Positions 1 through 64,000 of a stretch of 64,000 nt of DNA are shown one piece after another; within the stretch, counting starts at the first letter, position 1, and the number at the start of each line of letters is the position of its first letter. Made by a program: the position numbers and the translations under genes. A model generated the notes under the pieces. The model was not told where the DNA came from. It did not search any database and saw nothing but the letters and a program-made list of their open reading frames with translations. The stretch lies in contig JAHLVW010000103.1 of the NCBI GenBank assembly GCA_019058275.1, positions 1 through 64,000 of the forward strand, given 5' to 3'. Origin of the DNA: Candidatus Heimdallarchaeota archaeon. GTDB lineage: Archaea > Asgardarchaeota > Heimdallarchaeia > JABLTI01.

Positions 1-152
1 CCTCTGTAATGCTCAAACTCAGTTTGAGTGGCGGTCTTTTAACGGAGGGTTTTTCCCTTCCGTCTCATTGACCCTTTTTGTAGGTGGTTTGTATAACCTC
101 GTGTAATTTTCCAGTTGGGCTAGAAAGAAGCGTGAGTTTGGAACTGTTTTTT
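1..152 (+). repeat. Repeat family R1 copy A (putative 16S rRNA 3' trailer; truncated by window edge)
   Basis: Near-identical to 7304-7453. Position 1 corresponds to the last 3 nt of the GGATCACCTCCT motif seen in copy B. Contains nested hairpins and ends in a T-tract. Confidence 0.9.
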
Positions 153-162
153 CTGGTTATTA

Positions 163-416
163 TTAGTTAACAGTTTTTCTTATTCCTTGAAATGATTCGA
201 TGAATAACAAGAACAAACTTATTGACAATAGCAAGAGAATAAATCCTATAGCTATTGGAATGTAGCTAGCATAAGGTAACCATCATATTAACCACCAATA
301 ACTTAGTTTAATTGAAATACTAGTAATAAGTAATGCTAGGGATAAAAGACTAAAACAGAATGGTTGAAAAAGCGATTATATTTATCTTTATTTTAGGTTT
401 ATCTTTCATTTTTCTT
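163..416 (-). pseudogene. 3' fragment of a paralog of the membrane protein gene 10576-11289
   Basis: Aligns by eye with 10576-10825 at high identity, with small indels. The 5' two thirds of the gene are absent. Confidence 0.9.
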
Positions 417-420
417 CTCG

Positions 421-650
421 CTATTTATCAATAGGTTCAATACTTTTTTGATAGTTTTTAGATCTCCTTTTTCTTATGGTCTTTATATTCTTCTCCTTTC
501 TTATCTTTTAATAAGTCAATTAAGTCTCGTAATGAAGCTTTTCTGGTCAAACGTAGAATTAAATCACTGAAACTCTCAGAATCTTTTTTTAGTTCTAGTA
601 GTTTTTCATAAGCGTTTTTTGAGAGTGAACTTGATTTTTAATCCTTTTTT
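421..650 (-). pseudogene. VapB-type (DUF217-like) antitoxin, start region disrupted
   Basis: Manual translation SLSKNAYEKLLELKKDSESFSDLILRLT fits the archaeal VapB pattern. An in-frame TAA lies just upstream. Not in the ORF track. Confidence 0.65.
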
Positions 651-784
651 ATCACCAAAGTCAGTTTTCTTATATTAATATATGAACTTATTGAATTTAA
701 TACATTGTATATAATTAAAACATAAAAAGAAATTTCAAGAAGATATAAAACCTACTTATAATGTTATTTTGATCATTACAAATT

Positions 785-2650
785 TTATTTTTTACCTTTC
801 TTAAATTTAGTTGCAGTGAATATACTATAAATTACAAGCATTGAAAATGTTATTATCCAAGAAAATCCTGAATTGATTTCTGTTGTACTTGTAGGATAAC
901 CTGCTTTTGTGATAAACTCTTTTGCTTTAGTAAGATTATAATTATATCTTATGATATTAGGATACAACCACATCCCCATATTAGGAAATATTGGGTAATC
1001 ATTAATGAAAAAACTTCCATTATAAACGATATTATTGATTTCTTCTCGATCTATAGCATAGGATACTGCTTTCCTAATAGCTAATCCAATTGAAATTGAA
1101 GGATCATTTATACATGGTAATCTGTTGCCAAAAAATGGTTTTGTTTCTTGTAGATTGTAAGCCAAGAGATTAAGACTAGTCTGAATCTTTCTTTGGATAT
1201 CATAATTTGGATTTATTTGATATTGGTCAATATCATGATAACTAGCAATTAAATTTAATATATCAATAGAGCCATTATTAAATTGCTCAGTAGCAGTCTC
1301 TATATTTTCAATTATTTTTATCTTTAGTTGACTTAAATTCCAATTAGTCCCGAATCTATTTACAAAATCCATTCCAGATTTATCTATTGTATCATTCAAT
1401 AACCAGCTGCTATTATAATTAATAAGTTGAATTTCACTATTAGGGATAATATTATTGACTATTAAAATACTTGTACCAAAACAGTTATCTGAGAATTTTT
1501 GCCAAGATATATGATTAATGTCTGGAGTAACACCATCAACTATTTGTGTTTGATTTAAATAATGTTCAGGAAGAATATTTTGAGTTAGTGTTGACAGGAA
1601 TCTCGGATATAGATCATTTTCAATTGTTGTTAGATCACCATCAATGAAAAAATCAATGTTATAGTCATCAATAATTGACATTTCTTCAATCCACGTATAA
1701 CCTTCAGGATTTGTTGCTAGATTTTTCCAGCAATAATAAGTGAAGAAAACATCATCAGCAGTTAAATATTCATTAGTATAAATCCCATCTGGATCTTGTT
1801 GCCATTTAATTCCTTCTCTTAGATGAAATCTTATATGTGTGTCATTTATGTATTCCCAATTTGATGCTAGATGAGGCCAAACATTTTGATAGTCGTCATA
1901 CAATATAAGAGGGTCCATTGTTAATTCATTTACAAAAGCAGAAGTAAAGTCATTCGAGAATAAAGGATTAAAATCTGTCCAATTAGATTTACTTATAATT
2001 AATTCATTAGTTGAATTTTGATTTGAATGTAAAGATGTCCATTTCATTTTACCCCAAGACTGTTTAATCCCTTCTGTGATATTGTAACCTGAAAGGGTTG
2101 ACCAAATTGCTTCATGGTACCATATACCAAATGTATACAATGCAGGATTTATCTTATCCATCAAATATTGTTGCCAATTCCAATAGTGTTGAATTCGTTC
2201 ATTTGAGTTAGGAGGCATTAAATTTCTTCCATAATCTAAATACCATTGATTCAAACCAGTATCATATGTTGAATCATAATCTAATGAAGAATCATAGGAA
2301 AAGATGTTGAGTGTACCATTTTCTCCATAAACATTTAAAAAATCAGGATCATTTCCCGATCCAACAAGACCAAAATAGCTTATGTCAAAATTTTTAAAAA
2401 ATAATATTTCATTTATGAAATCTGACCCACTTAAGAATTCAGCTTCAATATTTATACCAATTTCCTGAAGCTGGTTCTTAATCAAATTTGCTATTTCCCT
2501 ATGATAATCAAAATCCCTCATCTTCAATACAAGTGTAAAATATGTGTCAGAAGTAACTGCATCATAAGTTATACTTTGATAAGGTGATAAAAAGAGCATC
2601 ATGTATAAGGTAATAATAATATAATTCTTACATTTAAACAATCTTCTCAT
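785..2650 (-). CDS. ABC transporter family-5 (peptide/nickel) solute-binding protein, apparently circularly permuted, C-terminal membrane anchor
   Basis: Motifs PHLASNWE, FHLREGIKW, LTADDVFFT, IRKAVSYAIDR, YNLTKAKEFITKAG. Signal peptide, C-terminal TM and basic tail. Confidence 0.85.
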   Translation of the reverse strand: MRRLFKCKNYIIITLYMMLFLSPYQSITYDAVTSDTYFTLVLKMRDFDYHREIANLIKNQLQEIGINIEAEFLSGSDFINEILFFKNFDISYFGLVGSGNDPDFLNVYGENGTLNIFSYDSSLDYDSTYDTGLNQWYLDYGRNLMPPNSNERIQHYWNWQQYLMDKINPALYTFGIWYHEAIWSTLSGYNITEGIKQSWGKMKWTSLHSNQNSTNELIISKSNWTDFNPLFSNDFTSAFVNELTMDPLILYDDYQNVWPHLASNWEYINDTHIRFHLREGIKWQQDPDGIYTNEYLTADDVFFTYYCWKNLATNPEGYTWIEEMSIIDDYNIDFFIDGDLTTIENDLYPRFLSTLTQNILPEHYLNQTQIVDGVTPDINHISWQKFSDNCFGTSILIVNNIIPNSEIQLINYNSSWLLNDTIDKSGMDFVNRFGTNWNLSQLKIKIIENIETATEQFNNGSIDILNLIASYHDIDQYQINPNYDIQRKIQTSLNLLAYNLQETKPFFGNRLPCINDPSISIGLAIRKAVSYAIDREEINNIVYNGSFFINDYPIFPNMGMWLYPNIIRYNYNLTKAKEFITKAGYPTSTTEINSGFSWIITFSMLVIYSIFTATKFKKGKK

Positions 2651-2870
2651 TTTCCCACCTATGTGATATATTCCACTTTTAGTTATTTAAATTTAAAGTA
2701 TTTTTTATAAATCTTTTTCAGATAATACTAGTAAAATAATACCGTTTGAATAATATCTGATAAAGTTAAACATAATTCATTAAATAACAATAAAATTTGT
2801 ATATTCTAGCAATAAACTAACAAGTATTAGAATTCATATGTAATTACTCATCTTATGGAAAAGTAAATGG

Positions 2871-3281
2871 GTGGGATTGTTGAAAAAAAAGCAACTTATG
2901 AAGAGAACACTCTTATTTTTATTTCTAATCGGGTTATTTGTTGGTTGTATCTCAATTATGCATGTCAAAGCGAGTGGATCACGATATTATTGTGGATATG
3001 TGTTAGATCGTGTTACACATAGGTCAATAAAAGACGTTTATGTGACATTATGGGTGTCAGTTTTTCCAGACCCAACACATGGAGAAATAAGGGATTCTGA
3101 TTATACAAACAGTTTAGGATATTACTACGTTTCATGGTCACCATGGTTACCAGGAAATAATATCTATAGTGTTTTTATTCATTATGAAAAAGATGGATAT
3201 ATGTCTAGATGGATCGAACTTGAATATCCTGAGCACCCCGGTGGATTATTACCTTTAATGTATTTAAGACACTATTATTGA
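2871..3281 (+). CDS. Small secreted protein, carboxypeptidase-regulatory/transthyretin-like fold
   Basis: Signal peptide, then G-x-V-x-D...V-T-L...T-N-S-L-G-Y-Y...K-D-G-Y pattern. Confidence 0.55.
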   Translation: MGLLKKKQLMKRTLLFLFLIGLFVGCISIMHVKASGSRYYCGYVLDRVTHRSIKDVYVTLWVSVFPDPTHGEIRDSDYTNSLGYYYVSWSPWLPGNNIYSVFIHYEKDGYMSRWIELEYPEHPGGLLPLMYLRHYY

Positions 3282-3444
3282 TTCTTAAATACCCTTTTCT
3301 TTTTTTTCTATCATATATTAGTTCTTATTTAAATAAATTAATAATAAAATATTAATTAAATAAAAAAAAATACTGAACTTTTGTTTTTAATTATTAAATA
3401 TTAATATAAAAATATTATAAAGTAACTAGTTATAATAAACACTC

Positions 3445-6297
3445 GTGATAGTGATGGGGTTTGGGTATTACTGTAAAATTGCTTTATTAAACATTTGGAA
3501 TGGGAGAAGAAACGCTATAATATATTTCGTTGGAATAACAATTGCTATAACTACTATTACATCAATAAATATGTGGGTAACAGCATCTGAATCGTTTGTT
3601 ATTCATGATTTTGTTGAAGAGCTGGATTATGAATTAAAGGTAAGAACATTTGACACTGAAAAAATATCTCAAGTACAAAATTGGTTAAACAATGAGTCAT
3701 TAATAAGCACAACTGATAAACTCTACTACAATTTAGCATTCTTTAATGCTGAAGATAAAAGTCCTTTCTATAATTTTTTTCCATTTGATAATCAAGATGA
3801 TATGAATGATCGTGTGTCAATGTCCACCTTATTATTGTTCCCAAGAAATGCTATTTCTAGGATTGCTAATCAATTCACTGTAATGGGAGAATTTGTTTTA
3901 GAAGTTAATGAAGTATTAATTAGTGAACATCATGCTAATATACTTGAAATTGTATATGGTCAACCAATTTATCCCGGAATGGCTTTAAATTTAAGTGTTT
4001 GTAAACAAAGTACTTGGGGAGGAATTTATCTCTTCCAATACTCACCAAGACATTTCTATAACATTACTGTTAAGGGAATCTATAAGATAAAACCAACTAC
4101 ATCAATGTTACAAGAATCATTCTCAATGGACTTTCTTGAGGATTCTATTATTTTCTTAAAAGAAAATCTAATCAAAGTAGATATTGAACAAATGGAAGAT
4201 AATGGTCTTATCCCATTTGTTGTAGCTAAAAGCAATTCGGATCTTTTGATGGAAGATGGTGTTCAAGGAATCATACCAAAATTGGATGACATTCAGTTAA
4301 GGTTAGTTACTTCATTTACAAATGTATTTTCCACAATTTTAGATACACCATTTAGTATTCTTTCACAAGAATATATCAGATCAAAAATGGTTTATATCAT
4401 AATGCTGCCTGTTATTGTTTTAGGATTAATGCAAGCAGTACTTACTTCATTCAATGTACTGGAAAGTCGAAAGAAACAAATGGCAATTTTCATTGATCGA
4501 GGTGGACAAAAAGGGCAAATACTCACATTCTTTTTATTAGAATTCATAATTATAACTATCATTGCAATTGCTTTCTCAATTTTGAGTTCATATTTGTTAG
4601 CTCCAATAATTCCTTCATTTACTCAATCAAGTTTTTCTAGTAGTAAATATTTGTTTTATTTGACACGATTACAATTTCCAGTAATTCCATTAATTTTATC
4701 CTCAGTAGCTATAATTGTTCTTTCATCAGTCTTCGTTCTAATTAAAGTAAATAGACTATATTCCGAAAACAAACTTTCAGAAAGATCAATTGAATTCAGA
4801 AAAAAATTAGAGAAAAATGTATCCTTAATACTCTTAGGAATTATTGCTGTGACATTAATAACTATTCTTATTATGTTAATTATACCATTTAAACAAGAAA
4901 TTTCTGATATTTACTACTTTTCAACACAACAAACGAAAGTAGCAGCATATATCTTGGCATTACTATTAACACTACAAATGATAATTGTCATTTTTGCTTC
5001 AGTTGGATCATTCAAAATATTCGGATCACTGGGAAAGTTATATGCTAGAATTTTCAAACACAATTCACTTTTTTTAACACATAATTTCAGACGAACAAAA
5101 CATAAGTTAAATACATTATTTATTATTATAATAATGTTGAGTAGCTCAATATTTTTCTCACTAATAATATTAGCAACCTTACAAAATAACGAAAAAGTAT
5201 CTGACTATTACAATAATGGTTCAGATATACGCGTAGAGACCATTAAGACAAGCGATGATTTCTATGAAAATATCACCAATATCAATGGCATAGAAGAAGC
5301 CATGCCTATTTATCAAATAACAGGGCAACATGGTTATGATGTTTTAACTATATATGGCATTAATCCAGAAAAGTATGCAAGAATTGGTCGATGGGATGAG
5401 AGTAGCTTTAGAAATGATTTAGCACCTATAGAAAAAAGTGGTTACACATTTACTCAATGGCTTTCGGAATTAGAAAATCAACACTATGGAGTATTTATTA
5501 GCGATAGATTGGCAAAGAAGCATGAGTTGTCAATTGGTGAAATTATAACCATACATCAAATACAAACAGAAACAACAATTGGAGATGATACATTTATTAT
5601 TGTTGGAATAATTCATTCTGCTCCTGGATTAGGATTAGCATCAGGAAAAAACATGATAATGAATCAATTAAGTGAAGAATATATTCTTATTAGTGATTGG
5701 AAAATGCAACAGGATTATGAAGTTAAGATTGCAAGATTATTTTTTGCTAAAACAATGGGAAATTTCCCCTTAAATCAAATTGAAGAAGAAATTGCTTTAC
5801 TAGATCCGGTTGTTGAAATAAACCATCCTTCATCTGAAGGATCAGTAACAGAATTCATAGATGAATTTATTCCAAAATTATCAAACTTCATCTTTGCACA
5901 ATTGACTTTTCTTTTTATCATTGGAACATTAACCATTGTTACAAATACTATTTTTATACTAAATCAAAGAAAGCAAAACATTGCGATTATGCTTGCTTTA
6001 GGAAAAACTTATTGTAGTGTATTAAAACTTATCATTTTGGAATTAATAATTCTTATCATAAGTGGAATTATTGTTGGCTTATTAATAAGTTTGCCAGTGG
6101 TTTATTTAACAATTCATTTAGCACAACCTTTCTTAGCAAATTACATTATTATCCCCTTCAATGTGGCTTTCAACCATTTATGGATGATAATATCAACTAC
6201 AGTAATAATAGGTTTAGTTTTTGTACCAATAATCCCTTTCTTATCGAGATTCAGAAAACAAAAGTTAGTAGAAAGTATATATCATAAATGGTTGTAA
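3445..6297 (+). CDS. FtsX/MacB-like ABC permease (duplicated domain)
   Basis: Two FtsX-like units (RKKQMAIFIDRGG; RKQNIAIMLALG) with large extracellular loops. Confidence 0.8.
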   Translation: MIVMGFGYYCKIALLNIWNGRRNAIIYFVGITIAITTITSINMWVTASESFVIHDFVEELDYELKVRTFDTEKISQVQNWLNNESLISTTDKLYYNLAFFNAEDKSPFYNFFPFDNQDDMNDRVSMSTLLLFPRNAISRIANQFTVMGEFVLEVNEVLISEHHANILEIVYGQPIYPGMALNLSVCKQSTWGGIYLFQYSPRHFYNITVKGIYKIKPTTSMLQESFSMDFLEDSIIFLKENLIKVDIEQMEDNGLIPFVVAKSNSDLLMEDGVQGIIPKLDDIQLRLVTSFTNVFSTILDTPFSILSQEYIRSKMVYIIMLPVIVLGLMQAVLTSFNVLESRKKQMAIFIDRGGQKGQILTFFLLEFIIITIIAIAFSILSSYLLAPIIPSFTQSSFSSSKYLFYLTRLQFPVIPLILSSVAIIVLSSVFVLIKVNRLYSENKLSERSIEFRKKLEKNVSLILLGIIAVTLITILIMLIIPFKQEISDIYYFSTQQTKVAAYILALLLTLQMIIVIFASVGSFKIFGSLGKLYARIFKHNSLFLTHNFRRTKHKLNTLFIIIIMLSSSIFFSLIILATLQNNEKVSDYYNNGSDIRVETIKTSDDFYENITNINGIEEAMPIYQITGQHGYDVLTIYGINPEKYARIGRWDESSFRNDLAPIEKSGYTFTQWLSELENQHYGVFISDRLAKKHELSIGEIITIHQIQTETTIGDDTFIIVGIIHSAPGLGLASGKNMIMNQLSEEYILISDWKMQQDYEVKIARLFFAKTMGNFPLNQIEEEIALLDPVVEINHPSSEGSVTEFIDEFIPKLSNFIFAQLTFLFIIGTLTIVTNTIFILNQRKQNIAIMLALGKTYCSVLKLIILELIILIISGIIVGLLISLPVVYLTIHLAQPFLANYIIIPFNVAFNHLWMIISTTVIIGLVFVPIIPFLSRFRKQKLVESIYHKWL

Positions 6298-6299
6298 TA

Positions 6300-7008
6300 A
6301 TTTATGTTTTTGTTCTCACAACCTAGCTTCTTTTTATACAGATACTGAAAGATATTGAGAAGCAATTTATTGTCAAAAACGAATTCTTGAATTAAATCCT
6401 GAAAACTTTAATTCTCTAGCTAGTGTTGGTTTCCATTCATTACAGTTAAATGAATCGAAAAGATCAAAACTTCACTATCTGAAAGCTTTGAAGTTAGATC
6501 CAACCAACTATTTTATTTTGCAATTTCTAGTAAAGTTGTACTTGGTAGATTAGGACTTTCATAGAGCACTTACTTTTCTGTATCATTCATTAGTTCATTT
6601 TCCTGACGAACCTAAAATTCTGTTTGATCTGGTTTATGTAATAGCAAACTTGAAATAAGATGATAAAGTAATAGATTTTCTATAACAATGCTTGAGCATT
6701 GCTCCTGAATACTTTCTAAGAATAGATCGAGAATCCATTTTCCGACTTTTACTAAAGCATCTGAAATGTCATTACAAAAATTGGGTTATATTGAATCTAT
6801 TTCCTATTTAGATTTCAGTCTTTTAGAAAAGGTAAAGGATAATATAGAAAAAGAAAAACAAAATCAATTTGGTAAACTAATCACATTTGAAGATTTTTTG
6901 AAAAACCATTGGGAGCATTTAATAGTTATAATTCTTAGTGTTTTAGTTGGTAGTATTTTAGGTGCAATAATCACTATTCTTACAAATTATTTCGGACTTG
7001 TGAAATAA
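6300..7008 (+). pseudogene. Degraded TPR protein with C-terminal TM; last fragment is ORF 6766-7008
   Basis: Broken-frame fragments AIYCQKRILELNPENF and LHYLKALKLDPTNY are TPR-like. Confidence 0.55.
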
Positions 7009-7291
7009 AATATTAAAATCTATATTTTGATTGTCCGTACAAGAAAATAATTTGTTTTTAATTGTACTTATCAAACAGCAACACTTCTAATTAGAGTATC
7101 GAAGAGTTAGGAAAACAAATTAACCATTAAGGCTATTGAAATTATTAAATTGAAAAACTTGCTTTTTCCCACAATCATTCCTCACTTTTACAATGATCGC
7201 TTTTTATTTTTAAGCTTATAATTTTTCACACTCAATCTTTTTTGTTAAAAGAAGTATTTTTATAAGGAAAACTAACCTAGTAAAAGATTTA

Positions 7292-7453
7292 GCTGGATCA
7301 CCTCCTCTGTAATGCTCAAACTCAGTTTGAGTGGCGGTCTTAAAACAGAGGGTTTTTCCCTTCCGTCTCATTGACCTTTATGTAGGTGGTTTGTATAACC
7401 TCGTGTAATTTTTCAGTTGGGCTAGAAGTAGTGCGAGTTTGAAACTGTTTTTT
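7292..7453 (+). repeat. Repeat R1 copy B, starting with the 15-nt 16S rRNA 3'-terminal sequence
   Basis: GCTGGATCACCTCCT at 7292-7306 followed by a ~150-nt match to 1-152. The upstream sequence is not rRNA-like. Confidence 0.9.
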
Positions 7454-7603
7454 TATTCATTTTGTGATTCAAAAAATCAATATTGGAATGTGAAAAAATA
7501 GCTGTTTGTTATTTATTATACACTCATTTTATATTGAATAGAATTCATTATTTATGATATTGAGAAATATCTTATCATTAGATTCGATGCACAAGGGATT
7601 TTT

Positions 7604-10555
7604 ATGTCAGATGAGAATTTCTATTTGGATTATAAACCCAAATACAAAATATTTCATGAATTAATGGCTAAAAGAATAAAAAACATACTGTTAGTTTCAA
7701 GTATTTATGACAGCTTCATGCTTGAAGAAGATGGTCGTCTTTCTGATCAAGTATATGAAGAATTTCAAAATCTCAATCTACGAACCCTCCCACGCATTAC
7801 CCATGTGTCATCAGCTCAAGAAGCATTAGTATTGCTTAAAGAAAATCAATTCGACCTTGTTATAACAATGTTAAGACTAGGAGATATCGATGCTTTTACA
7901 TTTGGTCAAAATGTAAAGAAAATCCAAGACATTCCTGTTGTTCTTTTATTGAGTAGCGTTGTTGAAACAAATTATCTCCCTGAAATGAACAATCGTAAAG
8001 GAATCGATCGAATTTTTGCCTGGAATGGTGATTCAAAGATCTTTGTTGCTATTATTAAAAACCTTGAGGATCAATACAATGTTGATTATGATACTACAAA
8101 AGGATCAGTAAGGCTATTCATCTTAGTTGAAGATTCAATACGTTTCTATTCTTTGATGTTACCTGAGCTCTATTCCGAAATTATGAAACAAACCCATCAA
8201 TTACTTGTCGAAGGTACAACCGATTTTCAAGATCTCATGCAACTGAGAGCAAGACCAAAGATATTATTGGCTCAAACCTATGAAGAAGCAATAAGCTATT
8301 TTAAGAAATATAAAGAACATATTTTAGGAATTATATCTGATATTGAATATCCTCGCAAAGGTACTTTGGATAAAAATGCCGGTTTTACATTTGCTAAAGA
8401 AATCATAAAAAATACAATAAATATGCCAATTGCATTAACATCAACGAAACTTGAATATAAACAACAAGCATTCGATCACAAATGTTCCTTTATACATAAA
8501 GGTTCACAATTTCTAGTTTGGCATATTCGACAGTGGATTCTTGAGAATGTGGGATTTGGAAATTTCGTTTTTAAATTACCCAATGGGGAAGTTGTTGGTA
8601 GAGCTAGAAACATTATAGATTTTTATCATCAAATTAAAACAATCCCAATTGAATCATTAATTTATCATGGAAAAAATGATCAATTTTCAAATTGGTTAAA
8701 TGCTCGAGGAGAGTTTGAGATTGCTCGTCAGCTTAAACCTCGTAAAGTGTCGGAATTTACAACCAATGAGGATCTACGAACCTTTCTAATTAATATCATT
8801 GAAAAAATTGTCTTTGAGAGAACAAGAGGTATCATAAATGACTTCAATCGTGAAAATTACCATCCTGAAATGCTTTTCATAAGATTAAGACCCGGTTCTC
8901 TAGGTGGAAAAGGTCGAGGTCTTGCGTTTCTCATGTATCTTATTAGCAAGTATTATCATGAAGAAGAATTTCCAGATGTAACTTTACAAATACCAAAAAC
9001 TATAGTGATTGGGACAAGCGAGTTTGATAAATTTATAGAAGATAATAATCTCTTTGAATTTGCACTATCAGATGCTTCAGATGAGGAAATTAGGGAAAAA
9101 TTTATTGCTTCAAAACTCTCAAGCGAACTTCGCAATGATATAGAGTTTCTAGTTAGAGATATTACACAACCATTAGCAATTCGCTCTTCAAGTCTTCTTG
9201 AAGATTCAGCTTATCAACCATTTGCAGGAATTTTCAATACCTATATGATTCCTAATAATGATGACAGCTTGAAGAAAAGAATAGAGCAAATCTTTACAGC
9301 AATTAAATTGGTATATGCTTCTCCCTTTTTAAGAAAAGCAAAATCCTATGCTAAATCTGTTGGACAAACTATTGAAGAAGCGAAAATGGCTGTGGTTATT
9401 CAGATTGTTGTAGGAAATGAACACAATAATAGATACTATCCTGATTTCTCAGGGACAGCATCTTCTTATAATTATTATCCTATTGGGGAATACATGAAAC
9501 CTGAAGATAGAATTGCTCATCTAGCTTTGGGTTTAGGAAAAATCGTTGTAGAGGGTGGAGAAACTTTAAGATTTTGTCCGAATTGCCCAAAAATTAACTT
9601 CTTCTCAACGCCAGATCATATGTTAAAAAATAGTCAGAAATATTATTATGGTGTTAATCTTGGTCAATCTGATTTCAATATTCATTTAGATGATCCATTC
9701 TTGACGAAATTTGATTTAGGTGATGCAATTGAGGATAAGACGTTAGAATCCATAGCAGATAATTATGATTTTAATTCTCAATCATTAAAAATTGGTTATC
9801 ATAGCGAAGGTTCTCCAGTTATAACCTTTAGTAAGCACCTGAAATTAGGAATTTTTCCAATAGCTGAACTAGTAGCTAGGATCATGGAACTTGGTGAAAA
9901 AGCAATAGGTAACTCTATTGAAATAGAATTTGCTGGAAATTTTAGAAAAACTTCGAAAGAGAAACATTCCTTTAATCTCTTACAAATACGTCCATTTTTA
10001 CGACGAGAAGCTCTAATAGAAAAAATCGAGAAAGTAGAAAAAAACAGAAGTTTTGTATATTCAACGCAAATATCTGGAAATCTCATTAGAAAAGATATCG
10101 AGCATATTGTCTATATTAAACCAGATGCTTTTGATAATCTTCAAACATTAAAAATCGTTCAAGAAATAAATGCAATGAATGAATTACTAACAAAAGAAAA
10201 AATCCCCTATATTCTAATTGGATTTGGTAGATGGGGAACAGCAGATAGATTTCTAGGAATTCCAGTGAAATGGAATGATATTTCTGGAGTTAAAGTAATG
10301 GTTGAGGCTTCATTAAAGAATTTCCAAATTGACTTCTCACAAGGAAGCCATTTCTTTCAGAATATAATTACTTCTAATATTGGTTATTTCTATATAGATT
10401 TCAAATCTGATGAACATATCCTAGATTGGGAGTGGTTATCTAAACAGAAAACAATTACTGATAAAAAATATGTTCGACATGTTAAAACAAAAAAACCTTT
10501 AATTATTAAGGTAGATGGAAAAACAAGAGAAGGTATAATTATTAAACCTAAATAA
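7604..10555 (+). CDS. Receiver-domain + PEP synthase/PPDK N-terminal (ATP-grasp) domain protein
   Basis: GSLGGKGRG, LAIRSSSLLED, FAG, MAVVIQ, EIEFA and LLQIRP motifs. N-terminal REC-like segments. No C-terminal PEP-binding barrel. Confidence 0.85.
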   Translation: MSDENFYLDYKPKYKIFHELMAKRIKNILLVSSIYDSFMLEEDGRLSDQVYEEFQNLNLRTLPRITHVSSAQEALVLLKENQFDLVITMLRLGDIDAFTFGQNVKKIQDIPVVLLLSSVVETNYLPEMNNRKGIDRIFAWNGDSKIFVAIIKNLEDQYNVDYDTTKGSVRLFILVEDSIRFYSLMLPELYSEIMKQTHQLLVEGTTDFQDLMQLRARPKILLAQTYEEAISYFKKYKEHILGIISDIEYPRKGTLDKNAGFTFAKEIIKNTINMPIALTSTKLEYKQQAFDHKCSFIHKGSQFLVWHIRQWILENVGFGNFVFKLPNGEVVGRARNIIDFYHQIKTIPIESLIYHGKNDQFSNWLNARGEFEIARQLKPRKVSEFTTNEDLRTFLINIIEKIVFERTRGIINDFNRENYHPEMLFIRLRPGSLGGKGRGLAFLMYLISKYYHEEEFPDVTLQIPKTIVIGTSEFDKFIEDNNLFEFALSDASDEEIREKFIASKLSSELRNDIEFLVRDITQPLAIRSSSLLEDSAYQPFAGIFNTYMIPNNDDSLKKRIEQIFTAIKLVYASPFLRKAKSYAKSVGQTIEEAKMAVVIQIVVGNEHNNRYYPDFSGTASSYNYYPIGEYMKPEDRIAHLALGLGKIVVEGGETLRFCPNCPKINFFSTPDHMLKNSQKYYYGVNLGQSDFNIHLDDPFLTKFDLGDAIEDKTLESIADNYDFNSQSLKIGYHSEGSPVITFSKHLKLGIFPIAELVARIMELGEKAIGNSIEIEFAGNFRKTSKEKHSFNLLQIRPFLRREALIEKIEKVEKNRSFVYSTQISGNLIRKDIEHIVYIKPDAFDNLQTLKIVQEINAMNELLTKEKIPYILIGFGRWGTADRFLGIPVKWNDISGVKVMVEASLKNFQIDFSQGSHFFQNIITSNIGYFYIDFKSDEHILDWEWLSKQKTITDKKYVRHVKTKKPLIIKVDGKTREGIIIKPK

Positions 10556-10575
10556 ATTGTTGTGTTTTTTGGCTA

Positions 10576-11289
10576 TTAATAGTTGGCAGCTTTTCTTATT
10601 CCTTGAAATGATTCGATGAATAACAAGAACAAACTTATTGACAATAGCAAAAGAATAAATCCTGTAGCTATTGGAACGTAGCTAGCATAGGGTAACTTCC
10701 CTATTAACCACCAGTAATTTAGTTTAATTGAAATACCAGTAATAAGTAATGCTAAGGATAAAAGACTAAACAGAATGTTTGAAAAAGCGATTATCTTTAT
10801 TTTAGATTTATCTTTCATTTTTCTTAGCAGCATTGATCCAGAAATAACGTATAATATTGAGAAAATTGGAATAAAGATAAAACCGAATAATGCTAAAGGA
10901 ACTACACTCCATTTTTGAAAAGAAAAACAATTCTCACCATATTCTATTGACTGTTGATTTTTTATCTGTTTATTATGTCTTACTAGAAACCAGATAATAC
11001 TTCCAACAAGAACAACTTGATAGCTAAAGAAAATAGTTACTAATGGTATTAACACAATACTTGTGTCATATATAGTTTTCAAAACAGGTCGGATACCAAT
11101 TAGAAAGAAAAAGATGAAATACCATACAAAAAGGTAAAAACTAAAAAAGATCACATTAAATGAAGCAATTAATTGCTTATCACTAAATGAATGTTTAATC
11201 GTTCTGTTAAGAACAATTATTGAAATAATTAACAGCCAAGTAATACTATTTGTCCATATACGAATACTCGTACTCGAAACCATTCCCAT
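10576..11289 (-). CDS. Hypothetical multi-pass membrane protein
   Basis: About 6 hydrophobic helices. A paralogous fragment lies at 163-416. Confidence 0.7.
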   Translation of the reverse strand: MGMVSSTSIRIWTNSITWLLIISIIVLNRTIKHSFSDKQLIASFNVIFFSFYLFVWYFIFFFLIGIRPVLKTIYDTSIVLIPLVTIFFSYQVVLVGSIIWFLVRHNKQIKNQQSIEYGENCFSFQKWSVVPLALFGFIFIPIFSILYVISGSMLLRKMKDKSKIKIIAFSNILFSLLSLALLITGISIKLNYWWLIGKLPYASYVPIATGFILLLLSISLFLLFIESFQGIRKAANY

Positions 11290-11480
11290 GCTGGAACTGA
11301 ATCTAAATTGATGTTGTTAAGAAAGCTATCTAAATTAATTAGATTGACAATATTCATTTATTTCCCCAAGTATTTTTCCCTTCTATACAAGTAAGTATTA
11401 TTAATTTCTAAATATTTGGATTGCTATTTTTTTTCTTTAAAAACTCCAACAAGCAAATTAGGTTATTAGTTATCCCTTTT

Positions 11481-11514
11481 TATTTTTCAGTTGGACTAGT
11501 AGGAGAGTGAGTTT
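11481..11514 (+). repeat. Repeat R1 copy E (3' core only)
   Basis: TATTTTTCAGTTGGACTAGTAGGAGAGTGAGTTT matches the 3' core of R1. Lies 18 nt beyond the hicA stop. Confidence 0.65.
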
Positions 11515-11532
11515 TTTATATTAAATACCTGA

Positions 11533-11775
11533 TTAACTAAGCATATCAATGAGTTTTTCTTTAGAGATATTATTCCAAATTGCCACTTTTGATAAAATAT
11601 CCTTTAATGTACCTTTTGCTATTTCCTTATGCATAACAATCGTAATATGATGTTCTCATGCATCCCCCTTTTTCAGAAGTCTAACATGACTCCCTTTTTG
11701 TCTTACAACTTGATAACCAAGTTTACTCAAAACCTTAAGCAGTTTCTTACCACTAACTACTGGAAGCTTTGGCAA
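11533..11775 (-). pseudogene. hicA: HicA mRNA interferase toxin with in-frame TGA
   Basis: Manual translation MPKLPVVSGKKLLKVLSKLGYQVVRQKGSHVRL...DA*EHHITI...KGTLKDIL. Has the GSH catalytic motif. TGA at 11656-11658. Overlaps the hicB end. Confidence 0.85.
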
Positions 11776-11986
11776 TTGCTTGCACCTCAAATTCTGAAAG
11801 AGTTAAGATTCTGATTGTTTCTGTTTGTAATTCTTCCTCAAAGTGTACTTCAACTGCTTCTTTGATGTTCTTTCTTAATTCATCCAAAGTTTTCCCTTGA
11901 GTAAAAATATCAGCATCTATTCCTCTTGCACACCAAAACTGATCTTCATCTTGGTAAATTTCGAATTTTATAAGGCGCATCTTCAT
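11753..11986 (-). CDS. hicB: HicB-family antitoxin
   Basis: TQGKTLDELRKNIKEAVEVH signature; coupled to hicA. Confidence 0.85.
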   Translation of the reverse strand: MKMRLIKFEIYQDEDQFWCARGIDADIFTQGKTLDELRKNIKEAVEVHFEEELQTETIRILTLSEFEVQAIAKASSS

Positions 11987-12120
11987 TCACCATCTTAGCT
12001 ATATACTGCTTCTTAATTATAAACTAATTTATTATTGAACTTTTTTCCTTCTTTTGTCAAAGTTATACTTGATAATCTCTTTTGTACTTCTTCAGATTCA
12101 GTTCAAGTTACTGTCTTATT

Positions 12121-12227
12121 TGGATGATTTTCCCTTCCGTCTCAATGACCTTTATGTAGGTGGTTTGTATAACCTCATGTAATTTTTCAGTTGGCTAGAA
12201 AGAGCGTAAGTTTGAAACTATTTTTTT
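12121..12227 (+). repeat. Repeat R1 copy C (lacks the 5' hairpin)
   Basis: TTTTCCCTTCCGTCTCAATGACC...GTTTGAAAC matches copies A and B. Abuts the stop codon at 12228. Confidence 0.9.
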
Positions 12228-12941
12228 TTATTCTTTTTGTGATTCAAAATTAATATTGGATTGTGATTTAGTATTTGTTGATTTCTTACTTTTTTGAATA
12301 ATAAAAGTAACTAGTGGTACCATGACAATAATAGTGAATGCTATAGAAACAAAAACATAAAGTAAATCGTAACTTAAGATAGATGATCCCGCTAGCAAAT
12401 AAAATGCAACAATAACCAATGAACCGATGATAAGACTTATTGAAATTGCAATATTAACTTGTTTTATTAGTTTTCCTTGTGATTCTGATTTATGTCCAAT
12501 AACATTAATGCTAGCACACGTTCCTATTCCTCCCAAATCACAACAACATTCTAATAAAATTGCTCTTGCATCAGTGTCATATTCAATTTTATCAGGAATT
12601 TGTTTAGAAATTTCTCTTGAACGTTTTCTAGCTACTTTTTTTTGTAATGAACCACATGAAGTGCAATATTTATATTCATCAAAGGTTGGTTGTTTGCATG
12701 TTTTGCAATTGACAATAGAGATCAGTTCTTTGTAAAATTCATTCCAGATATCATTTAATCTTTCACTACATCTCTCACAAAAATATTTTAACTCTGAACC
12801 TGTTTTACTTAATGTGAATGAATTTTTTTTTCCACATTTTGGACAAAAAACAAAATCATCTGTTAGACTTCGCAATTGATTTTCTTTCTTATACTCAATT
12901 TCCTCATCAAGATCAATGGTATCATCAAACGAATATGACAA
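12228..12941 (-). CDS. Double zinc-ribbon protein with two C-terminal TM helices
   Basis: CPKC, CERC, CKTC and CTSC pairs; two hydrophobic helices. Confidence 0.75.
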   Translation of the reverse strand: MSYSFDDTIDLDEEIEYKKENQLRSLTDDFVFCPKCGKKNSFTLSKTGSELKYFCERCSERLNDIWNEFYKELISIVNCKTCKQPTFDEYKYCTSCGSLQKKVARKRSREISKQIPDKIEYDTDARAILLECCCDLGGIGTCASINVIGHKSESQGKLIKQVNIAISISLIIGSLVIVAFYLLAGSSILSYDLLYVFVSIAFTIIVMVPLVTFIIQKSKKSTNTKSQSNINFESQKE

Positions 12942-13004
12942 TAATCATCCCATCCCTAATCAAATATTTATTTTCTATTATAATATGTTTTCTATTTTTC
13001 ATTC

Positions 13005-13055
13005 GTTGTTTGTATTACCTCGTGTATTTTTTCGGTTGGATAGTAAGAGTGAGTT
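13005..13055 (+). repeat. Repeat R1 copy D (3' half, diverged)
   Basis: GTTGTTTGTATTACCTCGTGTATTTTTTCGGTTGGATAGTAAGAGTGAGTT; overlaps the stop codon of 13054-13914. Confidence 0.8.
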
Positions 13056-13914
13056 ATTCTTCTTTTTTTGCCATAAGAGTGAATACCAATGGTAATTGTA
13101 TTTCAGAATGATCATATCTCCAGTATCCATCTACAGATTTCTTTAGAAATGGAAATCTTTGAAATGGAGCTTTGGAAAATTCGTTAAAGAACTTTATTTG
13201 TAAACCAGCACTAATTATTGAATTAATTACATCAGATAAACTATGAGACCATTCATAGCCATCTAATTTTTCGGTTGTTTTATTTCCATCTGCAAAAGAA
13301 CCACTCACAGTGTAACCAATTGGTTCTGGATCATGGAAATAATTATTTTTTAGAACGAAGTCATTAGGATCATCCCAATCAAACACCCAGATAAAGCGAT
13401 GGAATTCAGCAATGTAAAAAATCCCCCCCAGTTTTAAGAACTGAGCAATAATCTCAGCCCAACGCTTTAAATCATTCAACCAGCAAAGAACACCATAAGA
13501 AGTGAATACAATATCATATTTTTCATCAAGATTTTTTGGCAAATCATAGATATTTGATTCCACAAAAGTTGCTTCTATTTTTGCATTTTTAGCTAACTGT
13601 CTTGCTAAATTAATAGCTTTTCCTGAAATATCTACACCAGTTACTTTTGCTCCCTGTCGAGCCCAGGATAAGGTATCAAGTCCAAAATGGCATTGAAGAT
13701 GTAACAATGATTTCCCCTTTACGAATTTTCCAAGTTCATCAAGTTCAATTGAATTTAGAGAAGTTTTACCTTTGAGAAATTCTTTTGTTTGATAAACTTC
13801 TGATTGATAATTTACTTTTGCAAATTCATCCCACATTTTCTGGATGGCATCATAATATTGTCTTGATTCCTTCATACTATATTTTAAAGAGGAAGTGTCT
13901 AAATTACTTCTCAT
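13054..13914 (-). CDS. Class I SAM-dependent methyltransferase
   Basis: LLHLQCHFGLDT motif I variant, VTGVD, YDIVFTSYG, LKLGG. Confidence 0.9.
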   Translation of the reverse strand: MRSNLDTSSLKYSMKESRQYYDAIQKMWDEFAKVNYQSEVYQTKEFLKGKTSLNSIELDELGKFVKGKSLLHLQCHFGLDTLSWARQGAKVTGVDISGKAINLARQLAKNAKIEATFVESNIYDLPKNLDEKYDIVFTSYGVLCWLNDLKRWAEIIAQFLKLGGIFYIAEFHRFIWVFDWDDPNDFVLKNNYFHDPEPIGYTVSGSFADGNKTTEKLDGYEWSHSLSDVINSIISAGLQIKFFNEFSKAPFQRFPFLKKSVDGYWRYDHSEIQLPLVFTLMAKKEE

Positions 13915-13952
13915 TAATCTAATTTCAGAAATTCAAAAAAAAGTGGATAAAA

Positions 13953-14993
13953 CTAAGGTTTTATCACCGTTCTAAAATCTGCCTTGAAATCCTTCAACTG
14001 ATGATGGACTTCATTTATAGCATTAGCTTCAAGTGGAACAACCTTAGTTACTAAGTGACTTAAATCTAGTTTTCCTTGTTCTGCAAAATCTAAAAGCATC
14101 GGTAATTCGGATAACAAGTGATCGGAACAACCAATTATTTCTTTTTCTTTGCAAATTGCTTCGTAAGAGTCGACCTTAAATGGTTCTCTTGTGATTCCAA
14201 CCAATCCTAACCGTCCGAATCGAGATAAAGATCTAGTTCCTTGATCCAAAGTCAATGGAAGACCAACAAGTTCCAAAGCAACATCCACTCCGACTCCATT
14301 CGTTAATTCCATTATTTTTTCCACTGGATCGTTTTCCTTAGCATTTATCGGAATAGCACCCATTTTTTTCGCGGATTGTAATTTTACTGGATCAATATCC
14401 ACTGCATAAATATCTCGAGCAGCAAACGCTTTCGCTAATTGAAAAGCAGAAACACCTAACCCTCCGAAACCAAAGATCGCTAATGTTTCTCCTGGTTGAA
14501 ATCGAGTTTTTTTCAGTGCATGAAATGAAGTTGCTGTGGAACACATCATAACTGCAGCATGTTCAAATGAAACTGAATCAGGAAGCTTGTAGATTCCTCT
14601 AGAAGGTACCGAAATGTATTCTGCATACCCTCCATTAACATCTTTCCCTATCATTTTTCCTTTTTCACAAAACTGCTCTGATCCTTTAACACAAAAATGA
14701 CATTTTCCGCAAGTAATCATATAATTAACACAAACTCGATCACCAATCTGGAATCTGGACACATTTGCTCCGATTTCTTCAATAACTCCTGCAACTTCAT
14801 GTCCTAAAGAAATTGGTAGATATCCCACAGAAGAAACCCCATCTCGATAGTGAACATCTGAATGGCAGATTCCTGCTGCTTTAATTTTCACTAATACTTC
14901 ATCTGCTTGATGTTCTGATTTTGGAACTTTTCGGTTTTCCAAATCCTTATCAATTTCAATTAATTGAACTGCTTTCATAACTCGTAATATCAT
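13953..14993 (-). CDS. Zn-dependent alcohol dehydrogenase (MDR family)
   Basis: CHSD, GHE, CxxCxxC-x7-C and GFGGLG. Confidence 0.92.
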   Translation of the reverse strand: MILRVMKAVQLIEIDKDLENRKVPKSEHQADEVLVKIKAAGICHSDVHYRDGVSSVGYLPISLGHEVAGVIEEIGANVSRFQIGDRVCVNYMITCGKCHFCVKGSEQFCEKGKMIGKDVNGGYAEYISVPSRGIYKLPDSVSFEHAAVMMCSTATSFHALKKTRFQPGETLAIFGFGGLGVSAFQLAKAFAARDIYAVDIDPVKLQSAKKMGAIPINAKENDPVEKIMELTNGVGVDVALELVGLPLTLDQGTRSLSRFGRLGLVGITREPFKVDSYEAICKEKEIIGCSDHLLSELPMLLDFAEQGKLDLSHLVTKVVPLEANAINEVHHQLKDFKADFRTVIKP

Positions 14994-15165
14994 ATTTCTT
15001 ATTTAAAATTGTTTTTTACACTTGAAGAAGGGTCGTTTTTTTATCAAGAAAACGAGTGTGTTCATTATTAATCTACAAAAAGAGAAACTAATGGTTTTAC
15101 ATAGTTTCAATTTTTGCAATATATGATTTCAATGAAATTGGATTTCCGGGTAATGTGGGCAAAGC

Positions 15166-16110
15166 TTATTTTTTAGAAATATTAGCTGAGAAGGCATTAG
15201 CATTTAACCATCCTTCTCGTTCTAGGATTTCGTCAGGCATCTTAAGAATTTTCAAAACTTTATGACGACAAGTGAAAGTATGAGGTACAGGACCTAAATA
15301 TTCACCCATAGCATGACCTAAAACTTTCTTTGAAGAATTAGTACTAACTGTGATTCTCTTACCTCTGAGTACCTCAACCTTAGGATGATTTATATGAGTA
15401 CCTTTTCCTAATTTCGAAGAAGTGATTAATGATTCTATAAAGGTGGTATCTCCCACAATCATAACATCCAATAATCCATCATCAATAACAGCATCTGGAG
15501 TAACCATCATTCCACCACCTATCCTTTGACCGTTACCAATCATTGTTGTTAATGATTTTATATCTTTAACAATTGTACCATTATCGATATCAATATGTAA
15601 ATGTCGTGGACGATATCTGAATATTGATCTTACTAAAGCAAAATAGTAGATCATTCTTGTATTTTTATCAGTAACTTGCTCAGAGACATCTGCATCTAAT
15701 CCAACACCAGCAACTCCCATGCAGAATCGAGCACCATCATTAATGTCAATGCAATCAATTACTCGTTCCTCTCTTTTTTGGAGCATTTCAATAAGATCAT
15801 CTAAGTTATGTGTTTGACGAATATTGAATGCATTATCATTTCCCCGTCCAACTGGTAGAATTGCTAATGTACTCTTAAATCCTGCTTGTCCAATTCCGGT
15901 AATAACTTCATTAATTGTACCATCACCACCAAAAACAACAATAAGCTTATGATCATCGCTTGCTTCTCTAGCAATTCCTATGGCATCATTTATTGATTTG
16001 GTCCATTCAACTTCAAAATCAAAACCAGCATTTTTTAAAGCTTCATTATACTTAGGCCACTTCTTTTTTGCTTTTCCACCACGTGTAGTTGGGTTACAAA
16101 TAATCTTCAA
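15166..16110 (-). CDS. Diacylglycerol/lipid kinase family protein (YegS/BmrU-like)
   Basis: NP, GGDGTINE, PVGRGND, GGG and DDGLLD motifs. Confidence 0.9.
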   Translation of the reverse strand: MKIICNPTTRGGKAKKKWPKYNEALKNAGFDFEVEWTKSINDAIGIAREASDDHKLIVVFGGDGTINEVITGIGQAGFKSTLAILPVGRGNDNAFNIRQTHNLDDLIEMLQKREERVIDCIDINDGARFCMGVAGVGLDADVSEQVTDKNTRMIYYFALVRSIFRYRPRHLHIDIDNGTIVKDIKSLTTMIGNGQRIGGGMMVTPDAVIDDGLLDVMIVGDTTFIESLITSSKLGKGTHINHPKVEVLRGKRITVSTNSSKKVLGHAMGEYLGPVPHTFTCRHKVLKILKMPDEILEREGWLNANAFSANISKK

Positions 16111-16246
16111 TAGACTTTTCTCCTGTATGTTTTACGACTCAAATTAATTTGATTTTACATTATCTTATCATTTTCTTTATTAGTTCTTTCGGTTTAAAGA
16201 GCTGTTGAAATAAAGAAATGAGCAGCAAAATAATAATTTTACAAAT

Positions 16247-16495
16247 CTATTCTTCTTTTTTTTCTCTAATTTTATGTATAAAAATCACAATCAAGATTAT
16301 AATAGCACTACAAATAATCAATCCAACAATAACAAGTAACGTGATAAGATATACTCTCGAGTGAATATCAGTTAAATAAAGAATGAATACCAAGAGAAAA
16401 GTAGCTAGCGATCCTCCTATAAAGAACCAAATTCTTGTTTTTAGCGATTCTTTCCTCTTTTCCCAAGGTTTCTCTTTATCATTCACAATAATCAC
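16247..16495 (-). CDS. Small two-TM protein
   Basis: Two hydrophobic helices with charged ends. Confidence 0.5.
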   Translation of the reverse strand: MIIVNDKEKPWEKRKESLKTRIWFFIGGSLATFLLVFILYLTDIHSRVYLITLLVIVGLIICSAIIILIVIFIHKIREKKEE

Positions 16496-16702
16496 ACATT
16501 TTAGTATAATTGTTTATTTTAATCTTGATTATAGGAAATAATATGATCAAATCTCAAAATAATAAACTTGAGATTATATCCATTGTCTTCTGATACTATT
16601 CAAGATGAGCAAAAAAGAGAGCAAATTTAGAGCATATTGTTATTCTCTTATTGATTCAATCTTTTCGAAAGAAGAAATAATCATACTTTAGATTGAGTTT
16701 TT

Positions 16703-17359
16703 GTGGAATATATTTTTATTAATAGAAAATTGTATAATAAATTAAGAAATTTTGGAGGAGGAAGAATAATAATACCAAAAATGACAAGAAAAATGGTTGG
16801 ATTATTTCTTGTAGAATTAATACTTATAGTATCATTTGGAAGAATTAATTCAGTTCAAGGAATTGAATATAGAGAAACATTGGCTTTCGGTGAGTATTTT
16901 GCTGTAATACCAGATAGAAAAATCAGTGATAAGGGATCAATTAACTGGTCATTTTCAGGCAATAATGAATACGTTGATATTACTGTCTGGATATTAGATG
17001 GCGAAAACTATGCCATATTCCAAAATGGTAGTTACTCAGTGGTAGGATACGAAGTGTCTGACGGTACTACCTATGAAGATTCAGGTATATGGATTCCTAC
17101 CTTTAAAGAAAAATGGCACATTGTTTTCTTTCATAACGATGATGATATTCACATGACAACAACCCTTACAATTAATGTGATATTTGATTATGGAGGATTA
17201 GCTGTTTGGCTTTTAACAATAATTATTGCTTTACCATCATCATTAGCTGTTATTGGGCTTGCTGTCTTAGTTGCCTTTCTTATCACTCGAAAAAAGAAAC
17301 AATCAAGAATTGAATCCCAAAGAATAACAATAGAAGAAGTCAATTCGGAAGAATCATAG
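16703..17359 (+). CDS. Type I membrane protein with small beta-sandwich (GOLD-like) ectodomain; real start probably downstream
   Basis: Signal peptide, beta-rich domain (INWSF...DITVWILDGENY), TM helix and RKKK. Confidence 0.6.
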   Translation: MEYIFINRKLYNKLRNFGGGRIIIPKMTRKMVGLFLVELILIVSFGRINSVQGIEYRETLAFGEYFAVIPDRKISDKGSINWSFSGNNEYVDITVWILDGENYAIFQNGSYSVVGYEVSDGTTYEDSGIWIPTFKEKWHIVFFHNDDDIHMTTTLTINVIFDYGGLAVWLLTIIIALPSSLAVIGLAVLVAFLITRKKKQSRIESQRITIEEVNSEES

Positions 17360-17430
17360 TTTAATCATAAGAAAAGATGTCGGAATTTCCTATATGCAAT
17401 AAGCTACCCGTTAATTCTACTTGATTCTTT

Positions 17431-19275
17431 TCATGTTAAATCATTTGATGTTGAATTATTACCTTCCTTTCTTTCGTATAACCATAACGAAAATATGACT
17501 GGTAAAATTGAGATATACAATATACAGGATAGAATTCCTATTTTCATGTAAGCGAAATATAAAGTGTGATTTGGCATGAACCAGACAGGCCATGGACCAT
17601 TATTAATAATATAATAGCTAATAAATCCAAGAATAGGTAGAGAAACATAAAATACTGATCCTATTGATGTCTGTAAGAATGTTTTTCTCCAATCTTTAAA
17701 TGAAGAATATGAATTTCCTTTTCTTAGAATCAGAAAAACAACTAACCATGGTAGGAATATAGCAATTAAGCTACCTAAAATTAATGCCAACAAATTTGGT
17801 ACCAAAACTTGTGTAAGATAATTGAAACGATTAGGATTATAGTTAAAATCTGCAATAGCAAAAATAATTATCGCAGTAACAATAGCACCAATTGCTCCGG
17901 TTAGTTCAGGTACAATTAAATTTTTGGAAAAAATATCTTGATGTGTTAATTCTATTATGTTCATTTTTTGAAGTAAAAATACAACTAATGTCAAAATAGC
18001 AAATATGACTGTTATCGTCAAGATTCTTATTAGTAACATAAGAGAACCAAATCTATCATATAAAGCACTTAATGTTTTTCTTGTAGATATTTCTGCTTCT
18101 TTTCCCATTTCAAAGGATTACTGATATTGTGTTGCTGCATATTCTAGTTTTGCTAGAGTGATATTATCTGTAATTTCATCAACAGCTGCTCTAAAGACCA
18201 ATTTTGTTCTTTTCGAAAGCAACCTTAGCTTGTCAATTGAAACATTTAATTGCTGATTTATGATTTCTGCTATTTGGATACTATACATGGCATTAGTTTT
18301 TGTTGTAGAATTAATGCAATCATGAAGAATTACCCCATTCATTGTTTGAACAACTGGCAATCCAAGCATAGCTAACAGAGTTGGTGTAACAGAATTCATA
18401 GTAACTCTTCTTTCGAAGATTTTCCCATGTTCTTTTATCCCTTGATTAGCTATGATTAAAGAAGCATGTGTTTGGTTAAAATCATCACTGCCATGTCCAC
18501 CAATGTTTTCATGACCATGATCACTAAATAAGACAATTGTAGTATTCTCAAGTTGACTTATGTTTTTGTAAGCTGCTAGAATTTCACCTACATAAGAATC
18601 AATTAATTCAATCGTCTTGAGGTACTCTGTTGATGCAGCACCATATAGATGTCCTACTTTATCAACAGAGCTAAAATCAATGAACTGGATTTGTGAAAAA
18701 TTATTTTCAATAGTTGTTAATGCTGCATCCTTCACATAAACATCTTTGTTTGGAACAAGATTTTCGTCCTCATCAACTTTAACAACAGCGGTGAAATTTT
18801 GTAGAAATCTAATCCAAGATCTGCCATCGGATACTATTCCAGTTGTAAATCCACTTCTATAGGCTTCACTGTAAAGTGTAGGCAAAGTTAGATTTTCCTC
18901 ATATTCATTAGAAAAGATAGTAGTAAAATTCGTACTAGATCCTGAAGCAAAAGCAGCATAATTAACTTTGCTAAAACTAGATAATACTGAATGGTAATTA
19001 GAGAACGCAGTTCCATTTGTCATTAATTGATCAATATTAGGTGTTTCTGCTTCAATCATCTTATCATATCTCATTCCATCTACAAAAATTATGAGTATTT
19101 GTTCTGTAATTCCCTCAGGATTATCAATCAAATCTATTGGTACCAAATCATCCTTTATATTCAATCGATTATTCAGTGAGTATTGGGTTTGAAGACATCT
19201 AAAACAAAATGATAATTGGAATATTGTGATTAAAATAAAGTAAGCCAAAAATATGTTTACATTTTGCTTCTTCAT
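17431..19275 (-). pseudogene. Alkaline-phosphatase superfamily ectodomain plus multi-TM C-terminus, split by one in-frame TAA
   Basis: IFVDGMRYD, DKVGH and SDHGH motifs. ORFs 18118-19275 and 17431-18108 share a frame and are separated by a single TAA at 18118-18120. Confidence 0.8.
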
Positions 19276-19299
19276 ACCTAATCACATTCAGGCATTTAT

Positions 19300-19890
19300 T
19301 TATTCATATTCTTTTCTAAGTAGACCATAATAAAGCAAACCGAAACGATGATTGCCTTCCTTATTAGTTTCTCTTAAGTGCCCTTCTTTTTTAAATCCTA
19401 ATCGTTCAGCTAATTTATAGCTTCTTTCATTAGTGTCTCGAGTAATTAAGATAATTTTATGTGCGTTTAGTTCATCAAAAATAAATTTCATAGCTCTCTT
19501 TACAGCTTCTGTTGCTAAACCTTTTCCTGTTTGTTCTTGATCAAGATAGTAACCTAACTCGAATGACGGTACTTCCCATCTCTTGGGTTCTATCCAGATA
19601 TTTCCTATAAATTCATTTGTTTCCTTTAACCATATTCCCATAACAAATCGATTTCGAGCAACCCAAAACGCTGATAATTGTCTTACTCGTACTTCTGCAT
19701 CCTCTAATGTTTTAACATTAGTAGCTTCATCTACATGTTCAACTAGAAAATTCCTATTATCGTTTCTTTCTAGTAATGCATATAATCCCTTGCCATCACC
19801 TTTCTCATATTTTCTAATTAATAACCGATTTGTTTCTATTTGTATTGAAGGTTCTAGTAGGAGTTTTCGAGATGTATTCATGTAAATCAC
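19300..19890 (-). CDS. RimJ/RimL-type GNAT acetyltransferase
   Basis: ETNRLLIR, ELGYYL, GKGLATEA, NERS and LGFKKEG motifs. Confidence 0.9.
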   Translation of the reverse strand: MIYMNTSRKLLLEPSIQIETNRLLIRKYEKGDGKGLYALLERNDNRNFLVEHVDEATNVKTLEDAEVRVRQLSAFWVARNRFVMGIWLKETNEFIGNIWIEPKRWEVPSFELGYYLDQEQTGKGLATEAVKRAMKFIFDELNAHKIILITRDTNERSYKLAERLGFKKEGHLRETNKEGNHRFGLLYYGLLRKEYE

Positions 19891-20106
19891 AATAATCTAT
19901 TCTTCTTTATTATAATCCCTTTTCAATATATTAAGTATAACTTGCAAGATTAAAACTCATGAACTTTATCTACAAAGGTTTGAAAAGTAGACAAAATAAG
20001 ATAGCTCCAATGGTAATGTGGTTTGCAACAAGGAAATATAGGAAATGTTTATTTTATTCAGCAAATACTAAAATAACTCTCTAAACACTGTTTAATTGCA
20101 GTTTTA

Positions 20107-21513
20107 TTGGGTGTGTTTAATTTGAGTTGTATCATTATTAGAAATGGTTTGATTGTAACAGATACCAAACAGTATAAAGCTGATATCAAAATCATTGGGG
20201 AAAAAATTGTTGAAATTAGTCCTAATCTGCCAAAATCAAAGGAAGATCTCCTAGAGATAGATGCAAAGGACATGTTAATTTTGCCAGGAGGGATAGATCC
20301 ACATGTTCATCTCTCGCTACCAGATTATGTTCCAGAAATTTATCGGTGGGCAGACGATTTCGAGAGTGGTTCTAAAGCTGCCCTTGCAGGGGGAATAACA
20401 AGTTTAGGTTGCATTTCTGTTCCAGATAAGGAAGAATCTTTAGTAGGAATAATTGAACGAGAATCAAAAAATATACAGAAGCAAGCTATCGCTGATGTAA
20501 TGATTCATCCCGTGCTTTTTACACCAACCGAAGAGAAACTAAAGGAAATCCCTAAACTTGCAGAACAAGGTTGTACTACTATCAAAATATTCATGGTAAC
20601 AGATGATTACGATAAGCATTCATTGGAATATCAAAAAGCAATCCAAGCAGCAGGAGATGCTGGAATGCTTTCAATGATTCATTGTGAGGATAATTCAATT
20701 ATTAAAGAAACTTGTGAGAAAATGATTGCTGAAGATCGAGGATCATTAGTTAACTACGCTGACAGTAGAACCGTTCATTCTGAAGTAATTGCTACTAAAG
20801 GAGCAGTAGCAATGTGTGAGACAACTGGTGCACCAATTTACATTGTTCACTTATCCTCTAAAGGAGCCTTAAAAGTCTGTGAAGAAGCACAAGCAAAATC
20901 ATTGCCCGTTTATGTTGAAGGTAGACCTATTTTCTTGTATCTTACTCGAGAAAAATACCTTGAACCTGAAGGAGCATTGTATGTTGTTCAACCTCCTCTT
21001 CGTGAGGTGAGTGATGTATCTGCTCTCTGGGAAGGCATAAACAAAGGATCGGTTCATACAATTGCTACAGACCATGCTCCCCATACTCGAGAGCAAAAAC
21101 TTGATCCTTCACTGAATGTTTCCAATCTAGTGCCAGGAATAAATGAACTGCAATTAATGCTACCCATGTTCCACTCAAGAGCAGTAGTCAAGAGTAAGAT
21201 TTCAATAGAGCAGTTTGTAGCTTTAACATCAACGAATGTTGCTAAACTATTCGGTCTTTATCCCCGAAAAGGAACTATTCAAGTTGGTTCGGATGCTGAT
21301 ATAGCAATCTGGGATACTAAAAAGGAACGAATAATAAAAAATGAGGATATGTTCTCAAAAGCTGGTTTTTCAATCTATGAAGGTGAAAAAGTAACTGGTT
21401 GGCCACAGATATTAACTCGACGAGGTAAGATCGTTTATGAGAAAGGAAAATTCCTAGCTGAACCAGGTTCAGGGCAAGTTCTTCAGCGAGCTAAAACACA
21501 AAAACCAAACTAA
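20107..21513 (+). CDS. hydA: Dihydropyrimidinase/hydantoinase (cyclic amidohydrolase)
   Basis: PGGIDPHVH, KIFM, HCED, IVHLS, PPLR, TDHAP and GSDAD motifs. Confidence 0.85.
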   Translation: MGVFNLSCIIIRNGLIVTDTKQYKADIKIIGEKIVEISPNLPKSKEDLLEIDAKDMLILPGGIDPHVHLSLPDYVPEIYRWADDFESGSKAALAGGITSLGCISVPDKEESLVGIIERESKNIQKQAIADVMIHPVLFTPTEEKLKEIPKLAEQGCTTIKIFMVTDDYDKHSLEYQKAIQAAGDAGMLSMIHCEDNSIIKETCEKMIAEDRGSLVNYADSRTVHSEVIATKGAVAMCETTGAPIYIVHLSSKGALKVCEEAQAKSLPVYVEGRPIFLYLTREKYLEPEGALYVVQPPLREVSDVSALWEGINKGSVHTIATDHAPHTREQKLDPSLNVSNLVPGINELQLMLPMFHSRAVVKSKISIEQFVALTSTNVAKLFGLYPRKGTIQVGSDADIAIWDTKKERIIKNEDMFSKAGFSIYEGEKVTGWPQILTRRGKIVYEKGKFLAEPGSGQVLQRAKTQKPN

Positions 21514-21539
21514 ACAGGCAGGTTCTAATTGCTTTCATC

Positions 21540-22019
21540 TCAAGATTCATTTGTGCAATAATAATATCTTTTACATCCCCTTCTTTCGATGTAAATAAAA
21601 TCTTCATCTTCTAGAATAATTAGATGGTATGCAATAGTGCTTTGCGAGATAGGGACGAGTTTCCCTATCTCACCTTGCGTTATTCCTAGTTTTTGGCATA
21701 CACTATCAAAAATTTGCTGTCGCGATTTGGACTTAAACAACCTTGATTCATCAACTGATGTGGTGTTATTGACGATTACTCCATCATTTGGGTAAAACAT
21801 CAAATATTGTTTTGATTTTACCTTCTTGATCATATCAAATCGCTCGAGATATGATATATGCCAATGGGCTTGACCATTTCCTAGATTCAATTTCTCCACT
21901 ATTTCACTATAATGAATTCCCGGACGAGATTTTATAAGAGCATAAATTCTTGTTCTATTATAATTATTTAAGACGTTGTTCTGTGTGATAGTTGAATTAA
22001 TCGCTCCTAAAATGCTCAT
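21540..22019 (-). CDS. Tandem winged-HTH regulator domain; probably the C-terminal part of a frameshifted membrane-bound regulator
   Basis: RTRIYALIKSRPGIHYSEI and SQSTIAYHL helices. Hydrophobic broken-frame fragments lie upstream (22174-22401). Confidence 0.7.
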   Translation of the reverse strand: MSILGAINSTITQNNVLNNYNRTRIYALIKSRPGIHYSEIVEKLNLGNGQAHWHISYLERFDMIKKVKSKQYLMFYPNDGVIVNNTTSVDESRLFKSKSRQQIFDSVCQKLGITQGEIGKLVPISQSTIAYHLIILEDEDFIYIERRGCKRYYYCTNES

Positions 22020-22811
22020 TAATAATAAACAGATGGCAATAATGAATGAAGTGAAATTTATCTTCCTTTCATAACTTTCTGCGAAAATATCTCGAGAGCT
22101 CTATTGTGTAAAACCAGTCCATATGGTTAAAGCTAATGTAAGCAGGAAGATGAATCCCCATAATAGCCATCTTTTATTCTTCAACATACATGTCATAACC
22201 TTTCTTCATTGGTACACTTATTTGATGATTTTTCTTTTTTATTGATAAGATGACGTAATTAGCAATTTCAAATATACGATCACCTATAGTTAGTAATGCA
22301 ATCATGTGAATAAGAACGATAGTATTTGTTGTATAATACGTGAAACAGCGTAAATTTGTAATTGGACTCAAGAATATTGAAATTTGTAAGATGATGATCA
22401 TTAAATCTAAAATGAATTTAGCTGTTCTTGTTTTGGGAAGGAATGCTATTATTAAGTAAATAATAGAATTGCTGCTGTAAGGTATTGGATTACATTAATG
22501 ATATTAAAATCATAGTAGTAAAATGGTTCTATCAAGCAATCGAATAAATAAACAGGTTTAATAGACGCTATTATAATATTAACAATTAAAATCACTAAAC
22601 TATGTAAATTACTTCTAATTTTCAATCATATATTTGTCATTGCTATCAAATTAATAGCTGTTGACTATTTAATAAAGGCTTGAGGGAATCTTTTCGATAA
22701 TTCAATTACGTTAGTTAGCTTAATGAAAAGTACAAACCAATCATTATTAATTCAATATATTATTAAGCAAACATTATATGTTTCTATTATTGTTCTTAAT
22801 TCATTGGTGAG

Positions 22812-23753
22812 ATGATGAATATCCTTGTTACTGGTTCATTTGGACAAATAGGTTCCAAAGTTCTCAAGAATTTATCACAAACAAATCATAATATTTGTTG
22901 TTTTGATCTTAAGAATAAGCAAACAAAAAAAGTTGCCAGAAATTATAAGAATAGATTTAAAATTTTTTGGGGTGATATTAGAGATAAAAATAGACTAGCA
23001 CAAGTTGTTATCAATCAAGATTTAATTATCCTTTTAGCTTTTCATCTTCCTCCAATAAATGATGCTAATCTGTCTTTTGCTCGAGAGGTTAACATTACTG
23101 GGATTGAAAATTTAATTGAACTAGCTAAAAAGCAATCTGTTCCCCCGAAGATCATCTTTGCATCATCAGTTTCAATTTATGGTGAGGTTCGTAGTAAACC
23201 ACAGCTGATTAGTGTTGATGCAGAACCAAATCCCGTTGATTATTACGCAAAACATAAAGTAGAATGTATGAATATTCTCAAGAAATCAGCCTTAACCTAT
23301 TCAATTTTTATTCTAGGTTTTATTCCACCAATTGATAGTCTGAGAATTGATCCAATGATGTTTGAGATGCCTTTAGATACTAATATTGAGCTACTTCATG
23401 AGAAAGATGTTGCATTAGCCTTTGAAAATGCCATATCCAATGATGCTATTTGGAAAAAAACCTTTCATATAGCTGGGGGAGAAAAATGTCGTTTGAAATA
23501 TTCAGATTTTATTGATCAATCAATGAATACTATGGGACTTGGTATATTACCAAAAGAAGCATTTGGTGGTCAAAACTACCATAGTTGTTTTATGAGTACA
23601 GAGAGAAGTCAAACCATTCTGAATTATCAGCACAACACTACTCAAGACATTCTTAATGATATGAAAGAAGCTAACGAAGCAATTATTGTATTGGTTAAGA
23701 CATTCAGACCGTTAATTAGGAGATATTTAATCAAACAATCTCCGTACATCTGA
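22812..23753 (+). CDS. NAD-dependent epimerase/dehydratase (extended SDR)
   Basis: TGSFGQIG and YAKHK motifs; paralog of 33442-34431. Confidence 0.88.
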   Translation: MMNILVTGSFGQIGSKVLKNLSQTNHNICCFDLKNKQTKKVARNYKNRFKIFWGDIRDKNRLAQVVINQDLIILLAFHLPPINDANLSFAREVNITGIENLIELAKKQSVPPKIIFASSVSIYGEVRSKPQLISVDAEPNPVDYYAKHKVECMNILKKSALTYSIFILGFIPPIDSLRIDPMMFEMPLDTNIELLHEKDVALAFENAISNDAIWKKTFHIAGGEKCRLKYSDFIDQSMNTMGLGILPKEAFGGQNYHSCFMSTERSQTILNYQHNTTQDILNDMKEANEAIIVLVKTFRPLIRRYLIKQSPYI

Positions 23754-23819
23754 TAAAAGGAAATCTGATGTAAATATCATTATGTTTATCTATGAAATCC
23801 TATCTTATGAATTTGTAAA

Positions 23820-25229
23820 ATGAACAAGAGAAATTTTCTATTTGTTATTGTGATTCTCACAATTATTTCTATTAGTATTAAAGACAATACTTTGCTTAAC
23901 ACTAATTCATTCACTGAAGGTATTATTACTTATGTTTATGATCCATATAAAACAGAAGAGAATCCACTGCGTGGTTTCTTTCCATACATTGGGGAGTATG
24001 ACTCATTTCCTTATTCCTTGGAGTTCTTTTATATTCCATTAAAGAATCTCATGTCTGACTTCGACACATATACTTTTGATTTGATGCTCGAGTCTAATTT
24101 AGATGAAATTGCAGAGAGGGGTCATCAAGCAGTTTTCAGAGTTTTTCTTGATTATCCTGAAGAACCTACTGGTATACCTGATTTTCTACTAAATGGATTA
24201 ACCATCTATCAATATGATGAATTTGGAGGTGGAATAAGTCCAGACTACACAAATGAAACACTTATTTCAACACTAGAATCCTTTATACAGGAATTTGGCA
24301 AACAATACGATGGAGATAATAGAATCGGATTCGTTCAAATTGGTCTACTAGGTCACTGGGGAGAATGACATACCTATCCTCATGAAGATTGGTTTCTGAA
24401 TGAAGCAATCCAGAATCGTATTCTTTAAACTTTTGATATGCATTCAACAGAACGAAAATTCTTGTAAGACACTCAATGACTGATAGTCCTGATTTAGATA
24501 TTGGTTATCATGATGACTCTTTTGCTTATGAAACAATAGGTTCTGAACCCTGGGAGTTTTACAACCAATTAGTTACAGCAAATGTTGCTAAAAAATGGAA
24601 AACACAATCTAATGGAGGTGAAGTTAGACCAGAAATACAAACAGATCTTTGGGATGTAATACCCCCCTTAGATGCGCAGGATTTTGATATTGTGTAAATC
24701 TAACCCACGTTTCTTGGTTATTAGATTATGATCAGTTTGAAGCTTCTTTTAGTGATCGCAAAATGGAAAAAGCACGAGAAGCTGCTTTGACATTAGGTTA
24801 TCAATTCTTTATACCTATGATTGAAGCAAAAGAAACAACTTCTACACTCGAGATAACTGTACTACTTCAAAATACTGGCAATGCCCCATTTTATTATCCT
24901 CTCAAGCTAAAAGCTGGTATAGATAATGACTATTCCGAAATAGTGAATTTTACCACTTCAATTACTGATATCTCACTTTTACAAAATGAAATGAAGAATT
25001 ATAGTTTAAATTTACCATTAGATGCTTATGATAATGTAAGCGATATATCATTCAAATTGACAAGCTCATATGTTAATAGACTGGTTTTTTTTGCTAATGG
25101 TGAGTAAATCTAGATGGCTCTCTTGATTTAATACCTGAACCTATAACCAATGAAACTGGACTTAAATTGATGATATCTTTATGTCTAGGGATTTCTGTTT
25201 TACTAATCATTTGGAAGAGAAAAGAGTAA
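23820..25229 (+). pseudogene. Secreted DUF4832/DUF4874-like glycoside hydrolase, multiply disrupted
   Basis: ENPLRG, GLLGHWGE*H, GYHDDSF, GGEVRP, LGY and NTGNAPFYY motifs in successive fragments. TGA at 24366, TAA near 24427 and several frameshifts. C-terminal TM anchor. Confidence 0.8.
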
Positions 25230-25301
25230 AGCTTGCTATGGGTTTAATCGACAATAATTAATAGGTGAAATTTTTTAAAATGGTAATCTTATCTGTTTCT
25301 T

Positions 25302-26027
25302 GTGGTTGAGATGGATTCGACTATAAATGAATATGAAGAAGTACGAGTAGTAAAAGTAGATGATCGAACTACGGTATATCAGAAAACTCTTCGCTATCTA
25401 TACCGATTATTTCTACCTTTGATGTTCTCAACATTGATTTTGGCTTGGGCATTATATCCAGAACGCTATGATTGGAGATATGAATATGTTAGTGATCTTG
25501 GTGGGTTAACTTCGAAACAAGAAGGTCTCAACAATATTGTTGCTTCTCGAGTTATGAGTATAGGTTTTGCATTAGTTGCTGCTATAGCATTAACAATTGC
25601 GATAATTTACTTCATCAATAAAGAAGTCATTAAATGGCGAAGAATCATGTTAGGTATATTTAATCTGTTAATTACTATAGGTGCTGCAGGAGTGGGTATA
25701 CCAACAAAACATCCTGTAATTGGTAGATTTCATCAAATTGGAGCGATGATCTTTCTATTCATGTTTGCTATAACAAATATGTCTTTACAAGGAACACGAT
25801 CAAGGAGCAAATTTAAGCGAAGATCTGAAGAAAAGAAAACCGATTTTACAATTGATATTACAATAGCAGCTTTAGTTCTATTCGCATTCCTATTACTATG
25901 TGTTTTCTATATAGTTGATGAATGGTTAGGAATTGCTGCATTAAGTTCATCTGCTGAGGTTATGCAAAAAGTGGTTCTTATTGTAGACTCTATTGCTATC
26001 TATCGTCTAGATGTCGATGATATGTAA
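25302..26027 (+). CDS. DUF998/Frag1-like membrane protein
   Basis: YxW...VSDLG and a conserved His before a TM helix; about 6 TMs. Confidence 0.6.
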   Translation: MVEMDSTINEYEEVRVVKVDDRTTVYQKTLRYLYRLFLPLMFSTLILAWALYPERYDWRYEYVSDLGGLTSKQEGLNNIVASRVMSIGFALVAAIALTIAIIYFINKEVIKWRRIMLGIFNLLITIGAAGVGIPTKHPVIGRFHQIGAMIFLFMFAITNMSLQGTRSRSKFKRRSEEKKTDFTIDITIAALVLFAFLLLCVFYIVDEWLGIAALSSSAEVMQKVVLIVDSIAIYRLDVDDM

Positions 26028-26057
26028 GTTGTCAACACTTAGATTAACGAAACAAAA

Positions 26058-26090
26058 AAACCAACTGAAATAGTTGGTTTATCTTTTTTT
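26058..26090 (+). terminator. Hairpin plus T-tract
   Basis: AAACCAACT-GAAAT-AGTTGGTTT followed by a T7 run, 30 nt after the stop of 25302-26027. Confidence 0.45.
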
Positions 26091-26150
26091 ACTCATCAAT
26101 CCTGGTTAATTGGAAAAGGAATAAAAGTAAGATTCACACTATCAGAGATT

Positions 26151-26714
26151 ATGCCATTTACTCCATTTCACCTAGGATTTGGTATCTTTCTGTTTGCCCT
26201 CTGTCCTTATATCGATGCATTCGCAATTCTAATTGGGACGGTTTTCATTGATATTGAAGGCATACTCTATATGTTATTTGCGATTGGAGTACAACATGGG
26301 TATACGCATAGTCTATTGGGTGTGATGATCTATCTAATTCCTTGTTCAGTCTTCAGCTGGTTAATTTATAAAATCAATCAAAAAATAACCAACAGAGAAT
26401 ACAAATTTAATATTCCTCTCTCATTGCTTTCAAGTTTCATAGGGTTAGTGTCTCATATTTTCTTTGATGGTTGTTTGTATCCTGAAATGAAAATATTATA
26501 CCCTTTCTCTACACAAACAGGTCATCTCTTTGGCATCATGAATAACACTACTATTGTTATTCTTCTCTCATCTTTATTTGCTGCTGGTGTTTTTATTTTA
26601 GTTGTTAAAATTCTATTAAGATATAGATTCAAAAAGAATATTTTAATTTCCTATAATTTCCCATTACAAACTAAATCTAAAGAAAAGGAGCTTGATGAAA
26701 CACCTATTCTTTAG
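26151..26714 (+). CDS. Membrane-bound metal-dependent hydrolase (YdjM/DUF4184-like)
   Basis: MPFTPFH, DIE, HGYTHS and SHIFFD motifs. Confidence 0.8.
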   Translation: MPFTPFHLGFGIFLFALCPYIDAFAILIGTVFIDIEGILYMLFAIGVQHGYTHSLLGVMIYLIPCSVFSWLIYKINQKITNREYKFNIPLSLLSSFIGLVSHIFFDGCLYPEMKILYPFSTQTGHLFGIMNNTTIVILLSSLFAAGVFILVVKILLRYRFKKNILISYNFPLQTKSKEKELDETPIL

Positions 26715-28791
26715 ATTTTTTCTTACTTAGCAGAAAAATAGTTGTAATAATACAAAGGGTAATTGGAAGTATAACCATATAAAATGATATACGGTCTGTT
26801 GGTGTATCCATCAGAATAATAAAACTAAATGATCCTGTTCCTGTATAAGAACCAAATCCAAAAACATACAAGTGGTCTTCAACTAAATTTATTTGGTAAG
26901 TGTAGTTTTCTCCAGGAATGCCATACAGAAAGTCAACAATTAAACGGTTTTGCTGATTTATTACTGATACTTCTAAACCAACAGGCCAAGAGCTATTTAT
27001 CATTAGAGTATAGTTGCCTGGTTCAAGAAAAATCGAATAGTAATTATGAACTGTTTTGGGTGGAATTAACCCTACAGCAGGTGGAAATTCTCCGGTAATC
27101 TCTTGATTAACTTCAATTGTTTTTGTTCTAGAAAGCGAGATTTCCAATATACCAGTTGCATTTCCTAAAGATGAAATGAAAATGTAACAGATTCCTGGAT
27201 TGAACCAATGTATTATCTGTTCTATATTACCTTGCTCAGGATTTACAACATTCGAATACATGAAATCCGTTTCAAATGTTTCACTACTGAAGCCATTTTC
27301 AAGGTAGAAACCAATATCACCACTTGTAACCTCAATTGTGAAATTATATATCCCTTTCATATCTGCCTGAAAAACAAAAACGCTTCTTTGTTTACCATTT
27401 AATTCTAAATTGTATTTTCTATTCATTCTTAGAAAATAGATATCATGTATTTCTGATGGAATTATTGGTGCACTTTGTAAATAATTTATCAAAAAATCAT
27501 CCCATTGTGTATCATTCAGAAAATCCAAATCATTTAAATCACCTGTGAGCGAGTCATTTACGTATTGTTCCCAATAACTCAATGATTGATTGTCTATTGG
27601 GAAAAAAATTTCTAAACCAGTTTTCTCTTGAGAACTTCTCGAATTAAAGTTATGCAATACTGAGTTGGAATATTCTGCATCTAATTCATTCAATATACTT
27701 AAGATTTTTTGATTCTCATAGAATTCGGTTTTCATAGTATTTATCATTGTTCCTAAATCTACAACTGAATTAGATAAACCTTCAATAGATTGACGAATGT
27801 TTGAGATATTTTTGGATTCGGAGGGGAGCAAGTTAGATAATTCAACGCTAAGATTTGTAAGCGAATCAACTAGAGTTGGAAGGGATGTACAATTTATTAC
27901 ACTAAAAGTCTGAAAAGTGCAATAAGTGTAAACCTCCATATATGTTCTACCAAATACTTCGCCTAATTCCCATGGTTGCATTGATGGATTGGCAATTAAT
28001 TCCTCTATTACAGCTTGATAATTTAAGGATTCAATTAACATTTGATTTTGTGAGGATGCAAAATAATCTGTAAATGATCGCCACTCATAAGCAATTTCTA
28101 GAAATCCCATACTACAGGCTTCAGTTACTACTAGATCTACATGTAGTCCATTCATTGCATTCTGTAATTCATTTGGTGTTATATAATCACGATTTGATGA
28201 ATAATCCCAACTTATGCCGGATAATCCTTTACCATGATTGAATATTATTAATGCTTGTTTCTCAGCTGAAAATCGTCCTTGTGTCCAATGAACAAATTGC
28301 CTTAAAGTCGAACCATCTCCCATATTAACTTCGCCTAGTTCCATGAGTATTTTAGAACCAATAGTCATTGGATCATTATCTGGGAGAAGATGATAATACC
28401 TTGCGTTTGTCCAATCTCCTGCAGATCTATCATAATCGGGGATACGATCAATCATAATAATGACATCAACTTCGCTAGTCTGAGAATAACCAGATTCAAA
28501 TTCATTAAGAGCGTCTACTGCTGATAATTCGAATTCATTATCACCATCCAAGTAAACCATTAAGAGCCACTTACTGACATCAGAATTCGGTTCATGTAAA
28601 TAATCTTCATTTCTATTAGTAGTTTCAATTCGAGGAGGGTTATTATTAATTACAAGGTGAAAATTACTAAAAAACACTAGAGATATTAAAATGCCTATTT
28701 TTAGTTTTAGGCTGTTTCTCACATTGCCCCCCAATAATAATTGTCTCTTTATGGAATAAAATTTTTTGCTATTAAAGGTTAAATAGAGCAT
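26704..28791 (-). CDS. Clostripain-like cysteine peptidase (C11) with C-terminal beta domains and membrane anchor
   Basis: WLLMVYLDGDN, GEVNMGD, NHG (His) and EACSM (Cys); C-terminal TM and KKK. Confidence 0.88.
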   Translation of the reverse strand: MLYLTFNSKKFYSIKRQLLLGGNVRNSLKLKIGILISLVFFSNFHLVINNNPPRIETTNRNEDYLHEPNSDVSKWLLMVYLDGDNEFELSAVDALNEFESGYSQTSEVDVIIMIDRIPDYDRSAGDWTNARYYHLLPDNDPMTIGSKILMELGEVNMGDGSTLRQFVHWTQGRFSAEKQALIIFNHGKGLSGISWDYSSNRDYITPNELQNAMNGLHVDLVVTEACSMGFLEIAYEWRSFTDYFASSQNQMLIESLNYQAVIEELIANPSMQPWELGEVFGRTYMEVYTYCTFQTFSVINCTSLPTLVDSLTNLSVELSNLLPSESKNISNIRQSIEGLSNSVVDLGTMINTMKTEFYENQKILSILNELDAEYSNSVLHNFNSRSSQEKTGLEIFFPIDNQSLSYWEQYVNDSLTGDLNDLDFLNDTQWDDFLINYLQSAPIIPSEIHDIYFLRMNRKYNLELNGKQRSVFVFQADMKGIYNFTIEVTSGDIGFYLENGFSSETFETDFMYSNVVNPEQGNIEQIIHWFNPGICYIFISSLGNATGILEISLSRTKTIEVNQEITGEFPPAVGLIPPKTVHNYYSIFLEPGNYTLMINSSWPVGLEVSVINQQNRLIVDFLYGIPGENYTYQINLVEDHLYVFGFGSYTGTGSFSFIILMDTPTDRISFYMVILPITLCIITTIFLLSKKKSKE

Positions 28792-29186
28792 AATTGGGGT
28801 ATACTAGATTAGTAATGTTGATGATGAACTAATAGTATAAAATGGTGAAGAGTCAAGGGAAGATTTTGATCATTTTGGCAATAAGAATCCTATTAATCTC
28901 GAACAATGATGCTTCTGATCAAATATTCAGGTTTGAATGTCATAACTATCTGCGGATTCTCCAATGATAAATATTTTCAATAGACAAGTTTTCTTTCCAA
29001 CCTAATATACTAAAAGAATATGTTTATAAAGCAATACTTAAACTGTTCTAGTGTATACATAGATGAAACATGAGATATGAAGCGAAATTTTTAGTAATTA
29101 ACTTAAGTTATAAGTACGATTTCTTGAAATTAACTTTTTGCTTATTGTTTGTTTTTGTATAACAAAATATTCGGTGAAAATATAAA

Positions 29187-29345
29187 ATGAGTAGATACGG
29201 TAACTACGACAGACCACCAAGAGAAATGCACGCAGTAACTTGTGCAGACTGTGGTAAAGAAACAGAAGTTCCTTTCAAACCAGATGGTGAACGACCTGTA
29301 TACTGTCAAGAATGTTACAGAAAACGAAAGCCAAGAAGATATTAG
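29187..29345 (+). CDS. 52-aa CxxC-x17-CxxC zinc-ribbon protein (missing from ORF track)
   Basis: Manual translation MSRYGNYDRPPREMHAVTCADCGKETEVPFKPDGERPVYCQECYRKRKPRRY; GGTGA upstream. Confidence 0.92.
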   Translation: MSRYGNYDRPPREMHAVTCADCGKETEVPFKPDGERPVYCQECYRKRKPRRY

Positions 29346-29491
29346 TGATAGTATCTTTCATCTATATTATCTAGTTGAATTATAACTTTCGTTTTTTATG
29401 TTATTATTCAATCTAGTTTTTTTTTATTTTATCTATTCAAGTTGAGATTCTTTTATGCATCCATTTCGTGAAAAGTATGTGACTATAACGA

Positions 29492-30469
29492 TCACTGTTT
29501 CTTCTTACCAATTCTTGAAACAATTCGATATACTATTAGAGTAAAAAAACTCGATATGATTACAATAGGATATATAATATTGTTATTACTCGTTAACTCA
29601 ATTTCTTGATCTATAACTAAGTGAGTTCCAACACACCCTTCACCATAGTTATCTTGATAATTTTCTTCAATATAATCCCTAATCTGATTACCACAACAAT
29701 GAATTGGATAGATTTTATCAACTCCTAGATCTATGAGCTTTGTAGCAGTATTGCTTATCACATCGGTACTTGCATAATCAAGGTGAAAACCACCAATCAC
29801 CAAATAGGGATCAACTTCGAGGTCTTCAATAGCTTTAGCAACAATATTTTCAACACCTGGATGACTACAGCCAACAACGACGACTAGGTCAACATTGGCA
29901 ACATTTACCGTTAAAGCATGTTCATATGGAGGTCCTCTGAGTTCTCCAACTAGAGCTATTCCAGGAGAAAGGATAGTTGTCAAATGATTATCAACAACAT
30001 CAAATCCTAGATCTTCAATCCCCGTTTTTACAAAACTATCCATAAAGTGAGGGACATAAACAGTTATGTTGGGGTGGGTTTCGACCATATATGATAAACC
30101 TCCCACATGGTCCCAATGTTCGTGTGAAATAACAATATAGTCAACTAAACTGAGATCCTTACCTAATACATTAGCATTGTTCCTTAAAGCATCAGGATCA
30201 GGTCCAGTATCCACTAGTATAGTTTGATTATTTGTCTCTACAAGCATTGAAACACCCCAAGGAGCTTGAAGAGTACCATTTGCATAGTTATCAACTAAAA
30301 CAGTTATTTCAACAGAATCAACATGACCTATGTTTGATTCCAAGCTACAAACTTGCCAATTAGTATTTGTTGTTATTTGTAGAATTCCAATGAATGATAT
30401 AGAAATTACAATTAAAATCCAACTAGTAACCCGTTTTAATCCATTATAACTTAGACTCATAATACTCAA
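29492..30469 (-). CDS. MBL-fold metallo-hydrolase, secreted/anchored
   Basis: DTG, SHEHWDHVGG, GCSHPG, GGFH and HC motifs; N- and C-terminal TM. Confidence 0.88.
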   Translation of the reverse strand: MSIMSLSYNGLKRVTSWILIVISISFIGILQITTNTNWQVCSLESNIGHVDSVEITVLVDNYANGTLQAPWGVSMLVETNNQTILVDTGPDPDALRNNANVLGKDLSLVDYIVISHEHWDHVGGLSYMVETHPNITVYVPHFMDSFVKTGIEDLGFDVVDNHLTTILSPGIALVGELRGPPYEHALTVNVANVDLVVVVGCSHPGVENIVAKAIEDLEVDPYLVIGGFHLDYASTDVISNTATKLIDLGVDKIYPIHCCGNQIRDYIEENYQDNYGEGCVGTHLVIDQEIELTSNNNIIYPIVIISSFFTLIVYRIVSRIGKKKQ

Positions 30470-30578
30470 CCCTTAATTCCTACTTTCTCTTTTACTTTGA
30501 TTTATTAAAAAATTATGATAAGTCTAATTTACTTCATTGTTTTTTCAGAGTCTATTGAGTATCAATTAATTATGAATT

Positions 30579-31406
30579 TTAACTCGTAGCAAACCTGCAG
30601 TAACTCCAAACCAAGGAGTGATTCCTAGTAAGATTTATCCCATATATCATTTTAATGCAAGTGTGTCGTTTTTCAGGTGAATATTGTTTAAGTTCAGATT
30701 CTAGATACTCCGGAACAGTAATTGTTTTCGGACCAGATGAAAGATATTGATTAATTAAACTGAAAGCAGTTTCTTTATCATTTGCAATTAATGGACCTAT
30801 ACGTGAACCATCAGATATGGCATAGCCCTTATTCTTGATAAATGTCATATCCCACCCTTCGCGTTCTATTAGATAATCTAGTAATTTTGATCTGTTAAAT
30901 CCCATTGCTTCTTTATCCATTTTATAAATTCATGATGGTATCGAATCAGAAAGTCTCTCTACATTTTCATAAGTGGCATCATCTGGTTTTGTCAACTTAA
31001 GTATAAACGCATTGAATTCCTCTTTAAACCCGCATCTTCTATAGATACTATCAGCTCCTAGATTGGAGAATAATTCAATAGTAGGATTGTGTTTTTCTGC
31101 TTCTTCTAGCAATTTCTTGAAAATACTTGTACCAATCCCTCGCTTTCTTTGAGATAGTAAAACGCCTAAATAACCAATATATCAAGAACCAATTTGCTGT
31201 GTTTCACCGCCTAATCCAATAGCTTTTCCTTTTTCTTCAGCAACAAAAAATGAAGTAATATTCTTTTCTAATTCGTTTTTAAATCTACTTGCAACATTGA
31301 TTACCATTTCAGAATTGATTTTTTCCATTCCAAAGGAATTTAAAAAAACAATGGCTAATTCTTTGCAATCTGCTTTTTTTACAGGACAAATAACTATATT
31401 TGGCAT
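30579..31406 (-). pseudogene. GNAT acetyltransferase (YitH-like) interrupted by two in-frame TGA codons
   Basis: Three track ORFs share one frame. QRKRGIG lies between them. TGA at 31182-31184 and 30930-30932. Confidence 0.85.
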
Positions 31407-31753
31407 TTTAGTTATCTTTTTCTTTTATTTTTATTAAGCTAAACTTAGGTCTGATTTGTTATTGTTTAAAAATCAAACTTTAATCTATTTCGGATTATTC
31501 ATTATATGTAAACAAGTCATATAATTGCATTTTCAGAATAATATTAAGCATTTTAAGCTAGGAATAAATTACTATTTTGAGAGAAATGAAGTGACCAAAA
31601 TGCAAATCTACTAATATTGAAAAAGTGATATCAAACAAAAAACCTATTTTGAATTATACTTGTAGTGGTATGCATTCCTGATTAAACAAAGTTGTAGTTC
31701 ATCGCGAATTCAAATGCAATAATTGTCAACAAAGCTGGAAATAAGGATTTTCT

Positions 31754-32297
31754 CTAGATGTTAGTTTTTTTCCATTCTTTTCTTAGAATGTCCATTAATA
31801 GAACATCATGGTATTTTCCTTCTCTAAATCTTGCTTCCCTACGTAAACCAATTTCCTTAAACCCAGCCTTCAGATAAGTCTTAATCGCTCGAGTATTTCG
31901 TACATAAAACACGTAACTCTATTCGATGAAGATTAAGATAATCAAAGCCAAATTTTAAGAGAACCTTCATAGCATCAGTGCCATATCCTTTTCCCCAATT
32001 TTTCTCAGCATGAATTGCTATACCTAGCTTAGCTTTTCGATTTATGTAATTCAAGCCTGTTAAACAACATATTCCCAAAAACTTTTTCGTTTGTTTATTT
32101 TCTATGGTAAAGGTAAAAGCTGTTCCTTCTTTTCTGCTCTGCCAAGTACTTCTTATCCATTCCTTTTCCTCTTCTCGAGAGTTTGGTAATATGTAGTATA
32201 GAAAACTTCTAAGTTTAAGATCATTCCAATGTTCTATTATAGCATCCAAATCGTTAAGTTCAGCACCATGTAAAGATACAAGTTCACCATCAAACAT
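31754..32297 (-). pseudogene. RimJ/RimL-type GNAT with a 1-nt frameshift
   Basis: WGKGYG and LNLHRIEL, then NTRAIKTYLKAGFKEIG...MDILRKEW continues in another frame near 31905. Confidence 0.85.
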
Positions 32298-32384
32298 AGC
32301 TATTCCCTACAGAGTCAGTCTATAACAAACATATATATGTTAATTGGTAACATAGGAAAATGACTCAATAAATTTCAGCAAAAC

Positions 32385-33320
32385 TTAGCTTTTGAAGAAC
32401 CATCCTAATAATTTCAGGAAGAATTGAGTTGAGCCAAATTTCCTCAATGAGTTTAGAACTGCTTCGCTGAAACGCGACGACTGATAGTTTATTTTGGGAT
32501 TTTTCTTCTTGATAATTCTAAATGTTTTCTTAGCAGCCTTCAAAGGTATTGTACCTTCAGAAAAGAAACTTTCAGTAAAAATCCAAACCTTTTTCGCCAA
32601 TGGTAAATATGGAGAATTATTTGGAACTGGTGTTGGATCATCCATGAGACTAGTAATTTTTTGTGGTTTAGATTGATTCAATGCAATCATATTTGAATTG
32701 AAATTTGTTTTAAACGTTCCCAACACAAGTGAGGAGATTTTGATATTGAAATGTTTACATTCCAAATAGAGTGCCTCAGACATACGCATAATCGCTGCTT
32801 TAGTTGCTGCATAAATTCCCATAAACGGTAATGCTTGGTAACCTGACATTGAGGTGATATTAATTATACGACCTGATTTATTCTCACGCATTTTGGGTAG
32901 AACTTTTTGTATCAAGTGAATTGGACCAACGATGTTTGTATCAAACATGGCCTTCACTAAATCATAATCATTTTCTTCTATTGAAGAAAAGGTACTAAAT
33001 CCGACATTGTTTATCAAAATATCAACCATATTAACTTCAGATTCTATTTTTGTTACTAATTCATCAATTGATTGACTTGCTGTAATATCAAGTTTAACAA
33101 AATTAATCTCATTAAGAATTACATCAAGATTTGATAGTATCTTCTTAGGAACTTTAAAATTATTCTGCATAATGAATGTTTTTTCAAGCCCTTTCAGATC
33201 ATACCTTTCAGGATTTCTGGAAGTAACATAAACAGTATAACCTAAATATTTCAAATAAATGGCTACAGATAATCCTATACCAGAAGTACCTCCAGTAACA
33301 AGTACTGTTTGATTTCTCAT
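32385..33320 (-). CDS. Classical SDR oxidoreductase (17beta-HSD-like group)
   Basis: TGGTSGIG, NNVG and YAATK motifs. Confidence 0.88.
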   Translation of the reverse strand: MRNQTVLVTGGTSGIGLSVAIYLKYLGYTVYVTSRNPERYDLKGLEKTFIMQNNFKVPKKILSNLDVILNEINFVKLDITASQSIDELVTKIESEVNMVDILINNVGFSTFSSIEENDYDLVKAMFDTNIVGPIHLIQKVLPKMRENKSGRIINITSMSGYQALPFMGIYAATKAAIMRMSEALYLECKHFNIKISSLVLGTFKTNFNSNMIALNQSKPQKITSLMDDPTPVPNNSPYLPLAKKVWIFTESFFSEGTIPLKAAKKTFRIIKKKNPKINYQSSRFSEAVLNSLRKFGSTQFFLKLLGWFFKS

Positions 33321-33441
33321 ATCTAACCCACACGTATAAATCCCTATACGTTCTTTTAATCTAATAAAGTAATACTAAACTCCTATATAAAGGTTAAATC
33401 GACTAAAAAAAGCCATCCAAATCTAGTCTGCTAGATGCTTT

Positions 33442-34431
33442 TCATCTATAAGGTGACTGTTTGATAAGATACCATCTTACTATTGGTTTAAGCATTTTAA
33501 TCAATGAAAATGTTAAGCTATTGTTTTTCTTCATATCTGCAATGATGTCTTCTGTACTATGTTTTTGGAAATCTAGTAATTCTTGGCTCTCTGAAGTATC
33601 CATAAATGCAAAGTGATATAAGTTACCTTTGAATAGATCTCGAGATAGTGTTCCAATGCCACTTGCAACCATCATTTTGTTAATGAATTCCATGTAGCTT
33701 AGTCTACAGCTATCTCCACCTGCTAAATGGAGTATTTTGCCCCATATCTCCTCTGTAAACAGAGCATTAAAGAAAGCAATAGCTACATCCTCTTCATGGA
33801 TTAATTCTACATTGCTGTCAGCTTCTACGTCAAACATAGCTGGATTCTGTGCGAGGTAGTCTAATGGGGGAACAACTGTCAGCACAAAAATCGCATAGTC
33901 TAATTTTGATTCTTGTAATAGCTTTACACATTCTATTTTATGTGTGCCATAGTGATCTGTTCTGTTAGATGGACTCCCTGGTATAATCGGTTGTTTTTCT
34001 TTAGGAACATACCCATACATATCTATTGATGAAGGATAGATAATCTTTGTCGATTGATTATGACTCTTTATTGAATCAATGACAATTTCTAGACCACCAA
34101 CATTGACTTCTCTCACCTGTGGTTCGATTTCATCAGGAATTGGTGGTAAAACAAAAGCTAGATGGAAAATTGTGTCCTTCCCTCTAACCATTTCATCTAC
34201 AAGTGATTTATTTTTAATATCACCAAAAACTATCTTGACATTTTTGTTCTTTCGGTATTTTCTTGCTGCTCGTTTTGTTTTTCTGGTTGGTAAATCAAAA
34301 CAATGAATAGTAGCGTTACCAAAAGTGTTTTTCAATATAGTCATTTGCTGATCATTTAAAAAATAATCAAGTATACATTTGCCAATCTGTCCAAAAGCTC
34401 CAGTGATTAAGATATTTATTTCCTTTTGCAC
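33442..34431 (-). CDS. NAD-dependent epimerase/dehydratase (extended SDR)
   Basis: TGAFGQIG and YGTHK motifs; paralog of 22812-23753. Confidence 0.88.
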   Translation of the reverse strand: MQKEINILITGAFGQIGKCILDYFLNDQQMTILKNTFGNATIHCFDLPTRKTKRAARKYRKNKNVKIVFGDIKNKSLVDEMVRGKDTIFHLAFVLPPIPDEIEPQVREVNVGGLEIVIDSIKSHNQSTKIIYPSSIDMYGYVPKEKQPIIPGSPSNRTDHYGTHKIECVKLLQESKLDYAIFVLTVVPPLDYLAQNPAMFDVEADSNVELIHEEDVAIAFFNALFTEEIWGKILHLAGGDSCRLSYMEFINKMMVASGIGTLSRDLFKGNLYHFAFMDTSESQELLDFQKHSTEDIIADMKKNNSLTFSLIKMLKPIVRWYLIKQSPYR

Positions 34432-34585
34432 TCATATTCACCTAGCTAATAGTCTGTGTTAGGTAGGTAAATAAAGTTTATTTACAATGGGATAAATATT
34501 TTAATCCGTAGAAGTATAGTAATTCATTACAATTTAAATACTTAGAACTGCAAATTACATCATTAATAGGAATAGGGATTAAGAA

Positions 34586-35602
34586 ATGACAAAAGACTAT
34601 TGGATATTATTAGCTTCATTAAAGGATACTGGTTTTGATATTCACATTTCCGAGCAATTACCATTTGATAATATCCTTCCGCAAATCAATTATCTTGGTA
34701 TATTCGCTAGTAATTCAATTAATGATGTTACAGGACCTGTTACATTTTATAATCTGCTTGAATATCAATGTCTAATGTTCTCATTTGAAATAAAGGATAT
34801 GGCAGTAACTGATCCTCGAATGGTAAAGAACAATTACCTTGTGACTGCTTTTGTTCTCATCTTGTTTAAAAATACCCAAAAACACCAGCAGTATTTTGCT
34901 AACATGCGTTTACTGTTATTAGATAAAGTTACTCTCTGGAGACAGAATTACTCTAGGATAAGGGAAATTCAAGAGTCTGATTTCGAGAAATTGACTAATA
35001 TTCTTACAAATTTAGAAAGCATAGATAGCAAATTAAATACAGAGACTCCAAGTATTGAATATAACAAACTATTCTTTATTGATCAGCTTAATAACTTTAG
35101 TTCAATTATAGATAAACACTACTCGGTACTTTTTGTAATCAATTCAGAAAAATATTTTGAAGAAATAAGTAATATCTTCATTAATTTTGGTCAACATATT
35201 TTCCCAAAGATGGAAAAAAACTTTGATTCATTTAATGTTACAACAATAGATAATCTAGAAGTTAAATTGGTTGCTACAAATAGTCTGAAGAAAATGAAAA
35301 ATAAATCTGTAATGCTCTTATTAGATACTGATACTGAATTTGAATCATATATTCAAAATATTGATAAGCTTGAACTAGAAGATAGGGAAAATTGTTTAGT
35401 CTATCTTTATTCAGAAAAAGGTGAAAAGAATCTTGTTAAAAAATACTTTAACACTATCTATAAAATCAAAACTTGCAATGTGGGTTTTGTAGAAGAGGTA
35501 GATGATTCTTCATGGCTACAACAACTTATTCAATTCATGTATCGAGTTGTGTTCAAATTTAGATACTATGACAAAGAACAGGCTTTAAAATTTAACATGT
35601 AA
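34586..35602 (+). CDS. Hypothetical protein: N-terminal uDENN/longin-like domain, C-terminal alpha/beta domain resembling a degenerate G domain
   Basis: GPV...LMFSFEIKD...DPR...FVLILF strand pattern. The C-terminal part has GTPase-like strand/helix alternation but no P-loop. Confidence 0.45.
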   Translation: MTKDYWILLASLKDTGFDIHISEQLPFDNILPQINYLGIFASNSINDVTGPVTFYNLLEYQCLMFSFEIKDMAVTDPRMVKNNYLVTAFVLILFKNTQKHQQYFANMRLLLLDKVTLWRQNYSRIREIQESDFEKLTNILTNLESIDSKLNTETPSIEYNKLFFIDQLNNFSSIIDKHYSVLFVINSEKYFEEISNIFINFGQHIFPKMEKNFDSFNVTTIDNLEVKLVATNSLKKMKNKSVMLLLDTDTEFESYIQNIDKLELEDRENCLVYLYSEKGEKNLVKKYFNTIYKIKTCNVGFVEEVDDSSWLQQLIQFMYRVVFKFRYYDKEQALKFNM

Positions 35603-35763
35603 AACTACCCAATCAATACAATGATGCTCAAATTTTACTTATTTTCTTAAGATTTTTTTTGTCGAATGTTTTTTGCCTCAATAATACTTTTAAAAAACCC
35701 ACGTTTCGTATATTATATTATCTTATCATTAAAAGTGATTTATCAAACAAGAGAGGATTCCGT

Positions 35764-36315
35764 TTGAAAACTGAAGCTATATGTATAACTACAATGGGAA
35801 AGGAACATGTTGAACTAGTCGATGTCTTTCCAAAAGAATGTTTGACAAACGAACAAAAAGAGTTCATTCAAAAAAACAGCCTTCCCATTGGTGCAAATAA
35901 AGGTGATTACTTCACCATTGAAATGGATAATCATGGCAATGTGCTCTTTAGCTATGTTTTTGTAATTCCATCATTGGAAGAAAATGAACGAAATATTATC
36001 GCTTCTCTTACATCTATTGTAAGAGAGCATGAAAAGATTCTAGTGGACAAAATTCACGAAGAAAGTGAAATTCACAAAGAATTTGTTCGAAAGAGCTTTT
36101 CGTACATAATTGATGAATTACAAAAATTAGGCATCTTATCTTTACCAACAATTATCGAAATAATCCCAGCCATTCTAGACGGATTAATGAGTGGTAATTT
36201 CAAAATTGAGGTAAATGGTAGAAGAGTAATTGAATTCAGTTTTGGCATCAGAAAATCAGCAGTTGAAGATGATGATGAAATTACCAGAAAAACCATGATG
36301 AGTGAACTATATTAA
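35764..36315 (+). CDS. uDENN/longin-like protein (probable TTG start at 35764)
   Basis: ELVDVFP...IQKNSLPIG...YFTI...FSYVF...R...SLTSIV follows the uDENN pattern. GAGG lies upstream of the TTG. Confidence 0.55.
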   Translation: MKTEAICITTMGKEHVELVDVFPKECLTNEQKEFIQKNSLPIGANKGDYFTIEMDNHGNVLFSYVFVIPSLEENERNIIASLTSIVREHEKILVDKIHEESEIHKEFVRKSFSYIIDELQKLGILSLPTIIEIIPAILDGLMSGNFKIEVNGRRVIEFSFGIRKSAVEDDDEITRKTMMSELY

Positions 36316-36328
36316 AGGAGCTTAAGAA

Positions 36329-36862
36329 GTGTCATTCCTGTTAAAACTATTTATGAATAGAACAAAAAATGTAGCAGTAACTTTTTGTGGGCTTGATAAG
36401 GCTGGTAAAACAACTATGGTTGATTATTTGAAAACTGGTCAATTCAATGAGAACATACATGCTACATTGGGCATGAATAAGGAAATAATTGATGTTCCAG
36501 GATTAACTTTTAACGTAATGGATCTTGGAGGTCAAGAAGATTTCAGATGTATTTGGCATGAAGCCAATGAAAAAACAGATGTTTTAATCTATATTGTTGA
36601 TGCATCTGATTTTACTCGCTTTACTGAAACGAAAGAGATCTTTCATCAAATTGTAAGTACACAAATTAAAGATGATGTCGTCATAATGGTTCTCCTAAAT
36701 AAAGCAGACATTACTCCAAGAATTAATGGAGGTGCAGATTTCATCACAGCATTTGGTTTGAATAAGTTATCCAATACTTGGACACTATTTACAACATCAT
36801 CACGAACAGGTCAAGGTATCTATGAAACTTTTACTTGGCTTAGTAATCGATTTAAAGGATAA
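36329..36862 (+). CDS. Arf/Sar-family small GTPase
   Basis: G1 GLDKAGKT, G2 ATLG, G3 DLGGQ, R-x-x-W, G4 NKAD and G5 TSS. N-terminal amphipathic MSFLLKLF. Confidence 0.93.
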   Translation: MSFLLKLFMNRTKNVAVTFCGLDKAGKTTMVDYLKTGQFNENIHATLGMNKEIIDVPGLTFNVMDLGGQEDFRCIWHEANEKTDVLIYIVDASDFTRFTETKEIFHQIVSTQIKDDVVIMVLLNKADITPRINGGADFITAFGLNKLSNTWTLFTTSSRTGQGIYETFTWLSNRFKG

Positions 36863-36880
36863 AACTCAGGAGAAAGAAAA

Positions 36881-37861
36881 ATGCTTTCTGCAGTACAAAT
36901 ACTGTTCTTGATGATCAGTAGTATTACTTTTGTTTCTTTGTCATTCTTAGTTATTATGTTGTTTAGAAAATATCTAGAGAAGAAAACAATAGGAACTCTG
37001 CTGCTTTTATTTGCGTATTTTGACAGTTTAATGGCTGATGTTTTAATTGATATTAGTGTTTGGTTACAAATTTTTATACAGACTGAAACTGTTGAATTTG
37101 CTTCAACTATCTTAATGCATTTATCAACAATCTTTCTAATCCATGTCATTGCATTTATGTACTTCTTTGGTAATCGTGTCGCACTTCTAAAAGACAGTGA
37201 TATTACTAAAGTAATCTATACAACATTATTCCTTGGTCTTTGGGGAGCTTATGCAGCACTTGGTTTACAAGAGATTATACAAAAAGTTGCTTCACCAGTC
37301 TTTTATATTAAATTTCCAGTAGAAGGAACAAGTGTTTTCTTCATATTCCCAACAATTAATAGATGGCTATCAATAATTCCCATTTTATTTATGCTTATTG
37401 GAGTATTAACTTATTTCAGAATTTTCTTTAGGTGTCTAAGTCTTGCACGAAAAGCAAGAAATAGAACTGAACAAAGGATAAACACCTACAATTATTTATC
37501 TGTTATATTTTACATGCTTACTGGTGTAACTTTAGCACTTTATTATGTTTCAACAAATATCTATATAATGACTACTGTTTTTGCTATGCGTGGTATTTCA
37601 ATTGTTTTAGCATCTATCTATGGTTATCTAGGATGGATTCAACCCGAATTTATCAAAAAAGTTCTTAGAGACAAAACTCACATTGCACTTTATTTCGAAG
37701 GAAAAGTTGAGAGACCAAAAACTCCTCCAACCTTTTTCTCTACTCCTGAATCCAGAGAAAAGGAACAATCAAATCCACAGCATTTTGATAAAATTGTACC
37801 ACCAACAGAAACACCTACAGCAACATCTTTTCAACCACAAGAAGTTATGCCAGAAGAATAA
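36881..37861 (+). CDS. Seven-transmembrane protein with S/T/P-rich C-terminal tail
   Basis: Seven hydrophobic segments by eye, a basic loop between TM5 and TM6, and a ~70-aa polar tail. Starts 18 nt after the GTPase, with AGGAG upstream. Confidence 0.7.
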   Translation: MLSAVQILFLMISSITFVSLSFLVIMLFRKYLEKKTIGTLLLLFAYFDSLMADVLIDISVWLQIFIQTETVEFASTILMHLSTIFLIHVIAFMYFFGNRVALLKDSDITKVIYTTLFLGLWGAYAALGLQEIIQKVASPVFYIKFPVEGTSVFFIFPTINRWLSIIPILFMLIGVLTYFRIFFRCLSLARKARNRTEQRINTYNYLSVIFYMLTGVTLALYYVSTNIYIMTTVFAMRGISIVLASIYGYLGWIQPEFIKKVLRDKTHIALYFEGKVERPKTPPTFFSTPESREKEQSNPQHFDKIVPPTETPTATSFQPQEVMPEE

Positions 37862-38380
37862 GTTGTACCACCAATACCAGAAAAAGATGATGACGATTGG
37901 AGTTTTGAATAATATAAAACTCCTCGCCTTTTTATTTTAGAATATTTTCATTTAATATCTTATGACAGAGATGTATTTTTTTCCCTTTCAAATTTGATAG
38001 TCTTACGTATCTTGGCACGTTGAGATCTTTGAATAACCAAGTAAACGTACAAAACTAATGGCCATAAGAAAAAAAGTCTAAATGTAAAATCTAATGAACT
38101 AAATAGTTTTTTAACATTCAATCTTCTAACCTCAATAATATCTTCGAAAAAAATTATTTAAGAATCACTATAGAGGCAAATTCATAGTAAATAATGATTT
38201 TCATAAAAAAACAAAGAAATAAACTCATTGCTACTTGTTCTTCTTCATCCTAACAAGACCACATTCAGAACATTTAAATTTTGTTTGCTTGTGAAAACCA
38301 CCTTTCCTTTTAATGGGGTTCATGTGCATTCTGAAATTTTTTGTACGGCAACGAGTGCATTCCAAGACAAATCTATCCTT

Positions 38381-39714
38381 TCAAACTATGCTTCCTTTTA
38401 TTTTCTTATCTCTTCTTAGCTTAAGTTTTCGAGCATATGTCATGAATTTAGACTTAAATTGTTGATTTGCCATTCTTCTTCTAACTGGACCAAGATTGAG
38501 TATTATTCCAATAAACCTTTGAAGCATTTTATGTGTCCATAGGTACTGATTATCAAAAAGAAGATTCTGTAACTTACCAACATCTATAGCCATGAGAACA
38601 CCACGCTCGAAAGAATCCTTGGGTGTAAACATTAATTCTTCTCTACGAACCATTAGAATGGTATCTTTATTACAGTTGCGAGCACAAACCCCACAACCAA
38701 AGCATCGTTCGTAATCAACTAAATATTTCTTTCCATTCTCATCTGAGAGAATAGTAATTGCTTCTACTAGACATTTTTTAACACAAATCCCACAGCCATT
38801 GCAATTCTCTTTAACCATTATTGGTTTAAAATTACTATAAATGCCAGGATTATAACCAAGTCTTTTATAAGCAAGAATTGCTTCACAACAACAACCACAG
38901 CCATTGCAAATCCAGTTAACTCTATTTTGGACATTATCTCCTAATTGTACTAAACCCAACTCTACACATCGATCTAGAACTTTGTGTGCTTCTTCTTTGC
39001 TGATTTCTTTTGCAATCCCATGTTTCGACAGAGTTTTAGCTGCACCATTAAATGTTAAACAAACATCTTGAGGTTGATTACATGCTTTCCCCATATGCTC
39101 CATTTTATGCCTACAATAACAAGTTCCAACGGTTATCACTCAGCAGTTTCAATTATTTGAGATGCTCGTTCATAATCTAAAACTAGAGAATAGTCTTTGG
39201 GTTGAATAGTTTCCTCTTGGACAAATACTCGATCAATAGGAGTATTAGAAGCGAATATAGCAAATAGAAGATCATCTTCTTCATTCAAATATTGATAGTA
39301 AAGCTGTGAAAGTACTTTTCTGTTAAATTTTCCATCTGTTCGCATAAGTGAGAATTCAAAAAATCCTGCCATTGGTGGTGCTAAAATAAAAGTACGATTA
39401 TTATCTTGACGCCCATCGAAAAGTATTCCTTTACTAGCTAGAGTATCTAGAATTTCCTCTGCTTCCATAGGAGTTTTTTTCCAGATTTTTGCTGCCTTCT
39501 CAGCAGTAACAAAATTAATAGGAAGTTTTGAAACCAATTCTGCTTCTTCTTCAGTAAAAAGCGCTTGCAAAATTTCAAATAAAGCTTTTGAAGCAGGTAC
39601 GCCTTGTGGTGATTTATCTAACCTTTGCTGTAAATTGAGATAACTGTTCTTTTCTTGTCCTTTGATATGCCCCATATGATAATCTCCAATTGGTGTAATG
39701 TATTCGATTAGCAA
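38381..39714 (-). pseudogene. 4Fe-4S binding protein with N-terminal wHTH, frameshifted at ~39137
   Basis: CYCR, CNGCGCCC and two CxxCxxCxxxC motifs. Two ORFs overlap by 4 nt in mid-domain. Confidence 0.8.
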
Positions 39715-39850
39715 TTATTCTTTTTTCAATTTAATACACTTTTCCCTTTTAACTATTACTCGTTATATATTAATCACAACTCTAAAGTTTATCTATCAAG
39801 CTAAATGAAATTAAAAATTGAAGAACGTAATTCTTTTCAAAAAAAATCGA

Positions 39851-40003
39851 TTACTTACCAGTGACATCTCGAACAAAAATGAAACCATTTGACATGGCAG
39901 TATGAAGTTCCCATCCATCTCTAGCGATTTCATTTAACCAATCTTGCACTTTCTTGTGAAAATTAAATCCTCCAGGAGGTTGTAAAACCATATATTGTTT
40001 CAA
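39851..40003 (-). CDS. 50-aa DUF4177-like protein (missing from ORF track)
   Basis: Manual translation MKQYMVLQPPGGFNFHKKVQDWLNEIARDGWELHTAMSNGFIFVRDVTGK; LN-x4-GWEL motif; GGTGA upstream. Confidence 0.65.
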   Translation of the reverse strand: MKQYMVLQPPGGFNFHKKVQDWLNEIARDGWELHTAMSNGFIFVRDVTGK

Positions 40004-40223
40004 TTAATCACCATTCTAATTTTAACTTATTATACTATGATATATGAATTAAAAAGAATATTCTGTATAATAATCTAATTTGAATAAACAACGAAATGTT
40101 GATACGTATGTGAACTGTAAGAATAGATTATTGTTGCATTCCAGTTCTTTGCAAGATCTCTTGCTTAATTTCCTCTGCTACAGCTGGTTCGCTAATTGGT
40201 GTGCACTTTTCAGTAACTTCCAA

Positions 40224-40520
40224 TCAGTGTAATGCCCAAAATGCACTATTATAGACAACTTCTTCTTCATCGCTTTCATAATGATTGTCAATTGCCTTTT
40301 CAAGAGCCTTATGTGCTTTCTTTCCACCTATTCTCCCTAATGACCAAGCTGCCCAAGCTCGAGTCCGCCAATGAGGATTTTTAGCAAGAATCTTGGACAA
40401 GTTACCAGTTGCTTTTTCTGCTTTATAACCGAAATTACCGAGTTCCCAAACGATAGCACACTGCTTTGTAACTGTTTCTTCATCACTAAAATCCTTTAAC
40501 AAATTCTTTACAATATCCAT
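40224..40520 (-). CDS. HEAT-repeat protein, possibly truncated by TGA
   Basis: RAWAAWSLGRIG motif. The reading frame stays open past the TGA. Confidence 0.7.
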   Translation of the reverse strand: MDIVKNLLKDFSDEETVTKQCAIVWELGNFGYKAEKATGNLSKILAKNPHWRTRAWAAWSLGRIGGKKAHKALEKAIDNHYESDEEEVVYNSAFWALH

Positions 40521-40868
40521 GAATTTAACCCCTAGATATGTAGGATATGATTCCTAATGGTATTTTAACCGTTCTTTTTTAATTATCTTTGCATTTAGAA
40601 TCAAGCAAATTAAGAAAAGAATATCAATTTGCAAGTTGGTAAGGTATCTTATCCAAGTTTTGTGAAATTCTGCATTTGAACAACGCAAGTGAACATTGAT
40701 AAATTTAAAGATGATGATCTAAAAATTCATCAAGATTTTTGTCGCTGTTTTAACATTTGTAAAGTATATTAAATCGATATTTAGAAAAATAAACCACAAT
40801 CCTTTATAAAAGGACAAAACTATTTTATTTAACTTCAGACTTAATATAATGTACTATATACGGTCTGA

Positions 40869-43800
40869 ATGGGGAAAGTTGTTGGTTTATTCATGCTTAT
40901 AAGAAGAAGTTATCTATTAAAAACAAAGTTAATTTTTGCGATAATTACTTTAGGTGTCTTGGCGAATGACTCTTTTAGATTTTTTCAAAACACTTCTGCT
41001 CATTCTTCTATAGCTTATCCGACAGAAATTTTCTCTATATGGAATGGGACAAATCCTACAATAAATGGTAGTATTCATTTTACTTTTCAAGGAGTTGCTG
41101 ATGAATGGGTTTATGCAGCAGTTTATGATATGTATGATAGCTCAAATGCAATGGGCGGGAAGCTGCTTTTGCAAAATGATAATGCTAGTCTTTATGTTGC
41201 AATTGATGCAACTAATTTTCAAGTTTTGACTCCTATTGCAGAATGGGGAACAACAATTTATTTTGATATAGATCACAATGGAGTTTTATCATCTACTGAT
41301 AAGTCAATACGTTTTATCTCCAATAGTACTGATGACTATGTAGAGTACAGACAATATAATGAGCTTTTAAGTAGATGGAATGTTATTGAATGGAGAAATC
41401 CTGGTATGACTCTACCAGTTACTGGTATTTATTTTGATACTGCCTTTACAACTTCTGCTTTTGATAACATTACTAATCATAGACAATACGAGATAAAAAT
41501 TCCTTTCACAGCTATATCTAGTGGACCAGGGAATAGTAGTGGGATTGCTTTCGAAGCTACAGATGATTATTCAGATCAATACGCAGCAATAACTTGGCCA
41601 TATATTGCAGATAATTTACTTGAAATCAGAACCAATGCTAATGAATGGGGAGATGTCTCTTTTGGAGAATCCAGCAAAGATGATTTTGATTATGTTGTAG
41701 AACAAAATATGAATGTCAAATCATCTGCTTTAGGATATAACAATGGGACCTATATAACATCAGGTGATATTGATGGAAATGGTGATCAAGAAATTATTGT
41801 GAGTTCGAATAGAACTGTATTAGGTGACGATAATTTACTAGCTATCTTTGACTATAATGGGGCAGAGTTCCAGCGAATTTGGTCATCATGGACTACGAGC
41901 CATCAATCCATAATTACTTTTCCAATTAAAGGGATTAAGACTTATGATTTTGATGGGGATGGGAAGAATGAAATTTATGCTGTAGGTGAGTCTACAAGGA
42001 TACTACGTTTTAGTGAATGGAATAGTACATCGAATGATTTTGACACAAGTGAAATAATCTTTACTCATAGTTATTCATTAATGGGTTATCTAACAATTGG
42101 AGATGGAAATAATGATTCTCTTGCTGATCTTGTTTTTGGAGATCAAAATGGTTATGTCAGTGTATTAGAATATAATTCACTCTCTGATAGTTTCTCTCAT
42201 GATTTTCGATCGCCGTTTAGATTTAGGATAAATTTAGTATACCCATATAGAATTCATGTATTAACAGTTGGAGATATTGATAATGATATGCAAAATGAAA
42301 TTCTGTTTAATTATCAAGTAACAGCTGATGATCAAATCTCATCAACACAACTCCTAATTTATGAACGATCTGTAGCTAAATACTTGGATAATCCAGCAGA
42401 TGATTTGCCTGCAGGTTCATCCACTACAACAGCTGATCAATTTGGTCATATAATTTTAGTTGCCGATGTAGACAATGATTTAGACATGGAAACAATCATG
42501 GTAGGCAAAGATTATCTAAAAATCTTTGAACAATATTCATTTTCAGATCCCACCCCACCACTACAAATTTCACTAAATGATGGTTTATCTAAGCCATCAA
42601 TGAGTGGTGGAGCTGCTCTTGCAGATCTTGATGATGATGGAATAAATGAACTAATTTTTGGAGCAAATAATGGTACATTATATATTGGACATGTCACTGA
42701 TTTGGGTTCATCTCTTAGTTTTAGTTTAAACTGGTCTGGTGATTTTGGTAGTAGTCTAGGTTTCCATGGTGCTATTACAACAGGGGATTTTGATGGAGAT
42801 GGTAGAACTGAATTCATTGTTGGAGATAATTATGGGCAAATATTGGTTTTTGGTAAAGGGGAAGCTCCTCAAATTTCAATTACAAGTCCTAGTTCAGGTT
42901 ATGTCTCATCTCGAGATAATGTTTTAGTTACTTGGTCAGCATCTGATGATTTACAAACAGTACATCATTTTGATGTATATGTTGATGGTGGTTTTACTAA
43001 TAGAGTTGGAGGAGGTCAAACTAGTATCGTTGCTTATCTTACTCCAGGACAGAATATAATTGAAGTAATTGCTTTTGATTTCTCAGGTTTAAGTAAAAAC
43101 ACTAGTGTTATTGTCAAATTTGATGTTGATGCTCCACAGGTGACAATTACTAGCCCAGAGAATTACTTCATGACCGATCTAGGTTCAGTTCAGATTACTT
43201 TTGATATTAACGATCCTGATAATGATTTTGATACTTATGAAATCTATAGAAATAGTACCTTATTGAAAAACTCTAGTATAATTGAACCTTATGATGTAGT
43301 TCTACCAAGTGATGGTATATGGAACATTACAGTAATTGCTGTTGATGTTACTTTGTTGAAAGGTAGAGAGAGTGTCTTCGTAATAAAAGATACAACTCCA
43401 CCTTCAATATCAATAACCTCCCCTCTGGATGGAAGTGCTTTCAAAAATACTGAGTTAGATATCATTTGGTCTGCTTCAGATGAGTTAACAGATATTGATT
43501 ACTATGAGGTGTATGTAGATGGTGGATATATTGATACTACCACTTTAAAGACATATACTGTTTTACTTGCTGTTGATAAAGACTTTACAATAGCTGTTAG
43601 AGCTTATGATTTATTAGGTAATTTCCAATCTGATACGATTACTGTAACTCGAGATAGAGTTGATCCATTAATTGAAATTGATCCTTTAGCTTTACCAACA
43701 CTTGCTGATGGTACATTCTATACAGATAATCCATTTCTTTCCTTAACTTGGAATGCTACTGACAATCTTTTAGGTTCTGGTATTAGCCATACACAAATTA

Positions 43801-46412
43801 TCATTAATGGACTTCTATATGATACTTACACTCCTTCAACTACTACTGATATTGTTGATTTAGGAGATGATAGTTTCAAAGATATCTTCGTAAGAACATA
43901 TGATGAAGCAGGGAACTTTGAAGAGGATTATGTAGCAGTTATTCTCGATAGAACAAATCCTGAGCTTTCAATTAATAATCCGGTAAATAATTTCACAACA
44001 GGTCTTGATTATGTTATTATCTCTTGGTATGCACATGATGCTGGTGTTGGAATAAAAGAGCAAGTTGTTTTAGTTGATGGTGTAGTTGAAAATATCATAA
44101 CAGATCCAACTATAAGATTCTATCAAATCTCAATACCTGATACAAAAACTTACTTGATAATTATAAGAATAATAGATATCTTAGATCACTTTATTGAACA
44201 ATCAATTAATGTTACTCATGATCCAAATGCTCCAACAATTATGATAATAAATCCTTCTAGTGTGACAGACTATTCCAATACAATGACTGTAGATTTAACA
44301 TGGAATATAATTAATATGGATGTCAGTGTTTTTGAAATATATATCAATGGTACGTATTACGATAATTATACAAGTGGAACTATTAATGCTGTTGTTAATT
44401 TACCTGTAAATCCTTATGAATATCCACTCTTTAATCTGACAATTATCGCAATTACTACAGATATGAAAGTCTATCAAGATTATAGATGGATAATTGTAGA
44501 CCAAACTGATCCTGTAGTTTCTATTATCGATCCACTAGATGATGATATCATAACATTATCAAGCTTGCAAATTGAATGGTTCAGTTATGATGACGGTTCT
44601 GGATTAGAAAGATTGGAAATCCATATTGATGATTTAGTTTTGCTAAAAGATGAAGCTTCAATATCCCATGTATTGGATATTACTGGTTATGATGGAACAT
44701 ATGATTTACTGGTATATGCTTTTGATATTGCTGGAAATAATGCTTTTGATATTGTAACTATTGAAATCTCTCTCTTACCACCTGATTTTACAACCTCTTT
44801 AGAACCATTAACCATTTGTAATGACCTTAATATGCAATTTAATCTTTCAATCTATAATCCTAGATTGGGTGTGAAAACAGTTACTGTTATTGCTGATAGT
44901 GTAAATGATGTTTATTCAGTAGATTATGCGCTAGATTATGTAACATCTCCTATTTGGATATTGATAAATGTCACACAAAGTGATTTTCTAGATGGATTAG
45001 TAAATCATAATTTAACAATAAACGTGTATGATAGAGCAAATAGAGCGAGTAAAGAGGTTTACGATATAATTTTGGATGAAGTATATCCAGTATTTTGGCA
45101 AAATCCAGTTATTGATAACAGCATTTTAAGTAATACTCTCTTTGAAATAACTCTTGATGAAGAAGGTAATAACTACCATAATATTACAATTTATATTAAA
45201 GAAGAATATGGTCTTAGCAATGTAACATTAACAATTACAGGTTTAAATTATAGCGAAACATTTTGTATGATTTGTGTAGGTGAAAGAGCTACAAGTCCTC
45301 TCTATCAATATACTATTCAATTGAATTTTGATAATTTTGAGACAGGTGATTATCAATTAGTTTTCAATTTCACAGATGTAGCTGGTAATAGTAATTCAGC
45401 AATTTATAATATGCGAATAAATGAAGAAATAATTCTTGATACCGGAAATCCACTAATCTACGTGATTATAGGTGTTGTATTAACCGTAATAGTAGCTATT
45501 GTACTTGCTATTTCTCTACGTAAACCAATTTCAAATATTGGCTGGCGAGATGAATTGGTTGTTGTATCATATATTTTGAACTCAGGTCTTACAACAATAT
45601 TTGTACCTTACTCGCCTGAGATAATTACGGATGAACAGCTATTTGGCGGGGCGTTGACTGGAATAAGAGGTATTCTCGAGGAAATAATTGGAACTAAATC
45701 TGAGTTTGAAGTTGAAGTGTTTGAATTTGGTGAAAAGCACTTATTGATTTATTCAGGTTTATTTGGTGATTGTATATTAATAGTTAAGAAACTAAAACCA
45801 ATTCATGTAAGAACACTTAGTTTCTTTGCTGACGATTTTGAAAAACAATATTCTGAGGTATTGGATGATGATACTCACGTGACTCAAGAAGAATACAAAG
45901 GATCAGAAGAATTAGTTGAAAAATACTTTGGTAAAAGATTTAATCTTGAAACAATTGCATTTAGATTGTCAAGAGCTGAACGAGAAAAATTACATAGGAA
46001 ACTACAAGAAGATGAAATGATTGATCAAGATACAGTAATAAGCTCATTTTATGGTGAAATCATTACAAAGTATGAGAAATTTGATGAATTGCCTAGTAAG
46101 ACGAAAAACTTTGTAGGGGATGCAATAATTCTTGCTGAACAAGCACTTACAGAATTAATCTCATACGAATTTAAACACGCAAAAAGAAGTGCTAAAGCAT
46201 CATTAGAGAGTCTTGAAAAAGCAAGAAAAACAAAAGAACCTTTAGACAAGTATTTACAAATTCTGGATACAATTCCAAAAATCGTTGAAAAGGTTCTAGA
46301 AGGAGCATATCACGGAAAAAGAGGAAGAATAGAAGAACTCCATAAAGCTATTGAAGTTGCTTCGCAATTGTTCTTAAGTCAAATCACAAGTCTATCTGAA
46401 TTAGATAGATAG
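40869..46412 (+). CDS. Large surface receptor: DOMON/CBM9-like domain, FG-GAP propeller, ~9 Ig-like domains, TM, cytoplasmic longin-like and helical domains
   Basis: Seven D-x-D/N-x-D-x-x-x-E/D repeats, repeated P-x-I-x-I-x-x-P Ig starts, one TM near 45450-45520, and DEQLFGGALTGI in the tail. Confidence 0.8.
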   Translation: MGKVVGLFMLIRRSYLLKTKLIFAIITLGVLANDSFRFFQNTSAHSSIAYPTEIFSIWNGTNPTINGSIHFTFQGVADEWVYAAVYDMYDSSNAMGGKLLLQNDNASLYVAIDATNFQVLTPIAEWGTTIYFDIDHNGVLSSTDKSIRFISNSTDDYVEYRQYNELLSRWNVIEWRNPGMTLPVTGIYFDTAFTTSAFDNITNHRQYEIKIPFTAISSGPGNSSGIAFEATDDYSDQYAAITWPYIADNLLEIRTNANEWGDVSFGESSKDDFDYVVEQNMNVKSSALGYNNGTYITSGDIDGNGDQEIIVSSNRTVLGDDNLLAIFDYNGAEFQRIWSSWTTSHQSIITFPIKGIKTYDFDGDGKNEIYAVGESTRILRFSEWNSTSNDFDTSEIIFTHSYSLMGYLTIGDGNNDSLADLVFGDQNGYVSVLEYNSLSDSFSHDFRSPFRFRINLVYPYRIHVLTVGDIDNDMQNEILFNYQVTADDQISSTQLLIYERSVAKYLDNPADDLPAGSSTTTADQFGHIILVADVDNDLDMETIMVGKDYLKIFEQYSFSDPTPPLQISLNDGLSKPSMSGGAALADLDDDGINELIFGANNGTLYIGHVTDLGSSLSFSLNWSGDFGSSLGFHGAITTGDFDGDGRTEFIVGDNYGQILVFGKGEAPQISITSPSSGYVSSRDNVLVTWSASDDLQTVHHFDVYVDGGFTNRVGGGQTSIVAYLTPGQNIIEVIAFDFSGLSKNTSVIVKFDVDAPQVTITSPENYFMTDLGSVQITFDINDPDNDFDTYEIYRNSTLLKNSSIIEPYDVVLPSDGIWNITVIAVDVTLLKGRESVFVIKDTTPPSISITSPLDGSAFKNTELDIIWSASDELTDIDYYEVYVDGGYIDTTTLKTYTVLLAVDKDFTIAVRAYDLLGNFQSDTITVTRDRVDPLIEIDPLALPTLADGTFYTDNPFLSLTWNATDNLLGSGISHTQIIINGLLYDTYTPSTTTDIVDLGDDSFKDIFVRTYDEAGNFEEDYVAVILDRTNPELSINNPVNNFTTGLDYVIISWYAHDAGVGIKEQVVLVDGVVENIITDPTIRFYQISIPDTKTYLIIIRIIDILDHFIEQSINVTHDPNAPTIMIINPSSVTDYSNTMTVDLTWNIINMDVSVFEIYINGTYYDNYTSGTINAVVNLPVNPYEYPLFNLTIIAITTDMKVYQDYRWIIVDQTDPVVSIIDPLDDDIITLSSLQIEWFSYDDGSGLERLEIHIDDLVLLKDEASISHVLDITGYDGTYDLLVYAFDIAGNNAFDIVTIEISLLPPDFTTSLEPLTICNDLNMQFNLSIYNPRLGVKTVTVIADSVNDVYSVDYALDYVTSPIWILINVTQSDFLDGLVNHNLTINVYDRANRASKEVYDIILDEVYPVFWQNPVIDNSILSNTLFEITLDEEGNNYHNITIYIKEEYGLSNVTLTITGLNYSETFCMICVGERATSPLYQYTIQLNFDNFETGDYQLVFNFTDVAGNSNSAIYNMRINEEIILDTGNPLIYVIIGVVLTVIVAIVLAISLRKPISNIGWRDELVVVSYILNSGLTTIFVPYSPEIITDEQLFGGALTGIRGILEEIIGTKSEFEVEVFEFGEKHLLIYSGLFGDCILIVKKLKPIHVRTLSFFADDFEKQYSEVLDDDTHVTQEEYKGSEELVEKYFGKRFNLETIAFRLSRAEREKLHRKLQEDEMIDQDTVISSFYGEIITKYEKFDELPSKTKNFVGDAIILAEQALTELISYEFKHAKRSAKASLESLEKARKTKEPLDKYLQILDTIPKIVEKVLEGAYHGKRGRIEELHKAIEVASQLFLSQITSLSELDR

Positions 46413-46452
46413 CACTTTGATTTGAGATAAACTATTTTCTTTTATTTATTGC

Positions 46453-47397
46453 TTACATGAAACTCTTCTTTTCAGAATCTGAAGCTTCATATTTCCATGC
46501 TTCTGGGATAATAAGATCAACTGTCTTGGGTGTAATACCAAATTCTATTTTTTTGGCTTCTCTTGAAAAGATTTCACCTTCTGTAACCCAGGTCAAATTT
46601 TTCTCGCTTTCGAGTGTTATCTTCTTTCCATAGAGGATTTCTGCCTTCTTGTTCTTCTTAATGCTTTGAAACATTAATTTTATCATTGAATTGATGAGTC
46701 TGAACCCTTTGTAATCTTTCAAGAATACAACGCCTAGTTCACCTTTTTGTGGATGGTTGTCAGGTAGTACTTTATATCCACCTAATACATCACCAAAACC
46801 TAGTGCGAAAAATGAAAGGTCAATTTCTCTGACTTGATCACCAACAGTAATCTTGGTCTTAACAGGTTTGTATTTGAAAGCTGATTCAAAAGCCAATAAA
46901 GTATATCGTAAATCACCCTTTAACCAAGGTTTACCCCTAGTACGTTCAACTTCGTTAAGGTATCCAAGAAAAGCACCATTGACCATATCAAGAAAATAGC
47001 GTTTAGTATCGCCATATGCGTAAGCAACAGGTGCCTTTACTGTATATCCAGCCTTAACCACCTCAAAGGCTTTTTCCAAATTTTTTGGTATGCCATTTGT
47101 TTGGGATGCATCGCAAGAACCACCTGATGGAATTATACCAATTTTAATATCTGAATCATAAACCACATTGAGAATTTCATTTAACGTGCCATCGCCACCA
47201 ACGGATAAGATAGTTTTATGACCTGCATCTTTTGCCCTTTTTGTTACTTCAATACCATCGCCAACTTTGGTGGTCAACTCATACTCAAAATCTCCAAGCA
47301 CTTTTTTTGAAGTCTCGAGAATTTCATCTAAAATTTTCTCTGTTTTGCCCTCATTTGCATTTGGATTTATTACTAAGAAAGGAGTCCTAACTGCCAT
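46453..47397 (-). CDS. Diacylglycerol/lipid kinase family protein
   Basis: INP, GGDGTLNE, PSGGSCD and EGE motifs. Confidence 0.85.
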   Translation of the reverse strand: MAVRTPFLVINPNANEGKTEKILDEILETSKKVLGDFEYELTTKVGDGIEVTKRAKDAGHKTILSVGGDGTLNEILNVVYDSDIKIGIIPSGGSCDASQTNGIPKNLEKAFEVVKAGYTVKAPVAYAYGDTKRYFLDMVNGAFLGYLNEVERTRGKPWLKGDLRYTLLAFESAFKYKPVKTKITVGDQVREIDLSFFALGFGDVLGGYKVLPDNHPQKGELGVVFLKDYKGFRLINSMIKLMFQSIKKNKKAEILYGKKITLESEKNLTWVTEGEIFSREAKKIEFGITPKTVDLIIPEAWKYEASDSEKKSFM

Positions 47398-47486
47398 TTT
47401 GTAAAAATCTCCTAATTGTTTTTTAATTCAAGGAAGATTGCATCTTAATATCTTTTATGTTCTTTTTCGACATAAATAATAACAAT

Positions 47487-48469
47487 TCATTGGGGAATTT
47501 TTCCTTTATTAATAGATTTTATCGCATTCTTTTTCTCGGAGTTGGATTGATATTTGTATTTCCATCCTTCAGGAATTATCAAATTAACTTGTTTTGAATG
47601 AATGCCAATATCCACTCTGGTTGTTTTTGTTGAAAATATCTCACCCTCAGCAACCCATGTCATAGGTGTTTCGCTTTCAACTGTTACATTCTTCCCATAG
47701 AGAACTTCTGCATGTTTATTCTTCTCTACACTTTGAAACATTAATCTCATCATTGAAACTAAAAATTTGAAGCTTTTTATATCCTTGATGATAGCAACAC
47801 CGAGTTTACATTTCCTAGGATTATTTCCAGGAATAATTTCATACCCAGCAACCACATTGCTCAATCCTGTGGTGAAATAAGCTAAACTTACCTCTTCTAT
47901 TACTTGGTCGTCGATAATAACTTTGGATTTTGGAGCTTTGTACTTGAACGCTGCTTCGAAAGCCATTATTGTATAACGTAAATCTCCTTTTAACCATGGT
48001 TTCCCCCAAGTAGCTTCACGATCATTAACATAACCTGCAAGTCCACTGTTAACCATATCAATGAAATATCTGTTTGAATCACCTAAAGCTATTCCAATAG
48101 GTAATTTCTCAGAATGACCTGATGCTACTATTTCAAATGATCTTTCAAGATTTAAGGGAATTGCGTGTGCTTGAAATGCCTCACAAGAACCACCAGTGGG
48201 TATCATACCTACTGCAATATCTGTATTTGCAACAGCATTAATTACTTCGTTGAGCGCGTTCCATCTCCACCAACAGCAAGAATCGTTTTAAATCCATTTT
48301 TGATTGCTTTTTCTGCAATAGATATACCATCACCTGTTTTTGTGGTTAATTCATACTCAAAATCCCCAAGTATTCTTTTTGATGAATTTAGAATAGAATT
48401 AACTATCTTCTCAGTTTTGCCTTCATTAACATTTGGATTTATCACTAAGAAAGGAGTACTATTTGCCAT
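47487..48469 (-). pseudogene. Tandem paralog lipid kinase, frameshifted right after GGDGT
   Basis: GGDGT followed by a 2-nt CG duplication near 48255; LNEVINAV continues in another frame. Confidence 0.85.
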
Positions 48470-48694
48470 TATGAATTGATCTCTTGTTAATTGCTAAGTC
48501 TAGAAAGTTTGTGATTTAATATCTTTTCTGCTTTAGTTTTTATTGAAATATATATTTTCAAGAATAAACAGAACTAGATAGTTACCTTTTTATCAGAATA
48601 ACTTCTCACAGAGATGAGAATATATTTTTATATCATTATTGTTATATTAAAGTAACCAAAATCGTAAGAGAAGCAAAAACTCGAGGATAAATGA

Positions 48695-48943
48695 ATGTCT
48701 TCAACAAAAACGAAGAAACACAGAAAACTAGATTTCCTAGATATACAGAATAATGCTACAGAATTATATGATACTATGACTGAGTATTTGATACTAAAAA
48801 ATAAGTATGAAGAACCAACAGATGTAAAACGATTAAGAATACAAGCTGAGGAAACACTAAAAGTTAATGATCTAAATTATGATCAAGCATACAATTATTT
48901 TAGCACAGCCTTGAAGCTTATGAAGGCTTATTATAATTTGTAG
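48695..48943 (+). CDS. Small helical hypothetical protein
   Basis: ORF with GAGG upstream; no recognised motif. Confidence 0.5.
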   Translation: MSSTKTKKHRKLDFLDIQNNATELYDTMTEYLILKNKYEEPTDVKRLRIQAEETLKVNDLNYDQAYNYFSTALKLMKAYYNL

Positions 48944-48970
48944 GAAATTGCTATATCTTAAAGAAAATAG

Positions 48971-49375
48971 TTGGTTGATTTTTATAGACCAGATTATTTG
49001 AGGAAAGAGAAAATGACACAAGATGAAAAAGCACTAGTAAGGAAAACAATGGAAATCTATATCGAAGCTAGCAGATGGTTAGATTATGATAAAGTAATAT
49101 CTGTCGTCCATCCAGATGCCCGGTTATTTATTGGGAATACTTCTGAGAGCAAAAATCTCTACAAACATTGGAAACAAGGTTTAGAGCGTTTTAAGGATAT
49201 AGATAGAGAAGAATCCAATAAGAATACTAAAATTGAGATTCTTTCAATTGAAGTTGAAGGAACAATAGTGAATGTTAAACTAAATTACAATTCCAGGTAT
49301 TATGATTTTCATAACCTGATTAAAATCAATGAAGAATGGAAAATTGTAGATAAAGTTTCACACGAAATAGAATAA
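48971..49375 (+). CDS. NTF2-like (lumazine-binding/SnoaL) protein
   Basis: HPDA...IEVEG...YYDFHNLIKINEEWKIVDK. Confidence 0.75.
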   Translation: MVDFYRPDYLRKEKMTQDEKALVRKTMEIYIEASRWLDYDKVISVVHPDARLFIGNTSESKNLYKHWKQGLERFKDIDREESNKNTKIEILSIEVEGTIVNVKLNYNSRYYDFHNLIKINEEWKIVDKVSHEIE

Positions 49376-49405
49376 ATGAATCATAAAAATGGAGGAAGAT
49401 AAAAT

Positions 49406-50167
49406 ATGTTTATTGATACACACTTGCATTTAGAAAAACGTTGGTTAAAGGATGATACTAATCGTCAATTTGCCATTGATGATATCAATAAAAATAAGAT
49501 AATTACTTGGGCTGTGACATCTGATATACAATCATATAAAGAGACGATTGAGTATGCAAAACAGTCAAAATACATTTTTGCATCTTTTGGTGTTCTACCT
49601 TGGTATGCTCACGAATATGTTGATAGATTTGATGAGATTGCTAAATTATGTGAAGAAGCAATCATGCTCGGAGAAATTGGCTTAGATGAAAAATATGCTA
49701 AAGATAAAGCTTGCATTCCACATCAAAAACCAATGCTTGAGATTTTCTTGAAAGAAGCAGAGAAAAATAACAAAATAATGAATCTTCATTTCCGAGGAAA
49801 AGAACGAGAGAGTTTCGAGATTATAAAAAGCTACAAAATCAAGAAACCAATATTCCATGGCTATTCTGGTGAAATAGATTTAATGAAGGAAATTAACGAC
49901 CTAGGGTACTATTACTCAATAGGTCGAAGATATAATGAAGAAAAACTACTTGAAATTCCAGATGATCTTTTACTATTGGAAATTGATGTTCTTCCTACAG
50001 AGGATTTCAAAGTTCCATCTGAAGTCTTTTCAGATATGCTAGAACGACATGCGAAAGTAAGGAATATTACACTTGAAGAACTGGAAGCAATAAATCAAAA
50101 GAACGTCTTAAGACTCATTGGTGATGATCCAAACCTAAATGAAATGAAGAAGCTAATCCAAGGCTAA
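49406..50167 (+). CDS. tatD: TatD-family hydrolase
   Basis: IDTHLH, GEIGLD, LH, FHGY and LEID motifs. Confidence 0.8.
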   Translation: MFIDTHLHLEKRWLKDDTNRQFAIDDINKNKIITWAVTSDIQSYKETIEYAKQSKYIFASFGVLPWYAHEYVDRFDEIAKLCEEAIMLGEIGLDEKYAKDKACIPHQKPMLEIFLKEAEKNNKIMNLHFRGKERESFEIIKSYKIKKPIFHGYSGEIDLMKEINDLGYYYSIGRRYNEEKLLEIPDDLLLLEIDVLPTEDFKVPSEVFSDMLERHAKVRNITLEELEAINQKNVLRLIGDDPNLNEMKKLIQG

Positions 50168-50301
50168 TCAAACTTAATACTTTATGAATGTATTGAGTTT
50201 TCTATTATTTTATGTTTAAATCATGAAATGAACATATAAACAGAAATTTTTCTATTCCAAATTGTGGTGAAAAGATTTCATCTAACAGCAATGGTAGTAT
50301 T

Positions 50302-50628
50302 ATGAATTCAAAAATATCTAAAAGACTATTTTTTTCACCATTGATTCAAAGCTATTTTTCGATCATATATAGCTTTGTATGTATAGTTTTAGTAATTATT
50401 TCTATGAAAATTCATATACCATACAAATCTGATCCTGAATACTTGTTATTCATATTTTTCTTAATTATAATAAGAGTTAGTATAATAGGTATAATCTTTG
50501 GCATTAAAAATAGTCATATTATTGAGGGTTTTATAAGTAGCATTTTATGTTATTTGGCTTCTATATTTTTTTCAAGTCAGCTTTTGATATTTAATCAATT
50601 TATTCTTCCTTATTGGTGGGCGATATGA
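50302..50628 (+). CDS. Small three-TM protein
   Basis: Three hydrophobic helices. Confidence 0.5.
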   Translation: MNSKISKRLFFSPLIQSYFSIIYSFVCIVLVIISMKIHIPYKSDPEYLLFIFFLIIIRVSIIGIIFGIKNSHIIEGFISSILCYLASIFFSSQLLIFNQFILPYWWAI

Positions 50629-50718
50629 TTAATGAATTATGCATGCTTATGTTGGTGTTTTATTTATTTTTCACTTTAGACAATAGGTTCATATGATGAA
50701 TTCCATAACAATTTCTTC

Positions 50719-51555
50719 ATGAAGCAATGGGAAAAAGAAAAGTTTGTAGTTGAAAGAACTTCAACACCAATAACTAAAACATCTTTAATCAAGGATTTTG
50801 AAAACATTAGTCTCAAGAAAGGCGATACAGTTATTGTTCATAGTTCTATGAGCAAATTAGGTTGGACTGTAGGTGGTCCAAATTCAGTTATTGAAGCTTT
50901 AATGGATGTGATTACTAGAGAAGGCACAATTGCAATGCCTACTATGACAACAGGCAATACAGATCCGAGACGTTGGAATTATCCTTCCGTACCTAAAGAA
51001 TGGTGGCCAATAATTCGAGCTGAAAGACCTGCTTACCAACCTGAAGCTACACCAACTCGAGGAATGGGTCGAATTCCATAGGTATTTCGCACATATCCTG
51101 AAGTTTGTCGAAGTAATCATCCGATATATTCATTCACAGCATGGGGAAAGAATGCGAAAAATATAATTGAAAATCATAATTATACAGACACCTTTACAGG
51201 AAAGAGTCCTTTAGGAAGATTATATCAATTAAATGCTAGGATTTTACTGATTGGTGTAGGTCATATCAATAATACTTCTCTTCATCATGCTGAATGGAAA
51301 ACAAATATTCCTAACTTCCCAAGAGTACCTCAAGGAGCTGCTCTTTTGGAGAATGGAAAACGAGTTTGGAAAGATTGGGAAGAACTTGAATATAGCGATG
51401 AAGATTTTACTGAAGTAGGAAATGCTTTTGAAAAATCGATAAATTATGAACCCAAACTGATTGAACAGACTGAAAGCCGTTTAGTATCTATGAGAGAATT
51501 AGTTGATTTTGCTGTAGATTGGTTTAGAAAGAATCGTAAATATAATGAAAAATAG
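50719..51555 (+). pseudogene. AAC(3)/YokD-family acetyltransferase with one in-frame TAG
   Basis: VIVHSSM, GTIAMPT, MGRIP*VFR, RSNHP, SPLGRL and NTSLHHAE motifs. TAG at 51079-51081 where Glu is expected. Confidence 0.88.
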
Positions 51556-51655
51556 ATGAATTTTTTACATTTTATACGTTTTTTTATTATAAATAAGAAT
51601 TAAATAGATCTTAGTCAATAATTATTGTAATATTACTCTGGGGGCTGGAATTTAA

Positions 51656-52000
51656 ATGACTGAATTAGAGAAACATGAAAATGAAGTTTTGATAGAGAAA
51701 ATGCGTGCAACCAAAATTAGAAATCTTCTATTACATTATATTGAAAAAACACAAGATGATTTTGATCATTATTTATGTTATGAGAAATATGGTTCTGCGA
51801 AATTTAAAAAGAAGAAATATACTTTAGATAAAGAGGATCTTGCTGAACAAAGTAAAATAAAATCAAGGAATTTTAAATTAGTATTTAAAGAACTTTTTGA
51901 AAAAGCTACTGAACAAAAACCAATCTTAGAAGTTCTAAGTAAAAACGATTCTAATGACAAAATCCGTGATTGGGCTAAATCCTTGCTGGTAAAATTGTAA
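51656..52000 (+). CDS. Hypothetical protein with a C-terminal HEAT-like helix pair
   Basis: DSNDKIRDWAK motif. Confidence 0.5.
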   Translation: MTELEKHENEVLIEKMRATKIRNLLLHYIEKTQDDFDHYLCYEKYGSAKFKKKKYTLDKEDLAEQSKIKSRNFKLVFKELFEKATEQKPILEVLSKNDSNDKIRDWAKSLLVKL

Positions 52001-52059
52001 GCTCTAGAAAGACTATCTTACTATTCCAGCTGTTTTTTATTCCATCAACAGTGCTGAAA

Positions 52060-53757
52060 TTAGATTTTCAAGACAAATAACTTGCGATATTCTATCATTT
52101 GTCCGGTTTTCTTATCTCGTTCTTCAATTACTGCATCTTTAGTTATTCGTGTGATACCATTTTCCAGTGATAGATGTTTTAAGGCTTCAACAATTGGCTT
52201 CTTCTGCTTTACAAGATTTTCCCACATGCTCAATTGGTTTGCTAATTTTTGTTGCTCTTCTGCAATATCCTCAGCAAGTTTCTTTAGACCTTTATCTTCA
52301 GTTATGAAACCAGCCTTCATCAGATAATCTTTAGCTTTCTCGATATCTAGTTCTGCCAAAGCTAATTGGGCAAAAAGCCAATAAGCTTGTGCTAGAAGCA
52401 CATGAAACTGCTCTTTTGATGCTATATCAACTAGAACATTAACCTTGTTTTTGACTTCCTCTAATATCTCTAATTCACCAGAAATTTGCAATTCTTTTAA
52501 GAGAATTGCTGAGTGATTAATTAACGCAATAACTTGCCAATAAGGAGGTAGATTTTCTTCAATTAGTACCTCTTCAAAAATTGCTGCAGCCTTACTCCAA
52601 TCACTCATTCGAGTGTCTGCTTTTAATACAAGGTCAGATGTAAATCGGTACAATCTATAAATTTTCTCACTTTCAACTATCTGATTAATTAATCTCAATT
52701 GCTCCAAATATTGTTGAGCTTTTTGATGTTCATTTTTATCTATAGATAGAGTAATTAAATTATACAAAACAGCAGGGAGTATTCTTCTCTTATCACCTAT
52801 CTCTTCACATTTCTTAAGTGCTTTAAGGTTGTATTTCATAGCAAGATTATATTTTCCCATTTGATGGTAAATTGCACCAATATTACTGAATACTACTTGA
52901 ACTCCTAGTATTTGCTCCCCTAGAAAAGCTAGGTATTTTAGGTAATATTCTAAAGAAAGTTCAAGCTCTAATAAAGCACTATAAGTAGAACCCAGATCAT
53001 TATAGATATATGGCAAGTCTCTTTTTGCATCAATCTCCTCGTTTAGCTCAACAGCTTTTTGATGCAATTCTAATGCTTTACTTAAGCTGCGTCTGTTCTT
53101 TTGATTAACACCTAAACCATAGTATGCAGCTGCCATGTCTTGTTTGTTTCCTAAGGATTCTGCAATTTTGAGACCCTTTTCATAAAGCTCATCTCAGTTT
53201 TTGTATTTCATTTGTAATCTAAAATTATCACCTAAGACTATAGTTATTTGAGCTATCAATTGCTTGTTATCACATCTTTCAGCAAAACTTAAAGCTTGCT
53301 TACAGTATTCCAATGCAAGACTATATTCTCCCTTTACATAAGGTACACCTACTTTTAGAAGCAACAACAATGCTTTTCGTTTTGCATAAGCTTTCTTTGA
53401 CAATTTATCTAATTTTTGAAGCAATTGTTCACCTAAATGTAAAGTAACTAAATGTTGCACAAAATTCCCTGTCCTCCAGTATGCTTCAGATTGTTGTATT
53501 AAAACATCAAGACGCGGGAGAACTAAATCTTGATCTTGACTTTCTTTTATTACTGCTTCTGCAATTACAAGGACTTCTTGGTAATCACCCATTTTGGTCA
53601 GAATTTCACTTTTTAGAGCTAAACAGGTAAGCTTCTCTTCCAATTTAATATCGTCGATTTTAAGTGTCTTTTCAATAGATTTTAGCGCTTTCTTGAATTC
53701 TCCTTGACTTATATGTTGTTCTATTTTCTTTAATTGCTTTTTTACATCTGATGTCAA
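52060..53757 (-). pseudogene. TPR protein split by one in-frame TGA
   Basis: Both ORFs share a frame and the TPR pattern continues across the TGA at 53194-53196. Confidence 0.8.
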
Positions 53758-54059
53758 AAATCTCCCCTCTTATAATTATAAAAAATATGCAATCAAAAGA
53801 TTTTCTGTCGATAGTTGGTGCAATGTCAATTAGTGGAAGTAGTACTTGAGTATGAAAAATCCTAAATTCACCAAAGGATAGAGGAAATTTTCTTTTTTAA
53901 TCAGATTTTTGTATAAAAAATATGATTATCGGCAAAAAATTATTAAAATAAAATAAAGTTTGTACTAATTAAGGGGAAAAGAACAAAACAAAATTTAATC
54001 TTCAACTCGGACAAGGTTTCTTTTTTAATAATGAGTCTTTTCCCCAGAGAAAAGGAAAC

Positions 54060-54087
54060 TGGACGGGGTAAAATTATTCCCCGTCCA
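54060..54087. terminator. GC-rich perfect hairpin
   Basis: TGGACGGGG-N10-CCCCGTCCA, 17 nt downstream of the stop of 54105-55001. Confidence 0.55.
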
Positions 54088-54104
54088 ACTAATACTTATG
54101 AACA

Positions 54105-55001
54105 TTAATCCATTAAATCCTCTAATTTAAAACTATGAAGAATATCAGTTGCTATCTGAATGTATTTTTGTAAATCATCTCTTACGTTCCTTGAAGTAGC
54201 TACTTCTAAAGCAACTTTAAGGGTATCAATAGACTCACTCAATAGAATATAGCTTCCATAATTAAACTCATGTTTGCTACTGACGAATTCTTCTACAAGT
54301 TCCATGGCACTGATAGTATCCTCATCACTAATTTTATCTGCAAATATTAATTTCTTTTCAGCAACTTTAACGTTAATGTTTTCTTTTCTAATGAGATATT
54401 CAATTTTTGCTATTAACTCCTTTTCAGTTAGATCAACTTCTTCTTGCACAGCAGAGCTTCGGAAAATAGGTTCTTTGGTTAATTGAAGGATAAAGAGAAA
54501 CATAAGCAAAATTGAGGAAAATAACGAAGAATAAAAACAAACAGATAATCGCAAATGATGATAATATGGATGGCGTATAAAATAAATTACTAGTAATAAC
54601 GTAAAAATTAATGCAGCAAATGAAGGAATAAAACCTAGAAGTCCTAATCTTTTAGAAGGAAATCTAAAGGTAATTTTACCAAGAGAACACAACAACAAGA
54701 GAATAGACATCACTAAACAGAGAAGGAATGCAAAGAATAGTAATTTCAGAGAATTAGAAGACCAAGATGATGAAGCAAAACGTAATTTTAATTCTACAAA
54801 ATGCGTAATTAATCCATGAGTATGCCAGGTAGCAAATGGAGAAATTACAAGAAATATCATTGCAACCAAGCTGATAAAAATTGCTAGAGAATTTATATAA
54901 ACAAATGGATTTTTACTTGCTCGTACAGAATGACCATCTTGTGAAGAATTAGTCAATGCATCAGTCAAAAAAATCCTCTCTAATATTATTTCCTTGTTCA
55001 A
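54105..55001 (-). CDS. Four-TM protein with soluble helical C-terminus
   Basis: Four hydrophobic helices followed by a charged helical domain. Confidence 0.65.
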   Translation of the reverse strand: MNKEIILERIFLTDALTNSSQDGHSVRASKNPFVYINSLAIFISLVAMIFLVISPFATWHTHGLITHFVELKLRFASSSWSSNSLKLLFFAFLLCLVMSILLLLCSLGKITFRFPSKRLGLLGFIPSFAALIFTLLLVIYFIRHPYYHHLRLSVCFYSSLFSSILLMFLFILQLTKEPIFRSSAVQEEVDLTEKELIAKIEYLIRKENINVKVAEKKLIFADKISDEDTISAMELVEEFVSSKHEFNYGSYILLSESIDTLKVALEVATSRNVRDDLQKYIQIATDILHSFKLEDLMD

Positions 55002-55154
55002 AGTTTATTAGTGTTTCATTCAAAATCAATTAGAAAAGGCATTAATTTTATCTACTTATTAATGTGGGAATTGTTTTGATACAGCTTTTCGTAGTGTTCA
55101 CATTTCTTCTTAAACAAATCTTAGTGCAACTAAGCAAAATGAAAAATAAAAAAA

Positions 55155-55200
55155 GTAGAATCACTGCACACACTTCTTCTTTAAGGTCTAGAAGTGTTAA
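55155..55200 (+). repeat. Repeat family R2 copy 1
   Basis: GTAGAATCACTGCACACACTTCTTCTTTAAGGTCTAGAAGTGTTA. Confidence 0.8.
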
Positions 55201-56042
55201 GAATCTCTTGTTTCTCGTTTATAAGCTTTTGAGAAATCAATTTCCTCTGGAAGATGCAAAGCACGACCTTCCATACCACCAGCAATGGTAATAATCTCAC
55301 CAGAAATATGACCAGATACTTTATCTGAAGCCAATATAGCAATAATATTTGCTATATCATCTGCTTCTGCAATCTTTTTCAATGGAACAGTTTTCAAAAC
55401 ATGTTTAATGCCTTCTTCATCATCAAGGTATTTTTCTGTCATTGGTGAAACCGTCCAGCCTGGACAAACAGCATTTACTCTACCTAATCGTACAACATTA
55501 ATTATCTCGTTTTTCAAACTTCTAGTTAAACCATAACTTATCGCTGCTTTTGCAGTTGAATAATCAGCATGACCTGCTTCTCCAAAAACAGCAGAAGTAG
55601 AACCTACAATAATAATACTTGCTGCTTCTCCATCGAATTTACGAAGTTGTTGGATAAAAGAACGACAACAGAGGAAGACACTATCAAGATCGACAGCCAT
55701 AGTTTTTTTCCATCTCTTCAAAGTCATTTTTTCAATTTCAACATATTCTTCAGACCAAATGGAAGCATTGCATATAAGAATATCAATTCTCCCCTTTTCC
55801 TTCTCAATTTGCTTAAACATTTCAAGAACTTGTTCTTCACTAGAGAGATCTGCTTTAATACAAAGGGTTTTTTTACCTATTTCATTTGCTAATTTCTTAG
55901 CTCTATTCTCACTACTATTATAATGAACAATAACATCAACACCTTCTGCAGCAAGTACCCGAGCTGTCGCTGCACCAATTCCACCAGAAGCGCCAGTTAT
56001 TAGTGCTACTTTTCCTTCAAGATCTAGATTCATTCTTATCAA
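55197..56042 (-). CDS. Classical SDR oxidoreductase
   Basis: TGASGGIG, YSTAK and VNAVCPG motifs. Confidence 0.9.
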   Translation of the reverse strand: MIRMNLDLEGKVALITGASGGIGAATARVLAAEGVDVIVHYNSSENRAKKLANEIGKKTLCIKADLSSEEQVLEMFKQIEKEKGRIDILICNASIWSEEYVEIEKMTLKRWKKTMAVDLDSVFLCCRSFIQQLRKFDGEAASIIIVGSTSAVFGEAGHADYSTAKAAISYGLTRSLKNEIINVVRLGRVNAVCPGWTVSPMTEKYLDDEEGIKHVLKTVPLKKIAEADDIANIIAILASDKVSGHISGEIITIAGGMEGRALHLPEEIDFSKAYKRETRDS

Positions 56043-56134
56043 TTTCTATATTTATTTAACCAGGTAATTAGTTTTAGCATTGAATGCACTTATTAGTTAG
56101 TTCTGAATACCATCATCAAGTTTCAATAAAAAAC

Positions 56135-56175
56135 GAATGTTCTCACTCGCTTCCTCTTTAAGGTCTAGATGTTAG
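56135..56175 (+). repeat. Repeat R2 copy 2
   Basis: CTTCCTCTTTAAGGTCTAGATGTTA matches the 3' half of copy 1. Confidence 0.7.
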
Positions 56176-56570
56176 ATTTCTAAGAGTTGTCTAGTTAAGC
56201 GAATCTGACGATTTTGACGATACCAAAAATAGAAACAAATAGTGAGAAGTAAGCAGAAAGAAAAGGGAAGAAAGGAAAGTAAGAGAAACGAATCTACAGC
56301 ACCTAGAAAAAGAGAAGTAATCAAATAAACAAAAAAAACTAGTGTTCCGAGAGAACTAGTTATTGTAAGAGCATAAGATAAAGAGAAAGAGCGATCATAT
56401 GTTTGTTGCAATTTCTGAAAGTAACGATGAACGAAGAAAACAATAACAAACAGCAAAGCAGCTGCAGGAAGAGAAAGACCAATCATCGATAAACCTCTAA
56501 GAGTGTCAAAACGATAAGGATAGGGCATGACATTCAATACTTCTAGATAATCAATGAAAATGAATTCCAT
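56172..56570 (-). CDS. Small three-TM protein
   Basis: Three hydrophobic helices. Confidence 0.55.
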   Translation of the reverse strand: MEFIFIDYLEVLNVMPYPYRFDTLRGLSMIGLSLPAAALLFVIVFFVHRYFQKLQQTYDRSFSLSYALTITSSLGTLVFFVYLITSLFLGAVDSFLLLSFLPFSFCLLLTICFYFWYRQNRQIRLTRQLLEI

Positions 56571-56656
56571 CCTCTAATTAACCCCTATTTGTTCAAACAC
56601 TAATATTATAATTGTAGTTCTATTCAAATTAAGGTTTTCGTAAAACAAAGAAAAAA

Positions 56657-56923
56657 CTAGAAGGGGAAGTAGCCTATCAAAACAAAAACAGCAATTGATA
56701 GTAATAAACCAAAGAAGAAACCAAAAACCTTTGGAAAGTACTTCTTACTTTCTGGATTAATCTTTCTCAGTTTAATGAGTTGTATCAGATAGTAGATAAA
56801 AAGACTGCAAAAGGCCAGCATTGCTAAAAATAACATCAACTGTGCTGTAAAATAAACCCAAAACCATTTTGGAAACGGTTCGGGATTATTGATTATATAA
56901 TAGTTGAAAAATCTTTCTAGCAC
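56657..56923 (-). CDS. Small two-TM protein
   Basis: Two hydrophobic helices; GAGGGAG upstream. Confidence 0.55.
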   Translation of the reverse strand: MLERFFNYYIINNPEPFPKWFWVYFTAQLMLFLAMLAFCSLFIYYLIQLIKLRKINPESKKYFPKVFGFFFGLLLSIAVFVLIGYFPF

Positions 56924-57005
56924 TCATACTCCCTCATCAAAGATTAAATATAGATTCTCTTCAAAATTCAAAAAAGTATTGTCTTATTAAAGATGACAAA
57001 AAAAT

Positions 57006-57029
57006 GTAGAATCACTGCACACACTTCTT
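57006..57029 (+). repeat. Repeat R2 copy 3
   Basis: GTAGAATCACTGCACACACTTCTT, an exact 24-nt match to copy 1. Confidence 0.8.
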
Positions 57030-57065
57030 TATATAACTGCAATAAATTTGTTATAAAAATCAAAG

Positions 57066-57680
57066 CTAATAAAATATTCGGGTTATTAATGCATTAATTG
57101 GAACGTGGGTTCCATTCTCTTGGCTTTCCTCTAAAACCATCCTAAGTTTTCTTTCCTCTGATAACTTACTCATTGTTGTTAGAACAAAATAGCTTATTCC
57201 TAGAGCTGCAAATATACCAAGATTTATTTCCAAGAATATCAAATATCTGTACTTTTGAAAGAATACGCTTATCTTCTCAATGGGAATTGCTACTTCTTTA
57301 TTTAGATAGCCTTCTGAATGTAATGATAAATTAATAATTGTATGAGAATTGACAATAGTTGTTTCATTAGAAGATCTAAAAACATAAGCTGTAACAGGAT
57401 CTATTCTATAACCCCAATAATTATCATAATAGATTAATCTACCAAATGCTAAATAACTGCCATCCTTAGTGTGCCTTGCTGCGTACTTTATAAGATCCCA
57501 ATAGATATCTTTTGAAGTTTCAATGGCAATTTGATCTCCATTAGCATCATGAATAACAGCCCACTTGCTTCCATCATGAGATAATTTATCGTTAGAATTC
57601 AAAGCAATTGCAAGAATACCAAGACCAATGGTTACTGCTAATAATATTGAACCAACAGTTTTTGCAATATCTCTATTCAT
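57066..57680 (-). CDS. Hypothetical membrane protein (two TM flanking an extracellular domain), possibly 3'-truncated
   Basis: N-terminal and late TM helices. Confidence 0.55.
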   Translation of the reverse strand: MNRDIAKTVGSILLAVTIGLGILAIALNSNDKLSHDGSKWAVIHDANGDQIAIETSKDIYWDLIKYAARHTKDGSYLAFGRLIYYDNYWGYRIDPVTAYVFRSSNETTIVNSHTIINLSLHSEGYLNKEVAIPIEKISVFFQKYRYLIFLEINLGIFAALGISYFVLTTMSKLSEERKLRMVLEESQENGTHVPINALITRIFY

Positions 57681-57921
57681 ATTCTACTTAACTCCCCAGT
57701 TAAACATATGTACCTCATTTTGAATTATTGATAAAAATGCTATTTAATGATTGTTATCTTTAAGGAAATTTAAGCTACAAGATATTTAAGGATAATTAAA
57801 CTGTTTTTAAAAAAATTATCATCAAACAATTGCATTTCATTAGTTGTGAAATTCTTGCATAATATGCTAAAAGTATATTAATTTTGTAGAACAAAATACA
57901 AAAGATAGGAGATAATTAACG

Positions 57922-59040
57922 ATGAAAGTTGATACGTTTTTGGTAGAGCAATTTATGGATAAATATGAACTCAATGTTGAGATAAATATTGCAGAAACTT
58001 GTGTTGACCCCTTCACATTGGGTGAATTTCTTGGATTAATGGACTATGAGTATTTCTTCGAAGAGTTCAAAAGCAGAAAATTAACTTATGGTCATATTAA
58101 TGGATCACCTGAACTCCGAAGTGGCATTGCTAACCTCTATAATAAAATGAAAGCTGATAATATTTTACTTTCTGGTGGTGCTATTGGAGCAAACTTTCTA
58201 GCTTTTTATAGCCTTGTAGAACCTGGCGATACTGTCATTTCAATTTTCCCTGCTTATCAACAATTGTATAGTACTGCAAGATCATTCGGTGCAACTGTTA
58301 GGTTATGGAAATTAAAATGGGAAGAGCAATGGGTACCAAATCTTGAAGACCTTTCATCACTTGTGGATAAAAAAACCAAAATGATAGTTATAAATAATCC
58401 ACATAATCCTTCTGGATACCTTATCAACAATGATTATCTTAAACAAATCTGCAAAATAGCAGAAGAGTGTGATGCCTATTTGCTTTATGATGAAGCATAT
58501 AAAGGACTATATCTAAACGATAACGATTCAGTTACTTCTGCAGTAGATATTTATGATAAAGCTATTTCAACAGGTTCCTTTTCAAAAGGTCTTTCACTAA
58601 CTGGATTGCGATTAGGTTGGATTGCTGCTAGTAAACCGATTATTGAAGAATGTATTCGTCACAGACATTATACAACTATTAGCAATGGAATGATTGATGA
58701 TTCTCTTGCAGCTCTAGCAATGCAACATGTTGATAGAATTTACAAACGAAATTTGAATATTGTTAGAACGAATTTCAAGATATTAAATGAGTGGATTGAA
58801 AACGAACCATTGATTGATTGGGTACCTGCTAAAGCAGGAAGTGTAGGCTTTTTGAAATACAATATCGAGATGCCTTCAGAGGAATTAAGCTTGAAGTTAA
58901 TCAAGGAAAAAAGCACCTTTCTGGTTCCAGGTTCATGTTTTGAAATGGAAGGCTTCCTGCGTATTGGATTCGGTAATAACACTAATACACTCATTGCTGG
59001 ATTGGAACGATTTAAGAAATTCCTAGATGCTTATTGCTAG
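57922..59040 (+). CDS. Class I/II PLP-dependent aminotransferase
   Basis: NNPHNPSG, DEAY and SFSKGLSLTGLRLGW motifs. Confidence 0.92.
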   Translation: MKVDTFLVEQFMDKYELNVEINIAETCVDPFTLGEFLGLMDYEYFFEEFKSRKLTYGHINGSPELRSGIANLYNKMKADNILLSGGAIGANFLAFYSLVEPGDTVISIFPAYQQLYSTARSFGATVRLWKLKWEEQWVPNLEDLSSLVDKKTKMIVINNPHNPSGYLINNDYLKQICKIAEECDAYLLYDEAYKGLYLNDNDSVTSAVDIYDKAISTGSFSKGLSLTGLRLGWIAASKPIIEECIRHRHYTTISNGMIDDSLAALAMQHVDRIYKRNLNIVRTNFKILNEWIENEPLIDWVPAKAGSVGFLKYNIEMPSEELSLKLIKEKSTFLVPGSCFEMEGFLRIGFGNNTNTLIAGLERFKKFLDAYC

Positions 59041-59073
59041 AATCATAATGTCAATAATGGATAGTTGTTTGAC

Positions 59074-59397
59074 ATGAATAGTAAAAAAACATATTCAGTT
59101 CTAATAATAGACAATTTTCATATGGATCCTGAATATGATTATGTAATTGAAGGATTTTCTACAAAAGAAATCGCAATTGAATTTGCTAGACGTTGGGTGA
59201 GATCTTCTGTAGAACATCAACGTAAATCAAATGCTGATAGAGATGAGTTAAAGCTTCTATAGTATCAATTTGGTGAAGATGCTGCTGTTCTAGGAGCTGA
59301 CTATGCTGGTGGTGATGAATTAAACTTCTTTCTTGATAATCCAGCATCACCAGAAGAATGTGATTGGTAATCAATTAAACAAGTATCAAAGAAGTAG
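59074..59397 (+). pseudogene. Conserved-looking small protein with in-frame TAG and TAA
   Basis: IIDNFHM...AIEFARRWVRSSVE...LL*YQFGEDA...ECDW*. Stops at 59260 and 59368. Confidence 0.6.
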
Positions 59398-59478
59398 CTT
59401 TCATTCAATTAGCAATTAAGATTTAAACAGAAAAAGTGGCGTTTTTAAGGTTCTTTAATAATAATTTAGCAAAGGATT

Positions 59479-59892
59479 TTGGTGTATCTTTTGTTAATAA
59501 ACCCGAAAGAAGCAATCACTAGTGAAGACACTCGAGATAATATTGAGATCTCTTCAGATATACTAAGAAAATATCAGAAAGCAATACACTACAAACCAGA
59601 CGATTATAAAAAATGGGTTAGATTAGGTTTTATCTATTTACAACATAGAAAATTGACATAAGCTGCTGACTGCTTTTTTCAAGCACTTAAATTGGATGTA
59701 AATTCATGCATCATATGGAATATTTTGGGATCGATCTTTTACATGCAAGGTAAGAAAGCTCTGGGTGTTATATGTGTTCATAAAGCTCTGAACTTGAATC
59801 CTCGATATTTTAATGCTAAACTCTTTTTGGAAATGATAAATAATAGAAAAGAGAGTAAGAACTCTCACATGAAACCAAAATTATTTTATTAG
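59479..59892 (+). pseudogene. TPR protein split by an in-frame TAA
   Basis: WVRLG...LT*AADCFFQALKLD...WNILG in one frame. Confidence 0.75.
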
Positions 59893-59958
59893 AATTTCTA
59901 GCAGAGTAAGCTCAAAATTTTTTCACAGAAAATGAACTTTCTGTGCAATACTTTCTTC

Positions 59959-61155
59959 TTAACCAATGTGTTTTTTGAGGGCTTTTGTAATCCTTTCTAA
60001 TGCATCCTGTAATACTGATCTTGGACAAGCAAGATTAAATCTTTGAAAACCTTCACCAGATTTACCAAACATTGCTCCATCATCTAAGCAAACTTTCGCT
60101 TCTTCTTTGATAATTCTGTCTAGTTCCTTTGGTTCAATACCTAGCTTTCCAAAATCAACCCAAGGTAAATATGATCCTTCCAAATCGAAAACCATTATGT
60201 TCTGATGAAAATCAGCAAAAAAGGATTTTAAAAACTCAAAATTCTGCCATAAATACTTCAATAATTCATCAAGCCATTCTTCACATTTATTATAAACAGT
60301 TTCAGTGGCAACTGCTCCAAAAATAGTAGGAGCTCTTATTGAGAGATTAGTTATTTGTGCAAAATATTCATCGCAAAGTATCTTATTAGGTATAATCACA
60401 ATGCTTGATTTCAATCCTGCAATATTGAATGTTTTTGATGGAGCTACACAAGTTATTGACTTCTGGGCGAATTCATCTGAAATTGTAGCATATGGGATAT
60501 GCTGATTGTTCTGAAAAATCAAATCACAGTGAATTTCATCAGAGATAACAATTACATTGTTTTCATTACAAATTTTGCCCATTTCAGTTAATTCCTTCTT
60601 GGTCCAAACTCGACCAACTGGATTATGTGGGGAGCATAAAATGAATTGTTTTGTACGAGGTTCTTTACACTTCTTCTCTAAATCATCAAAATCAACTTCA
60701 TAATGATTATCATTTATGACTAGTTGATTGTTTAAAACATTCCTTCCATTATTCTTTATAGAACTAGCAAAAGGATAGTATACTGGTTCTTGAATGATAA
60801 TATTATCTCCTGGTTGAGTAAAATATTGTATTATGAAATTAATCGCTGGGACAACACCTGGAGCAAATTTAATCCAATCCTTTTCTATAGCCCAATTATG
60901 TCTGCGTTTAAACCAATTTATTATCGCATCATAATATGATTTTGGTGGAACAGTATAACCAAATATTCCATGATCAACTCTTTTTCTAAGTGCATTGATT
61001 AATTCATTAGGAGCACGAAAATCCATATCTGCTACCCAAAGTGGAAGCATATCATCGTATTTGAAGTACTCTTTCATAAACTCTTGATTCCATTTAATTG
61101 CATTTGATTTCGTTCTATCTATTATTTCGTCAAAATTCCATTTGGGTTTTGTCAA
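59959..61155 (-). CDS. patB: MalY/PatB-type cystathionine beta-lyase
   Basis: LPLWVADMDF, HGIFGY, CSPHNPVGRVW, SDEIH and APSKTFN motifs. Confidence 0.9.
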   Translation of the reverse strand: MTKPKWNFDEIIDRTKSNAIKWNQEFMKEYFKYDDMLPLWVADMDFRAPNELINALRKRVDHGIFGYTVPPKSYYDAIINWFKRRHNWAIEKDWIKFAPGVVPAINFIIQYFTQPGDNIIIQEPVYYPFASSIKNNGRNVLNNQLVINDNHYEVDFDDLEKKCKEPRTKQFILCSPHNPVGRVWTKKELTEMGKICNENNVIVISDEIHCDLIFQNNQHIPYATISDEFAQKSITCVAPSKTFNIAGLKSSIVIIPNKILCDEYFAQITNLSIRAPTIFGAVATETVYNKCEEWLDELLKYLWQNFEFLKSFFADFHQNIMVFDLEGSYLPWVDFGKLGIEPKELDRIIKEEAKVCLDDGAMFGKSGEGFQRFNLACPRSVLQDALERITKALKKHIG

Positions 61156-61283
61156 GCTTTTACACCAACATATCTAAGACTAATGCATTCAACTAGCTAA
61201 TCTAAATTTATTTTTCTGAATTTAATTTTATTGGGTGATGATTTTACACATTACTTTTATTTTCTTTCAAAACATAGTACTCT

Positions 61284-62321
61284 TTGATAGTTATGGAGTG
61301 TTTGTTGAAACAACAAGGAATACCTCAAGGCAGCTGTTATACAATTACAGATAATGGTACAAAAAAGAAGGCTTGTGAGGTAACACTAAGAACCAAAGAT
61401 AATCAATATGAGCGCTTAATCAAATCAAAACACCTTTCACGACCAGAAGATTATTACTCTATCTATCAGAGTGGATGTAACCATGATTGCTTAAAGTGTC
61501 ACTCCTCTGAGTTTTCGAAGAGGGTAAACGGTCAATGGATTAGTGAGGATGAGCTAGCAAAGATTGCCAATGAGTATCTTTCCTATGTAACTGTTTTTGA
61601 ACCCAAAAATAGAGTAACCATGTGGCATGCTGAGGATCTTTGCTTACATTGTGGTTCTTGTATTATACATGGTAGAAAATCCAAATATTGTCCTGGAAAA
61701 CTATCAACTTCTGATATTGTTCTTTCCCCTCAAGGATTTGGTCCGGCTAGAAATATTTTAGCATTCACTGGAGGAGATTTGACATGCAATCCGAATTACT
61801 ATGCCAATGTTGCAAGTAAAATCAAAGAGGAAACTGATGGAAAGATAAGGGTTCTAGTTGAGAGTAATGGTTATGCTCTTACAAAGAAAAACCTCAAGAC
61901 ACTCAAAGAGGGTGGTGTTGATTCCTTTTGGTTGGATTTAAAAGCATATGATAATGAAATTTATCAGAAGTTATGTGGAACTCCGAATAATACTGTATTA
62001 AAATCAGTTGAATTAATTGTTGATCTAGAATTTACACTTGAAATCTTAATTCTTTACATCCCAAATTATGTAGAAACTGATCAACACAAGCAAATTGCTC
62101 AATTAGTCGTTGATGTAGACAATGAAATTCCAATTACTTTATTGGCTTTCTTTCCTTCTTATAAACTAATTAACAATCGCTCACCAACATTCCAAGAAAT
62201 GATGACAAGTTATTATGAGCTAAAAGCTGCTGGACTGAAAAACATGCGATTAGGAAATCTTGGAGTATTCGCTAAAACAGCTGAGCAAATTGAACAGATT
62301 CATTCATTGAAAAATCGTTGA
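61284..62321 (+). CDS. Radical SAM protein (PFL-activase-like) with extra Cys cluster
   Basis: CNHDCLKC, FTGGD, ESNG and DLKA motifs; additional CLHCGSC...C insert. Confidence 0.85.
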   Translation: MIVMECLLKQQGIPQGSCYTITDNGTKKKACEVTLRTKDNQYERLIKSKHLSRPEDYYSIYQSGCNHDCLKCHSSEFSKRVNGQWISEDELAKIANEYLSYVTVFEPKNRVTMWHAEDLCLHCGSCIIHGRKSKYCPGKLSTSDIVLSPQGFGPARNILAFTGGDLTCNPNYYANVASKIKEETDGKIRVLVESNGYALTKKNLKTLKEGGVDSFWLDLKAYDNEIYQKLCGTPNNTVLKSVELIVDLEFTLEILILYIPNYVETDQHKQIAQLVVDVDNEIPITLLAFFPSYKLINNRSPTFQEMMTSYYELKAAGLKNMRLGNLGVFAKTAEQIEQIHSLKNR

Positions 62322-62370
62322 TATAAGTTCAAGAAAGATTTTTCATTCATATCTAATATAACTGTAAGAT

Positions 62371-63493
62371 ATGTGGAAATATTGGAGCGCTAAGATGGAG
62401 CTTTTAGCAGGTTCATCTTTTAGTAATATTATAAGATTATCTTGGTAAAACAAGTTTCGCGTCCACCCAAAATGTTGGTATAGATATTACATAGCAGTTA
62501 GAGCAAGTCATTATTTCTTGCCTTTTAGATTAATAGAACGAATGAAATATAATCGAAAGATAAGAGAAACTGATATCGAACAGGATCCAATTTTCATAAT
62601 AGGTCATTGGCGAACAGGAACAACATTACTACATTCTATGTTAACTAAAGATGAGAACTTTGGTTATGTTACTAATCTAGAAACTTATTATCCACATTTC
62701 TTTTTATTGTTTGAAAAATTAACTCGCAGAATTATCGATTTCGCTTTACCAAAAACAAGGTCCATGGATAATGTAAAACTAAGCAGTTTTGAGACAGCAG
62801 AAGAAGAATTTGCTATTGGAAGTTATGACAAATATAGTTTCTATCATCATTTCATTTTTCCAAGAAATTTTGAATTGTACTCAAAATATCTTTTCTTTGA
62901 TGAATGTACACAAGAGGAAATACAACGTTGGAAAACAAGATATCAATTTTTCCTCAAAAAGATTACACTAAAACATAATGGAAAAAGATTAGTATTAAAA
63001 AAATCCCGCAAATACTCCTCGAGTAAAATACCTTCTTGAAATGTTCCCTGATGCAAAATTCATACACACATATCGAAATCCATACTTTGTTTTTTCTTCA
63101 ACGCTTAAATTATTTAGAAATCTACTACCAGTGTTTTCATTACAAAAATGGGACGATAAGCAAATACAAGATGGTTTTCTTAGAAATTTCAAAAAAATGT
63201 ATGAAATCTTTGAACGAGATAAAAAATTAATTCCAAAAGGAAACTTACTAGATGTTAAGTATGAAGATTTGATAATAGACCCATTAAAAGCATCAAAACA
63301 AACCTACAAAGAACTACTGTTAGATAATTATGAATTGCCAAAAGAAAAATTTGAGTAATACACTAAGCAGCAATCATCGTTTGTACCAAATCAACATGTG
63401 CTATCAGATGACATTATTACAAAGGTCAATGATTATTGGGATCAAATGAGGAGAGATTACAGTTACGAGCGAATGGAAGTTGAGCCTTCTTAG
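62371..63493 (+). pseudogene. Sulfotransferase (mycobacterial Stf3-like), disrupted
   Basis: PIFIIGHWRTGTT PAPS loop, K-N-P, RNP and YEDL motifs. TAA at 62446 and 63356; frameshift in the A-run at ~63000. Confidence 0.88.
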
Positions 63494-63540
63494 AATGATT
63501 TATTAAATTCGTATAAAAAATATATTAGCTGGTGTCCTTT

Positions 63541-64000
63541 TTGCAAGTTACTATTATTAATGTCTATAATGATATTGTTCCAGAAGGTTCTGAATTTATT
63601 GCAGATCATGGAGTAGCATTCTATATTGAAACACCAGAAAAAACAATTCTTTTTGATACGGGAGCTAAGGGTAATATTCTACTTCATAATATGAAAGCTC
63701 TTGATCTTGATCCTGATGCTATCGAAACAATCGTCCTTTCGCATGGCCACTGGGATCATTCCGGAGGGATAATAGGTTTACTGAAAGAGAGAACTAAAGA
63801 TACTCCCATAACTGTAATTGCCCATCCAACAATAATGGAACTAAAGGGAATTGTTAGAAAAAAGGATAATAAAAATATTTTATATGAGTTTCCAAAAATA
63901 CCACAATCACTACAAAAAAGAATTATTTTCAAATATACAAAAGAACCAGTTTCCATAACAGAAAAACTAGCTACTTTAGGTGAAATGCGCAACCGTCCTC
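63541..64000 (+). CDS. MBL-fold metallo-hydrolase, runs off the window
   Basis: Manual translation DHGVAFYIE...LFDTG...LSHGHWDHSGG. Confidence 0.85.
   Translation, partial: MQVTIINVYNDIVPEGSEFIADHGVAFYIETPEKTILFDTGAKGNILLHNMKALDLDPDAIETIVLSHGHWDHSGGIIGLLKERTKDTPITVIAHPTIMELKGIVRKKDNKNILYEFPKIPQSLQKRIIFKYTKEPVSITEKLATLGEMRNRP

Follow-up and report, generated by a model that had tools for sequence, protein, structure and literature searches.

An array of accessory-gene cassettes lies on the 3' end of the sole 16S rRNA gene of this Heimdallarchaeota archaeon; on balance, it appears to have been assembled through accretion and exchange, with recombination most likely driven by homology. The window (the whole 64,000-nt stretch analysed, from a MAG that is 92.8% complete with 6.8% contamination) is punctuated throughout its first 13 kb by five copies (A to E) of the 16S end and its 3' trailer, all in direct orientation. 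Since these spare copies of the 16S tail separate gene blocks that can be swapped, the rRNA gene end serves for gene capture, with no integrase apparent.

A sequence-only reading of the window had claimed five direct copies with a common 3' core and variable truncation at the 5' side, and the number was borne out by alignment. Copy A (4–152, forward strand, as are all the copies) is the working 16S trailer: a hairpin comes immediately behind the 16S end, the 3' strand of the processing stem occupies about 79–153, and an oligo-T run lies at 147–152. It follows the last 3 nt of the 16S gene (1–3, forward strand). Copy B (7292–7453) joins the terminal 15 nt of 16S to a full trailer, with oligo-T at 7448–7454, and is opened by the exact 16S terminal 15-mer (7292–7306), as that reading had recognised. 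Copies A (1–152) and B (7304–7453) were 92.8% identical over 152 nt (E = 7.5e-58), while B (7354–7493) and D (12128–12266) were 88.7% identical (E = 2.3e-45). Copies C (about 11458–11514) and E (about 12995–13055) consist of the core only; C is worn, while E overlaps the methyltransferase stop codon, with no further copy between it and the conserved flank. When scored against the 16S end plus trailer these two reached 49 and 64 respectively, against shuffles of 21–22 ± 3.3 with a maximum of 34. A residual 15 nt of a trailer copy end (the T-run region) was also found at 10561–10575 on the forward strand, between the PPDK_N gene and gene X. Copy D (12067–12227) is full length from about 12067, its first 14 nt being a decayed 16S end, and its identity to B was 62% in the 5' half and 90% in the 3' half. 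Uneven decay therefore accounts for part of the apparent 'variable truncation'; the 3' core was kept in all copies as claimed, but truncation does not describe copy D. An nhmmer profile applied to the whole 4.1-Mb genome found matches only on C98 (the window contig, which bears the array) and at the 16S end on contig C115, so the repeat is not scattered genome-wide. The traits of a MITE or REP element were absent: the 16S-type repeat is confined to the array and the 16S end, in one orientation and lacking inverted termini.

The single archaeal 16S gene was located on the minus strand of the neighbouring contig (C115:92–1613), where the Rfam archaeal SSU model scored 1326 bits. Once reverse-complemented, the end of C115 coincides with window positions 1–93 save for one mismatch, and therefore the 16S gene ends at window position 3, where the earlier reading had placed it; the overlap would make C115 and C98 neighbours through an inferred rather than an assembled join. 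In archaea, pre-rRNA is processed at a helix of leader and trailer with a bulge-helix-bulge site, which is cut by the splicing endonuclease. The conserved core of the repeat (~45 nt) is the 3' strand of such a pre-16S processing stem, with the oligo-T run at its end; in a predicted cofold (-70.9 kcal/mol), trailer positions 79–153 pair with the leader about 160–280 nt upstream of the 16S gene. The predicted stem has a 2-nt bulge, a 6-bp helix and a 3-nt bulge, and no canonical 3-4-3 bulge-helix-bulge was resolved in it. Complementarity to the leader was kept in all internal copies, the core-leader duplex energies being -54.5 (A), -59.7 (B), -46.8 (D), -37.0 (C) and -39.7 (E) kcal/mol, compared with shuffle means of -23 to -35 (z about -4 to -6 for A, B and D). 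Only copy A, however, sits where it could serve in processing; the rest are orphans found at the joints between cassettes. The present genome also has a duplicate of 160 nt of the 16S leader, 9.4–9.8 kb upstream.

The repeats in the window are spaced by 0.6–7 kb and the cassettes carry complete genes, including toxin-antitoxin pairs, enzymes, and membrane and surface proteins. Copy A is followed by X' (145–416, minus strand), the 3' remnant of a paralogue of membrane-protein gene X (89.7% identity to 10561–10825), and then by genes for a family-5 solute-binding protein (785–2650, minus strand) and a 950-aa FtsX/MacB-like permease (3445–6297, forward strand). Beyond copy B are Y' (7454–7493, minus strand), which is the last ~40 nt of a Y-like gene (85% identity to 12228–12266), the gene for a receiver plus PPDK_N protein (7604–10555, forward strand) and gene X itself (10576–11289, minus strand), which encodes a 237-aa multi-pass membrane protein with no Pfam match. 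The receiver plus PPDK_N gene shares 95% DNA identity with an array gene of the congener G004, where a trailer copy comes directly after it. Copies C and D are followed respectively by a hicA-hicB toxin-antitoxin pair (11533–11986, minus strand), with hicB at 11753–11986 and hicA split into 11656–11790 and 11533–11634, and by gene Y (12228–12941, minus strand), for a 237-aa zinc-ribbon membrane protein; hicA is broken in the window and intact in G010. The array gives way to a right flank that is common to congeners (13054–16110, minus strand), comprising a methyltransferase (13054–13914), a Zn-dependent alcohol dehydrogenase (13953–14993) and a 314-aa gene (15166–16110). A minus-strand stop codon had been placed within about 20 nt of each copy, and this held for all five at 0–19 nt (the X' remnant for A, the 40-nt Y' remnant for B, broken hicA for C, Y for D and the methyltransferase for E). 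As a general rule it failed, being specific to the present genome, because the cassettes of relatives lie in either orientation.

Repeated insertion at this site, with the rRNA end and trailer regenerated each time, had also been proposed, and comparison with relatives agreed with this. Five congeners (G004, G005, G007, G009 and G010) each possess an array of their own trailer between the 16S gene and the conserved flank; the 16S gene is assembled contiguously with the array in G009 and G010, and the arrays finish at the common alcohol-dehydrogenase/methyltransferase flank. The segments between repeats differ among related genomes despite the same 16S gene and flank on either side. Between G005 and G007, where cassette spacing is about 1.1 kb in the latter, the flanks are 98% identical while common cassettes are only 83–88% identical and differently ordered. 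As judged from these alignments, cassettes were shown to have been exchanged and reordered between related genomes, rather than inherited vertically. In one case a crossover was mapped inside the core of the last repeat, where unrelated sequence switches to 100% identity; two mapped breakpoints lie at different positions in the repeat. Internal copies carry 14–27 nt of the 16S end along with the trailer (15 nt in B, 14 in D, 16 in G009, 23 in G010, at least 25 in G004 and 20 in G016), and copy boundaries vary at both ends, profile matches starting anywhere in 1–116 and stopping in 137–162. Several genomes have cassettes such as hicAB and DUF433/DUF5615 in common while the repeat variants are genome-specific, a sign of local homogenisation; the sequence of the core also changes from one species to another (G009, G010) and from one family to another (G016). 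On one contig of G010 (C26), there are cores of another species' type. The same architecture recurs in MAGs that were assembled independently, in two single-contig genomes and in L053, a metagenome contig.

A second and larger array exists in the same genome, formed by at least 53 copies of the 23S 3' end and trailer; the process therefore follows whichever rRNA end is present. Its cassettes are discrete units of complete genes with a median of 1124 bp, and crude ORF calls gave a mixed orientation (69 in the direction of the repeat, 48 opposite). In some copies the core is present without the rRNA arm; in others the arm continues into different sequence on the right. The point at which members of the 23S family part from one another is the same for all of them to within about 3 nt, and the 16S and 23S cores have the motif CTAGA..AAGAAG[CT]G[TC]GAGT in common.

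Under the favoured reading, recombination within the tail sequence would bring in DNA, either beside the 16S gene or at whichever older copy. Circular or linear DNA with a tail copy would insert Campbell-style, probably by means of the host's general recombination machinery, and the highly conserved rRNA end and stem would serve as portable homology. Each event would set an intact tail beside the rRNA gene, which needs this tail for processing, while the previous tail would stay downstream and its non-core parts would decay towards A+T. A homology-driven process is most likely in the light of the variable copy boundaries, the differing breakpoints, the lack of any hairpin or dyad, the signs of local homogenisation, the duplicated leader, the 23S array and the insert in G016 (described below), a genome lacking PF00589; an element-encoded integrase is thought to be less likely. 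The model leaves unaccounted for how a new cassette first acquires its tail copy, which counts against it.

The principal rival supposes a dedicated site-specific recombinase or nuclease, acting in trans from elsewhere in the genome or from a helper element, which would recognise the trailer core and insert or excise cassette circles; by analogy, it would resemble IntI at attC and attI, or the integrases that act at tRNA gene ends. This was judged possible but rather unlikely, and most of what favours it also tells against homology. Survival of a core of ~30–45 nt in every copy, amid decayed surroundings, would look like a dedicated recombination site, as would the sharp common divergence point of the 23S copies; 30 nt is, moreover, short for homologous recombination. 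The motif common to the 16S and 23S cores could be a shared enzyme site, or equally reflect common ancestry of the two processing stems. Cassette sizes (a median of about 1.1 kb in the 23S array), the discrete complete-gene units and their richness in toxin-antitoxin genes suggest an analogy with integrons, and core-only copies beside arms with other continuations resemble hybrid att sites. Clusters of attC sites that lack an integrase are known to be served in trans (PMC9668308). However, no candidate enzyme was found. Tyrosine recombinases (PF00589) gave six matches in the present genome (G000), none of them on C98 or C115, and none were found on the array contigs of G004, G005, G007, G009 and G010, or anywhere in the complete genome G016. 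Serine recombinases (PF00239) were absent from C98 and C115 and from G009 and G010 entirely, so the window contig has neither type, in keeping with the earlier reading, which saw no recombinase in the window. Among roughly 40 cargo ORFs scanned in six genomes there was no recombinase domain, integrase or integrase remnant. When copies of the 16S and 23S types were folded as single-stranded DNA, neither strand gave an attC-like hairpin (z = -0.9 to +1.2), and RNAalifold over 29 cores gave no consensus structure, hairpin or dyad. The enzyme would also have to contend with copy ends and breakpoints that vary in position, with a core that differs between species and families, and with duplication of the 16S leader.

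It is very unlikely that the array arose purely by local segmental duplication of a gene and its 3' flank, with no import of DNA and with trailer copies as passengers of duplicated convergent genes. Two copies do carry remnants of neighbouring genes (A with 272 nt of X', B with 40 nt of Y'), but five copies precede five different genes, B and D include 14–15 nt of the 16S gene itself, and between the same 16S gene and flank the cassettes of congeners are different, reordered and far more divergent than the flank; cross-genome comparison has largely refuted this idea. The likelihood of an RNA-guided or RNA-mediated origin is slighter still. Copies would then derive from 3' fragments of pre-rRNA, for instance cut at the bulge-helix-bulge or reverse-transcribed from the 3' end, and this would suit copies that are alike at the 3' side and variable at the 5' side, with a minimal core starting just 3' of the predicted processing-stem bulge. 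However, the full-length copy D shows apparent truncation to be partly decay, and copies occur only in ordered arrays beside the source gene. Least credible is an artefact (mis-assembly, a chimeric bin, or a dispersed MITE/REP-like repeat resembling the 16S end by chance), for which the contamination of the MAG, the break of both the window and 16S contigs inside the repeat and the foreign-type cores on C26 might speak, but which is opposed by the recurrence of the architecture in independent assemblies, by the unique sequence that flanks copies B to E within one contig and by the lack of the repeat from the rest of the genome.

The insertion site itself has precedent. HeimM2 and HeimV2 are mobile elements between the 16S gene and tRNA-Arg(TCT) of Ca. 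Heimdallarchaeum, described as single elements for which a co-opted homing endonuclease was proposed (Wu et al. 2022, PMC8813620); a word search of that paper's main text gave no instance of 'direct repeat'. In both cases insertion is directly downstream of the only 16S gene of a Heimdall-group archaeon, but here the site has grown into multi-cassette arrays with a 23S counterpart. In G016, a single-contig complete genome that matches the description of HeimM2, a 6.6-kb LRR-protein insert that matches this element lies between direct copies of 16S positions -20 to +113 (95.5% identity), and in its sister genome G026 trailer copies are found 38 and 40.7 kb downstream. An element driven by a homing endonuclease is not supported for the window array: LAGLIDADG_3 had no match on C98 or C115, and the LAGLIDADG gene of G016 is outside the repeat-bounded mobile segment. 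Beyond the position of HeimM2, no published description of such arrays was found.

The likeness to tRNA-targeting islands drawn by the sequence-only reading is sound for architecture and conjectural for the enzyme. Islands built by tycheposons in Prochlorococcus arise by tandem accretion of integrative elements at the 3' ends of tRNA and tmRNA genes (bioRxiv 10.1101/2020.12.28.424599); there too, cargo modules are set apart by direct repeats taken from the 3' part of a stable-RNA gene, the gene end is regenerated, newcomers push older modules outward, and degraded older copies are scattered through the island. By contrast, the target here is an rRNA gene, where that paper gives tRNA and tmRNA sites only (bioRxiv 10.1101/2020.12.28.424599), the repeat is mostly external spacer and processing-stem strand rather than gene, copy boundaries vary, and no integrase or fragment was found in the modules scanned. 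Integrase-less attC clusters (CALINs) have been reported in Archaea and are enriched in Asgard genomes (Ghaly et al. 2022, PMC9668308). Sedentary chromosomal integrons and CALINs resemble the present arrays in their length, in cassettes of roughly 0.5–1.5 kb with one repeat each, in many toxin-antitoxin cassettes, in contents that vary between species and in having no integrase within the array itself; the present arrays differ in having no IntI, repeats that do not fold as attC hairpins and copy the end of the adjacent rRNA gene, genes in both orientations, and a start at an rRNA gene rather than attI.

A tentative and less probable proposal is that Asgard archaea have a dedicated cassette-capture system that dispenses with an integron integrase, recombines at the processing-stem sequence behind 16S and 23S genes (common CTAGA..AAGAAGYGYGAGT) and is served by a putative trans-acting enzyme. 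If true, this Asgard capture system would be the functional counterpart of integrons, with rRNA gene ends as its base and several per cent of the genome within it.

The left end of the window was shown to have the architecture of repeated insertion and exchange at an rRNA tail, and each event restored this tail. Repeated insertion with regeneration of the rRNA end had been proposed by the sequence-only reading and was upheld, as internal copies carried both the 16S end and the trailer. The genome (a MAG of 4.12 Mb and 30% G+C, 92.8% complete with 6.8% contamination) contained one small-subunit rRNA gene, of archaeal type (RF01959, 1326 bits), on the minus strand of another contig (C115:92–1613), 91 nt from the contig end. 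In reverse complement, this end overlapped window positions 1–93 with a single mismatch; this places the end of the 16S gene at window position 3, in agreement with the earlier placement at about that point. The assembler evidently broke both C115 and C98, the contig whose first 64 kb form the window, within the repeat, so the join rests on overlap rather than assembly; nevertheless, it is probably real. No Rfam family, tRNA gene or 23S gene was found behind the 16S gene within the window, and the 16S gene is therefore unlinked.

Alignment confirmed that all five copies (A to E, window 1–13055) are real and in direct orientation, as first described. Copies A (1–152) and B (7304–7453) were 92.8% identical (E = 7.5e-58), B and D matched with E = 2.3e-45, and C and E scored 49 and 64 respectively against the reference, compared with 21–22 ± 3.3 for shuffled sequences. 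The opening of copy B with the 16S terminus was also verified, through an exact match to the terminal 15-mer of the gene. The copies had been described as truncated at the 5' side, which proved to be partly uneven decay instead, since D started at approximately 12067 with 14 nt recognisable as a worn 16S end, and was 62% identical to B over its 5' half but 90% over its 3' half. Decay of the copies was mostly from G or C to A or T.

The 16S trailer begins with a hairpin that covaries between species. Beyond this, positions 79–153 of the window were predicted to pair over approximately 60 bp with the 16S leader, some 160–280 nt upstream of the gene, with a cofold energy of -70.9 kcal/mol and a bulge-helix-bulge-like interruption. 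The paired stretch terminated at an oligo-T run (147–152). Hence, the repeat was interpreted as the complete 3' external spacer, comprising the 3' strand of the pre-16S processing stem and a probable terminator. Pairing with the leader was much stronger for all internal copies than for shuffled sequence, and about 45 nt, situated just 3' of the predicted bulge, were kept even in the most worn copies. These cores formed no hairpin or other self-structure, and an attC-like fold was rejected on this basis. Leader-strand copies, which would give units flanked by bulge-helix-bulge motifs, were not found within the cassettes. The single extra leader copy in the genome lay upstream of the 16S gene, where a 160-nt piece of the leader (-278 to -119), the other strand of the stem, was duplicated 9.4–9.8 kb upstream of the true leader with 91% identity (L057:11300–11458 and L057:1733–1892, on C115); relatives had one leader copy only. 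The interval between the two copies contained FtsX-like genes of 980 and 959 aa together with a double ABC ATPase. That these ABC-transporter genes and the FtsX-like gene of the first cassette represent one split cluster was rejected, as they showed no significant similarity.

The segment between A and B encoded a family-5 solute-binding protein, a small secreted protein, an FtsX/MacB-like permease of 950 aa and a protein of 80 aa, and also contained a 272-nt remnant of membrane-protein gene X. A 40-nt remnant of a second membrane-protein gene, Y, lay between B and C with a receiver plus PPDK_N protein and gene X itself; hicAB, with hicA broken, lay between C and D; gene Y itself, which encodes a zinc-ribbon membrane protein, lay between D and E. 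Beyond E were a methyltransferase, an alcohol dehydrogenase and a 314-aa gene. The broken hicA was split at 11533–11790 (minus strand) into ORFs of 44 and 33 aa, while the array of a congener, G010, held an intact 85-aa gene (L030:15594–15851); hicB was intact in both. Every copy was followed, at a distance of 0–19 nt, by a stop codon belonging to a gene or remnant on the minus strand, as the sequence-only reading had noted. This holds here but not as a general rule: in two congeners, G007 and G005, single genes of about 1 kb were lined up in neat rows, running mostly with the repeat, and the pattern is therefore local to the present genome.

Comparison of the locus among relatives accorded with capture at this site. 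Arrays of a genome's own 16S trailer were present in five of ten congeners, with differing cargo (luciferase-like and aldo-keto-reductase genes, S9 and M20 peptidases, several DUF433/DUF5615 pairs, hicAB and surface proteins), and the same alcohol-dehydrogenase/methyltransferase flank closed the arrays. In G009 and G010 the 16S gene was assembled contiguously with the array; their internal copies included 16 nt (possibly more in the second repeat) and 23 nt of the 16S end respectively, and one copy in G004 included at least 25 nt. Trailer repeats were absent from the 15 kb assembled behind 16S in the sister genus (G053 and G015), and from within 4 kb of 16S in G006, a congener with a different trailer. 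Evidence for exchange came from G005 and G007, which were 98% identical in the right flank but only 83% and 88% identical in the two cassettes that they had in common, these being set in a different order among different neighbours. Their alignment switched from unrelated sequence to 100% identity within the core of the last repeat, while a second junction, in the G007 repeat at 1219–1309 compared with G005 and G004, was placed further 3' in the repeat. Repeat variants were specific to genomes (e.g., G009 and G010) while hicAB and DUF433/DUF5615 cassettes were shared; therefore, the resident trailer was either the source of the copies or has homogenised them.

Two further observations were made in these arrays. 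Contig C26 of G010 (L031, reverse complement 2225–2291 and 3711–3785) carried 16S-trailer cores of the type found in G007 and the present genome; G010's own 16S array is on another contig and has copies of a different type, so these cores reflect either contamination of the bin by a second species or an imported array. Also, in G004, G005 and G007, several 16S-type copies had a conserved element of about 25 nt, CGAAAAGTAGATTAATTT, directly 3' of their T-run, as did one 23S-type copy in the present genome (L035:2355–2400, L036:1822–1870, L036:4006–4050, L032:101–150 and C98:120104–120140). In several cases it preceded related surface-protein genes, and is possibly a cassette-borne promoter or 5' leader.

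A second, much larger array was anchored on the 23S gene, which ends at C98:102769, on the same contig as the window and outside it. At least 53 direct copies were identified, each comprising the last 0–114 nt of 23S and approximately 35–60 nt of trailer; the array occupied C98:102655–128831 (L063:2655–20000 plus L064) along with contigs C35, C38, C75, C80 and C99, with a median spacing of 1124 bp and genes in both orientations. A match was present in all ten congeners; six had 8–26 copies and G006 had the true copy only. Divergence among all the 23S-type copies set in at a common point, to within about 3 nt, and their two main continuations both resembled the true 23S trailers of different species. 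A solitary, inverted, partial 23S-type core occurred within the window, far from both arrays (55169–55195, minus strand; a 27-nt exact match), and ran to about 55148 through the T-run continuation common among internal copies. The 3' half of the 23S gene itself (L063:1–2770, equal to C98:100000–102769) spread 2770 nt over 1472 model positions, and is therefore interrupted by about 1.3 kb of inserted sequence, possibly introns.

Similar structures were seen in a sister family. In G016, assembled as a single contig, an insert of 6.6 kb lay behind 16S; it encoded an LRR protein and was bounded by a 95.5% identical copy of 16S positions -20 to +113, behind which lay a LAGLIDADG gene and then tRNA-Arg(TCT). 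From its match to the published description, we infer that this insert is HeimM2, a mobile element of Ca. Heimdallarchaeum (PMC8813620). An inverted, worn 48-nt copy of the 16S 3' end was also seen within the left end of the insert (L061:819–866), some 190–235 nt behind the 16S gene. In G026, the sister genome of G016, trailer copies lay 38 and 40.7 kb downstream, which fits HeimV2, a 44-kb element said to occupy the same site behind 16S (PMC8813620). That paper describes single elements, not arrays, and the term 'direct repeat' was absent from its main text by word search.

Two processes were weighed as the cause of these arrays. Given a little better than an even chance, and favoured here, is homology: Campbell-type insertion and unequal exchange would be driven by homology, and selection would always restore the tail, because the 16S gene needs its processing-stem partner adjacent to it. 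This is favoured because the process occurs at whichever rRNA end is available, as seen in two repeat families unrelated to each other and in the leader, because copy boundaries and breakpoints vary, because the repeats lack a dyad or hairpin, because copies are homogenised within a genome, and because no recombinase is common to all array-bearing genomes. As the sequence-only reading had remarked, there is none in the window: PF00589 produced six matches in the genome and none on C98 or C115, where PF00239 was also absent. Nor was PF00589 matched on the array contigs of five relatives or anywhere in the G016 genome, or PF00239 anywhere in G009 and G010. The alternative, a dedicated enzyme acting in trans, is considered possible rather than probable but is a serious rival. 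In its favour, every copy retains a very short core, copies of the 23S family diverge at one sharply defined point, a motif is common to 16S and 23S cores, and the cassettes are tidy, integron-like units of complete genes. Neither homology nor such an enzyme accounts for the first acquisition of a tail copy by a new gene.

A homing endonuclease was a poor candidate. The genome encodes 22–24 paralogous ORFs of approximately 520–565 aa with two LAGLIDADG_3 domains and HTH_3 (e.g., L067:1233–2861, minus strand), at 33–58% identity; no LAGLIDADG match fell on C98 or C115, and the family is expanded in congeners also, including array-poor G006. These ORFs probably represent an old family of DNA-binding proteins, not an active mobile nuclease. 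Concerning a virus or plasmid carrier, the conserved 21-mer core had no match in IMG/VR, and scans of genomes and metagenomes returned nothing but further arrays from this genus. A MITE- or REP-type element was ruled out, as an nhmmer profile of the repeat matched nothing in the whole genome beyond the array and the 16S end.

Known gene-capture platforms sit at the ends of tRNA and tmRNA genes and at integron attI/attC sites. The array works like a tRNA/tmRNA accretion island but has no integrase and an rRNA target; it looks like a sedentary integron but has no IntI, and its repeats lack the attC fold. Thus, it fails the defining tests of both. No paper was found in the literature on an rRNA gene end as a capture platform lacking a visible recombinase, or on rRNA-anchored arrays, and the sole published precedent found was that HeimM2 and HeimV2 are located behind 16S. 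Such arrays will escape integron-finding pipelines, and their repeats break MAG assemblies exactly at rRNA genes, which helps to explain why Asgard bins often lack them. If a dedicated enzyme exists, this would be a new recombination system and a finding of a new kind; if not, it would be a clear natural case in which rRNA sequence, being universally conserved, provides portable homology through which species exchange genes. Together, the two rRNA-anchored arrays of the genus comprise some 120 kb or more of accessory genes that change quickly, among them toxin-antitoxin pairs, enzymes and surface proteins. It is therefore probable that the arrays are important for gene flow in the group of archaea that is closest to eukaryotes.

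Follow-up and report, generated by a model that had tools for sequence, protein, structure and literature searches.

A conserved gene cassette for a longin, an Arf-family GTPase and a seven-helix membrane protein in Heimdall-type Asgard archaea

In eukaryotes, membrane budding is initiated by Arf GTPases, close relatives of which occur in Asgard archaea. The intrinsic GTPase activity of the Asgard Arfs is very low, and their native exchange factors, GTPase-activating proteins (GAPs) and effectors are unknown, having been missed by structure-based searches (PMC11914678). GAP-type longins are also found in Asgard archaea, with no GTPase partner assigned to them (PMC12290439). In a cultured Lokiarchaeon, the small GTPase genes generally do not share operons with genes for longins or roadblock proteins, and their partners can therefore not be read from the genome layout (PMC10933270). 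Four adjacent genes in the 64,000-nucleotide stretch of DNA analyzed here (the window) raise the question of whether such partners may be encoded side by side, and of what kind of unit they would form. In a preliminary description, the four genes were read as one operon in which a seven-transmembrane (7TM) receptor is wired directly to a small GTPase and its DENN/longin-like regulators, as an analogue or precursor of 7TM/G-protein signaling.

Gene layout and transcription units

The open reading frames bear out the four co-oriented genes at 34586-37861, all on the + strand, and a cluster with no histidine kinase, as described. Gene 1 (P0001, 338 aa) occupies 34586..35602 in the ORF list and is followed by an intergenic region of 161 nt, read from the sequence (35603..35763). 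Gene 2 (P0010, 183 aa; 35764..36315) encodes a longin, gene 3 (P0003, 177 aa; 36329..36862, ORF and Pfam) an Arf-family GTPase, and gene 4 (P0004, 326 aa; 36881..37861, ORF and AF2 model) a seven-TM protein. The start of gene 2 was set by homology: its mechanical ORF is 35659-36315 (+), and the true start is TTG 35764 and not 35659, because all homologues open with M-K-P-x-S-L-C-L at that position. The last three genes had been described as lying 13 and 18 nt apart, each with a ribosome-binding site, and both spacers are exact (36316-36328 between genes 2 and 3, 36863-36880 between genes 3 and 4). The ribosome sites are of the GAGG type, with GAGAGG (35751-35756) located 8 nt 5' of TTG 35764, and AGGAG located 8-9 nt 5' of GTG 36329 and ATG 36881.

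The proposed four-gene operon could be retained for genes 2-4, and gene 1 has to be set apart from it. Since the 161-nt gap holds two oligo-T tracts (35653-35660 and 35669-35674) and TATA-like boxes (35688-35697 and 35709-35719), the layout is probably one of 1 + 3 genes, with gene 1 on its own transcript. The oligo-T tracts are candidate archaeal terminators of gene 1, and the TATA-like boxes may act as promoter elements. In the assembly of one strain, a 5-bp indel occurs at 35709, as would fit non-coding DNA. Downstream of gene 4, the consensus scan identified a terminator-like hairpin followed by a T-run (37899..37933, + strand), which likely marks the end of the genes 2-4 transcript. Three sediment-metagenome assemblies, two of which differ by 10-11 SNPs, contain the whole 3.6-kb stretch without a break, and it is therefore not an assembly chimera. 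Ten of the 12 strain-level SNPs inside genes are non-synonymous, a number too small for interpretation.

Conservation of the cassette

Conservation of the gene order in relatives had been set beforehand as the test of the proposed unit, and the order was found to be conserved in 38 loci, distributed over two families of the class. The 7TM gene directly follows the longin gene in all of the assessable cases (37/37). An Arf gene lies between longin and 7TM in 29 of the 38 loci and is missing from the other nine (9/38), so that longin and 7TM are the constant pair; according to the tree, Arf was lost from cassettes at least twice. In the 29 complete loci, adjacent genes overlap or lie 0-30 nt apart, and the order longin-Arf-7TM is kept at only 22-30% 7TM identity. 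Multiple paralogous cassettes are present per genome, with the same order in unrelated genomic surroundings. The median identities among cassettes are 53% for Arf, 44% for the longin and 25% for the 7TM protein, and the pairwise identity matrices of the three proteins are correlated (Spearman 0.53-0.74, reached by 0 of 2000 permutations), which indicates that the cassettes duplicated and diverged as blocks.

Judged by the common strand, the short gaps and an order kept across distant relatives, genes 2-4 appear to be a conserved operon. Related genomes share gene order, and this general caution is the argument for regarding the genes as neighbors by chance or recent shared ancestry, with no functional unit. 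We give that reading practically no chance: chance adjacency is excluded by a gene order conserved in 38 loci, and the persistence of this order among such divergent paralogues, in unrelated surroundings, in two families and at translational-coupling distances, means that the synteny census effectively refutes it.

Properties of the encoded proteins

Gene 3 had been called an unambiguous Arf-family GTPase, and Pfam Arf (PF00025) confirms this with 129.6 bits (E 1.1e-37; cut-off 22.3). By its sequence, the product is an Arf-family small GTPase that keeps the G1-G5 motifs: it has the P-loop, NKxD and DxxGQ, in which Gln69 is the catalytic residue, and an alignment of 22 cassette Arfs shows conservation of GLDxAGKT, T46, D65-x-x-G-Q69, NKxD and TS(A/S). 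Among solved structures, Arf1/3/6 are nearest (E 1e-28 to 1e-26); the match to 8OUN, an Asgard ArfR structure, has E 4.5e-21, a value that expresses similarity only. The Pfam G-alpha match is sub-threshold (41.9 bits against a cut-off of 48.8). The N-terminus M-S-F-L-x-x-L-F of the cassette Arfs is conserved, with M1, F3 and F8 invariant, and has amphipathic-helix character; Gly2 is absent from gene 3. In its Heimdall-type origin, its predicted N-terminal amphipathic helix and its lack of Gly2, gene 3 resembles the Asgard Arfs ArfR (bioRxiv 10.1101/2024.02.28.582541) and AArf (PMC11914678). Text searches of these two papers found no mention of an operon, gene neighborhood, synteny or transmembrane partners.

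The AF2 model of gene 2 (pLDDT 81) has the longin order beta-beta-alpha-beta-beta-beta-alpha-alpha, followed by beta-beta (E2-11, E16-22, H29-38, E49-53, E59-68, E78-87, H94-121 and H127-143). Longin domains fill both the Foldseek and the VIA lists. The best Foldseek matches are GATOR1/SEA subunits (E 4e-6 to 5e-4), followed by a Loki longin, Lst4 and DENND1; in VIA, NPRL2 (8fw5_B) and Npr2 (8adl_S) reach Z 13.7 and 12.6 over alignments of 155-157 residues, and other longins 7-10. Residues 2-170 of the model are paired with NPRL2 residues 6-168, as ranges and not residue by residue. As modeled, gene 2 is a stand-alone longin domain nearest to GATOR1 NPRL2/Npr2; no sequence-level similarity to the eukaryotic longin GAPs was found. 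The earlier assignment of the upstream genes as DENN/longin-like therefore stands for the longin fold of gene 2 and fails for a DENN domain in this gene, since its model has no DENN core and, after the longin, only a beta-hairpin and a disordered tail.

In the family alignment and the model, an arginine in the beta4-beta5 loop, Arg76, which may correspond to NPRL2 Arg78, is invariant in 35 of 35 gene 2 family members, including the nine cassettes with no Arf. A Gly-Pro motif just before the second beta-strand is specific to GAP longins (PMC12290439), and this motif is absent from the gene 2 family alignment, where the site reads M-G-x-x-G (G12...G15) followed by Leu or Val and no Pro.

Gene 1 had been described as DENN/longin-like. 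Its sequence has no Pfam or NCBIfam match, and Pfam DENN, uDENN, Folliculin and C9orf72 were all negative at E up to 1, which speaks against a DENN domain at the sequence level, though a cryptic DENN-like fold may be present. A PF11704 search of the whole genome matched two other genes and not gene 1, and hhalign of the gene 1 family against those two genes gave a probability of 0.5%. The language-model features of gene 1 are nearest to a Heimdall cluster in which 23% of the members carry PF11704 (Folliculin), and also to C9orf72/FLCN/SMCR8 clusters. In the family alignment, G16, G50-P51, D76 and R78 are invariant, and some members have G-P at G16; by sequence, these are candidates for the Gly-Pro motif of the GAP longins. 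Homologues elsewhere directly adjoin Arf-family GTPase genes, and gene 1 may be named a candidate second GTPase regulator from an Arf-linked family. It adjoins the cassette only here and in the closest relative (L001), and is for this reason placed outside the conserved cassette.

The seven hydrophobic helices described in gene 4 were recovered both by hydropathy and in an AF2 model with a mean pLDDT of 87.6. The model has a GPCR-type topology, N-out/C-in, with seven TM helices (H4-34, 37-65, 69-99, 107-133, 162-191, 195-220 and 227-253) and helix 8 (H256-263), a beta-hairpin in extracellular loop 2 and a disordered tail. The predicted inner loops hold at least 14 K and R, against 3 in the outer loops. 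According to the alignment and the model, all invariant positions lie on the cytoplasmic side, whereas the outer loops are hypervariable with indels; the invariant motifs are K-x-T-x-G-T in ICL1, Y-x-F-x-x-R...D at the end of TM3 and Y-L-G-W-I-x-P at TM7/helix 8. With 62 representatives among 1.8 billion proteins and no Pfam match in any of 44 members, the 7TM protein is an orphan family confined to Heimdall-type Asgard archaea.

All of the top solved-structure neighbors of the 7TM protein are GPCRs, of classes A, B2, C, F and T. Foldseek matches to GPCRs have E values of 2e-3 or weaker (TM 0.34-0.48, rmsd 7-10 A), and the VIA scores (Z 13-14.6, rmsd 4.1-5.0 A; microbial rhodopsin 13.0) fall in the range that the tool reports for unrelated helical bundles. 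The predicted input modules of histidine kinases and GGDEF/EAL proteins give TM 0.59-0.64 by query and rmsd 2.9-3.8 A; by target, TM is 0.69 for a stand-alone HisKA_7TM cluster, 0.80 for an unannotated Asgard 7TM cluster and 0.30-0.49 for long multidomain rows. As modeled, and at the fold level only, the protein appears nearer to predicted HisKA_7TM modules than to solved GPCRs. Profile searches revealed no sequence-level link to any sensor family: PF16927 (HisKA_7TM) matched 0 of 44 members at E up to 1 and had no match in this genome or among f1/f3 relatives either, and hhalign of the family alignment (A4) against Heimdall PF16927 domains gave a probability of 0.7%. The GPCR Pfam (7tm) families had no consistent match among the 44 members, and Pfam gave no transporter-family signal.

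Proposed function, alternatives and known systems

With slightly better than even confidence, we read the genes 2-4 operon as a membrane-bound small-GTPase switch module with a 7TM receptor or anchor. The 7TM protein would be embedded in the membrane in either role, and its invariant cytoplasmic face would hold the NPRL2-like longin, a physical contact that we infer. The longin would regulate Arf, most likely as a GAP through Arg76, as in NPRL2, FLCN and SMCR8; a function as exchange factor or platform is less likely. Known longin GAPs are heterodimers, and the conserved cassette supplies one longin only and encodes no heterodimer partner. Arg76, being kept in the Arf-less cassettes, could serve the longin-7TM contact instead of catalysis. 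Loaded with GTP, Arf would attach to the membrane by the amphipathic helix at its N-terminus and recruit effectors. The rapid evolution of the outer half of the 7TM protein and the duplication of cassettes as blocks suggest that individual cassettes respond to inputs of their own or mark separate sites on the membrane. For this lineage, gene 1 would be an extra regulator candidate, from a family otherwise encoded beside Arf-like GTPases. That the 7TM protein is a ligand- or stimulus-gated receptor, controlling the nucleotide state of Arf through the bound longin, with a receptor repertoire built by block duplication and an evolutionary continuity with the eukaryotic membrane-sensor/longin-GAP/small-GTPase logic, seems unlikely to us.

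A lesser chance than that of the switch module, though a real one, is given to a 7TM protein that senses no ligand and is a constitutive membrane anchor or identity tag for a longin-Arf complex, each cassette marking another site or cargo route. The constancy of the longin-7TM pair and the dispensability of Arf in 9 of 38 cassettes fit such an anchor, as does the finding of no ligand-binding domain or sensor-family signature in profile searches of the 7TM protein; longin domains are moreover generic GTPase platforms, to judge by the VIA fold neighbors. SR-beta, an Arf-family protein, is membrane-anchored and pairs with the longin-like SRX domain of SR-alpha, and Ragulator holds the Rag GTPases; the anchor would resemble these by analogy. 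However, a plain anchor needs neither seven helices nor a divergence that is much faster in the outer half than on the cytoplasmic face, and among predicted folds the input modules of signaling proteins come nearest. The best fold matches, to receptor or sensor 7TM bundles, also weigh against a 7TM protein that is itself the regulated object, in which case longin and Arf would control the activity, sorting or turnover of a transporter, channel or cargo. Eukaryotic Arf-family GTPases commonly sort membrane cargo, and the tight genetic linkage fits equally well, but Pfam lacks a transporter signal and conservation lies on the cytoplasmic face, not at a central pore or substrate site; we consider this quite improbable.

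Still less credit is due to strict GPCR-like coupling, in which the 7TM protein would itself be the exchange factor for Arf, as an analogue or precursor of 7TM/G-alpha signaling. The N-out/C-in topology with helix 8, the GPCRs that head the solved-structure neighbors and the sub-threshold G-alpha match of gene 3 would agree with it, and on the cytoplasmic side TM3 and TM7 end in conserved motifs, at the sites where GPCRs carry DRY and NPxxY. Yet the match scores are at the level of unrelated helical bundles, close to that of microbial rhodopsin, no GPCR Pfam family was matched consistently, and predicted prokaryotic 7TM sensor modules fit better. The nine cassettes that keep longin and 7TM with no Arf point to the longin as the obligate 7TM partner and argue against direct coupling of the GPCR-to-G-protein type. 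Of the receptor wired to a GTPase and its regulators in the preliminary description, the receptor-like 7TM topology, the Arf and the longin thus remain, and the direct 7TM-GTPase link is improbable; a role as a precursor of 7TM/G-protein signaling is not supported by a GPCR likeness that unrelated helical bundles can reach.

The switch module may be compared with several known systems. Longin-domain GAP complexes include GATOR1 (NPRL2-NPRL3), acting on RagA/B, and FLCN-FNIP, acting on RagC/D. C9orf72-SMCR8 is an Arf GAP (PMC12290439), and gene 2 is likewise tied genetically to an Arf-family GTPase. Gene 2 shares with the eukaryotic longin GAPs a fold that is nearest to NPRL2/Npr2, and its invariant Arg in the beta4-beta5 loop is a putative counterpart of the arginine finger that they carry there. 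Unlike them, it consists of one longin domain in 183 aa, followed by neither a DENN nor a C-terminal domain, and lacks the Gly-Pro motif; it is linked to a 7TM protein, and its GAP activity is putative. Gene 4 has the seven-helix N-out/C-in bundle common to HisKA_7TM modules and GPCRs, but no sequence or profile similarity to them and no fused output domain, and its partners are a longin and an Arf instead of a kinase or a heterotrimeric G protein.

Actinobacterial conservons combine CvnA, a sensor kinase-like membrane protein, with CvnB (roadblock/MglB), CvnC and the Ras-like GTPase CvnD (PMC13621833, PMC13343842). Like the cassette, they are prokaryotic operons in which a roadblock/longin-type regulator and a small GTPase are encoded along with a membrane sensor (a putative one in the cassette), with several paralogous copies per genome, and both have been likened to G-protein-coupled systems. 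The cassette differs in being archaeal, in having an Arf where conservons have an MglA/Ras-like GTPase and a longin where they have a roadblock protein, in a 7TM protein with no kinase domain and in the absence of a CvnC-like gene. In Asgard archaea, an operon of a LAMTOR1-like roadblock protein, a Rab-like GTPase and a DENN protein has been reported, as have NPRL2-like longins fused to two-component signaling domains (bioRxiv 10.1101/2020.10.19.343400). That operon is also a conserved neighborhood of a small GTPase and roadblock/longin-superfamily regulators, whereas the cassette has an Arf-family GTPase, no DENN or LAMTOR1-like gene, a constant 7TM partner and a distribution limited to two families of one class.

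The longin-Arf-7TM cassette is not described in the literature searched, and it is an exception to the layout rule drawn from the Lokiarchaeon (PMC10933270). It points to specific candidates for the partners of archaeal Arf switches and gives matched triplets of an Arf, an NPRL2-like longin and a membrane protein for joint expression and assay, to which the window adds gene 1 as a fourth candidate. If the longin is an Arf GAP or exchange factor held by a 7TM sensor, the cassette would be an archaeal counterpart to the membrane-sensor/longin/small-GTPase logic of eukaryotic lysosomal nutrient signaling.

Gene organization and boundaries of the unit

With about 30% G+C, the window is rich in AT; it comes from the genome of a Heimdall-type Asgard archaeon recovered from sediment (4.1 Mb, 93% complete). 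An ORF scan of the forward strand gave four co-oriented genes, namely gene 1 (34586-35602), gene 2 (35659-36315), gene 3 (36329-36862) and gene 4 (36881-37861), and re-reading of the ORFs reproduced exactly the gaps of 13 nt and 18 nt that a preliminary description of this region as a GPCR-like signalling operon had reported. The ribosome-binding sites of that description were also found, with AGGAG located 8-9 nt upstream of the starts of genes 3 and 4, and GAGAGG located 8 nt upstream of a TTG codon in gene 2. The mechanical start of gene 2 at position 35659 was rejected, because the N-terminal sequence M-K-P-x-S-L-C-L of all homologues aligns at this TTG, at position 35764. Genes 1 and 2 are consequently separated by 161 nt, and in this spacer two oligo-T tracts and two TATA-like boxes can be read. 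From the sequence, we infer that gene 1 is probably transcribed separately and that the operon consists of genes 2-4, which encode a longin, an Arf-family GTPase and a seven-helix membrane protein (7TM). Downstream of gene 4, a terminator-like hairpin followed by a T-run was detected at 37899-37933. A scan for sigma-70 promoters gave fewer matches than in shuffled sequences, the consensus being a bacterial one that is inapplicable to archaea.

The 3.6-kb stretch is unbroken in three assemblies, two of which are 10-11 SNPs away from the window. Between strains of different sediment samples, 10 of the 12 SNPs within the four genes (34574-37604) are non-synonymous, a number too small to infer selection; those in gene 1 include two Leu-to-Pro changes, and a 5-bp indel is located at 35709, in the AT-rich spacer. 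Past the TAA stop of the 7TM gene, which is identical in all three assemblies compared, the frame stays open for 16 further codons (37859-37912), overlapping the terminator-like hairpin and ending in the acidic sequence Asp-Asp-Asp-Asp-Trp-Ser-Phe-Glu. Located 3 kb downstream (40869-46412) is a gene for a surface protein of 1847 aa with FG-GAP and bacterial Ig-like repeats, and a giant gene occupies a similar place 3' of the cassette of the closest relative (L001:10115-14197).

Proteins encoded by the longin-Arf-7TM cassette

Searches of Pfam and NCBIfam with the gene 2 product (183 aa) gave no match, and an hmmsearch of its family alignment against PDB sequences returned nothing under E 0.3. 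The predicted model (pLDDT 81, from an alignment of 18 sequences) has a beta-beta-alpha-beta-beta-beta-alpha-alpha fold, C-terminal to which lie a beta-hairpin and a disordered tail. In Foldseek searches of the PDB, subunits of the GATOR1 and SEA complexes ranked at the top (E 4e-6 to 5e-4), followed by a Lokiarchaeal longin domain, Lst4, DENND1 and FLCN-FNIP. In an independent comparison using VIA-align, the highest scores were those of NPRL2 (8fw5_B; Z 13.7 across 155 residues) and yeast Npr2 (8adl_S; Z 12.6), against Z 7-10.6 for other longins. As judged from its predicted fold, gene 2 is thus a stand-alone NPRL2-like longin domain without a DENN domain. Six residues (E17, P23, P41, F66, R76 and F112) are invariant across 35 members of the longin family. 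R76 is positioned in the beta4-beta5 loop, the site of the arginine finger in longin GAPs (NPRL2 Arg78, FLCN Arg164 and SMCR8 Arg147), and may be its counterpart. A Gly-Pro motif described as specific to GAP longins (PMC12290439) is absent from this family.

The identification of gene 3 as an Arf-family GTPase was borne out. Its product matches Pfam Arf with 129.6 bits, and its best solved relatives are the eukaryotic Arf1, Arf3 and Arf6 (E about 1e-28), the match to the Asgard ArfR structure 8OUN having an E-value of 4.5e-21. The P-loop, the switch-I Thr, the DxxGQ motif with the catalytic Gln69, and NKxD are kept over 22 cassette Arf copies, as is the N-terminal M-S-F-L-x-x-L-F helix.

The predicted model of the gene 4 product (pLDDT 87.6, 44 sequences) contains seven transmembrane helices, in agreement with the seven hydrophobic helices previously noticed. 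The loop joining TM4 to TM5 carries a beta-hairpin, helix 8 is short, and the tail is disordered. The K/R distribution indicates an N-out/C-in topology. All the invariant or near-invariant positions (K34, T36, G38, T39 and L42; Y94, F96, R99, L103 and D105; R180; Y249, G251, W252 and P255) are located in the cytoplasmic half, and the outer half is hypervariable and rich in indels. Neither gene 4 nor any of 43 relatives has a Pfam match. An exhaustive profile search retrieved 62 family members among 1.8 billion representatives; among 400 genomes of the phylum, strong matches were confined to two families of the same class, where 8 of 11 f1 genomes and 12 of 31 f3 genomes are positive and a genome has at most five copies.

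Fold comparisons did not establish homology of this protein to GPCRs. Foldseek hits in the PDB were GPCRs only, at E 2e-3 or weaker, with TM scores of 0.34-0.48 and an rmsd of 7-10 A; VIA-align gave Z 13-14.6 for five GPCR classes and 13.0 for a microbial rhodopsin, a range that, as the tool itself remarks, is also attained by unrelated helical bundles. In the ESM Atlas the matches were N-terminal HisKA_7TM (PF16927) modules of histidine kinases and GGDEF/EAL proteins, together with stand-alone Asgard 7TM proteins, with TM scores by query of 0.59-0.64 and an rmsd of 2.9-3.8 A; by target, the TM scores were 0.69-0.80 for stand-alone 7TM entries and 0.30-0.49 for long multidomain ones. Membership in HisKA_7TM was rejected at the profile level, as the gene 4 family fails PF16927. 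On the basis of the models, a fair description of the family is that of an orphan, receptor-shaped 7TM protein, closest in shape to the input modules of prokaryotic sensors. Among 21 relatives searched, PF16927 kinases were present only in genomes of family f6 (4 of the 4 searched) and in none of the cassette-bearing f1 and f3 genomes; the cassette 7TM is absent from f6 (0 of 22 genomes). The two may be complementary in distribution, in what is a small sample.

The disordered tail of the longin ends in an acidic-Leu-Trp sequence, with Trp in 94% of the 35 members and Tyr in the window copy (alignments A2 and A5), and many 7TM paralogues carry a C-terminal Val-Glu-Val-Ser-acidic motif (alignment A7). 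Both may be short linear binding motifs for partners.

Conservation of the cassette and the position of gene 1

Word-index searches gave 2-4 close relatives each for genes 1, 2 and 4, and their wider families were obtained from whole-genome HMM searches and the exhaustive profile search. The comparison covered 38 loci, consisting of the window, two metagenome contigs and 35 sites in the genomes of relatives. A longin-family gene is located directly 5' of the 7TM gene at all 37 loci with upstream DNA, and an Arf gene lies between the two at 29 of the 38, so that the gene order is kept in relatives; the surrounding genes vary from locus to locus. The remaining 9 cassettes have no Arf gene. In the 7TM tree these form two or three clades nested among the Arf-containing ones, indicating that Arf was lost at least twice, and the constant pair is longin-7TM. 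The matrices of pairwise identity are correlated among the three proteins (Spearman 0.53-0.74; 0 of 2000 permutations as high), and the median identity falls from 53% in Arf to 44% in the longin and 25% in the 7TM protein; the cassette has thus been duplicated and has diverged as a block, the membrane protein being the fastest to evolve.

At one of the 29 loci an in-frame stop interrupts the Arf gene (L046:4029-4457), with longin and 7TM genes intact, and this locus could be an intermediate towards an Arf-less cassette. The source genome has one more cassette, which is Arf-less (G000:C55:151895-153208; L050:2487-3839); its longin gene is intact and its 7TM frame is broken by two in-frame TAA codons, so that, as read from the sequence, it may be a decaying copy. 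The 7TM protein of the window and that of its nearest relative, L001, are on a long branch, and at several positions conserved in the family the window copy does not have the consensus residue.

Gene 1 (338 aa) adjoins the cassette only in the window and in L001. Domain searches (Pfam, NCBIfam) with its product gave no match, and Pfam gave no informative domain for eight relatives. A language-model comparison placed it nearest to a Heimdall cluster (score 0.92), 23% of whose members carry Pfam Folliculin, followed by C9orf72, FLCN, SMCR8 and DENND11 clusters (0.78-0.86); this likeness is a lead only. In a genome-wide search with the Folliculin profile PF11704, gene 1 was unmatched and two other genes scored above the cut-off (G000:C55:35307-36638 and G000:C69:75635-76771); these have no linkage to the cassette, contain a Phe-Asp-Asp-x-x-Gly-Pro motif and, judging by sequence, encode longin proteins of the FLCN/SMCR8 type. 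With hhalign, the gene 1 family aligned to the cassette longin family with a probability of 0.24% and to the two PF11704-positive proteins with 0.5%, so that profiles do not demonstrate homology to either; against PDB sequences it gave spurious coiled-coil matches only (E >0.1). The idea of a "dead GTPase" in the C-terminal half found no support (residues 150-338 against the Arf alignment, hhalign probability 1.5%).

Of 83 genomes of the class, 22 were found by HMM searches to encode relatives of the first 150 residues of gene 1, in most cases within proteins of 330-390 aa. In nine aligned members G16, G50-P51, D76 and R78 are invariant, resembling the Gly-Pro motif and arginine of Asgard FLCN/SMCR8-type longins (PMC12290439). 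At five loci of other Heimdall-type genomes (L024:864-2520, L025:864-2523, L026:832-2517, L027:1-1317 and L031:852-1836) the relative directly follows an Arf-family GTPase gene (83-87 bits to Pfam Arf) on the same strand; at L028 the gap to the Arf gene is larger, and at L029 the relative is upstream of an Arf/Rag-like GTPase gene. These neighbourhoods tie the gene 1 family genetically to Arf-like GTPases, and an Arf-like GTPase together with a gene 1-type protein bearing Gly-Pro and Asp-x-Arg motifs looks like a separate two-gene pairing. The proposal of two DENN/longin-like regulators is therefore plausible as to their number; the label DENN is unsupported, gene 2 having no DENN domain.

Possible mechanism and relation to known systems

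Beyond the observed identities, folds, gene order, co-divergence and conservation, we infer a scheme in which the longin would bind the 7TM protein at its conserved cytoplasmic face and would regulate Arf, which would cycle on the membrane via its N-terminal helix. In a predicted complex of 7TM, Arf, longin and GTP, the longin scored 0.27 against a mark of 0.32, a value that counts neither for nor against this scheme. A GAP role of the longin on Arf is favoured, since the nearest fold is NPRL2, Arg76 is invariant, and the intrinsic GTPase activity of Asgard Arfs is very low (PMC11914678). The absence of the Gly-Pro motif speaks against such a role, as does the fact that Arg76 is just as invariant in Arf-less cassettes; less probably, the longin may act as a GEF or as a platform. 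Coupling of the 7TM protein to the GTPase in a strict GPCR-like sense, with the receptor wired directly to Arf as originally proposed, is disfavoured because Arf, missing at 9 of the 38 loci, is the dispensable member. Of the GPCR-like signalling operon, the observation is therefore confirmed and the interpretation supported only in part.

The cassette belongs to the kind of system that combines a membrane sensor, a roadblock/longin regulator and a small GTPase. Its closest published counterparts include the longin GAP complexes of eukaryotes and the ArfR/AArf GTPases of Asgards. Also close are a roadblock-Rab-DENN operon of Asgards and fusions of NPRL2-like longins to two-component domains (bioRxiv 10.1101/2020.10.19.343400), as is the actinobacterial conservon/G-protein system, in which a membrane sensor is linked with a roadblock-type regulator and a small GTPase (PMC13621833, PMC13343842). 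In a cultured Lokiarchaeon, GTPase-regulator operons are generally absent (PMC10933270), and a 2026 preprint lists 7TM and GPCR-like structural clusters in Asgards. Operons, neighbourhoods, synteny and transmembrane partners are unmentioned in the Asgard Arf papers (bioRxiv 10.1101/2024.02.28.582541, PMC11914678), and no description of a longin-Arf-7TM cassette was found in the literature searched. With this cassette, the question of which proteins natively regulate Asgard Arfs can be put to a direct test.
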